Assembly: GCA_011109175.1 (NCBI GenBank) | Contig: RDEW01000012.1 | Location: forward strand, 660,184 to 700,589 | DNA length: 40,406 nucleotides | Source: Dicyema japonicum | Taxonomy: Eukaryota; Animalia; Dicyemida | Reading direction: 5' to 3' | Part shown: in pieces, positions 1 to 40,406 of the stretch | Layout of the letters: each line of letters opens with the position of its first letter | How positions within the stretch are numbered: the first letter of the stretch is position 1 | Translations under genes and position numbers: made by a program | The notes under the pieces: model-generated | Database searches by the model: none | What the model was told of the DNA's origin: nothing | Seen by the model: only the letters and a program-made list of their open reading frames with translations

Positions 1-1
1 T

Positions 2-395
2 GTGGACGATGATGTCTTCGCGGAAAAGACTTGTTACGAACCTTTGTCAGAGAAAACAGCATTTATAGAGATCTCTCTAGAAGAGCTGAAGATAGCAATA
101 AGAGCTGTCAAGAATAAAGCTCCGGGCAGTGATTTCATCAAAGCTAGGATGTTCAAAGAAGGCCCAGAAATTTTATTCCAAGTTCTCAAAGATATGTTCA
201 ACGCATGCATCAAAATTGGTCATGTTCCACACGAATGGAAGAAGACTATTGTACGGATGGTAGCGAAGACAGGAAGACCGAAGAATGATCCTGCTAATTA
301 CCGCTCGATAAGCCTGATTCAGTCAATTTCAAAAGTTATGGAAAAAATTGTCTTCTGGAGGCTTACAAATCAGCAGGAAAAAGAAGACTACTTCA
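2..395 (+). mobile_element. Non-LTR retrotransposon (LINE) fragment, N-terminal part of the RT domain, truncated
   Basis: ORF 2..418 contains KAPGSDFI, GHVPHEWKKTIVRMVAK and NYRSISLIQSISKVMEKIV, typical LINE RT domain 0-1 motifs. Similar to the RT at 30765. Confidence 0.85.
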
Positions 396-572
396 GAAAT
401 TATTATTACTTTTTTTAATTTTTAGATTGTCAGGAGGTTAAATGAATTAGAATATAGCCTGGTATTAACATGAATCTAATTTTTTTGATAGAAAAAAAAT
501 AACGGAAACAAAGACTTCGCTCTTAAAGAAGAATTTTTAGTTGAAAATAAAAATCGTGCTGCAAATTATATA

Positions 573-1440
573 ATGAATAAAGTTTTTCTGATTATTAATC
601 GCATGTCACTAGGTTTTAATATTTTGTTAATATTTTCAGATGATTTTTGTTATTTTTATGACTTATTAAATTTAATTGGAAAGGCGCTTGCTCTTGAAAA
701 TTATTATTATGAATGAATTCTTTACTTTAAAGGATATATTTCTAGATTGTATTTATAACAAAAGTACTAGTTCATATATTCCCAGTCTATATTTCGACTT
801 ACTTGATTACTGTAAACAAAAAGTATTTTCAAACTTTTAAATCTAATATAGCTGATGTGGATTAATACAAAGTTCAAAAATGGACGAATATAGTTTTCAA
901 TACATCGTTTCTTATATTAGAGGGTTCTAAAAGTTCAATTAAAGAACTCTAATAAAAATTTGAAATAATTGAAGATAAAATGAAATATTTAGTAGATTTA
1001 AAACATTTTTATTATTAACAGTGATTTCTAGGAGCTCGAGTTTTTTCATTGGAATCTAAAAAAATATTTGAAGATTGTTGGAATGCTGGTTCCTTACTGT
1101 TAAATTATATAGATAATTGCATTAAAATTAAAGAGTTTATGAACATTGAACCTTTTGTTTATTTAGAGGAATCTTATATGTTTATAACGATTCGGTTGAT
1201 CATCGTTCTCCAATTAGTAATTCTTTTTTTGCTTTATGGTTAGTCTATTCGTTAGAAAAGGTGATAGTGTACTACATATTGCTTTTTTCTGAGATATCAG
1301 GATATTTTGAAATGTATGCTCTTCTTTACTTTATGGTTAGTCTCACTCACAAACAGATGCAGCATTGAAGCTGAAAACCCTGTCTTTAGATATTATGAGA
1401 TCTTTTAATTTTGTACTGTTCTCTTATTATCTTTAGAATT
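573..1440 (+). pseudogene. Candidate decayed host gene with several 24-30 nt GT-AG introns; product unknown
   Basis: ATG at 573, then GT..AG blocks such as 613-639 (27 nt) and further blocks of 29, 30, 27, 27 and 24 nt separating protein-like exons (includes ORF 1049..1243). Several in-frame stops remain. Confidence 0.35.
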
Positions 1441-2035
1441 TCGAACAATTTTTACAACNTCGGACAATCATCTTAGATGATCCTTTGACTCCTTGGATTG
1501 TTTGGACTATTATGAATTTGTTAGACGTTGAAGCAGTCACATAATGCTCTTACATGGAATATCACATTCTGACACCACTTTCCGAATAATTACCCTTTTC
1601 ATTGCAATATTGTTCCAATGTGTTGTGTCCACAATAAATCAATTGATGAATTTGCGAGTCCACTAATTATTAGAAAAAATGACAATTTTGTGGTATCTAT
1701 TTGTGTCTTTAAGGTAAAATCTCCTATTGATAGATAAAAAATTCTTTGAGTTTTGAGTTAATTGGTATTTTTTGTCTTGTCATTAGATCGACGATCCCCT
1801 TTTCTTCCATTATATTCATTATATCAATTTATTCTTGGGTTGTTTTAACGATAGATGAAGCCATCAACTTTAGTTTATAAAACACGCCTGTATTATGCTA
1901 TTTAAAATTTATAAACTGTTGCGCTTTCCAAAAAAATATAAATTAGTATTTTTTTTAATTTTAAATATAATAAATGAAAAAAAACATATGTATCGTTTTA
2001 TAAAAAAATGCTTGAAATTGGAAATTTGATCATTA

Positions 2036-2075
2036 TGTTACGCGTTGCGCTCGGTAACGCGTAGCTCCTGTGACA
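2036..2075. mobile_element. Possible Ginger-like terminal inverted repeat (TGTCAC terminus); counterpart at 29322
   Basis: Reverse complement reads tgtcacaggagctacgcgttac, resembling the tgtcacatgggcggcgcgtaac TIR of the 10842-12854 element. Confidence 0.35.
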
Positions 2076-2164
2076 AATTAACATTAAATATTTTAGATTT
2101 AATATTTTTTATAAGTGCGCATGAATTATACTATTTAATATATAAATGTGTATGGCTTGAAATT

Positions 2165-2475
2165 TCATATGAAATTCTGGATATACGATGGAGGCTTTTC
2201 GGACATATTTTGCAAAAAGACCAAGATGCCCCTGCGAACGTAGCCATGTAGGATTACTTCATGTTGGAAGCCCCCCGTTTCCGTGGTCGCCGAAGGACGA
2301 CACTTCCAGTCGTTTTCGACGAAGACCTCAAAGAAATGGGATGGCATCCTGGAAGTGAAGAGGATCTTGACTGGTTACACACTGCTTCTTTGAATAGGAG
2401 TAAAATTTTTTAACTCGTGTTGCACATTCTTTGTCAAGTCCTATGACATAGCGATAAGTGCAAAAATAATAACGT
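2165..2475 (+). mobile_element. LINE 3' end (RTE-like), decayed; inverted copy at about 28945-29235
   Basis: Translation gives RWRLFGHILQKDQDAPANVAM*...GRRRTTLPVVFDEDLK, a typical post-RT C-terminus. It ends in gcgataagtgc..aataataa, the same 3' end as the 3940-4164 insertion. Confidence 0.7.
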
Positions 2476-2700
2476 GTATAGCCTATCTACATCCAACCTT
2501 GCAATAAGAAAACTCACTTGGAATTTCTTCGGAAAGGCTGAGACTCTAAAGAAAAAGAAATACAAAGGTTTTTATGTAAAGTTCATTTTCGAATAATCGC
2601 CTGAAAAATTCTAAAATCATTAAAAACAGATCACTTACCCTGCTGAACCGTAGCTGATCGCTTATGGAGCTGGCTAATTGCGCACATTTCAATATTAAAA
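2476..2700 (+). mobile_element. CRE-type REL endonuclease remnant; inverted copy at about 28705-28935
   Basis: VYSLSTSNLAIRKLTWNFFGKAETLKKKKYKGF is homologous at the nucleotide level to the TCVDSLYPSNL..EKAETLKMKTY remnant at 19065. Confidence 0.5.
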
Positions 2701-3389
2701 TATTAACATTAAGTATTGAGCACAAAGTTATATCCAAAACTAAAAAAAATGATAGCATTAAATGTACTTGAGCTATGCGGTAGAGCTCAGAGATCCATCA
2801 CCAGTTCAATTCCACAATTTACCAAGTGGTAAACTAGTCGATAATGTAAGGTTGATGTTAACTAAAGAACTCAATTTATTAAAATGAAAATGAAGTAAAA
2901 TCAACTTGCTTATAAATTAATGACTGTTTTGATTTCATTGGAGGAAATCAAATTATCGAATGCCTCTTGGTACTCATAAATTCCGTAACTGTGTGTAATG
3001 AAATCAGAAACATTCACTTTCGTAGAACTAATTAAGTCGATTGTCTGTGGATAACTGAAATTATAGGTTCGAAGTCTACCAATTATAAGTGTTTATAAAT
3101 CCTCGGATTTCCATAATTTTTTAGACTATAATTGAAGACAAGACTAGAGTTTTGGGAGATCCATTTAACTTACTACTCTTTTTCTTATCTCAATGGGAGA
3201 TGTTTTTTGTACGAAATCCACAATCAGCTACGTTTTTCAAAGCAAAGCTGACTTTATTTCTAGAAACGTCTAAATTTAAGTTGATGCAACAACCCATAAC
3301 GCAAAATCGTGTAGCTACACTAACTTTGGCAATCATCATTGTTATAAGCCAATGACCCCTGCACGTGGTTTCAGATAAATAAATACCGA

Positions 3390-3575
3390 CTACACCGACA
3401 AGAACAATTTGTTTAATCGATATTCCAGCACGTTTGCAGAATTAAACGGCAATGGAAAGTGGCTGAACAAGTGCACCTTTCTCAAAAGACATTGAATGAA
3501 TCTTAAGCAACAAGAAGCTCTCCGCGTGTGATACTCTGAAAGGGCTCCATCCTGATCGACATCTCCCAAATAATT
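3390..3575 (-). mobile_element. Degenerate LINE RT C-terminal (thumb) remnant
   Basis: NYLGDVDQDGALSEYHTRR resembles the FKYLG-thumb region of LINE RTs; highly decayed. Confidence 0.35.
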
Positions 3576-3646
3576 GAGATTTGTCATATTGGAAAATTGA
3601 TAAGCTTACTAATTCATCGATGTAGTTAATCCCATAGCGTATAATT

Positions 3647-4689
3647 TGTCACGCGTAACGCATGGGCAGCCTGTTACATTTTTTCGACCTTGAAAAGGTC
3701 TTTTGATTATCCGACATTATTATTATTAATGTCGGATCACTGGGTCAAAAAGAAAGAAATAAAAGTTCTCATCTAACTAAGTGATCTCAGACCGACAAAG
3801 GTAAGGATGAGTCCCTCATTGGATTATCCGACATTTAATTTTATATATCCGATTTATATCGTGATTTAATCTCGTTAAATTAGTTTTTTATTTATAAATG
3901 TTATGATTATAAAGATTTTATTTTTTTATAGCGGTAAACAGACCAAGGATGACCCTGGCAGACCAAGGATGACCCTACCTATCATGATGCACAAAGACCT
4001 CCAAAGGATGAAGAAATGCCTAAAGACGGGAGACGATCTGGACATGCTGAGATCGACTGCGTGTAACCGTGGAGGATAAAAGAGGCTAACTAATAACATT
4101 GTTTCTTGTATTGCACATGCTTTGCTATAACTATTATGGCAAGGCGATAAGTGCTGTAATAATAATAGCGGTAAACCTAGATTTCTAGCGTGATTTATAG
4201 CATGGAAGATTATTTTGTTGCAATGGCTTCTTACGAGGGTTTTGTGAAAGATTGCGTTGAATATCAAACTTTAAAAGATGCTTTGCATGATAAACTTCCC
4301 GAAAATCTTCCGAGGTACCGAAAATATAGGCTTGTAAAGAAGATAGAGAATTTTTCTATTATCAATGACAGGTATTGTAAATTTTCACTAATTTTAGACT
4401 GAATCTTAAATCAACTGATCCCAAGTTAGTCATATCCCTGGATAATGAAACCGAAATGGAGCATGTTGCGAAATCGTTGCACGAGTTTTCACACTGAGGA
4501 GTCAATAAAATTGAGTATGAATGTCGACAAAGATACTTCACTGTAAAGAATGAGATTATCAGAAAAGTCATTCGAAATTGTGAAGTCTGCAAATTTTCGC
4601 GTCCTTTAAAAGTTTGTGATTTTTTATAATTGTAGATTGGAGATATAAATCACCATGTGTTTGCTTCTTCTCCAAATGAACGTTTTCAG
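3647..4689 (+). mobile_element. Ginger-like transposon copy A (5' part, truncated by the N gap)
   Basis: Inverted match to 12052-12854 plus about 65 bp of shared flank. Encodes the transposase N-terminus with HHCC motif (H..FSH*G...CEVC). Introns at 4372-4397 (26 nt) and 4612-4635 (24 nt). Confidence 0.8.
3940..4164 (+). mobile_element. 5'-truncated LINE 3' end with (TAA)n tail and 12-bp TSD
   Basis: Flanked by atagcggtaaac (3928-3939 and 4165-4176) and absent from the paralogous Ginger copy B. Encodes RPRMTLPIMMHKDL. Confidence 0.88.
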
Positions 4690-5634
4690 NNNNNNNNNNN
4701 NNNNNNNNNNNNNNNNNNNNNNNNNNNNNNNNNNNNNNNNNNNNNNNNNNNNNNNNNNNNNNNNNNNNNNNNNNNNNNNNNNNNNNNNNNNNNNNNNNNN
4801 NNNNNNNNNNNNNNNNNNNNNNNNNNNNNNNNNNNNNNNNNNNNNNNNNNNNNNNNNNNNNNNNNNNNNNNNNNNNNNNNNNNNNNNNNNNNNNNNNNNN
4901 NNNNNNNNNNNNNNNNNNNNNNNNNNNNNNNNNNNNNNNNNNNNNNNNNNNNNNNNNNNNNNNNNNNNNNNNNNNNNNNNNNNNNNNNNNNNNNNNNNNN
5001 NNNNNNNNNNNNNNNNNNNNNNNNNNNNNNNNNNNNNNNNNNNNNNNNNNNNNNNNNNNNNNNNNNNNNNNNNNNNNNNNNNNNNNNNNNNNNNNNNNNN
5101 NNNNNNNNNNNNNNNNNNNNNNNNNNNNNNNNNNNNNNNNNNNNNNNNNNNNNNNNNNNNNNNNNNNNNNNNNNNNNNNNNNNNNNNNNNNNNNNNNNNN
5201 NNNNNNNNNNNNNNNNNNNNNNNNNNNNNNNNNNNNNNNNNNNNNNNNNNNNNNNNNNNNNNNNNNNNNNNNNNNNNNNNNNNNNNNNNNNNNNNNNNNN
5301 NNNNNNNNNNNNNNNNNNNNNNNNNNNNNNNNNNNNNNNNNNNNNNNNNNNNNNNNNNNNNNNNNNNNNNNNNNNNNNNNNNNNNNNNNNNNNNNNNNNN
5401 NNNNNNNNNNNNNNNNNNNNNNNNNNNNNNNNNNNNNNNNNNNNNNNNNNNNNNNNNNNNNNNNNNNNNNNNNNNNNNNNNNNNNNNNNNNNNNNNNNNN
5501 NNNNNNNNNNNNNNNNNNNNNNNNNNNNNNNNNNNNNNNNNNNNNNNNNNNNNNNNNNNNNNNNNNNNNNNNNNNNNNNNNNNNNNNNNNNNNNNNNNNN
5601 NNNNNNNNNNNNNNNNNNNNNNNNNNNNNNNNNN
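4690..5634. other. Assembly gap (945 N)
   Basis: Run of N; ORFs spanning it are artefacts. Confidence 1.
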
Positions 5635-5891
5635 CTCTGCGTAAAAGTGAAGTTTTTTATTGGGTTAGATAAGGGAGATAGGCTAGTTACCGTATGGTTT
5701 AAACTCTTTGCCAGTATCTATCTCTATTTATTTACTGATCCTGAAGTTTTATATACGATTCTCTAACATCACTCTGTTCCCTGAAATTGGCCATTTTGTC
5801 TTGTATCGCCATTTTCATTAGCTTTAGCAGGCCGTTTTCTTCGGTTCTGAGCTCACTATTCATCTCTATCTCTTACACATGCTTGATGATT
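5635..5891. repeat. Inverted duplicate of 9212-9469 (SINE 3' tail plus flank)
   Basis: Near-identical to the reverse complement of 9212-9469. Confidence 0.92.
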
Positions 5892-7050
5892 CGAATTGGC
5901 ACTAAAAAAATGCCTCCGATAGAATACCTGTACAGAAATAAAAGAAGACACTTCAGAAACGCTGTTGGTTCACTGGCAGAGTATTCGAAGAGAATTTTGG
6001 CCGACAGACGTTCAGCCGACAATTCAATTAAGCATAAATGATCAAGAAATACACTATGTATTTTAATAACGGTAAAAATGGAATTTACACAAACCACTCG
6101 TGGAAAGAGAAAACTTCTGCATGATGGCTATGCGTACATTATGGATAGACAGAGAGACAATGTCATATATTGGAAATGTGAGCTGAAAGGAAAATGCAAA
6201 GGCAGAGTAAGAACTGTTCACGAAAAACTTTATGGAACTATGACACCACACGAACATCCATCAATTGCAGGAAGTTTACATGCGCTGAAAACCGTCAATA
6301 CGATACAGAAGAGAGCGAGAGATTCTGAAGAAACTACATCTACAGTTAAGCACATACCCTATTGATGCTGCTTGTGCGCTACCCAAAAAAAAACTCTTGC
6401 ACGTACAAGATGGTAATGTTCTAACTAATGAACTTAAATTTTTACAAATCCAAATGTGTATGGCTGCTAATTTCACTTTGGGCAGTGTTTATGGCAAAAA
6501 TACAAAATCTAGGACTGCAAGCATGGTACAATGACCCAGCAAATGCAAACTTAATTAAAAATATTCAAACACTGGCATTTGTTCCTGTACCTCAAGTCAT
6601 TGAGACTTTCCGAGCGCTCCTTGGAACTATAGATGACGTGTTGGGAGATTTTCTTACCTATTTTGAGACAACGTCGATCTGAGCCTTGCAACGTGGAAGG
6701 AGAAGAAGACCATTGTTTAGTTTGGAAATGTGGAATGTACACGACAGACAAGCAGAAAGCCTCTCAAGAACTACAAATTCACTTGTAGGATGGCACAGAT
6801 CTTTTTCACAAAAAATGTCTATAAAACATCCAACCGTTTGTCGACTTGTTGCAAAAATACGAAAAGAACAGTCAGAGTGGGAGCTCACAGTAGAACAAGT
6901 GATAACCGGAGCGTTGGAATTATGAAGATCAAGAAGTACCAGGATGTGAACAAAAAAATAAAGATTTTTATTGAAAATATGATGAATACACTCCAGTCGA
7001 ATTTTTGAGTGCGCTTTTTCCTTTAAGTAAATTTTAACTGTTTTCCCCAA
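5892..7050 (+). mobile_element. Mutator (MULE) FLYWCH-type transposon, internal-deletion derivative
   Basis: ORF 6078..6365 is a FLYWCH zinc finger (KLLHDGYAY..YWKCELKGKCKGRV..HEH). Downstream frames give the MULE C-terminal motifs LAFVP, FLTYFETT, WNVHDR and RTTNSLVGWHRSF. The central DDE core is not seen. Confidence 0.85.
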
Positions 7051-7179
7051 ACGTCTTGGAATGGCAATTGTTAGAAGGAATACCCATGACCTCCTCTTTT
7101 ATTCTTCTAGAATTACTAAACTATTTAAATAACTTTACTATGAATTAAGCATCGGTGAATTGCTCCACTGACCTGAACT

Positions 7180-7600
7180 AAAGAATTGCTCATTACCACG
7201 GAAGCATATCATGGAGCGACGTTCACATCATGGAACAACACATATTATACCCAAGAGACTGAATAAGATGAGCTCTTCATGAGGTCATGCCAATGCACGC
7301 AAGTATGGGTTTTTCTGGTCGTCTAGCAGGGACTTTATCCACCTCGGATGTATAAAAAACTGCTATGTCTGCATGGACACTGGTCGGAAACCCAAAATCT
7401 CATGTCAAACGAGCCCGTCGAATCAAATGAGTCGTTGGATCTCAACGATACGGACTCCCTTTGCTCTTCTTGTCGGAGCAAAAGAAAGCCAGAAAGATTC
7501 CAATCAAGATTCCGAGACCCGTTCGGATCCCCGCAGCTATATTTCTCTCCAATATCGGGCGAAAGATTGCTCTGAAGAGATGCGAATTTCGTGAAGGAAG
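7180..7600 (+). mobile_element. Possible Gypsy LTR-retrotransposon integrase remnant (zinc-binding region and C-terminal tail)
   Basis: IIPKRL..*GHANARKYGFFWS..CYVC resembles the integrase H2C2 region, and RSKRKPERF resembles pol C-termini. Heavily decayed. Confidence 0.35.
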
Positions 7601-7884
7601 TTGCAGAGGTTCGAAATGGCAGTGATCCTGGCCTTTTAACTAAAAGATTTTAGTTGTTTTCTTATAAATAAATATTTTTTTACTAAAAAAGTTGCTGGTA
7701 GTCCGGCAAAAATTTCCAGCTGAAAGCCTACGAATGAGATGGAGAAGGCTAACGGAAAGAATAGTCAAAAACATGGCACAAGCGAAACCATAACAACTAA
7801 CTTAAGTGCGGACTCTGGTTGGACATTTGAGTTTGTAATAGTATTCATAATTCCATAATGTGACTTAGCCATTAATTTTTTCAA

Positions 7885-7975
7885 AAAGATATATATCAAT
7901 TTTTTAAAAATTTTTTCTTATTTCTGTCACACATTAAAAACTGGAACGCTATATTGCCAAGATTTAAGAAATTAA
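7885..7975 (+). repeat. About 90 bp direct repeat, second copy at 8814-8900
   Basis: Both copies share acattaaaaa(c/t)tggaacg(c/t)tatattgccaagatttaagaaatt. Confidence 0.75.
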
Positions 7976-8089
7976 CGAAAGAATATCACTTTATAGTTTT
8001 ATAATTAAATTTTCTTGATTAAATCTCATCAAATTTCACTTTATCAAATTATTTTGTTGATTTATAAAAAAATAAACAATCAACCGAGG

Positions 8090-8810
8090 GTCAGTAGCCG
8101 CCATGACTGCATAGCTATTCCCTTTCAGGATAGCGAGCGAGAATCGCTCGAATAAGCAGCAGCGTTTACGAGGGAGTCTCCTTTTAGTGTAAAAATCCGA
8201 TTAGCTAGTCGACTCAGGAATTCTAGCGTTTCATGTGCAAGGGAAACGGACATTTCAACCGTGAACAGAACAAACCTGTAGAACCGCATAAATTGCAAGT
8301 TTTGACCTCTTGGCCTTCTCAGCGGTAGAGCCGACTCCAGAGGCACTCTGATGTAGATGTTTTCCGGGTTCAAAGGTGAAGATAGTAATCCCATCGGGTC
8401 GTTTCCCGTCTCGTCTGCAAAGGCCGACTGGTTAGAACATAAAAGGGTGTCCCGCAACGTCCAAAGCTCGCCTAATGACTTCATTCAAAGCCATGTGTCT
8501 AGGAGATCTTCCCGCACTCTTCCTGCAGGAGATTGGGTGCAGGCCAATAAAGTCATTCTGGTCCCTGCATCGGCATCAATGCGGCACATATACTTTCAAC
8601 TCGAGTCACAATAAGATCCAAATACGGATGCATTCATCATCAAGAAAGTTACCCAAAACTCTGTTAGGAATGGCATTGATCTAGGCATCGCTCTCCGAAG
8701 ACAAACAAGCACGGCGATGTTGTTTAGATGACACCAGCAGATCTTCAAATGACAACCGGTATATGGTATCGTCCGGACCCCGTTGAGAATTCAGGGAAGG
8801 TGGGGGGGAA
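8090..8810 (-). mobile_element. CRE-clade non-LTR retrotransposon 3' region (CCHC zinc knuckle and REL endonuclease), decayed
   Basis: Minus-strand translation gives HPISCRKSAGRSPRHMALNEVIRRAL, GLCRRDGKRPDGITIF and FVLFTVEMSVSLAHETLEFLSRLANRI. Confidence 0.85.
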
Positions 8811-9445
8811 AANAGACATATATCGATTTTCTATAATTTTTTACTTATTTCTTTTATACATTAAAAATTGGAACGTTATATTGCCAAGATTTAAGAAATT
8901 TTTTTTTTTTTTTTTTAAACGGGTTGGTATGGTCCCAGGCCTCACGCTGGTCAGTAGAGAATTCGAGGAGGAAGTTAAGAATCCTCTTGACAAGGATGTT
9001 AAGGAACTCACACTTAATTTTAAGAAGTAAGAACAGTAATATAAATCAACCTAAAGCATATATGAGCGTTTAATGTTCAAGAACATGATCACCAGATGAT
9101 TATAAGAAAATTTATCAGTTAAAAGAAGCATATTTACATATTAATGATATTTTTTAATGAAAACAGTTAACATGTGCTCTATCTTCAGAGGGCAGTTAGA
9201 AAATATAAGAGCAATCATCAAGCTTGTGTTAGAGATAGAGATGAATAGTGAGCTCAGAACTGAAGAAAACGGCCTGATAAAGCTAATGAAAATGGCGATA
9301 CAAGACAAAATGGCCAATTTTATGGAACAGAGTGATGTTAGAGAATCGTATATAAAACTTCAGGATCAGTAAATAAATAGAGATAGATACTGGCAAAGAG
9401 TTTAAACCATACGGTAACTAGCCTATCTCCCTTATCTAACCCAAT

Positions 9446-9748
9446 ATAAACTTCACTTTTACGCAGAGTCATACTAGCTATAGCGCCGCTCAGGACACAC
9501 ACCTTATGAAAGTAAAGAACAGTTATTATAACTAATCGTAGTGGGAGAACCAAGGATGCTCTTCACCTCTTTTTGTTGTGTGTATGTCCTTTATAGACGT
9601 TCCCGTTTCGCATTGAAATATTCACTGATGACGGTGTCACTCGTCAAGCCAAAGCATCGTAGATGGAACCTTCGACAGAAATATACAGCAGCGTGATTCG
9701 AACTAGGGGCCATCAGACCTCTAGTCAACACTCGTTACACCGCACCAC
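9446..9748 (-). mobile_element. tRNA-headed SINE, 303 bp, with 11-bp TSD
   Basis: TSD tctaacccaat (9435-9445 and 9749-9759). B-box GTTCGAATC. Body shared with 19717-20047. Confidence 0.85.
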
Positions 9749-10125
9749 TCTAACCCAATTGTAAATATAATTCAAAACAATCTAAAAATATCCATCAATT
9801 ATGGTGGCAGCTCTCAAAATCGAATACTCATTTCCCCCAACGATTTGTAAGAAAATTCGATCAAACAGCTTCTCTCTCGATAATCCATTTCCACTCGATA
9901 CAAATTAGCAGTTTTAAAACCCCCAATGATCTCCAAGTTTTCTTCTGTAACCGGTTCGAAAATAAACTACCCTTCATCGAATGATTTGTCAATAATTTAA
10001 AATCCGATGATTTAACCGCAATGAATTTACCTAAAACCTATGTCACGATTGGACCTCGACATCTAGATACTCGATCGAAAGAACAGGACTAATATAAAAT
10101 ACTTAATTTAATTAAAAAGAGACAT

Positions 10126-10742
10126 TGACAAGGTCCCCCACTGTCCTTGGAGTCAAGTACGACAGCCTTCTCAATTTAAACTCCCACGCAACAGACATGA
10201 TTACCAGGGGCCTCCAGAAAGTTAACGTTATACGCGCCCTGTTCGGAGGACCACGAGGAACATGGACTTTTCCGTTTCTACCCTCTACCAACAAACAATC
10301 GCGCCTGCCATTGAGTATGCCTCCGTTGCATGGAGATTCGGGCTATCGGAGTCTATGGTCCAAAAAATCAACTCGATATACCGGAAAACAATCAGTATGC
10401 TTTGCCCACGTAATGGATCAACAGTCGACCCACTACTCATGGAAGCTATCATCCGTAGTCGTGGCTCCGGATTTCTTCGCGTCTTTGAGGAAGATGGAAA
10501 TCCGCTTCGCCTGATCCTTCCTATGGCAAGAGAAAACCGATTGGATAAGAAATTCCCCTACCCGATCGGATTCCTCTGCAAGACCGAGAGAAGGCTTTTC
10601 CGGAAAGTAGTGGGGACGATGGAAGATCACAGACGTCGAATGGCACAATTGATTGCGAGGACTGGGATCACCTAACTGTTTGACTCTTTAGTCTTTCTTT
10701 CTCGGTGTTCCCAGGATTATTAAAATAAAAAATAAATAAAAA
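10126..10742 (+). mobile_element. 5'-truncated Jockey/I-like LINE 3' end with A-rich tail and 13-bp TSD
   Basis: TSD taaaaagagacat (10113-10125 and 10743-10755). Homologous to 32790-33030 plus 35498-35870 and to 17042-17415. Encodes YQQTIAPAIEYASVAW. Confidence 0.88.
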
Positions 10743-10841
10743 TAAAAAGAGACATGGAAAAATATCGAATCGTATGCTTCAACTGCAAAAATCGTGAAAA
10801 AAGTCGATCGAATTAAGCCATTTGAGTATGATAATCTATTA

Positions 10842-12854
10842 TGTCACATGGGCCAAGAGTTACTTATGGGCAGCCTGTTGCATTAACCTTGAACCAAGAT
10901 TAACTTCAATTAATTTTATCAATAATTTATTAACCACAAAAAATTAAATTTAAGTAACTTTTTTTAGTCTACTCATTAATACAGTCGATATTTCTCCTTT
11001 CGAATTTTTTATCTATCAAATTAAACTATTTAAAACTACCTCAACGCGATTATTCGATAAAATTTTAATTATTTCTGCAACTGGATAATACTGAGACTCA
11101 AACTTATCGAGTCGCAATGAGGGATTTGTTCCAAGTCATTTTTAGCCCGAACCTATTTATTAATGTTTTTGATTCATACTTTATCTCCCATGTTAAAAGT
11201 ATATTTACTATTATGAACATTCATTTTCCTGTTCATAGCTTTGTAATAATTCGAATTTTCTTCAATCGATTTAATTTCGAAATTGAATCTCTTCGCATTC
11301 GGACACAAATTATCTGACTGGGAATTATCTAGATATAAATTTTTTAAATCAAACTACGTGAATTTTCAATAGATTCTGGAGTCGAACAATTAACCAAATC
11401 GTCAATTTGTTGTGGAATCGCACACTCATCACTTAAATTATCTAAGTATAATGTGATATAAGTATAACCATTAATTATTGAATTTATTCCCTTAATTCCT
11501 CGATATCTTTCGAAAGGACTTTCGTTAGAAAATGAATGGACCGATATGTTGTAACTGTAGACAGCACTTTCTAATTTATCAAGCCTCTTTTTTTCACTGT
11601 TATCCAGCATTTTTGACAACTTTCTCGTGATCGTCTGATTAAATCTTTCGACAATTTTTTGTGCTCGTGGATTGTTAAGCCTTCCGTGAATTTGCTTAAT
11701 GTTAAAATCTTCACAAAGTTTTGTTATTTCTTGATTTTTAAATTCAGAACCATTGTCCGACTGAAGAAATATACATGGCCCATTCAGGCGGAACAAAGAT
11801 CTTAAGTTTTCACATACTTCTTTACCAGACTTATTATAGAGTGGTCGTACAAAAGCGAATCTATAAATTAAAAAAAAGCCAAAATCTTAAGTTTTCACAT
11901 ACTTCTTTACCAGACTTATTATAGAGTGGTCGTACAAAAGCGAATCTATAAATTAAAAAAAAGCCAAACTACTATATATGTCAATGACCGTTAAAACCCA
12001 TTTGAAATTTTCATTTAATGTTGAAAATTTTTTCAGGTCTATTAGATCTACATGAAAACGTTCATTTGGAGAAGAAGCAAACACATAGTGATTTATATCT
12101 CTAATCTACAATTATAAAAAATCAAGAACTTTTAAAGGACGCGAAAATTTGCAGACTTCACAAATTCGAATGACTTTTCTGATAATCTCATTCTTTACAG
12201 TGAAGTATCTTTGTCGACATTCATACTCAATTTTATTGATTCCTCAGTGTGAAAACTTGTGCAACGATTTCGCAACATGCTCCATTTCGGTTTCATTATC
12301 CAGGGATATGACTAACTTGGGATCAGTTGATTTAAGATACAGTCTAAAATTATTAAAAATTTACGATACCTGTCATTGATAATAAAAAAATTCTCTATCT
12401 TCTTTACTAGCCTATATTTTCGGTGCCTCGGAAGATTTTCGGGAAGTTTCTCATGCAAAGCATCTTTTAAAGTTTGATATTCAACGCAATCTTTCACAAA
12501 ACCCTTGTAAGAAGCCATTGCAACAAAATAATCTTCCATGCTATAAATCACGCTAGAAATCTAGGTTTACCGCTATAAAAAAATAAAATCTTTATAATTA
12601 TAACATTTATAAATAAAAAACTAATTTAACAGGATTAAATCACGATATAAATCGGATATATAAAATTAAATGTCGGATAATCCAATGAGGGTACTCATCC
12701 TCACCTTTGTCGGTCTGTGATCACTTAGTTAGATGAGAACTTTTATTTCTTTCTTTTTGACCCAGTGATCCGACATTAATAATAATAATGTCGGATAATC
12801 AAGGTCGAAAAAATGTAACAGGCTGCCCATGCGTTACGCGCCGCCCATGTGACA
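10842..12854 (-). mobile_element. Ginger (Gypsy-integrase-related) DNA transposon, full length but inactivated
   Basis: About 45 bp TIRs tgtcacatgggc...atgggcagcctgtt at both ends; candidate 5-bp TSD tatta/aatta. Transposase from ATG 12539 has HHCC, ERFHVDLID, VIDIYS(R)F, LQSDNGSEF, HGRLNNPRAQKIVERFNQT and C-terminal FNMGDKV. Contains a premature TGA and an 85-bp duplication. Confidence 0.85.
11799..11968. repeat. 85-bp tandem duplication inside the Ginger transposase
   Basis: 11799-11883 is repeated at 11884-11968. Confidence 0.95.
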
Positions 12855-13255
12855 AATTATACGCTATGGGATTAACCACATCGATGAATTAGTAAGCTTA
12901 TCAATTTTCCAATTTGACAACTATAAACCACTACTATAAACTGAGTTTGTCGCTACCCTGTGCACAATATCGAAATCTGTCGTTTTATATAGTCCTAATG
13001 ATTTACGTTTGGTAATCTAGCATAATTCATAACTATGAAATACAAAGTCCACAAAAAATAGATGTTGATTGTTAAATAGCTAATTTCAATCTTAGAAGTC
13101 GAAAACTGAATAAAATCTGTTGGACTTTGTGGGAGTGACGTTGCAAGCTGGACTAATAACTTGATAAATCTGCGACCTCTTCGACTGGGACACGAACCAG
13201 CTGGAATTGTATAAGAAGTCAGGTCAAATGTTACAAATTTAGTGACGTTTAAGAA

Positions 13256-13984
13256 AGGTTAAGTTCGTGGTTTGAAACTCATTTCGCTTCGATTACCGCA
13301 TTTATAATAATTTCCCATCAAGGGAAGATTAGTTCTGGTAAATAATTTTTTAAGAATATATTTAATGAAAACAAAAAATAAGAGAAACATATTTATTTAT
13401 TCACCAATTTTGGTGAACGCTACTTCCAGAGGATTGATATTTTTTTTGGATACAATTTTGATATGTCGGGTGCAGCTATTCGTGTAGTTCCAAATTTTAT
13501 TAAAGCGGATAAATTTTCATAAGTGAGTCTCGTTCTTTGAGCAGTTTTTGTCAATTTTATAAATTAAAAATTTTAACATTTTATTATATCAGACCGCCAG
13601 TAATACTTAACATCGACAATGTCCAATGATTATGGATCGATTGTGTGGAATACATTGTATATGTGGAAGACCTAGAGCCCATTGGATTCAGGGTCAAGTT
13701 GAAAGATTCTAATTTATTAACTCAAAGTGTTGGATATCTGCAAAAACTTGAATATATTTACGAGAAAAAATATTTCTTTTCGTAGTGACTAATCTATGAT
13801 TCCATGACCAACCTCACGAGAAAGCTCGGTGTGGATACTGAAATGATTTAATTTGGACGATCCCTCTACCCTGTGGTACCAGTGTTAACTAAATTATACC
13901 ATCCAACAGTAACTTTAATTATGTCGGTTTTTTACGAAATAGGCATAAAAACAAATGTGCTGATGAACCACACTCATTTAGAGT
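13256..13984 (+). repeat. About 730 bp dispersed direct repeat (second copy 27501-28230), identity unknown
   Basis: Colinear match from aggttaagttcgtgg to cactcatttagagt. Confidence 0.92.
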
Positions 13985-14095
13985 CCTAGTTAACAATCAG
14001 GGTACGCAAAAGCGGTTGATATTGGATATTATTAAAATGAACAATACAAAATCCCGATTATTTTTGGTTAGAATTCCGTTCTGTCAACTCCCGTT

Positions 14096-14185
14096 GAAGG
14101 TTCCACATATCTAGATGCTTATGGGATTGACAAGTGACACTTCATCAGTGATTCATCACTGCGGAACCGGATTATCTCAGGAACT
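14096..14185 (+). mobile_element. SINE core fragment, same family as 9446 and 19717
   Basis: gaaggttccac..atctagatgc..tgacaagtgacacttcatcagtga..cactgcggaaccgga matches the SINE body. Confidence 0.65.
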
Positions 14186-14657
14186 AACATGCAAGCAAAA
14201 AAGTTAGGAACACGATGTCCCGGATTAATTAGCTGATTTTTCTTTACCTCTTAAATAAAGCGTGAGTTCTGGCTATGGTGAGGTTTAAGTCATGGAAACA
14301 TGAGTACTCCTAGGGGAAGCACTGAAATGCATAACTTTATCAAATTCTCATATCGTGTGCTCTTAACCATCATATTACTTATGCATATATGGTCTCATTT
14401 TTATTTTCAAATCGATAAATAAAATAAGTTTAATTAAGCACATTAGTCGATAACTTTATAGATATTTAAAATAGTCTGAATTTTTAATTGATTATTACTA
14501 AATCAACTCGGTCATGACTTCTGAGAGCGTCAGATGCTCTTGAGAAAAAAACGAAAACTTTCTATTTATCGTTCCACTTATCTTATCTGAACCGCTTATT
14601 AGTTCTGTATTTTTTTCCTTAAGCATTTTCCGCCTTATCTGCAAACATAGTCTAGTG

Positions 14658-17041
14658 CAGCGGTTCTCAACCTGGGGTCGATTCGACGCCCAGCTGTCTA
14701 GTATCAATCCAGATCGATTGTAAGGAAATCGAAAATGAAATACTTTGGGGTCGAAAATATATTTAATATTTCTCATTTTAAACTAACTTAGTTTATTTTT
14801 AAACTGGCAAACCTTTGTTCTTTAAAATTTTTAAAATTACCATGCTTGTTTTTGTTCGTGTATGAGTCGTCCTTCTACAATAAAAATTCGTCAATATAAA
14901 AATGAATATTTAAATTTATAAAAAAATTCTTTTGATACTAAACCATATTGCATACTGTGTAATAAGTCATTATCAAATGATGCAATGAAACCGTCTAAAT
15001 TGTTGGATCAATTTATAAAAAAATTCTTTTGATACTAAACCATATTGCTTACTGTGTAATAAGTCATTATCAAATGATGCAATGAAACCGTCTAAATTGT
15101 TGGATCATCTTAGGAGAATACACTCGGATAAAAAAGATAAACCATTAGAGTATTTTGAAAAATTAAAGGATTCTTTTTGTAAACAAAAAACGATTGACAC
15201 TGTTTTTACAAATAGTAATGAAAGAATCAATAGTTGTTGTCATTTTAAATTATATTTAGGAATACTAATTGCATCCTATAAAATTACAATGATTATTGCC
15301 AAAAATGAGAGTTCCCATGTTTCTGGTGAAAATCTCATCAAACATCTATATCAGTGATTCTATCAGATCTGATGGGTTTAAATCTCGACGAAATTTTAAA
15401 ATCCGTACCAATTAGCAATGATTCAATTCGCCCAGGATTGACGAAATGTCTGATAATGTTGAACATATTTTATGTGAAAGGCTTAAAAATAATATTTTTT
15501 TCGCTTTAAATTGACGAAAGTCATATATGTGACAACTAATCAATTCTAATGGGAAATGTCAGGTTAATCTTATTAGAAGCTTTCCCTTTAAGATATTTTG
15601 ACGATCATGCTCTTCCTAAAGAAGCTTTATTATTCGTCAAATATTTGGAAACTGATACGACTGGATTTTCTATTTTTTCCGTAGTCAATTTATTTTTGGA
15701 TGACAAGAAGATTTCATATGTAAATTTGGTTTCTTTTGCCACAGATAGTTGCAATGTCTATGGTTGGAAAATATAAAGGATTTGCGGCATATTTGAAAAA
15801 AATATGTCCAAATGTGATTCATATACATTGCGTTCTACATATACAAAATTTGGTTTCAAAAGCTCTTTCACCAATTCTACATGAAACGTTAAATATAGTT
15901 ATTAAAACCATAAACAAAATTAAAGCAAGTATGATCGTCTTATTAGAAAATGTTGCTATGAGGCTAAAGAAACATATGTCCGTCTTGCGCTTCACACTGA
16001 GGTTATAGTTTCCAATTTTATTTTATAGGTACGATGATTATTAAAGCGGGTTGCATTTGAACGATTTTCAATGTTATTTGATACAATCGTAAATTTTCTT
16101 ATTTCTGAGGGTGATAAAAATTTAGCAGATTTAATTGTATCGAAAAAAAAAGAAATTGTTTATTTTACTTGGATTTTTGGAAAATTTAATGAAGTTTCAT
16201 TATAACTTCAGGGAAAGTATGTGACACGTAAATAGATTGTAAAAGAATTATTCAAATATTCATCGAAAAAATTAAGTTATATAAATATAACTTGAAAAAA
16301 AAGAAATTATTATAACATTCCCGAATTCCACTCAATTGGTCAAACATTTGATGATGAAGATATTAACAACTTTTTGCAACATTTATTACGTGTAGAAAAA
16401 GATTTGATTCTTTGATTCCAAGATATTCTTGAATTTGAAATTTCATTTTAAATGTTTAATCCGTTTTTGTCAAAGCGAGAAGAACAAAAAGAAAATATTA
16501 AAGACGAATTAATTATGCTAAAATTCAATCCAGAATTAAAACTATATTATAATGATACACAATCACCTGTTATTTTTTGGCAAAATATGAAAGTGAAAGA
16601 GAGTTATCCAAAATAGTGGACAGAATTGCTACTCTATTTTCCGACATCATTTTGTGTTGAATGAGGATTTAGCATTTTACATCGAATTGTAAATAAAGAA
16701 CGAAACAGATTGCTGTGTCCATTTGAGGAGATATTCGTTTAAAAATAACACAAATAGAGCCAGATATCGAATCTTTGATAATAAAACATCAGTCACAGGG
16801 ATCCCATTGGTATTTAATTCTTTTTTTATTATAAATTTATGCTAAGATACCAACTTAACATCGAGTATATACTTTTTTTGTTTGATTTGATTATTAACAA
16901 TGAATTCAGTTTAGATAGTTAACTAATTCTACTTAGAATTGTCTGTTCTAAATAAAAAAGTTTTAAATGTCAATTAAATATTAGGGGGGTCGAAAAAATT
17001 AGTCAAGGGGTCGACGAGTAAAAAAAGGTTGAAAACCCCTG
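14658..17041 (+). mobile_element. hAT (Buster/Charlie-type) DNA transposon copy 1, pseudogenised
   Basis: TIRs CAGCGGTTCTCAACCT / AGGTTGAAAACCCCTG with subterminal GGGGTCGA repeats. ATG 14862 gives MSRPSTIKIRQYKNEYL, BED finger CLLCNKSLSNDAMKPSKLLDHL, HIHCVLH and HTE|VR. Candidate introns at 15233-15259, 15563-15592 and 16002-16028. 97-bp tandem duplication at 14913-15107. Confidence 0.93.
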
Positions 17042-17415
17042 GTATACAGAATCAACTCTGTACACCAGAAAACCTATAAGTATGTTTTGCTCACGTAAGG
17101 GATCAACAGTCGACTAACTTGTCATGGAAGCTAAGACCGGTTGTCTTGGTTTTGGATTTCTTCGCGTTTGTGAGGAAATGGAAACCCGCTTCGCATGATA
17201 ATTTCCATTGCAAGAGAAAACGGATTGATGGGAAATTCCTCTCCCCGATCGGATTTCTCTGCAAGATCGAGAAAAGGCTCTTCCGGAAAGTAGAGGGGAC
17301 AATGAAAAATCACAGTCGTCGAATGGCACAATTGATTGCGGGACTGGGATTACATAACTGTTTGACTCTGTTGTCTTTCTTTCTCGGTGTTCCGGGGGTT
17401 CTTAAAATAATTAAA
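17042..17415 (+). mobile_element. Jockey/I-like LINE 3' end (right flank of the hAT insertion)
   Basis: Homologous to 10350-10742 and 35498-35870. Confidence 0.85.
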
Positions 17416-17445
17416 TATATTTTTCATCATAAGTTCCATTAATAA

Positions 17446-18724
17446 TGAAATCGTTAAAACAAAACAAACAATAGTCATATCATCTAACTAATGTATCAAC
17501 TTCTGGTCTCTCCGACCAGGCCAGCACCCACCTGGATTCTTTTCTAAAATTCTTTTCTAAGCCGGACAATTTAAAGTAAGCATTCACATCTTTCATCATG
17601 CATGCCAGTGTCCCTTCCTCTTTTGCCAAAAGTTTCAAATCATCGATGAATAAGAAATGATTCGCAGAAAAAGTAAAAGAATTAGATTCAGCAGTATTGA
17701 TAGACATGCTCGGAATTTTGCAGACAACATTCTGCTTAGTGGATCCAAAACAAATACAAATAATTGAGGTGATAGAGAGTCACCTTGGAGTATTCCACGT
17801 TCAATATTATTCGTTCCCAATATCTTTTTCCCAAATCTTAATGACACACGCCAGGTTGGAATTATTGATATTACAAACTTGGTTATCCATTCTGGTAGTC
17901 CCGAGTTTTCCAGGATTTTAACAAGATACTCGTGAGTCACTGAATCAAACGCTTTTCTAACATCAATCCATGCACAGAATAGTTTGTTTTCATGGGCTTT
18001 GTTAACACCCAATTCCTTTGCTCCTTGACAGTGTCGTTTTGTCCCAAGCTGATACTCAGTAATTAAATCATAAGTTTCAGCATATTGTGCAATTTTTTTG
18101 TTTACACATTTTGTAACCAGCTTGTATAAGCACGGCATACATGTAATCGGTCTAAGATCCTTAGGGTCAACAGAGTTCTTCTTCTTTGGGATTAGTTATG
18201 TAATCCCCGTATAAAACCATCTTTTCGGTTGACTTTTTCCACTAATGATATCTCTGATCTCTTTAAATAAATATTGATAAAGAGAATCCAACTTCTTGAT
18301 AAAGAAGTTATATACGCAATCAACTCCGGGGGCCTTCCAATTTGGGAGGTAGTCAATTAAATTTGGTATAAAATTATCGTTTATATCAGATTCTTGCTGT
18401 TCAACTCCCGTTATTCTCTTGTTCATTCCAAAACTCAAATCATTTTTATCCCTTTTTTCCCAAACCTCTGTCTAAAATTTAAAGCATTCGGATGTGTCAA
18501 AGCCATCAATGCACTCAATGTCAGAATCTGACTTTAGTTTTGTATAGAATGACCTTCTGTTCAACTCAAATGTAATTGACTTGGGCATTAAAATAGTCAT
18601 GAACAGGCAAATCCACACTTTCTCGAACTCCATTTATTAAATATTCTGTGGACGCGTCAATGGGAATGACTTTTTCAGACTGGGAAAAACCAACCATCAT
18701 TACACCACTAGACAATAATCTCTA
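17446..18724 (-). mobile_element. R4/Dong-like non-LTR retrotransposon, internally deleted, with 12-bp imperfect TSD
   Basis: RT motifs NWKAPGVD, LRPITCMPCLYKL, WIDVRKAFDSV, RGILQGDSLSPQLF and NHFLFIDDLKL. Flanked by ttccattaataa (17434-17445) and ttccatcaataa (18725-18736). Empty site at about 35890. Confidence 0.85.
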
Positions 18725-19064
18725 TTCCATCAATAACATTATGATCTTACAATAAACTAGATTATACTTAAAGAATATTTTGAATGTAAAATAAATATAA
18801 AAATTAAAGCCAGCATTAACAAATTATACAAACATTCATATATAAAACCAGCAGCATAAAAGGAATTCATAAACAAATCGTTAACACAATTATTAATATA
18901 TTTTTGTTGCTTTTGAGTTCTTAAATTGGATATACAAGTTAATCAATTAGAATCATGGTCGGACTACTATTACATTAAATGTCTAATTTATTTCTTATTA
19001 TGTCTCCCGGTGTAATAAATAAATGGATTTGTTTTTCTATCACATGACTCTATTGTTGGGAAAC

Positions 19065-19275
19065 CACCTGTGTAGATAGCCTCTATCCTTCCAACCTTGT
19101 TATGACAGCAACTAACGCAGGGTCTGCTTCGGAGAAGGCTGAGACCTTAAAGATGAAAACATACGCATGTCTCGATGGACAATTCATTTTTAATAGTATC
19201 CCGGGAAACGTCTGTCATCGTGGAATTTTAAAGAAAGCATATCATTGATTCTGCTAGACACTATCAGATCGCTCA
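19065..19275 (+). mobile_element. CRE REL-domain remnant (paralog at about 36225-36440)
   Basis: TCVDSLYPSNLVMTATNAGSASEKAETLKMKTYACLDGQFIF matches the WDxTCVD..A..AE..K..KY..L..F.F REL motif. Confidence 0.65.
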
Positions 19276-19716
19276 TTTCGAAGATGAAAAATGATAAAGT
19301 GTTAAAAAATAAATGATAAATTCAAAAAAATTAAACCGCAAAATCGATTATTACAATTAATATATAAGTTGTTCAATTTTGATATCATTGACCTAAGCGA
19401 TCTTAAATAGAGACATTTTAAGGCTTTATGACTGCACACGTCTCGGCGACAACTTATGAAATCTAGTCCGAGACTGTTGTATTTTGTTATTTAAAGTTGT
19501 CGAATACTAGCAATGCCTCTTAAGCATTCAATCGGGAATTTTATAATTTTGAATGCGAAAAGTGTATGCAGATTCCACATTGCAAATCAGATTTTCCAGA
19601 GAGATTAGAAAAACTGTGATCTTGTCTGTGAGCATCAATATTCAGGATATCTGAAAAAGAGTTGAATGTGCAGAATACCTTAACTACTTAAGTAAGAAAA
19701 CAAGAAAAAGCTACTT

Positions 19717-20047
19717 AATAATAATAATAAAGCCTTTTCACGAGAGCCATATTATTTTATAGCTCCGCATAGGCAGGACACACATTTTATTTAAGTAAAG
19801 AACAGTTAATTTTCACTAATCGTAGAACCAAGGAATGATCTTCACTTCTTTTTTTTCTTTTTCTTGTGTGAGTGTCCTTTCTAGACAATCCAGTTCCGCA
19901 GTGAGTATTCACTGATGACGGCGTCACTCGTCAAACCATTTCTGCATCGTAGATGCGTGGAACCTTCCACCAGGTGAACAGCAGCGAGATTCGAACCCGT
20001 AGCCTAAGCCACTTAAGCCCGACACCTAACCACTAAGCCACCCGGCT
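19717..20047 (-). mobile_element. tRNA-derived SINE (Leu-TAA-like head), 331 bp, (ATT)n tail, imperfect 12-bp TSD
   Basis: A-box TGGCTTAGTGG and B-box GGTTCGAATC. Flanks aaaaagctactt / aaaaaattactt. Empty site in the paralog near 36865. Confidence 0.88.
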
Positions 20048-20140
20048 AAAAAATTACTTGGAAGAAAATAATTAATGAAATTATTATGTAACGTGCTTGG
20101 GAGAATTTAAATAAAGAAAAAACAAGAAAATTAATAACAG

Positions 20141-21312
20141 TTAAAGAATAGGGACATATACCATTTGTCTTATCATATTTCGGCGCTTAATAACAAATGC
20201 GACGACTCCGATGATTGTAAATGTTATAACAGTGAGTGTAAGTCCTATAATTATATACATTTTTGAATGATTAGAAAGTGTATTTTTTCTAGGAAAATTT
20301 ATTTCATAACACTTCGACTCTAAATTCAGAAAAAAATCAAACCTTTTCCAATATAACTGAATTTAGAATCATCCTGAAAAATTTGTACCTTAAATTGTGA
20401 AAATTCAGCATATATGTTATCAGAAAATTTAGTGAGAGACAATTCGAATTTACAAGAATTTCCAACATCAATCAATTTGTTATTAGTAGGACTCCAAGAC
20501 CCATTATTGATTTTATTGATGATTAACTGAATTTTGGACATATAATATTTGTTTTGAGACAAAATAAATGTAAAATGTATTTCTAAATATCCCCTCTCAA
20601 GAGATAACTCAACACTATTTTTATCAAAATTAATTTTCGTTTTAAAATTCACGAAAAAAATTGAGAAATCTTTACTCTAATATTAAAGTATACAATTTAC
20701 AATTTCAACTTTGTTATTAAAAAAATTTGTGACTATTAAATGCCCACTTAATATAGCTTTCAGTCGATTTTTCGCAATAAAATACCAATATCGAACATTT
20801 GGATCGTTTGATGGATCACAGTCATGTGCTGAATAAAACTATCTCAAACCTTTTTCAATAAAATGTGAATATGAGAGATTATTGTAAAATTTTATTGCCA
20901 AAGAATATAATGTGAGAATATTACCATTCTCAAAAAATACGGATATATATCCGCATCTGTAATAATCTCCATGTTCAATATGCGGAAGATATGTTGTATT
21001 TGTATAAATTTCATTATCTTTATGTGTTAACTATTAAATACTAGAATTTAATTTTATTTTTATTGAGATGTTGTAAAATTCGTCTGAGAATTCAATAAAA
21101 AATTGGTAGATCAAGTTATTCTTTTTGATTGTAAATGACAATACATCCAAAAAAAAATTGGAAATACTTACAATTGAATTATCGCTTGTCTACCATTATT
21201 ATTTATAAAATACATTTGTAATTGTACTTTTCAATAAACTTTTAAAATCTATTGACGTTCCATAAATAAAGTCGAAATTCGTTATTGAGATCAAAAACAT
21301 TAACAACAACAT
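20141..21312 (-). CDS. LAMP-like type I membrane glycoprotein, 351 aa, six exons (intact copy)
   Basis: Introns at 21190-21213, 21018-21041, 20829-20849, 20677-20700 and 20320-20342, all GT-AG. Spliced length is 1056 nt with no internal stop. Signal-peptide-like start MLLLMFLISITNFDFIYG, several N-x-S/T sequons, GNSCK..FKVQIF..SKC resembling the LAMP domain end, a TM helix, and tail KRRNMIRQMVYVPIL. Confidence 0.8.
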
Positions 21313-21344
21313 AAATATGTAAAATGAACACGTCGATGTGTATA

Positions 21345-21434
21345 ATTACCATGCTTGTTTTTGTTCGTGTATGAGTCGTCCTTCTACAATAAAAATTCGT
21401 CAATATAAAAATGAATATTTAAATTTATAAAAAA
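21345..21434 (+). mobile_element. 90-bp fragment of the hAT copy 1 5' region at a contig junction
   Basis: Matches about 14836-14925, including that copy's specific deletion; followed by N at 21435. Confidence 0.8.
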
Positions 21435-21435
21435 N

Positions 21436-22943
21436 AGAATAGGGACATATACCATTTGTCTTATCATATTTCGGCGCTTAATAACAAATGCGACGACTCC
21501 GATGATTGTAAATGTTATAACAGTGAGTGTAAATCCTATAATTATATACATTTTTAAATGATTAGAAAGTGTATTTTTTCTATGAGAATTTATTTCATAA
21601 CACTTCGATACTAAATTCGGAAAAAATCAAACCTTTTCCAATATAACTGAATTTAGAATTATCCTGAAGAATTTGTACCTTAAATTGTGAAAATCCAGCA
21701 TATAAATTATCAGAAAATTTAGTGAGAGACAAATCGAATTTACAAGAATTTCTAACTTCAATCAATTTGTAATTAGTAGGACTCCAAGACCCATTATAGA
21801 TTTTATCGATGATTAACTGAATTTTGGACATATAATATTTGTTTTGAGACAAAATAAATGTAAAATGTATTTCTAAATATCCCAGCTCAAGTGATAACTC
21901 AACACTATTTTTATCAAAATTAATCTTCGTTTCAAAATTTAAATGTAAAATGTATTTCTAAATATCCCAGCTCAAGAGATAACTCAACACTATTTTTATC
22001 AAAATTAATCTTCGTTTCAAAATTCTCGAAAAAAATTGAGAAATCATTAATCTAATATTAAATTATACAATTTACTAATTTAACTTCGTTATTATAGAAA
22101 TATGTGACTATTAAATGCCCACTTAATATAGCTTTCAGTCGATTTTTCGCAATAAAATACCAATATCGAACATTTGAATCGTTTGATGGATCACAGTCAT
22201 GTGCTGAATAAAACTATCTCAAACCTTTCCCAATAAAATGTGAATATGAGTGATTAGTGTAAAATTCTATTGCCGATGAATATAATGTGAGAATATTACC
22301 ATTCTCAAAAAATACGGATATATATCCGCATCTGTAATAATCTCCATGTTTAATATTCGGAAGATATGTTGTATCTCAAACCTTTTCCAATAAAATGTGA
22401 ATATGAGTGATTAGTGTAAAATTTTATTGCCGAAGAATATAATGTGAGAATATTACCATTCTCAAAAAATACGGATCTATATCCGCATCTGTAATAATCT
22501 CCATGTTTAATATTCGGAAGATATGTTGTATTTGTATAAATTTCATTATCTTTATGTGTTAACTATTAAATAATAGAATTTAATTTTATTTTTATTGAGA
22601 TGTTGTAAAATTCGTCTGAGAATTCAATAAAAAATTGGTAGATCAAGATATTCATTTTGATTGTAAATGATAATTCATCATAAAAAGGGTCGGAAATACT
22701 TACAATTGAATTATCGTTTGTCTACCATTATTTTTTCTAAAATACATTTGTAATTGTACTTTTCAATAAACTTTTAAAATCTATTGACGTTCTATAAATA
22801 AAGTCGAAATTCGTTATTGAGGACTATCATTATTATTTCTAAAATACATTTGTAATTGTACTTTTCAATAAACTTTTAAAATCTATTGACGTTTTATAAA
22901 TAAATTCGAAATTCGTTATTGAGGACAAAAACATTAACAACAT
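21436..22943 (-). pseudogene. LAMP-like paralog 2, disrupted
   Basis: Colinear with 20146-21312. Intron 2 donor is mutated (GT to TT). Tandem duplications of 85 bp (21855), 157 bp (22215) and 102 bp (22722). The 3' end is cut at N 21435. Confidence 0.8.
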
Positions 22944-23090
22944 AAATTGGTAAAATGAACACGTCGATGTGTATAATTTAGGTCACTTGTTATATTGATG
23001 AATTTATTTTAATAATTTAAATAAATGATATTTATAATGATTTTATAATTATAATAATCTTATTTTCATTAATTCATTAATCAAGAGAGT

Positions 23091-23274
23091 CCTATGCCTT
23101 CCTGGCTGAATGTATCGTACCCTCTAATGAAGATTGCATTATGAAAACTATTCCGCTAAAGAATGAAGTGATGTCCGCGACGCCTATGCCTTCCTGGCTG
23201 AATGTATCGTACCCTCTAATGAAGATTGCATTATGAAAACTATTCCGCTAAAGAATGAAGTGATGTCCGCGACG
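23091..23274. repeat. 92-bp tandem duplication
   Basis: 23091-23182 is repeated at 23183-23274. Confidence 0.95.
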
Positions 23275-23548
23275 GTAGGACGTGGGACAAAAAATGGAAG
23301 AGGGCGGACCTACTTCACACCTATCTTTGGAAACAAAGGCCTGTAATGAAATATTGGAAGTGTTGCAAAAAAAAGAACTCCAAGAAAAGACCTCGATCAC
23401 AGATGGATGTAATCTTTTGAATTCTTTTATTTGCGCCGATGTGTGCCGATACAATCAACCAGACTCCATTAATTAAAATTCATTATCTGCTTCGTCACGT
23501 GGGTAAGGAAGCTTCATTTGATGTGAATTTGAGGTCAGAGAAAACTTT

Positions 23549-24220
23549 CTCGTTCGTTTGTCATCACATTCTATGCGAATGGGTCAGGTCTTCTCTATGA
23601 TGCTTCAACTGTCACATCAATGAACATTTAGCCTGGTTTTTTAAAAAAAGGAAAAAATGCCCCCATGTAGTGGTCATCATAATTTACCAGAATGCACACA
23701 TATTATAAGTCAGAGACAACCTTGATCGACTGGGGGATAAACTATTGGATGGTCGGTTATTTTAGAATCTCGTAAAGAAATGTGGAAATGCTTCCTTAGT
23801 TTGTAATTTAGGCAATGTTGTGAGAATATTCAGAGACGTCATAATGGGATAAAGATTATTGTTCTAAGATCGCTGGGTTAAAATGTCTTCAGTTAACTAA
23901 ATGAGAAGAGGAAGACTGATACTGGCGAGGACAAGCATTCTGTACTGGTCTCCCTATTAAAAATGGTGTCAGCTCATATTTTTGGGAGTTTTATCTAAGA
24001 TCGTTTTATAAAAAAACTGGTTGTAAGTCGACTGCCCCTAAGAGCGGGTACGTCGTGGTTTTTGTGTGTAGCCAGACTTCACAGCTTCTTCAAACGAAGC
24101 GAATTTCCGCTTATTCTCGAATAATTTTTGCATACAAGCCACTAGTCGCCCCAGAGTCAAATGGACCAACTGATACCTTCCTAGAATTTAAGTTAATCAC
24201 TGAGCAAAACGGAATTCTTT
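23549..24220 (+). repeat. About 670 bp block shared with 38914-39583; probable decayed TE of unresolved type
   Basis: Colinear match from tgtcatcacattc to gaattctt; flanks differ between copies. Confidence 0.85.
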
Positions 24221-24392
24221 GACCAGACAATTAGCAGCGTGGTAATCAAACCCACAGCCAATAGTGACTCAAGCAACAGTACTAGCTACTTTTTCTAGTC
24301 AAAAGTCTAAATTCTTCCTTATGATTATTTTACAGTTCGGAATTATAAGAATTAAGAATTTTTGTTAATTTTATTCGAAAAAATAGAACGTG

Positions 24393-24991
24393 TTAAATAT
24401 AGAATGTGGGAGATAGAGCTAGTTCAAATAATCTGTGTACTTTACTAAAGATCCTACCATATCCATTAGAAAAATTGTTGTAGGCAGAATTGCCTAAATA
24501 AGAAGTGTTTTCACTATTCTTATAACCAGTAATGGTGTAACAATCAATCTGAGAGTCATCCCAGAGATCTTTGATGGTGGAATAGCAGTCATCCTTCACC
24601 TTATTCTCTCCGTTGTCGATTAATCTTTTTTTCAAAAGATTTTCTAAAATAAAATGATTCCATAAACTGCAGCACAGCGAGTAATTTTTACCTTTGTGGT
24701 GGAGGGACTCCATTTGTTTCTGGAAAATTGAAATTTTATCATCAACGCTGTCCATCTTGCCATTCAAATAATAAATATAATCAATTGAGCCGTTTAAAAC
24801 GTCGAAGCGGGAATTTTAATATTCATAATGCTTACAACCATCAATGTATTTTCAGGGACAATACCTCGGAGATCATTGAAATAGGAATTGATTTCTCTTC
24901 TCCGATTTCTTTCACGTTCGTTATGGCGTTGTCTACGGCTCTCGTATTGGTCCTCCTCAAAGTTGTTCCAATCAAAATTGAATCCGTCCAT
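24393..24991 (-). CDS. bHLH-leucine zipper transcription factor, Max-like (about 192 aa if the 20-nt intron 24816-24835 is spliced)
   Basis: Exon 1 has RRQRHNERERNRRREINSYFNDLRGIVP (basic region and helix 1, H-E-R E-box residues). Exon 2 has NSRFDVLNGSIDYIYYL..DDKISIFQKQMESL (helix 2 and zipper). The two ORF-track ORFs are in different frames. Confidence 0.75.
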
Positions 24992-25351
24992 TCGAAAAAT
25001 GCTAAATAATTAAATTTATTATTTTTTGACGATTTTATTTATTTATATTTTAAATAAATTTATACAAAAAATAAAATTATATTTAATCTTTTCTAAAGTA
25101 TTCAAAAAAAATAAATAAATAAATTCATTCAAGAGTTTATGAGTAAGAAATATCAGTTTTTGGTAGACAAGAATATCCATGCCACGGCAAAGTGAGACCG
25201 AAGTGACCTCAGCACAGTGCGGTCGAAACAGTTCAACTTAACTACAAGAATGAGATTATTGATTTGTTTTACCACAAAAATGTGAATTAACCAAATAATT
25301 ACATAATTAGGAGCTGTTGTTAACATTTCTAGACAATTTGGGTAACAAGGG

Positions 25352-25505
25352 GCGTCTCCTGAGACAAATGGATCAATTGATGCCTCGACTAGGCACTAGG
25401 CGTCTCCTGAGACAAATGGATCAAATGATCCCTCGACTAGGCACTATGCGTCCCCTGAGACAAATGGATCAAATGATCTTTCGATTGCCACTATGCGTCT
25501 CCTGA
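25352..25505 (+). repeat. 48-bp minisatellite, about 3.2 units
   Basis: Unit gcgtctcctgagacaaatggatcaa(a/t)tgat(g/c)cctcgactaggcacta starts at 25352, 25400, 25448 and 25495. Confidence 0.92.
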
Positions 25506-26108
25506 ATGACTATCTTTATGTTTGTTCCTTGTCAGTTTAAAAAGTTAAAATTTATGAAGAAAATCAGAAAATAATTTAAATACTATGCAACAAAGCAGCC
25601 AAACCCATGCATTCATAGGGCACATGTTTTTGCTTGGTAAAAATGAAATTATAATAAAAAATATCAAACGAAAGTAAAAAGTCAAAGATAGCTGATAAAT
25701 AGGACAATTTCCGAGAGTGATTACTGTCAATTTCTACGCTAACAAAGAATCAACAATTTAAAGCCAAAGCAGTAATCCATCAAATTTCGATTGGCCTTCT
25801 TCAATGCAAAGAAACCCACTTACAACGTAATCCCGGGATCGGCGGGATTCTATTTTAACAAAATACAGGTACTAAACTCTCAGGAGCCTAGTGTTTCTGC
25901 TTCGAGAAGCAATAACTTAATCCCAACTAATATGTCGACCTCCCTGACTTTTTTTACATTGACTCTGACTAGGTGAAAAACCCGTCCTTATTCTACTTGG
26001 ACAAAATCACTTTGAGTTACAACTTCTATGAGGCGAAGGAGGAATCAACCGCCCCCTTCCCGACTTTCTCAAAAATGCTAGAACTGAGTAAATTTATTAA
26101 TAAATGTG

Positions 26109-26630
26109 TTAATTTTTGCGCATTTTTTTCCGCGACTTTTCCAAATCATTGGCTATTTTCTTGAGTATCTGGATGGACTCCTCGTATATCTTTACGTTGA
26201 CAAAGAAGACGTTGGGTCCCAACCGTTCGTAGATAGCCTCGTGGGAATTGAATTCTGAATTACTGGGCTTCTCGTTGGCCACAACGTAGATTAGGGGAGA
26301 GTCCTTTCTGAGGCTTCGTATCTTCATTTGTAGGTTGTACACGTGTTTGAAGGACCGTTGTTCATGTTGGTCAAACACGAGGATGAATGCGTCCGACTCC
26401 ACAATATTGATCCTCTCCATTGAAGGAAAGAAACAGCTCCCACCTGAGTCGATCACTTTAAGGTTGATTTCTTTCTTTAAAACTCTCATTTTGAGATTGT
26501 AACAGTTCTCTACAGTGGCTTTGTACGGTCTCTCTTGGTGAGGGAACATGATACTCTCTATGAAGGACGTCTTCCCAGTTAGAGGACTACCCATTATACA
26601 CAAACGTATCTGTTTCGGACAGTTCAGCAT
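26109..26630 (-). CDS. Ras-family small GTPase, Di-Ras/Rhes-like, divergent (173 aa, intronless)
   Basis: G1 GSPLTGKT and G2 YKATVEN. The G3 region DSGGSCFFPSMERINIVESDAFILVF resembles Di-Ras [26 protein letters not shown]. G4 and G5 are degenerate. Confidence 0.85.
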   Translation of the reverse strand: MLNCPKQIRLCIMGSPLTGKTSFIESIMFPHQERPYKATVENCYNLKMRVLKKEINLKVIDSGGSCFFPSMERINIVESDAFILVFDQHEQRSFKHVYNLQMKIRSLRKDSPLIYVVANEKPSNSEFNSHEAIYERLGPNVFFVNVKIYEESIQILKKIANDLEKSRKKMRKN

Positions 26631-27080
26631 TATTTTTAGTAAATCACCTGTTTTATATATTCACATTGATCGGTTCTATTAATAGGAACTGTGGAGGTCA
26701 TAACTTTTGTTGGCCCTTCTTTCATTTCGGGGACATTTCGTTTATAATATTTTGGCTGTTTGCTCGGGGGATAGCTTTAGTAAATGTTTCCATCTCCTCA
26801 AGGTGGATATGCCACCTTGTCCCCTAGACTTGTAAACATTGGAAATAAAAGCTGTGACATAAGGAGAAACGGATGCACGAATATGTGGGTTTGAATCCCA
26901 TCGGACTCCAATTGGATGAAATTAGAGAAGTCTGGTTTGGGGAGGAACAAGGTTATTATCTCGAATGTTCTTACAATAAGGAATTTGAGTTTTCAAGACG
27001 AATATCATCCACCCTACTTAAAATACGATGAGCTATCCAAACTCTAAGCTTTCCGTGAGTAGGGGTACCACGAGCATATG

Positions 27081-27297
27081 AGTTTTCAAAAAATAATTTC
27101 TTAAATTTTGTGGCCTAACATGATCGAAAGTCAAAAATGATAGATTTATAAAATATGGTTATAAAATAAATAAGTGAAGGAATCTAACAGTTTTCAAAAA
27201 AGTAATTTCTTAAATTTTGTGGCCTAACATGATCGAAAGTCAAAAATGATAGATTTATAAAATATGGTTATAAAATAAATAAGTGAAGGAATCTAAC
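27081..27297. repeat. 108/109-bp tandem duplication
   Basis: 27081-27188 is repeated at 27189-27297 with a small indel. Confidence 0.95.
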
Positions 27298-27500
27298 GTG
27301 GAAGATTGTTCAGGGTGTTTCAGAAGGAGATAACTAGTTACCTTAAAACAATAATAAGTTTGACGAATCAACACACTTGGTCATCTTAGGATCAATGCAC
27401 TTATGCACTTATTTAGTAATATAAGTCGATTTATACTAAATATAAATAAGCAATTTAAATAAACGTAATTAATATTATAAATAAATTTATAATATAAGAG

Positions 27501-28230
27501 AGGTTAAGTTCGTGGTGTCAAACTCATTTCGCTTCGAGGGCCGCATTTATAATAATTTCCCTTCAAGGGAAGATTAGTTCTGGTAAATAATTTTTTAAGA
27601 ATATATTTAATGAAAACCAAAAATAAGAAAAACTTATTTATTTAATCACCAATTTTGGTGAACGGTACTTCCAGAAGATTGACATCTTTTTTTGGATACA
27701 ATTTTGATATGACGGGCGCACCTATTCGTGTAGTTCCAAATTTTAATAAAGCGGATAAATTTTCATAAGTGAGTCTCGTTCTTTGAGCAGTTTTTGTCAA
27801 TTTCATAAATTAAAAATTTTAACATTTTATTATATCAGACAGCCCGTAATACTTAACACCGACAATGTCCAATGATTATGGATCGATTGTGTGAAATACA
27901 TTGTATATGTGGAAGACCTAGAGCCAATTGGATTCAGGGTCAAGTTGAAAGATTTTAATATATTAACTCAAAGTGTTGGATATCTGCAAAAACTTGAATA
28001 TATTTACGAGAAAAAACTTTTCTTTTCGTAGTGACTAATCTATGATACCATGACCAACCTCACGAGAAAGCTCGGTGTGGATACTGAAATGATTTAATTT
28101 GGACGATCCCTCTACCCTGTGGTACCAGTGTTAACTAAATTATAGCATCCAACAGTAACTTTAATTATGTCGGTTTTTTACGAAATAGGCATAAAAACAA
28201 ATGTGCTGATGAACCACACTCATTTAGAGT
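27501..28230 (+). repeat. Second copy of the 730-bp repeat (13256-13984)
   Basis: Direct colinear match. Confidence 0.92.
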
Positions 28231-29896
28231 AGAGTAGTAAGTTAAATGGATCTCCCAAAACTCTAGTCTTGTCTTCAATTATAGTCTAAAAAATTATGGA
28301 AGTCCGAGGATTTATAAACAGTTATAATTGGTAGACTTCGAACCTATAATTTCAGTTATCCACAGACAATCGACTTTATTAGTTCTACGAAAGTGAATGT
28401 CTCTGATTTCATTACACACAGTTACGGAATTTATGAGTACCAAAAGGCATTCGATAATTTGATTTCCTCAAATGAAATCAAAACAGTCATTAATTTATAG
28501 CAAGTTGATTTTACTTCATTTTCATTTTAATAAATTGAGTTCTTTAGTCACATCAACCTTACATTATCGACTAGTTTACCACGTGGTAAATTGTGTAATT
28601 GAACTGGTGATGGATCTCTGAGCTCTACCGCATAGCTCAAGTACATTTAATGCTATCATTTTTTTATTTTTGCATATAACTTTGTGCTCAATACTTAATG
28701 TTAATATTTTAATATTGAAATGTGCGCAATTAGCCAGCTCCATAAGCGATCTGCTACGGTTCAGCAGGGTCAGTGATCTGTTTTCAATGATTTTAGAATT
28801 TTCCAGGCGATTATTCAAAATGAACTTTACATAAAAACCTTTGTATTTCTTTTTCTTTAGAGTCTCAGCCTTTCCGAAGAAATTCCAAGTGAGTTTTCTT
28901 ATTGCAAGGTTGGATGTAGATAGGCTATACACGTTATTATTTTTTCACTTATCGCTATGTCATAGGACTTGACAAAGCATGTGCAACACGAGTTAAAAAA
29001 TCTTCCTCATATTCAAAGATGAAGTGTTTAAGATCCTCCTCACATCCAGGATGCCGTCGCATTTCTTTGAGGTTTTCGTCGAGAACGACTGGCAGTGTCG
29101 TCCTTCGGCGACCACGGAAACGGGGGGCTTCCAACATGAAGTAATCCTACATGGTTACGTTCGCAGGGGCATCTTGGTCTTTTTGCAAAATATGTCCGAA
29201 AAGCCTCCATCGTGTATCCAGAATTTCATATGAAATTTCAGGCCATACACATTTATATATTAAATAGTATAATTCATGCTCACTTATAAAAATATTAAAT
29301 CTAAAATACTTAATGTTAATATGTCACAGGCGCTACGCGTTACATAATGCTCAAATTTCCAATTTCATGCATTTTTTATAAAACGATACACATTTTTTTT
29401 CATTTATTATATTTAAAATTAATTTAAATATTTTTGGAAGGCGCAACTGTTTTTAAATTATAAATAGTATAATACAGGCGTGTTTTACAATCTTAAGTTG
29501 ATGGCTTTATCTTTCGTTAAAACAACCCAAGAATAAATTGATATAATGGAAGAAAAGGGGATCGTCGATCTAATGACAAGACAAAAAATACCAATTAACT
29601 CAAAAGTCAAAGAATTTTTTATCTATCAATCGGAGGTTTTACCTTAAAGACACAAATGGATACCACAAAATTGTCATTTTTTCTAATAATTAGTGGCCTC
29701 GCAAATTCATCAATTGATTTATTGTGGACACAACACATTGGAACAATATTGCAATGAAATGGGAAATTATTCGGAAAGTTGTGTCAGAATGTGATATTCC
29801 ATGTAAGAGCATTATGTAACTGCTTCAACGTCTAACAAATTCATAATAGTCCAAACAATCCAAGGAGTCAAAGGATCATCTAAGATGATTGTCCGA
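28231..29896. repeat. Inverted copy of 1460-3178 (contains CRE and RTE-like LINE remnants)
   Basis: Reverse-complement match; abuts the 730-bp repeat with no spacer. Confidence 0.92.
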
Positions 29897-29989
29897 GGAT
29901 AAGTGTTGTCTAAAAACATAAAGGAAGCAGTTGGAGTGGAATTATGTATGGAGTGGACGTGACGTTACTGGTAATTGATTCAATGCACG

Positions 29990-30318
29990 ACAATACAACG
30001 AGCGAAAATTCGACCAACTCGCACATATTGACGGGATCTTCCGTTCGACATTGGAGTGTATCTCCAACTTCCGGCTTGTGGAATACTCACGGAAGCAGGC
30101 CAAACTGGCAGTCAGACTCAGAAAACATGGAATCACAGCTCTATAGACATTTTTCTTAGTGTATATTTCTCGTCGCTAATTGGCTGTAACACCCTTGTCA
30201 AATACTCACGGAAGCAGGCCAAACTGGCAGTCAGACTCGGAAAACATGGAATCACAGCTCTATAGACATTTTTCTTTCTGTATATCTCTCGTCGCTAATT
30301 GGCTGTAACACCCTTGTC
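29990..30318 (+). mobile_element. Probable LINE 3' end with a 119-bp tandem duplication (30082-30318)
   Basis: FDQLAHIDGIFRSTLECISNFRLVEYSRKQAKLAVRLRKHGITAL* resembles the C-terminus of the 10262 LINE ORF (..MAQLIARTGIT*). The duplication is directly visible. Confidence 0.5.
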
Positions 30319-30764
30319 TAGAGGATTCTACACTCCATACCATGACGTCGTTCATGTGTATGAGGCCTTGTGCCGTACCTATTAGTTTTCCCAACCTTCC
30401 AGTATAATTACAAAGAAAAATAATTTTTACATGATCTTAATTTTAATTTAATAAAAAAAACTTTTTTCTCAATATCTTTTAAAGAAGTGTTTTCATCTCT
30501 GGGAAATACCCAATGAACCTCATTCCAAAATCGGCCAGATTATTCACGTAGTTTTTTTAGTTGGGACTTAACGTTAAAACTCTGGCAGAAGCACTTAACA
30601 TTTTTTTTATAAATAGTAAAAAATAATTTGTTAACAAAATTATTTTTGTTATTTATATACTTATATTTAAAGAAAGTTCTTGTCAATTATAATTGTAAGA
30701 AATTCAAAAATTTCATTAAAAATTTTTACTTTTAACGTTATTTTTTGGTCATGTTCAGGCTTAT

Positions 30765-31643
30765 TTGAAACGAACAATTGTACTCATGGTTGTGAAAAAA
30801 GGAAAGCCAAGGTCAAAAGCAGATAGTTATAGGCCAATTAGCCTAGTCTGCTCAATATCGAAAGTTATGGAAAAAATTGTTTTCAATCGTCTATCAAGGC
30901 ATGTTGAGGATAATAATTTTCTCTCTGATAATCAACTGGGATTTCGGAAATAAAAAAGGGACTGGAGATTGCTTTAAAGAGCTAAGATCTGCAATCGAAA
31001 TTTCACGAAATAAAAAGGAATTTCTTACAATAGCATGTTTGGATATAACAAAAGCGTTTGACAGTGTTTGGCACTTTGGANNNNNNNNNNNNNNNNNNNN
31101 NNNNNNNNNNNNNNNNNNNNNNNNNNNNNNNNNNNNNNNNNNNNNNNNNNNNNNNNNNNNNNNNNNNNNNNNNNNNNNNNNNNNNNNNNNNNNNNNNNNN
31201 NNNNNNNNNNNNNNNNNNNNNNNNNNNNNNNNNNNNNNNNNNNNNNNNNNNNNNNNNNNNNNNNNNNNNNGACTGGAGATTGCTTTAAAGAGCTAAGATC
31301 TGCAATCGAAATTTCACGAAATAAAAAGGAATTTCTTACAATAGCATGTTTGGATATAACAAAAACGTTTGACAGTGTTTGGCACTTTGGACTTCTTGAT
31401 ACGTTGTCAAAAGCAGAAATTGGGAAAACTGCGTTATTATGGATTGAAAACTTTCTTTCAAAAAGAATGTCAAATATACGTGTTGGAAATTTAATTTCAA
31501 AGAAAATTGAATTGCGAAGAGGAGTTACACAGGGTTCAATTCTCAGCCCGCTACTCTTCAATTGCGTAATGAGAGATTTGCCGAAAACAGAAAGCGTAAA
31601 TAGTCAAATGATTATTTATGCTGATGACATTCTTGTGCTTGAT
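30765..31643 (+). mobile_element. Jockey/I-like LINE reverse transcriptase, interrupted by gaps
   Basis: YRPISLVCSISKVMEK, QLGFR, LDITKAFDSVWH, GVTQGSILSPLLFN and IYADD. 30960-31080 is repeated after the 190-N gap. Confidence 0.92.
31081..31270. other. Assembly gap (190 N), probably a false gap (flanks overlap by about 120 bp)
   Basis: The sequence after the gap restarts at gactggagattgc, already present at 30960. Confidence 0.85.
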
Positions 31644-32491
31644 TNNNNNNNNNNNNNNNNNNNNNNNNNNNNNNNNNNNNNNNNNNNNNNNNNNNNNNNN
31701 NNNNNNNNNNNNNNNNNNNNNNNNNNNNNNNNNNNNNNNNNNNNNNNNNNNNNNNNNNNNNNNNNNNNNNNNNNNNNNNNNNNNNNNNNNNNNNNNNNNN
31801 NNNNNNNNNNNNNNNNNNNNNNNNNNNNNNNNNNNNNNNNNNNNNNNNNNNNNNNNNNNNNNNNNNNNNNNNNNNNNNNNNNNNNNNNNNNNNNNNNNNN
31901 NNNNNNNNNNNNNNNNNNNNNNNNNNNNNNNNNNNNNNNNNNNNNNNNNNNNNNNNNNNNNNNNNNNNNNNNNNNNNNNNNNNNNNNNNNNNNNNNNNNN
32001 NNNNNNNNNNNNNNNNNNNNNNNNNNNNNNNNNNNNNNNNNNNNNNNNNNNNNNNNNNNNNNNNNNNNNNNNNNNNNNNNNNNNNNNNNNNNNNNNNNNN
32101 NNNNNNNNNNNNNNNNNNNNNNNNNNNNNNNNNNNNNNNNNNNNNNNNNNNNNNNNNNNNNNNNNNNNNNNNNNNNNNNNNNNNNNNNNNNNNNNNNNNN
32201 NNNNNNNNNNNNNNNNNNNNNNNNNNNNNNNNNNNNNNNNNNNNNNNNNNNNNNNNNNNNNNNNNNNNNNNNNNNNNNNNNNNNNNNNNNNNNNNNNNNN
32301 NNNNNNNNNNNNNNNNNNNNNNNNNNNNNNNNNNNNNNNNNNNNNNNNNNNNNNNNNNNNNNNNNNNNNNNNNNNNNNNNNNNNNNNNNNNNNNNNNNNN
32401 NNNNNNNNNNNNNNNNNNNNNNNNNNNNNNNNNNNNNNNNNNNNNNNNNNNNNNNNNNNNNNNNNNNNNNNNNNNNNNNNNNNNNNNNNNN
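31644..32491. other. Assembly gap (848 N)
   Basis: Run of N. Confidence 1.
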
Positions 32492-33030
32492 GTACCCCAT
32501 GGGTCTCCACTTTCACCAATTATATTCAACTTATTCCTATACGACCTACCTAATGGTGGAGACGAAGATTCCCTGTTATTATCCTGGCAGACAATGGAGT
32601 CATTGCAAAACGGAACCGTCGACGCAAATAGCAGCCTTAAATACTGAGGCAAAATTGAGCATTCTACACGATTAGATCGTTGGCAATCGACTTACGATTT
32701 CTGCAACCAAGTCTATTTGTACCATTTTCGCTTCGCACCGTCATTCTAAGGAAGAACCGAGCATCTTTATTGGTGCCACTCGGATTACAGTCACAAGGTC
32801 CCCCACTGTCCTTGGAGTCAAGTACGACAGTGTAATCGATTTTAACTCCCAAGCAAAAGATATGATCACCAGGGGCCTCCAGAAAATTAACGTTTTACGC
32901 GCCCTTGTCCGGAGGACCCCGAGGAATATGGACTTTTCTGTTTTACCCTCTGCCAACTAACAATCGCGGCAGCCATTGTGTATGCCTTCGTTGCATGGCG
33001 ATTTGGGCTATCGGAGACTATAGTCTACAG
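32492..33030 (+). mobile_element. Second LINE (RT motifs 4-7 to 3' region), split by the hAT insertion and continuing at 35498-35870
   Basis: VPHGSPLSPIIFNLFLYDLP, then TRSPTVLGVKYDS as in 10126. Continues across the hAT TSD. Confidence 0.85.
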
Positions 33031-35497
33031 CAGGGGTTCTCAACCTGGGGTCGATTCGACCCCCAGGGGTCTAAAATCAATCCAGATCGATCGTAAGGGG
33101 GTCGAAAATATATTTAATCTTTTTCAATTTAAATTAAGTTAGTTTATTTTTAAAGTGGTAAACCTTTGTTCTTTAAAATTTTTAAAATTACCATGCTTGT
33201 TTTTGTTCGTGTATGGTATGAGTCTTTTTTCTACATTAAAAATTCGTCAATATAAAAATGAATATTTGTCATTTGGATTTATAAAAAAATTATTTTAATT
33301 AAACTGTCCAAATTGTTGGATCATCTTAGGAGAAAACATTCTGATAAAAAAGATAAACCATTATTTTGAAGAATTAAAGGATTCTTTTCGTAAACAAAAA
33401 AAACGATTGACACTGTTTTTACAAATATTAGTGAAAGAAACAATAGTCGTATTTATTTTAAATTATATTTAGGAGGACTAATTGCATCCTATAAAATTGC
33501 AATGATTATTGCCAAAAATGAGAGTTCCCATGTTTCTGGTGAAAATCTAATCAAACCATCTATCAGTGATTCTATCAGATCTTATGGGTTTAAATCTTGA
33601 CGAAATTTTAAAATCCGTACCAATTAGCAATGATTCAATTCGCCGCAGGATTGACGAAATGGCAGATAATGTTGAACATATTTTATGTGAAAGGCTTAAA
33701 AATACTATTTTTTCGCTTCAAATTGACGAAAGTCATATATGTCTAATGGGATATGTCAACCAATCAATTCTAATGGGATATGTCAGGTTAATCTTATTAG
33801 AAGCTTACCCCTTAAGATATTTTGAAGATCATGCTCTTCTTACTGATAAGACTGAATTTTCTATTTTTTCCGTAGTCAAATTATTTTTGGATGACATGAA
33901 GATTCCATATGTAAATTTGGTTTCTTGTGCCACAGATGGCAATGTCTATGGTTGGAAAATATAAAGGATTTGCGCCATATTTGAAAAAAAATATGTCCAA
34001 ATGTGATTCATGTACATTGCGTTCTACATAGATAACATTTGGTTTCAAAAGCTCTTTCGCCAATTCTACATGAAACGTTAAATATAGTTATTAAAACCAT
34101 AAACAAAATTAAAGCAAACAGCAAGTATGACCGTCTATTTAAAAAATTTTGCTATGAGGCTAAAGAAACATATGTCCGTCTTGTGCTTCACACTGAGGTT
34201 ATAGTTTCCAATTTTATCATAAACAAAATTAAAGCAAACAGCAAGTATGACCGTCTATTTAAAAAATTTTGCTATGAGGCTAAAGAAACATATGTCCGTC
34301 TTGTGCTTCACACTGAGGTTATAGTTTCCAATTTTATTTTACAGATACGATGGTTATCAAAGGGAATTCCATTAGAACGATTTTCAATATTATTTGACAC
34401 AATCGTAAATTTTCTTACTTCTGATAGTGAGAAAAATTTAGCAGATTTAATTGTATCGAAAAAGAAAGAAATTGTTTATTTGACTTGGATTTTTGGAAAA
34501 TTTAATAAAGTTCATTAGAACTTCAGAGAAAGTATGTGACGTTAATAGATTGTAAAAGAATTATTCAAATATTTATCGAAAAAATTAAGTTGCATAAATA
34601 TATGGAAAATTTAATAAAGTTCATTAGAACTTCAGGGAAAGTATGTGGCGTTAATAGATTGTAAAAGAATTATTCAAATATTTATCGAAAAAATTAAGTT
34701 ATATAAATATATTTTGAAAAAAAGAAATTATTATAACATTCCCGAATTCTACTCAATTGGTCAAACATTTGATGATGAAGATATTAAAAATTTTTTGCAA
34801 CATTTATTAAGTATAGAAAGATTTGATTCTTCGATTCCAAGATATTCTTGAATTAGAAATTCCATCTTGGATGATTAATCCGTTTTTGTCAAAGCCAGAA
34901 GAGCATAAAGAAATTATTAAATAGGAATTAGTTATGTTAAAATTCAATCCAGAATTAAAACTATATTATAATGATTCACAATCACCTTTTATTTTTTGGC
35001 AAAATATGAAAGTGAAAGAGAGTTATCCAAAATTGTGGACAGAAATAGCACAATTGCTACTCTATTTTCCGACATTATACTGTGTTGAATGCGGATTTAG
35101 CATTCTACATCGAATTGTAAATAAAGAACGAAACAGATTGGATGTGTCCATTAGAGGAGATCTTCGTTTTAAAATAACACAAATAGAGCCAGATATCGAA
35201 TCAGCGGTCAAAAAACATCAGTCATAGGGATCCCATTGTTCTTTAATTTTTTTATTATATATTTATACTAAGATAAATCTATAACATCGAGTATATACTT
35301 TTTTTGTTTTATTTGATTATTAACAATGAATCCATTTTAGATAGTTAACTAATTTTACTTAGAATTATCTGTTAAATTAATTAATTTTACTTAAAATTAT
35401 CTGTTCAAAATAAAAAAGTTTTAAGGGGTCGAGTAAATATTAGGGGGGTCGAAAAAAAAGTCAAGGNCGACGAGTAAAAAAAGCTTGAGAACCCCTG
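33031..35497 (+). mobile_element. hAT (Buster/Charlie-type) transposon copy 2 with perfect 8-bp TSD, pseudogenised
   Basis: TIR CAGGGGTTCTCAACCT / AAGCTTGAGAACCCCTG; TSD GTCTACAG (33023-33030 and 35498-35505, central TA). HTE|IRWLSKG and FPTLYCVECGFS motifs. Candidate introns at 33446-33472, 33787-33816 and 34318-34344. Tandem duplications of 120 bp (34098) and 109 bp (34494). Confidence 0.95.
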
Positions 35498-35870
35498 GTC
35501 TACAGAATCAACTCTGTACACCAGAAAACCTATAAGTATGCTTTGCTCACCTAATGGATCAACAGTCGACTCACTTGTCATGTAAGCTAAGACCCGTTGT
35601 CTTGGTTTTGGATTTCTTCGCGTTTGTGAGGAAATGGAAACCCGCTTCGCATGATAATTTCCATTGTAAGAGAAAACGGATTGATGGGAAATTCCTCTCA
35701 CCGATCGGATTTCTCTGCAAGATCGAGAAAAGGCTCTTCCAGAAAGTAGTGGGGACAATGAAAAATCACAGATGTCGAATGGCACAATTGATTGCGGGGA
35801 CTGGGATCACATAACTGTTTGACTCGGTTGTCTTTCTTTCTCGGTGTTCCGGGGGTTCTTAAAATAATTA
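35498..35870 (+). mobile_element. 3' end of the LINE split by the hAT
   Basis: Homologous to 10350-10742 and 17042-17415. Confidence 0.85.
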
Positions 35871-36958
35871 AATATAAATTTCATCATAAGTTCCATCAAT
35901 CACATTATGATCTAACAATAAACTAAATTATACTTAAAGAATATTTTGAATGTAAAATAAATATAAAAATTAAAGCCAGCATTAACAAATTATACAAACA
36001 TCATATATAAAACCAGCAGCATAAAAGGAATTCATACACAAATCGTTAACACAATTATTAATATATTTTTGTTGCTTTTGAGTTCTTAAATTGGATATAC
36101 AAGTTACTCAATTCGATTCATGGTCGGGCTGCTATTACATTAAATGTCTAATTAATTTCATATTATGTCTCCCGGTGTAATAAATAAATGGATTTGTTTT
36201 TCTATCACATGAGTCTATTGTTGAGAAACCACCTGTGTAGATAGCCTCTCTCCTTCCAACCTTGTTATGACAGCGACTAACCCAGGGTCTGCTTCGAGAA
36301 GGCTGAGACCCTAAAGGTGAAAACATACGCATCTCTCGATGGACAATTCATTTTTTAATAGTATCCCTGGAAACGTCTGTCATCGTGGAATTTTAAAGAA
36401 AGCATGTCATTGATTCTGCTAGACACAATCAGATTGCTCATTGCGAAGATGAAAAATGATAAGGAGTTAAAAAATAAATGATAAATTCAAAATCATTATA
36501 CTGCAAAATCGATTGTTACAATTAATATAAAAGTTGCTCAATTTTGATATCATTGAGCTAAGCGATCTTAAAGATAGACCTTTTAAGGCCTTATGACTGC
36601 ACACGTCTCGGCGACAACTTATGAAATCTAGTCAGAGGGTGATGTATTTTGTTATTTAAAGCGAATACTAGCAATGCCTCTTAAGCATTCAATCAGGAAT
36701 CTTATAATTTTGAATGCAAAAAGTGTATGCAGATTTCACATTGCGAATCAGATTTTCCAGAGAGATTAGAAAAACTGTGATCTTTTCTGTGAGTATCAAT
36801 ATTCAGGATATCTGAAAAAGAGTTGAATGTGCAGAATACCTTAACTACTTAAGTGAGAAAACAAGAAAAAGCTACTTGGATAAAAATAATTAATGAAATT
36901 AGTATGTAGCGTGCTTGGGAGAATTTAAATAGAGAAAAAATGAGAAAATTAATAACAG

Positions 36959-38231
36959 TTAAAGAATAGGGACATATACCAGTTGTCTTATCATATTTCG
37001 GCGCTTAATAACAAATGCGACGACTCCGATGATTGTAAATGTTATAACAGTGAGTGTAAGTCCTATAATTATATACATTTTTGAATGATTAGAAAGTGTA
37101 TTTTTTCTAAAAGAATTTATTTCATAACACTTCGACTCTAAATTCGGAAAAAATCAAACCTTTTCCAATATAACTGAATTTAGAATCATCCTGAAGAATT
37201 TGTACCTTAAATTGTGAAAATTCACCATATATGTTATCAGAAAATTTAGTGAGAGACATTTCGAATTTACAAGAATTTCCAACATCAATCAATTTGTAAT
37301 TAGTAGGACTCCAAGACCCATTATTGATTTTATTGATGATTAACTGAATTTTGGACATATTATATTTGTTTTGAGACAAAATAAATGTAAAATGTATTTT
37401 AAATATCCTTTCTCAAGAGATAACTCAACACTATTTTTATCAAAATTAATCTTCGTTTCAAAATACTCGAAAAAAATTGAGAAATCATTAATCTAATATT
37501 TAAATATACAATTTACTATTTTAACTTCGTTATTGTGACTATTAAATGCCCACTTAATATAGCTTTCAGTCGATTTTTCGGAATAAAATACCAATATCGA
37601 TCATTTGGATCGTTTGATGGATCACAGTCATGTGCTGAATAAAACTATCTCAAACCTTTCCCAATAATATGTGAATATGAGTGATTAGTGTAAAATTCTA
37701 TTGCCAAAGAATATAATGTGAGAATATTACCATTCTCAAAAAATACGGATACATATCCGCATCTGTAATAATCTCCATGTTTAATATGCGGAAGATATGT
37801 TGTATTTGTATAAATTTCATTATCTTTATGTGTTAACTATTTAATACTAGAATTTAATTTTATTTTTATTGAGATGTTGTAAAATTCGTCATGTTTAATA
37901 TGCGGAAGATATGTTGTATTTGTATAAATTTCATTATCTTTATGTGTTAACTATTAAATACTAGAATTTAATTTTATTTTTATTGAGATGTTGTAAAATT
38001 CGTCTGAGAATTCAATAAAAAATTGGTAGATCAAGTTATTCTTTTTGATTGTAAATGACAATTCATCTTTAAAAAAATCGAAAATACTTACAATTGAATT
38101 ATCGTTTGTCTACCATTATTATTTATAAAATACATTTTAATTGTACTTTTCAATAAACTTTTAAAATATATTGACGTTCTATAAATAAAATCGAAATTCG
38201 TTATTGAGAACAAAAATATTAACAACAACAT
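36959..38231 (-). pseudogene. LAMP-like paralog 3, frameshifted
   Basis: Same five intron positions as copy 1 (last intron 22 nt). A 10-nt deletion before intron 4 shifts the frame. 114-bp tandem duplication at 37776-38004. Confidence 0.8.
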
Positions 38232-38481
38232 AAATATGTAAAATGAACACGTCGATGTGTATAATTCAGGTCAATTGTTATATTGATGAATTTATTTTAA
38301 ATAATTTAAATAAATGATATTTATAATGATTTTATATTAAAAACTAAGTAGATTATAGTCGTTGTGGTGTTGTCATGTCCGTTTCTAAACATACAGAGAA
38401 ATCGAATCCTATGGGCCTTCATGAAAATCAAATAAAGAAGATAGTATAGTAGAAGCAGGACCGTCGTTTGTGGAATGAATA

Positions 38482-38910
38482 ATGTTACAAGAACTAATAT
38501 CAACATCGTTAGGAATATTGCTGCCCAAACAAATTTGCATTCACTATCTGCCATTAATGAAAAGGTGTACTGTGTCTCTGAAGATGGGTGGGTATCTCAG
38601 ACTTTTTCTCGGCACGAAACGAAGATTTGGAAAGATACCTAGAGGTGGCTGGCACCTCGTATTTAAAAAGTTCAATGAAAAATACTCCAAGAGTTCCAGT
38701 CTATGTCAGCTAAAAAAGATGCTGAAACCTGAAAATCGGAATAACAATGTAAAAGGAGGCGAATGTTTCAAAGTGCAAAATAATACTAATATGGAAATTT
38801 TCACCTTCAGAAATGAGGAACTGAAAGTACAAATTGAGAAAATAAAGTCAATTCCGAGGGATACTCGAAAACCAACACCCAAAATTAAGAGAAAGTATGT
38901 CAGAGTTAAA
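38482..38910 (+). mobile_element. ORF fragment, possibly the N-terminal region of an R4-like LINE protein
   Basis: Lys-rich ORF with GWHLVFKKFNEKY and IEKIKSIPRDTRKPTPKI. Weak motif resemblance only. Confidence 0.3.
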
Positions 38911-39834
38911 CCCCACGTTCGTTTTGTCATCACATTCAATGCGAATAGGTCAGGTCTCCTATATGATTTTTCAACTGTCACATCAATGAACATTTACCCT
39001 GGTTTTTTAAGGAAAGGAAAAAATGCCCCCATGTAGTGGTCATCATAATTTACCAGAATGCACACAAATTATAAGTCAGAGATAACCTTGATCGACTGGG
39101 GGATAAACTATTGGATGGTCGGGTGTTTTAGAATCTCGTAAAGAAATGTGGAAATGCTTACTTAGTTCCTAATTTAGGCAATGTTGTGAGAATATTCAGA
39201 GACGTCAAAATGGCACAAAGATCATTGTTCTAGGATCGCTGGGTTAAAATGTCTTCAGTTAACTAAATGAGAAGAGGAAGACTGATACTGGCGAGGACAA
39301 GCATTCTGTACTGGTCTCCCTATTGGAAATAGTGTCAGCTCATATTTTTAGGAGTTTTATCTAAGATCGTTTTATAAAAAATTGGTTGTAAGTTGACTGC
39401 CCCTAGGAGCGGGTACGTCGTGGTTTTTGTATGTAGCCAGACGTCACAGCTTCTTCAAATGAATCGATTTCCCGCTTATTCTCGAATAATTTTTGCATAC
39501 AAGCCACTAGTCGCCCCTGAGACAAATGGACCAACTGATACCTTTCTAGAATTTGAGTAAATCACAGAGCAGAAATGAATTCTTCTTGAGATTCTCTAAT
39601 TAAAAGTATAAGAAAATCTGTTGCATGTCGTCTGAGATGAAGCTGATTTATTGGTTTCTTTATACTGCAATATTTCCACTTTTTGAGTAATTAAAAGTCT
39701 GGTGTAGCCTCTAACGGAACATGCTTGCTATAAATTTTTTAAATTTTTAATATTTTTTTAAAAAAATAAAAATAATTTTTAAAAATGTTATCAAATTTAA
39801 GAGTGGCATGTTTGAAAGAGTTTACTGTATAAGG

Positions 39835-40406
39835 CAGAGCTTTTCAAAAAATAATTCTCGCGGCACACTAATCGTAAAAAAAATCCACGGCAAACATTAA
39901 AAAATAAAAAATTAAATTTTTAAGAAGTGCAAAACTAAAATTGGAAATTTAATGCCCAAATTTTTATTAATATAAAAATGAAATCTTAATTATTATAGTT
40001 TTGCATATATCATCAATATCAGGTCGAATAATTGACAAAGCCACCCGCATTTCAGCATCAATGTTTCTCAAACTTTCATGTTTGTTATATTTCATATTAT
40101 GCATCGTAGAAAAACCTGTTTCGCATAAATAGGTCGTTGAAAACTGTAAAATTATGGTCAGTGCTTGTTTTGATAAACTGGGATATATGTTTCGAATATA
40201 TAGAGAATTCTCCAATGTCTGACTCCGTCATCATTAATTTTAAGGATCGATCATTAAACAGTGCAATAAGTTCTACATTTTCTTTAACGAATAAGTGTTT
40301 TGATTCTGACACAAGAAAAGGATTTCGTATCTAAAAAATATTTAAAAAATAATAACCCAATCGAATTTTTCAATTTCTAAGTCTGGAAAATAAGCATCAA
40401 TTTTGT
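39835..40406 (-). mobile_element. Second hAT/Buster family, 3' end (runs off the window)
   Basis: TIR cagagcttttcaaa..tcgcggcacact with flank gtataagg (central TA). C-terminal dimerisation motif YPSLSKQALTIILQFSTTYLCETGFS. The W|IRNPF motif is split by a 26-nt intron (40331-40356). Confidence 0.88.

What the first reader, a model, noticed from the sequence alone, without database searches (positions are those of the whole stretch)
10842..12854. Ginger DNA transposase peppered with 24-29 nt spliceosomal introns
The integrase-type transposase reads continuously only after GT..AG blocks are removed: 12344-12369 (26 nt, frameshifting), 12106-12129 (24 nt, in-frame TAA), 11946-11969 (24 nt, splits IDIYS|RF, with one G apparently lost), 11442-11468 (27 nt) and a 29-nt block ending near 11330 that restores frame to the FNMGDKV tail. 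Introns 1 and 2 are conserved in copy A (4372, 4612). Ginger elements are known to have introns, but at least five in this size class implies the transposon's introns have adopted the host's miniature architecture.
Basis: partly seen in the sequence, partly recalled or inferred. Interest (0 to 1): 0.8.

Follow-up and report, generated by a model that had tools for sequence, protein, structure and literature searches.

The report
Ginger-like transposon with seven mini-introns
This is a dead copy of a very abundant cut-and-paste jumping gene in a tiny-intron animal (most likely the octopus parasite Dicyema japonicum); its enzyme gene is split by seven 23-29-base introns that its closest relatives, in microsporidian parasites, lack, so it may show introns being gained.

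Summary
Window 10842-12854 is a 2,013-bp DNA transposon with 43-bp inverted ends (TGTCA...TGACA). Its minus strand encodes an integrase-type transposase (H2C2 zinc finger, DD35E core).

The gene has seven GT..AG blocks, not five. Their lengths are 26, 24, 23, 27, 29, 27 and 27 nt. Once the blocks are removed, the 433-aa product aligns end to end with 11 homologues, with no gap at five of the seven sites.

DNA reads show a hugely multi-copy family. Its majority sequence removes this copy's stop codon and restores GT at intron 3. Length differences among copies fall only inside blocks or outside the coding region. This copy is dead: it has a TGA stop, a mutated splice donor, an 85-bp tandem duplication and a 1-nt deletion.

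The closest relatives (48-55% identity) are intronless elements of microsporidia. The copy groups with Dictyocoela (support 100/100). Mollusc relatives have introns at other positions. The introns were therefore probably gained in the dicyemid lineage.

No RNA data could be reached, so splicing is inferred and not shown. First readers of this scan noted the same family on other pieces of this genome.

The parts
10842..12854 (-). Whole transposon copy B: 2,013 bp, or 1,928 bp without its private 85-bp duplication.
   Evidence: Summed read depth rises several hundred- to a thousand-fold between 10777-10853 and 12779-12855. Inverted ends found. The terminal 12-mer TGTCACATGGGC is perfect at both ends.
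12812..12854 (-). 5' terminal inverted repeat; the end reads TGTCA (TGTNR pattern).
10842..10884 (-). 3' terminal inverted repeat; the end reads TGACA.
12855..12859 (-). Likely 5-bp target-site duplication, left copy TAATT. The right copy, TAATA, lies at 10837-10841. They agree at 4 of 5 bases.
   Evidence: The Dictyocoela muelleri relative has a perfect 5-bp TATTA duplication.
12370..12518 (-). Exon 1. The start ATG at 12518 matches the N-termini of the homologues; an in-frame ATG also lies at 12539.
12344..12369 (-). Intron 1: 26 nt, GT..AG, phase 2.
   Evidence: Conserved in copy A.
12130..12343 (-). Exon 2: H2C2 zinc finger (H78, H82, C111, C114). In-frame TGA at 12246-12244 in this copy.
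   Evidence: The family majority has GGA at the TGA position.
12106..12129 (-). Intron 2: 24 nt, GT..AG, phase 0, holds stop codons.
11969..12105 (-). Exon 3: first catalytic Asp (D141, 12048-12046).
11946..11968 (-). Intron 3: 23 nt, phase 2. It begins TT in this copy and GT in the family majority; about 20% of read depth has GC.
   Evidence: places 11968, 11967.
11799..11968 (-). Exact tandem duplication of 85 bp (intron 3 plus the first 62 nt of exon 4). It shifts the frame and is not a family feature.
   Evidence: Read depth is roughly halved over it.
11469..11860 (-). Exon 4: second Asp (D202) and Glu (E238) of the DD35E triad.
11442..11468 (-). Intron 4: 27 nt, GT..AG, phase 1. It is open in frame in this copy.
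   Evidence: About 40% of read depth has +1 nt and about 6% has -2 nt inside it, which a coding stretch would not tolerate.
11358..11441 (-). Exon 5: variable linker region.
11329..11357 (-). Intron 5: 29 nt, GT..AG, phase 1, shifts the frame.
11180..11328 (-). Exon 6: start of the conserved C-terminal domain.
11153..11179 (-). Intron 6: 27 nt, GT..AG, phase 0, holds stop codons.
11040..11152 (-). Exon 7, with a 1-nt deletion at 11133/11132 in this copy.
   Evidence: (insertion and loose ends at 11132-11134).
11013..11039 (-). Intron 7: 27 nt, GT..AG, phase 0, holds stop codons.
10950..11012 (-). Exon 8 and the stop codon TAA (10952-10950). An AATAAA hexamer follows at 10931-10926.
3581..4688 (+). 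Copy A: the 5' part of a second copy, which runs into an assembly gap. It shares the TGA and 68 bp of flank with copy B and keeps introns 1 and 2.

Best explanation
Copy B is a recently inactivated member of a very abundant family of Ginger2/TDD-like cut-and-paste DNA transposons. The host is a tiny-intron animal, most likely Dicyema japonicum.

How an intact member would work (inferred):
1. It is transcribed from its 5' region.
2. The host spliceosome removes seven 23-29-nt GT..AG introns.
3. The resulting transposase of about 433 aa has an H2C2 zinc finger, a DD35E integrase core and an SH3-like C-terminal domain.
4. The transposase binds the TGTCA-tipped inverted ends, cuts the element out and inserts it into AT-rich DNA with a short (probably 5-bp) duplication.

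Shown here: the anatomy of the element, the homology across the junctions, the state of the family majority sequence, and the pattern of variation among copies. Inferred: the splicing itself, the transposition chemistry and the duplication length.

The introns were probably gained after an intronless element of the type now found in microsporidia entered the dicyemid lineage. I put that at roughly 0.6.
For: Element anatomy:
- Inverted ends and TGTNR tips.
- rve and H2C2 matches; D141, D202 and E238 with 35 residues between the last two.

Introns:
- Seven GT..AG blocks, 81% A+T against 68% in exons.
- The spliced product aligns over its whole length with 11 homologues. There is no gap at introns 1, 2, 3, 6 and 7.
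- tblastn shows the blocks as insertions relative to the homologues.

Family state (DNA reads):
- Depth inside the element is hundreds to a thousand times that of the flanks.
- The majority letter turns TGA into GGA and TT into GT at intron 3.
- It moves about ten amino-acid sites to residues conserved in relatives, for example L>P, K>G, R>W and H>Q.
- Of the five length differences within the coding span, four lie in introns 3 and 4. The fifth corrects this copy's own frameshift.
- No intron-sized deletion reaches the 10% listing threshold.
- Internally deleted derivatives are present, as expected for cut-and-paste elements.

Host: intron size and the reduced GTa...AG signals match the literature (PMC13644364, PMC6736024).

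Origin of the introns:
- The closest proteins come from Dictyocoela, Nosema granulosis and Pseudoloma.
- Five genomic loci of this clade are intronless.
- Copy B groups with Dictyocoela at 100/100 support.
- Introns in the Haliotis and Mercenaria gene models lie at other positions.
Against: - No RNA evidence.
- No protein of this animal's family is in the protein collections.
- Introns 4 and 5 lie in a variable linker, where homology cannot fix their borders.
- The target duplication rests on one imperfect pair here and one perfect pair in a relative.
- No curated Ginger1, Ginger2 or TDD reference sequences were available. In my tree the clade sits apart from the KRBA2/SCAND3-like proxies for Ginger2, and the backbone is unresolved.
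- The source organisms of the Logan contigs in the clade are unknown, so the direction of any transfer is not settled.
Confidence: 0.8

Rival explanations
1. The introns are real but old. An intron-bearing animal Ginger2 ancestor carried them, they shrank to host size in the dicyemid, and the microsporidian relatives lost them all.
For: Microsporidia have lost nearly all introns (general knowledge), so any element living there would be intronless. Some animal Ginger-type genes do have introns (PMC2836005). The source organisms of the Logan contigs are unknown.
Against: Copy B is nested inside a clade whose five examined genomic loci are all intronless. The introns in the mollusc relatives lie at other positions. 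This reading needs several independent complete losses.
Confidence: 0.27
2. The blocks are not spliced. The family is a dead or non-autonomous lineage, and the blocks are small insertions inherited from a broken master copy.
For: No RNA evidence. This copy and copy A are both broken.
Against: All seven blocks have GT..AG ends and host-typical length and A+T content. With the blocks removed, the majority letters at every listed differing site keep the frame open and match conserved residues. Length differences are tolerated only inside the blocks. The family is huge and young; this copy differs from the majority by about 1.6-2%.
Confidence: 0.05
3. It is a fragment of an LTR retrotransposon pol gene or a domesticated host integrase gene, not a DNA transposon.
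For: Databases name the relatives 'Gag-Pol polyprotein'.
Against: The element is 2 kb with inverted, not direct, ends. It has no RT, RNase H or gag. Its copy number is very high and deletion derivatives exist. The Dictyocoela relative is a 1.8-kb element with about 203-bp inverted repeats around a single ORF. In the tree it sits apart from Gypsy and Copia pol.
Confidence: 0.02

Closest known systems
Ginger2/TDD DNA transposons (Bao, Kapitonov and Jurka 2010, PMC2836005; TDD-4 and TDD-5 of Dictyostelium)
   Same: - Cut-and-paste element with inverted ends and TGTNR tips.
- AT-rich target with a 4-5-bp duplication.
- A single transposase with an H2C2 finger and a DDE core, without YPYY or GPY/F motifs.
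   Different: - The inverted ends are shorter (43 bp against 50-300 bp).
- It has seven introns of 23-29 nt. The paper reports 1-4 introns, and only for Ginger1.
- In my tree it falls in a clade with microsporidian elements, apart from the KRBA2/SCAND3-like proxies for Ginger2.
Integrase-type elements of microsporidia annotated 'Gag-Pol polyprotein' (Dictyocoela roeselum and D. muelleri, Nosema granulosis, Pseudoloma neurophilia)
   Same: 48-55% protein identity over the full length and the same domain order. The D. muelleri element has TGTCG...CGACA tips, a 5-bp TATTA duplication and a length of 1.8 kb.
   Different: These elements are intronless and have inverted repeats of about 203 bp. Their hosts are fungus-related parasites, not an animal.
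Ginger1 DNA transposons
   Same: Integrase-type transposase, TGTNR tips, and introns known in some families.
   Different: Ginger1 has YPYY and GPY/F motifs, a C-terminal OTU or Ulp1 protease, and CCGG/CCGT 4-bp targets. None of these is present here.
Ultra-short introns of Dicyema japonicum host genes (PMC13644364, PMC6736024)
   Same: Similar length class (under 30 nt), reduced signals (GTa...AG) and high A+T. The intron density of 5.4 per kb of coding sequence equals the host average (6.2 introns per 1,155-bp coding sequence).
   Different: These introns sit in a mobile element, at positions not shared with any relative examined.

Membership tests
Ginger2/TDD DNA transposons | Terminal inverted repeats with TGTNR...YNACA tips | tested here: met
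   The 43-bp inverted repeats are 81% matched and the tips are TGTCA...TGACA.
Ginger2/TDD DNA transposons | 4-5-bp target-site duplication in AT-rich DNA (RTATAY preference) | tested here: inconclusive
   TAATT against TAATA, 4 of 5 bases, for one copy only. The Dictyocoela relative has a perfect 5-bp TATTA. Many copies would be needed.
Ginger2/TDD DNA transposons | Single transposase with an H2C2 zinc finger and a DDE integrase core | tested here: met
   rve and Integrase_H2C2 matches on the pieces and on intact homologues. H78, H82, C111, C114; D141, D202, E238.
Ginger2/TDD DNA transposons | Absence of the YPYY and GPY/F motifs | tested here: met
   Neither motif appears in the spliced product or in the 11-sequence alignment. 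This was checked by eye, not with a model.
Ginger2/TDD DNA transposons | Phylogenetic placement inside the Ginger2 clade | tested here: inconclusive
   It groups with microsporidian elements, apart from the KRBA2/SCAND3-like proxies, and the backbone is unresolved. No curated Ginger2 or TDD references were available.
Ginger1 DNA transposons | YPYY and GPY/F motifs, C-terminal OTU or Ulp1 protease, CCGG/CCGT target | tested here: not met
   No such motifs or domains. The flanks are AT-rich.
Spliceosomal (U2-type) mini-introns of the host | GT..AG ends, length in the host's 20-30-nt class, A+T-rich | tested here: met
   Seven of seven blocks in the family majority; 23-29 nt; 81% A+T. Host values come from PMC13644364.
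Spliceosomal (U2-type) mini-introns of the host | Removed from the mature RNA | not testable with these tools
Spliceosomal (U2-type) mini-introns of the host | Non-coding behaviour: frame-breaking length changes are tolerated, and the flanking exons stay in frame | tested here: met
   The +1, -2, +1 and -1 differences among copies lie in introns 3 and 4. The only listed length difference inside an exon is the one that corrects this copy's own deletion.
LTR retrotransposon pol | RT/RNase H next to the integrase, and direct long terminal repeats | tested here: not met
   The element is 2 kb with inverted ends and one gene. It is separate from Gypsy and Copia in the tree.

The most novel reading that the evidence does not exclude
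An intronless integrase-type transposon of the kind now living in microsporidia crossed into the dicyemid lineage. There it acquired seven new introns, reaching exactly the host's intron density. Earlier notes of this scan describe micro-introns in hAT and Tc1 families of the same genome. Taken together, this would mean that in a genome where GT plus about 25 A+T-rich bases plus AG is enough for splicing, small insertions in expressed genes readily become introns. That would give a datable, multi-copy natural system for watching intron gain in an animal.
Probability: 0.4. Interest if true: 0.8.

Novelty: new variant of a known kind. Interest (0 to 1): 0.6.

Why it matters
Intron gain is rare and hard to catch in animals. 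This transposon family has a measurable age, very many copies and intronless close relatives, yet it carries seven introns at host density and host size. If RNA data confirm splicing, three questions become testable:
- When was each intron gained? Subfamilies and sister dicyemid species could date this.
- Do minimal splice signals make gain easy?
- Do mobile elements depend on, or get regulated by, the host's unusual spliceosome?

The kinship with microsporidian elements also adds a candidate case of transposon exchange between two unrelated groups of parasites of aquatic animals. On the practical side, the family is probably a large, undescribed part of the 49% repeat content of the D. japonicum genome; the genome paper mentions only LINEs.

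Tried and rejected
1. RNA evidence. Both run searches returned only four runs from one sample. These behave as genomic DNA: element-to-flank depth ratios are similar in all four, and Nextera mate-pair adapters appear in two. None of the 15 best-supported joints listed (of 47) is intron-sized.

2. Spliced ORFs of this animal in the protein collections. None were found.

3. Intron origin by tandem duplication of flanking exon sequence, or from a shared 'introner'. Local alignments of each intron to its flanks and to the other introns were no better than shuffles. One nominal p of 0.02 among 14 tests was the only exception.

4. More change in introns than in exons between copies A and B. This was an artefact of small numbers. 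Measured against the family majority, this copy differs by about 1.6% in both.

5. Copy number from summed word depth. The tool warns that this is not a copy number, so only the ratio to the flanks is reported.

6. Direct measurement of host intron sizes in this window. The window is mostly transposons, so host values are taken from papers.

7. Rejected: it is a G>T substitution.

Full report
**What is there.** Window 10842-12854 is bounded by 43-bp inverted repeats. The terminal 12-mer TGTCACATGGGC is perfect at both ends. The minus strand carries pieces of an integrase-type protein: an rve core and an H2C2 zinc-binding domain. A second, partial copy (copy A, 3581-4688, plus strand) runs into an assembly gap.

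**Gene model.** I used tblastn of full-length homologues against the element and an explicit model. The coding region runs from 12518 to the stop at 10952-10950; an in-frame ATG also lies at 12539. It has eight exons and seven introns:

| Intron | Coordinates | Length (nt) | Phase |
|---|---|---|---|
| 1 | 12369-12344 | 26 | 2 |
| 2 | 12129-12106 | 24 | 0 |
| 3 | 11968-11946 | 23 | 2 |
| 4 | 11468-11442 | 27 | 1 |
| 5 | 11357-11329 | 29 | 1 |
| 6 | 11179-11153 | 27 | 0 |
| 7 | 11039-11013 | 27 | 0 |

Introns 6 and 7 are new, and the supposed FNMGDKV tail is in fact followed by a conserved C-terminal domain. The introns are 81% A+T against 68% for the exons.

The spliced 433-aa product was read with X at this copy's two breaks. 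It aligns from first to last residue with 11 homologues. Introns 1, 2, 3, 6 and 7 fall inside conserved blocks where every homologue runs on without a gap. Introns 4 and 5 lie in the variable linker. The catalytic residues are D141, D202 and E238, with 35 residues between the last two. The zinc ligands are H78, H82, C111 and C114.

**This copy is dead.** It carries four lesions:
- An in-frame TGA at 12246-12244, shared with copy A.
- T instead of G at the first base of intron 3.
- An exact 85-bp tandem duplication (11968-11884 and 11883-11799) that starts at that intron.
- A 1-nt deletion at 11133/11132.

**The family is alive or recently was.** I laid the contigs of four runs from one sample on 10700-13000.
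- The summed word depth inside the element is 2e5 to 1e6 in the largest run, against 3e2 to 3e3 in the flanks. The edges fall at the inverted repeats.
- All four runs behave as genomic DNA. Two carry the Nextera mate-pair adapter, which fits the library design of the Dicyema japonicum genome project (PMC6736024).
- At about 30 places nearly all other copies differ from copy B. Classified on the gene model, these majority letters change TGA to GGA and restore GT at intron 3.
- They also move about ten amino-acid sites to the residue conserved in relatives, for example HGRL to HGRP, AQK to AQG, KKR to KKW and RFH to RFQ (compare).
- Copy B's private changes run 17 non-synonymous to 5 synonymous, as expected for neutral decay. 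Five intermediate-frequency differences split 3 synonymous to 2 non-synonymous.
- Depth is roughly halved over the duplicated 170 nt, so the duplication is not a family feature.
- Many rare joints are internal deletions, for example 11079 to 12135, seen in three runs. This is the usual debris of cut-and-paste elements.

**Are the blocks introns?** There are four lines of evidence.
1. All seven are GT..AG in the family majority. About 20% of the depth has GC at intron 3.
2. Six of the seven shift the frame or hold stop codons, so they cannot be coding.
3. Length differences among copies that reach the listing threshold lie only in intron 3 (+1, -1), in intron 4 (+1 in about 40% of depth, -2 in about 6%) or outside the coding region. 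The one exception is the insertion at 11132, which corrects copy B's own deletion. Introns make up 12% of the coding span, so four of four falling there by chance has a probability of about 2e-4. Homopolymer runs in intron 3 weaken that figure somewhat.
4. No intron-sized deletion reaches 10% of depth, so all seven introns were present before the family expanded.

Size and signals match what is published for D. japonicum. Its introns are under 30 nt, with the 5' signal reduced to GTa and the 3' signal reduced to AG (PMC13644364). It has 6.2 introns per 1,155-bp coding sequence (PMC6736024). That is 5.4 per kb, the same density as seven introns in 1.3 kb.

What is missing is RNA. No RNA run holds the element, and the read tools' caps are spent. 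The protein collections hold no product of this animal's family.

**What kind of element.** Bao et al. (PMC2836005) define the two Ginger groups.
- Ginger1: YPYY and GPY/F motifs, a C-terminal OTU or Ulp1 protease, and CCGG targets.
- Ginger2/TDD: TGTNR tips, AT-rich targets, 4-5-bp duplications, and H2C2 plus DDE without those motifs.

This element has TGTCA tips and AT-rich flanks with TAATT against TAATA. It has H2C2 plus DDE only, and no YPYY or GPY/F is visible in the alignment. It therefore works like Ginger2/TDD. Membership by phylogeny is open because I had no curated references.

**Relatives.** A full HMMER scan with the 172-aa core piece gave 4,956 hits. The best were proteins of 400-460 aa that match from about residue 168. 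Names came from a second search. The closest are annotated 'Gag-Pol polyprotein' and belong to the microsporidia Dictyocoela roeselum (55%), D. muelleri (48%) and Nosema granulosis, plus a 'transposable element' of Pseudoloma neurophilia. KRBA2-like and SCAND3-like animal proteins, which PMC3575427 derives from Ginger2, are more distant.

The D. muelleri locus is a 1.8-kb element. It has inverted repeats of about 203 bp, TGTCG...CGACA tips, a perfect 5-bp TATTA duplication and one uninterrupted ORF. A decayed D. muelleri copy and the D. roeselum contig also lack all the blocks. So do two Logan contigs, which carry GC-rich TGT-tipped ends and are therefore genomic.

In a maximum-likelihood tree of 45 integrase regions, copy B joins the two Dictyocoela sequences with 100/100 support. 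This group sits inside a clade of microsporidian and Logan sequences (93/89). That clade is apart from the KRBA2/SCAND3-like group and from Gypsy and Copia pol. The backbone is unresolved. I left out four very partial rows (P0074, P0109, P0179, P0228).

Gene models of a Haliotis KRBA2-like gene and a Mercenaria SCAND3-like gene have introns, but at other positions.

**Origin of the introns.** Copy B is nested among intronless relatives, and no intron position is shared with any relative examined. Gain within the dicyemid lineage is therefore the more economical reading (about 0.6). The alternative is loss in microsporidia of introns inherited from an animal ancestor (about 0.3). I found no trace of origin by duplication of flanking exon sequence and no similarity among the introns. 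A plausible but untested mechanism follows from the host's minimal splice signals: any small A+T-rich insertion that happens to have GT and AG at its ends could be spliced out, and so would be harmless.

**Context from this scan.** First readers noted the same family on two other pieces of this genome, one of them with seven micro-introns. Follow-up agents described micro-introns in a Buster hAT family and a Tc1 family, and first readers noted hAT cases in this window. I did not test those. If they hold, intron-bearing DNA transposons are a general feature of this genome.

**Verdict.** This is a real, well-supported feature: a new intron-rich variant of a Ginger2/TDD-like transposon. The splicing is inferred from comparative and population-style evidence, not yet from RNA.

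Noticed in passing
window 3940-4164 (copy A): Copy A carries a 225-bp insertion that ends in (TAA)n-like sequence. It is flanked by a 12-bp direct repeat ATAGCGGTAAAC (3928-3939 and 4165-4176). It looks like a SINE or LINE-tail retroposon that landed in the transposon's 5' region.
   Followed up: partly
window 12693-12771: Read depth here is 2-8 times that of the rest of the element. Many contigs break away at exactly 12693 and 12771. This stretch of about 78 bp in the 5' region, next to the palindrome at 12768-12796, is shared with another, even more abundant repeat.
   Followed up: no
window 12855-12922 and 3581-3650: Copies A and B share 68 bp of flank beyond the inverted repeat, as well as the same TGA. 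Depth there is intermediate, about 3% of the element's. Either the element landed in another repeat and the composite was duplicated in inverted orientation, or a minor subfamily has an extended end (it also starts TGTCA at about 12920).
   Followed up: partly
window 11967: About 20% of the family's read depth has GC instead of GT at the start of intron 3. This is either a GC-AG variant or a set of splice-dead copies.
   Followed up: no
window 10125-10675: The element sits next to the C-terminal part of a LINE reverse-transcriptase ORF with higher G+C (about 40%). The window as a whole is mostly transposons (LINE RT at 2-418, 17635-18138 and 30877-32675; hAT-like ORFs at 15082-16008 and 33566-34518).
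   Followed up: no
L006 2793-4588 (Dictyocoela muelleri SDVU01000034.1): A complete intronless relative: 1.8 kb, inverted repeats of about 203 bp at 98%, GC-rich tips TGTCGCGCGCG, and a perfect 5-bp TATTA target duplication. Databases name it 'Gag-Pol polyprotein', which is a misannotation of a DNA transposon.
   Followed up: partly
window 11079-12135 and other joints: Reads hold many internally deleted derivatives of the family, for example a 1,055-bp deletion seen in three runs. These are candidate non-autonomous elements.
   Followed up: no

Follow-up and report, generated by a model that had tools for sequence, protein, structure and literature searches.

Three putative micro-introns in the transposase gene of a decayed Buster-group hAT transposon of Dicyema japonicum

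The transposase gene of a decayed Buster-group hAT transposon of Dicyema japonicum is interrupted by three short blocks that are probably micro-introns of the host's own class, gained on the lineage of this transposon family. The gene would have comprised about 598 codons encoding a BED finger, an RNase-H-like DDE core and a putative hAT dimerisation domain. In the history proposed here, three spliceosomal micro-introns (27 nt in phase 1, 30 nt in phase 2 and 27 nt in phase 0) would have been inserted into this ancestrally intron-free gene on the lineage leading to the D. japonicum family, would have become fixed in a master copy before its amplification to at least 60 copies, and would have had to be spliced out for transposase to be synthesized. 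The published D. japonicum assembly comprises 377 scaffolds that total 67.5 Mb, 49% of it repeats (PMC6736024), and its bases were counted here as 67,542,437 in 377 contigs. Two copies of the element, A and B, lie within the window, the whole stretch of 40,406 nt that was analyzed, and their features are as follows.

14658..17041, plus strand: copy A of the Buster-type hAT element, a pseudogene of 2384 bp
15034..15126, plus strand: region of copy A coding for the BED-type zinc finger (PF02892, 21.7 bits; cut-off 20.6)
15233..15259, plus strand: putative intron 1 of copy A, 27 nt
15563..15592, plus strand: putative intron 2 of copy A, 30 nt
16002..16028, plus strand: putative intron 3 of copy A, 27 nt; closes with TTA TAG, which places a stop in frame, and GTA (Val) follows
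17443-18725: insertion of 1.28 kb splitting the right flank, copy A only, containing a reverse transcriptase (RT) fragment
33023..33030, no strand: left 8-bp target-site duplication of copy B, GTCTACAG, which fits nnnTAnnn
33031..35497, plus strand: copy B of the same Buster-type hAT element, a pseudogene of 2467 bp
33446..33472, plus strand: putative intron 1 of copy B, 27 nt, GT..AG, phase 1, 85% A+T, just before GLIASY
33787..33816, plus strand: putative intron 2 of copy B, 30 nt, GT..AG, phase 2, inside GYVR|YF
34098..34337, plus strand: exact 120-nt tandem duplication private to copy B, with its junction inside intron 3
34318..34344, plus strand: putative intron 3 of copy B, 27 nt, GT..CAG, phase 0, inside HTE|(V/I)RWLSKG
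34494..34712, plus strand: tandem duplication of about 110 nt seen in copy B alone
34973..35149, plus strand: region of copy B coding for a putative hAT C-terminal dimerisation domain, with its CVECGFS motif (PF05699, 16.9 bits, below the cut-off)
35498-35505: right 8-bp target-site duplication of copy B, GTCTACAG, identical to the left one
35498..36890, no strand: right flank common to copies A and B, matching 17042-17443 plus 18725-19728 near copy A

Both copies are bordered by terminal inverted repeats of the CAG(G/C)GGTTCTCAACC type, which in copy B read CAGGGGTTCTCAACC ... GCTTGAGAACCCCTG, and both are dead, inert pseudogenes. Copy B is 96.5% identical to the majority sequence of the family and carries 8 frameshifting indels, two deletions and the two tandem duplications, the 120-nt one of which left a truncated extra intron start at 34198. 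Copy A matches the majority sequence at 95.8% identity and has 14 frameshifting indels, and the two copies are about 90% identical to each other with many private indels. The target duplication of copy A has decayed to GTCTAGTG / GTATACAG, and the identity of the two right flanks extends for more than 1.4 kb. Because they have this target duplication and this flank in common, copies A and B are a single insertion that was duplicated later together with its surroundings. The initial annotation had pointed to the identical positions of the blocks in both copies; the positions are true, but the agreement between these two pseudogenes is not independent evidence, since both descend from one insertion. 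It had also taken the retroelement coding fragments of the window as an internal control free of such blocks, and a spot check of one of them bears this out for that fragment: the RT fragment at 17638-18138 on the minus strand (RVT_1 match, E=2e-14, 167 aa) is uninterrupted.

Further features lie elsewhere in the window. A 99-nt fragment at window positions 21336-21434, situated within another repeat unit, matches the 5' portion of the hAT element, where the transposase starts, at 97% identity. Positions 40000-40206 on the minus strand encode the C-terminal end of another hAT transposase, a distant one with 28% identity to this family, which runs past the end of the window. A 173-aa open frame at 26112-26630 on the minus strand contains a Ras-family GTPase domain (E=4e-13) and is possibly an exon-rich host gene. 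No host gene that could serve as a splicing control was confirmed within 6 kb of the element.

By its target sites and its transposase sequence, the element is a Buster-group hAT transposon, as the initial annotation had recognized. A preference for nnnTAnnn targets defines this group (Arensburger et al. 2011, as cited in PMC3942097). Perfect 8-bp target duplications occur in ten copies of the family, differ between copies and all fit nnnTAnnn with TA at positions 4-5 (among them atcTAgcc, gtcTAgac, ctaTAaat, ctcTAgac, ctgTAaag, gttTAgag, ctcTAagc and agtTAggc); the variety of these duplications further indicates that the family really transposed. The transposase has 1786 relatives, the nearest named ones being SCAND3-like, ZBED5-like, ZBED8 and FAM200C-like proteins, and precomputed annotations of the relatives carry the FAM200-ZBED5 RNase-like (PF27073) and FAM200-GTF2IRD2-like (PF27046) domains. 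The BED finger (PF02892) exceeded its cut-off in the piece from copy A and reached 17.1 bits in L035. Scores for the dimerisation domain (PF05699; 16.9 and 18.7 bits) fall under the cut-off of 21.4, and alignment of this region with relatives is good, the CxECxFS motif included. The motifs QIDES, CATDGA, HTE-VRWLS and CVECGFS are conserved in an alignment with 15 relatives, and the catalytic residues of the DDE core are presumed from what is known of Hermes; a sequence search of solved structures returned nothing relevant. The Buster group (TcBuster, AeBuster1; ZBED5, ZBED8, SCAND3/ZBED9, FAM200) has the same 8-bp nnnTAnnn target duplications as the D. japonicum family. A BED finger, the DDE core motifs and a C-terminal ...QGSH are likewise common to Buster-group relatives and the family, and its short CAG...CTG terminal repeats are of the same type as those of the relatives L073 and L075. 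Unlike the Buster relatives checked, which are single uninterrupted ORFs in DNA, the D. japonicum family contains three putative introns of 27-30 nt, and it differs from them also in being AT-rich and, as far as seen, extinct.

The blocks of 27, 30 and 27 nt described in the initial annotation were located exactly at the coordinates it gave in both copies. All six (three per copy) begin with GT and end with AG, and they contain 67-85% A+T. Putative introns 2 and 3 are located at AG|R sites, and, as had also been claimed, they split the motifs GYVR|YF and HTE|(V/I)RWLSKG, which 15 relatives carry without interruption. By the estimate made here, GT and AG ends would arise by chance at the given base composition with a probability of about 0.003 per block and less than 1e-5 for three, a figure that includes a few registers of slide. 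The three blocks resemble neither one another nor other parts of the element, and an origin by internal duplication was rejected on these grounds. With regard to the mechanism of gain, neither a duplication signature nor a donor sequence was detected for the three blocks.

A DNA search of the D. japonicum genome recovered 134 matching pieces of the element, and 38 copies beyond A and B were sampled, giving 40 copies studied. The family comprises at least 60 copies, many of them internally deleted, and the element measures 2.27 kb between the termini CAGGGGTTCTCAACC / GGTTGAGAACCCCTG. Every aligned copy that covers a site has the block there (27/27, 27/27 and 31/31 for sites 1, 2 and 3), and both GT and AG are retained in 23/27 copies at block 1, 27/27 at block 2 and 28/31 at block 3. 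The initial annotation had proposed a survey for intron presence/absence polymorphism within the family, and none emerged: in addition to this uniform presence, words spanning the spliced junctions (with up to 2 mismatches) gave no match to a block-free family copy in the assembly. The lone match to these words was a distant hAT (28% identity) on contig C346 with an unbroken HTEVRWLS.

This distant hAT on C346 (L072, C346:152452-155473), a decayed copy, reads uninterrupted LLLHTEVRWLSK, and thus not every hAT family of this genome has an intron at position 3. Across the genome, the sequences of blocks 1, 2 and 3 were counted 61, 38 and 41 times, respectively. A reading of the blocks as mobile micro-introners was rejected, as most of these occurrences lie together on one contig, spaced as in the element itself, and so as parts of it; a number of intron-1 matches stand alone.

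Divergence from the majority sequence amounts to 3.8% in exons and 4.0% in blocks and is equal across codon positions, a pattern of neutral decay after insertion. None of the 40 copies studied is intact; all are frameshifted, the full-length ones with at least 7 frameshifts each, and the family looks extinct now. Because the family is dead, splicing of its blocks can no longer be tied to function. Several loci (L043, L044, L049, L050 and others) form a subfamily with a common 257-nt deletion starting a few bases before intron 1, and in further copies a distance of only about 296 nt separates introns 1 and 3, both retained; the presence of such deletions in several loci indicates that non-autonomous derivatives also spread. 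Several HSP70 genes of the assembly (C57:749396-751033, C46:605131-606976 and C74:20623-21590) change frame within invariant motifs, for example GIPPAP / RGVPQIEV, at sites without intron-like sequence, which suggests 1-nt indel errors in the assembly. Since these genes carry such frameshifts as well, part of the frameshift load of the transposon may be assembly error.

An internally deleted copy of the family (L071) was also found in the assembly of Octopus sinensis, the host of the parasite, at positions 268763-277137 of the 519-kb contig VCDQ01002078.1 (GCA_006345805.1). Its main pieces are 91-96% identical in DNA, it retains intron 1 (27 nt, GT..AG) and the 3' terminal repeat, and the sequence on either side of it resembles other repeat families of D. 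japonicum, at 74-86% identity. Either this is dicyemid DNA assembled into the octopus genome, or the transposon is shared between parasite and host.

In an alignment with 15 full-length relatives, gaps fall exactly at the three blocks (a gap of 9 columns at block 1), with no other insertion, and these relatives read ...GLxASY, YVR(Y/F) and HTEVRWLS straight through. With the blocks removed, the majority translation is colinear with relatives over about 590 residues, at 54% identity with 7 gap positions to P0164, 49% with 7 to P0016, 45% with 8 to P0179, 43% with 6 to P0187 and 43% with 18 to P0272. The initial annotation had named homologs from other species with the same insertions of 9-10 aa, together with a lack of spliced reads, as evidence that would speak against introns, and none of the aligned relatives has these insertions. 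More specifically, the genes of P0164, P0187, P0272 and P0179 have a length of 3 x (residues + 1) and are therefore single ORFs in DNA; they are located on one metagenomic scaffold, two large contigs from ENA and a scorpion contig of 4 Mb. P0016 is likewise uninterrupted, on a 2.1-kb contig from a sequencing run without a recorded type, and the decayed relative L070, on a 969-kb contig, runs without a break through each of the three sites. A maximum-likelihood tree was built from 27 proteins, none of them a reference TcBuster or AeBuster sequence, with a midpoint root for drawing only; in it, P0164 is the sister of the D. japonicum family (support 99/96), P0016 joins next (100/97), and the clade around the family holds the other verified intron-free genes.

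Because the family is nested among relatives with uninterrupted ORFs in their DNA, intron gain on the branch leading to it is the parsimonious reading, with the fewest events, and the transposon lineage very probably gained its introns. It is very unlikely that the introns were instead already present in the ancestor of this part of the Buster clade, disappeared from the relatives (by way of reverse-transcribed copies, for instance) and then shrank to host size in the dicyemid. Such a course would be in keeping with the long branch to the sister lineage and with the commonness of intron loss in transposase genes (CACTA elements, PMC4158355), but five bracketing relatives, sister P0164 included, are uninterrupted in DNA and L070 has no break at any of the three sites; all three introns would have to have been lost several times independently, as against gains on one branch. 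The ultra-short size of the blocks would place their gain, or at least their shaping, in a micro-intron host and thus presumably within the dicyemid lineage. The gain is only loosely bounded in place and time, and poorly dated, owing to the long branch from the sister lineage (54% identity). Thus, of the earlier proposal that Buster transposases are single ORFs and that these introns were gained after the element colonized this genome, the first part is supported by five relatives and the gain by the nesting of the family, while its placement within dicyemids is a matter of inference.

The blocks themselves resemble the introns of their host. Among animals, introns of less than 30 bp are found outside myxozoans only in D. 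japonicum (2026 survey, PMC13644364). Six introns in HSP70-family genes of the D. japonicum genome measure 22, 23, about 25, 26, 26 and 54 nt, start with GT and mostly end in a run of T followed by AG, and the transposon blocks have the same T-rich 3' end. In length, ends and general look, therefore, the putative introns fit the host's micro-intron class.

Evidence of another kind lies in the reading frame. The majority sequence of the family forms one long frame of about 626 codons with two in-frame stops, one of which falls where the alignment is poor and the actual copies are open. The other is the TAG closing block 3, which is followed by Val as in relatives. Block 3 ends in this in-frame TAG in copy A and about two thirds of the family, and copy B has a derived stop-free form, CAG|ATA. 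As the commonest form, and one followed by the residue of the relatives, the TAG-ending block 3 is probably the ancestral state. A stop at this point would truncate the product of an unspliced message, so that splicing would have been needed for transposase production. The initial annotation had described all three blocks as multiples of three in length and stop-free, and hence as invisible to nonsense-mediated decay. The lengths are as described and blocks 1 and 2 are stop-free in every copy, but block 3 is so only in the subfamily of copy B, and the corollary fails for the majority, ancestral-looking form of intron 3. Given their GT..AG ends, their host-like size and composition, the in-frame stop and the colinearity restored on their removal, the reading of the blocks as putative introns, spliced in the past if not at present, appears much the best.

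It is very unlikely, by comparison, that the blocks are translated coding insertions of 9-10 residues each that were never spliced and whose GT..AG ends are coincidental. All lengths being multiples of three and blocks 1 and 2 free of stops, read-through translation of these two blocks may occur, and copy B, in whose subfamily block 3 is open as well, reads in frame through all three (ERNN|SRIYFKLYL|GGLIA, MGYVR|LILLEAYPLR|YFED and HTE|VIVSNFILQ|IRW). Four sequencing runs from one 2019 study, none on record as RNA, consist of short contigs whose depth tracks repeat copy number; run contigs were mapped to window positions 15100-20999 (copy A and its flank) at 88% likeness. Among the joints listed, none falls at an intron border, and joints of the deletion subfamilies (skips of 255 and 35) are present; these runs behave like DNA and weigh neither for nor against splicing. 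Against coding insertions stand the in-frame TAG of the majority, ancestral-looking block 3, the GT..AG ends and host-like T-rich 3' end of all three blocks, the low chance (less than 1e-5 by the estimate given above) of three such insertions, and the positions of the blocks within motifs invariant in 15 relatives, including HTE|VRW of the catalytic core.

Just as improbable is a master copy that was already non-autonomous, in which the blocks were junk inserted into a gene no longer alive and which a different hAT family provided with transposase in trans: every copy seen is broken, many are internally deleted derivatives and other hAT families exist in the genome, but the majority sequence without its blocks is a full-length open frame, bar the one poorly aligned spot that is open in real copies, which shows that the gene was intact while the blocks were already present, and three junk insertions would not all be multiples of three with GT..AG ends.

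Putative introns in this Buster family have counterparts in other transposons. The hAT transposases of Ac and Tol2 contain introns. Intron retention is also known from the P element, in which retention of the third intron yields an altered protein. Similarly, introns 1 and 2 of the D. japonicum family, being stop-free and multiples of three, would give an in-frame variant if retained; in contrast, the majority form of its intron 3 would truncate the protein. In BuT2 the hAT transposase gene is divided into five exons (PMC3942097), and CACTA transposases show documented turnover of introns (PMC4158355). The D. japonicum family is like BuT2, Ac and Tol2 in that a hAT transposase gene is split by spliceosomal introns, here putative ones. 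These three elements belong to other hAT groups (Ac, Tip), whereas the D. japonicum family belongs to Buster, and their introns are of ordinary size, about 60-150 nt in BuT2, whereas those proposed here are of the host's ultra-short class. Introners are transposons that create introns (PMC9860276, PMC12130899). Both they and the D. japonicum family link recent intron gain to mobile DNA; in the latter the relationship is reversed, and the gene of the transposon receives the introns. No paper on transposases of D. japonicum was found in the literature.

Clear gains of spliceosomal introns are rare in animals, and their mechanism is debated. In this family the ancestral intron-free state is documented in the DNA of several relatives, and the derived state with three putative introns is fixed in a datable repeat family. 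Leaving myxozoans aside, no animal is known to have shorter introns than this host. If the blocks are indeed spliced, an insert of 27-30 nt with minimal signals suffices as a working intron in the D. japonicum genome, and the splicing regime of a host can shape a selfish gene or be one to which the gene adapts. The stop-free introns 1 and 2 would also allow, as a possibility, retention isoforms that modulate transposition. Transposon finders based on ORFs would call such elements broken even when intact. A wider proposition, possible but doubtful at present, is that D. japonicum makes new micro-introns at an unusually high rate and that its DNA transposons record them; if true, transposon families with datable copy divergence and intron-free relatives would provide both a clock and a before-and-after picture of intron birth in an animal.
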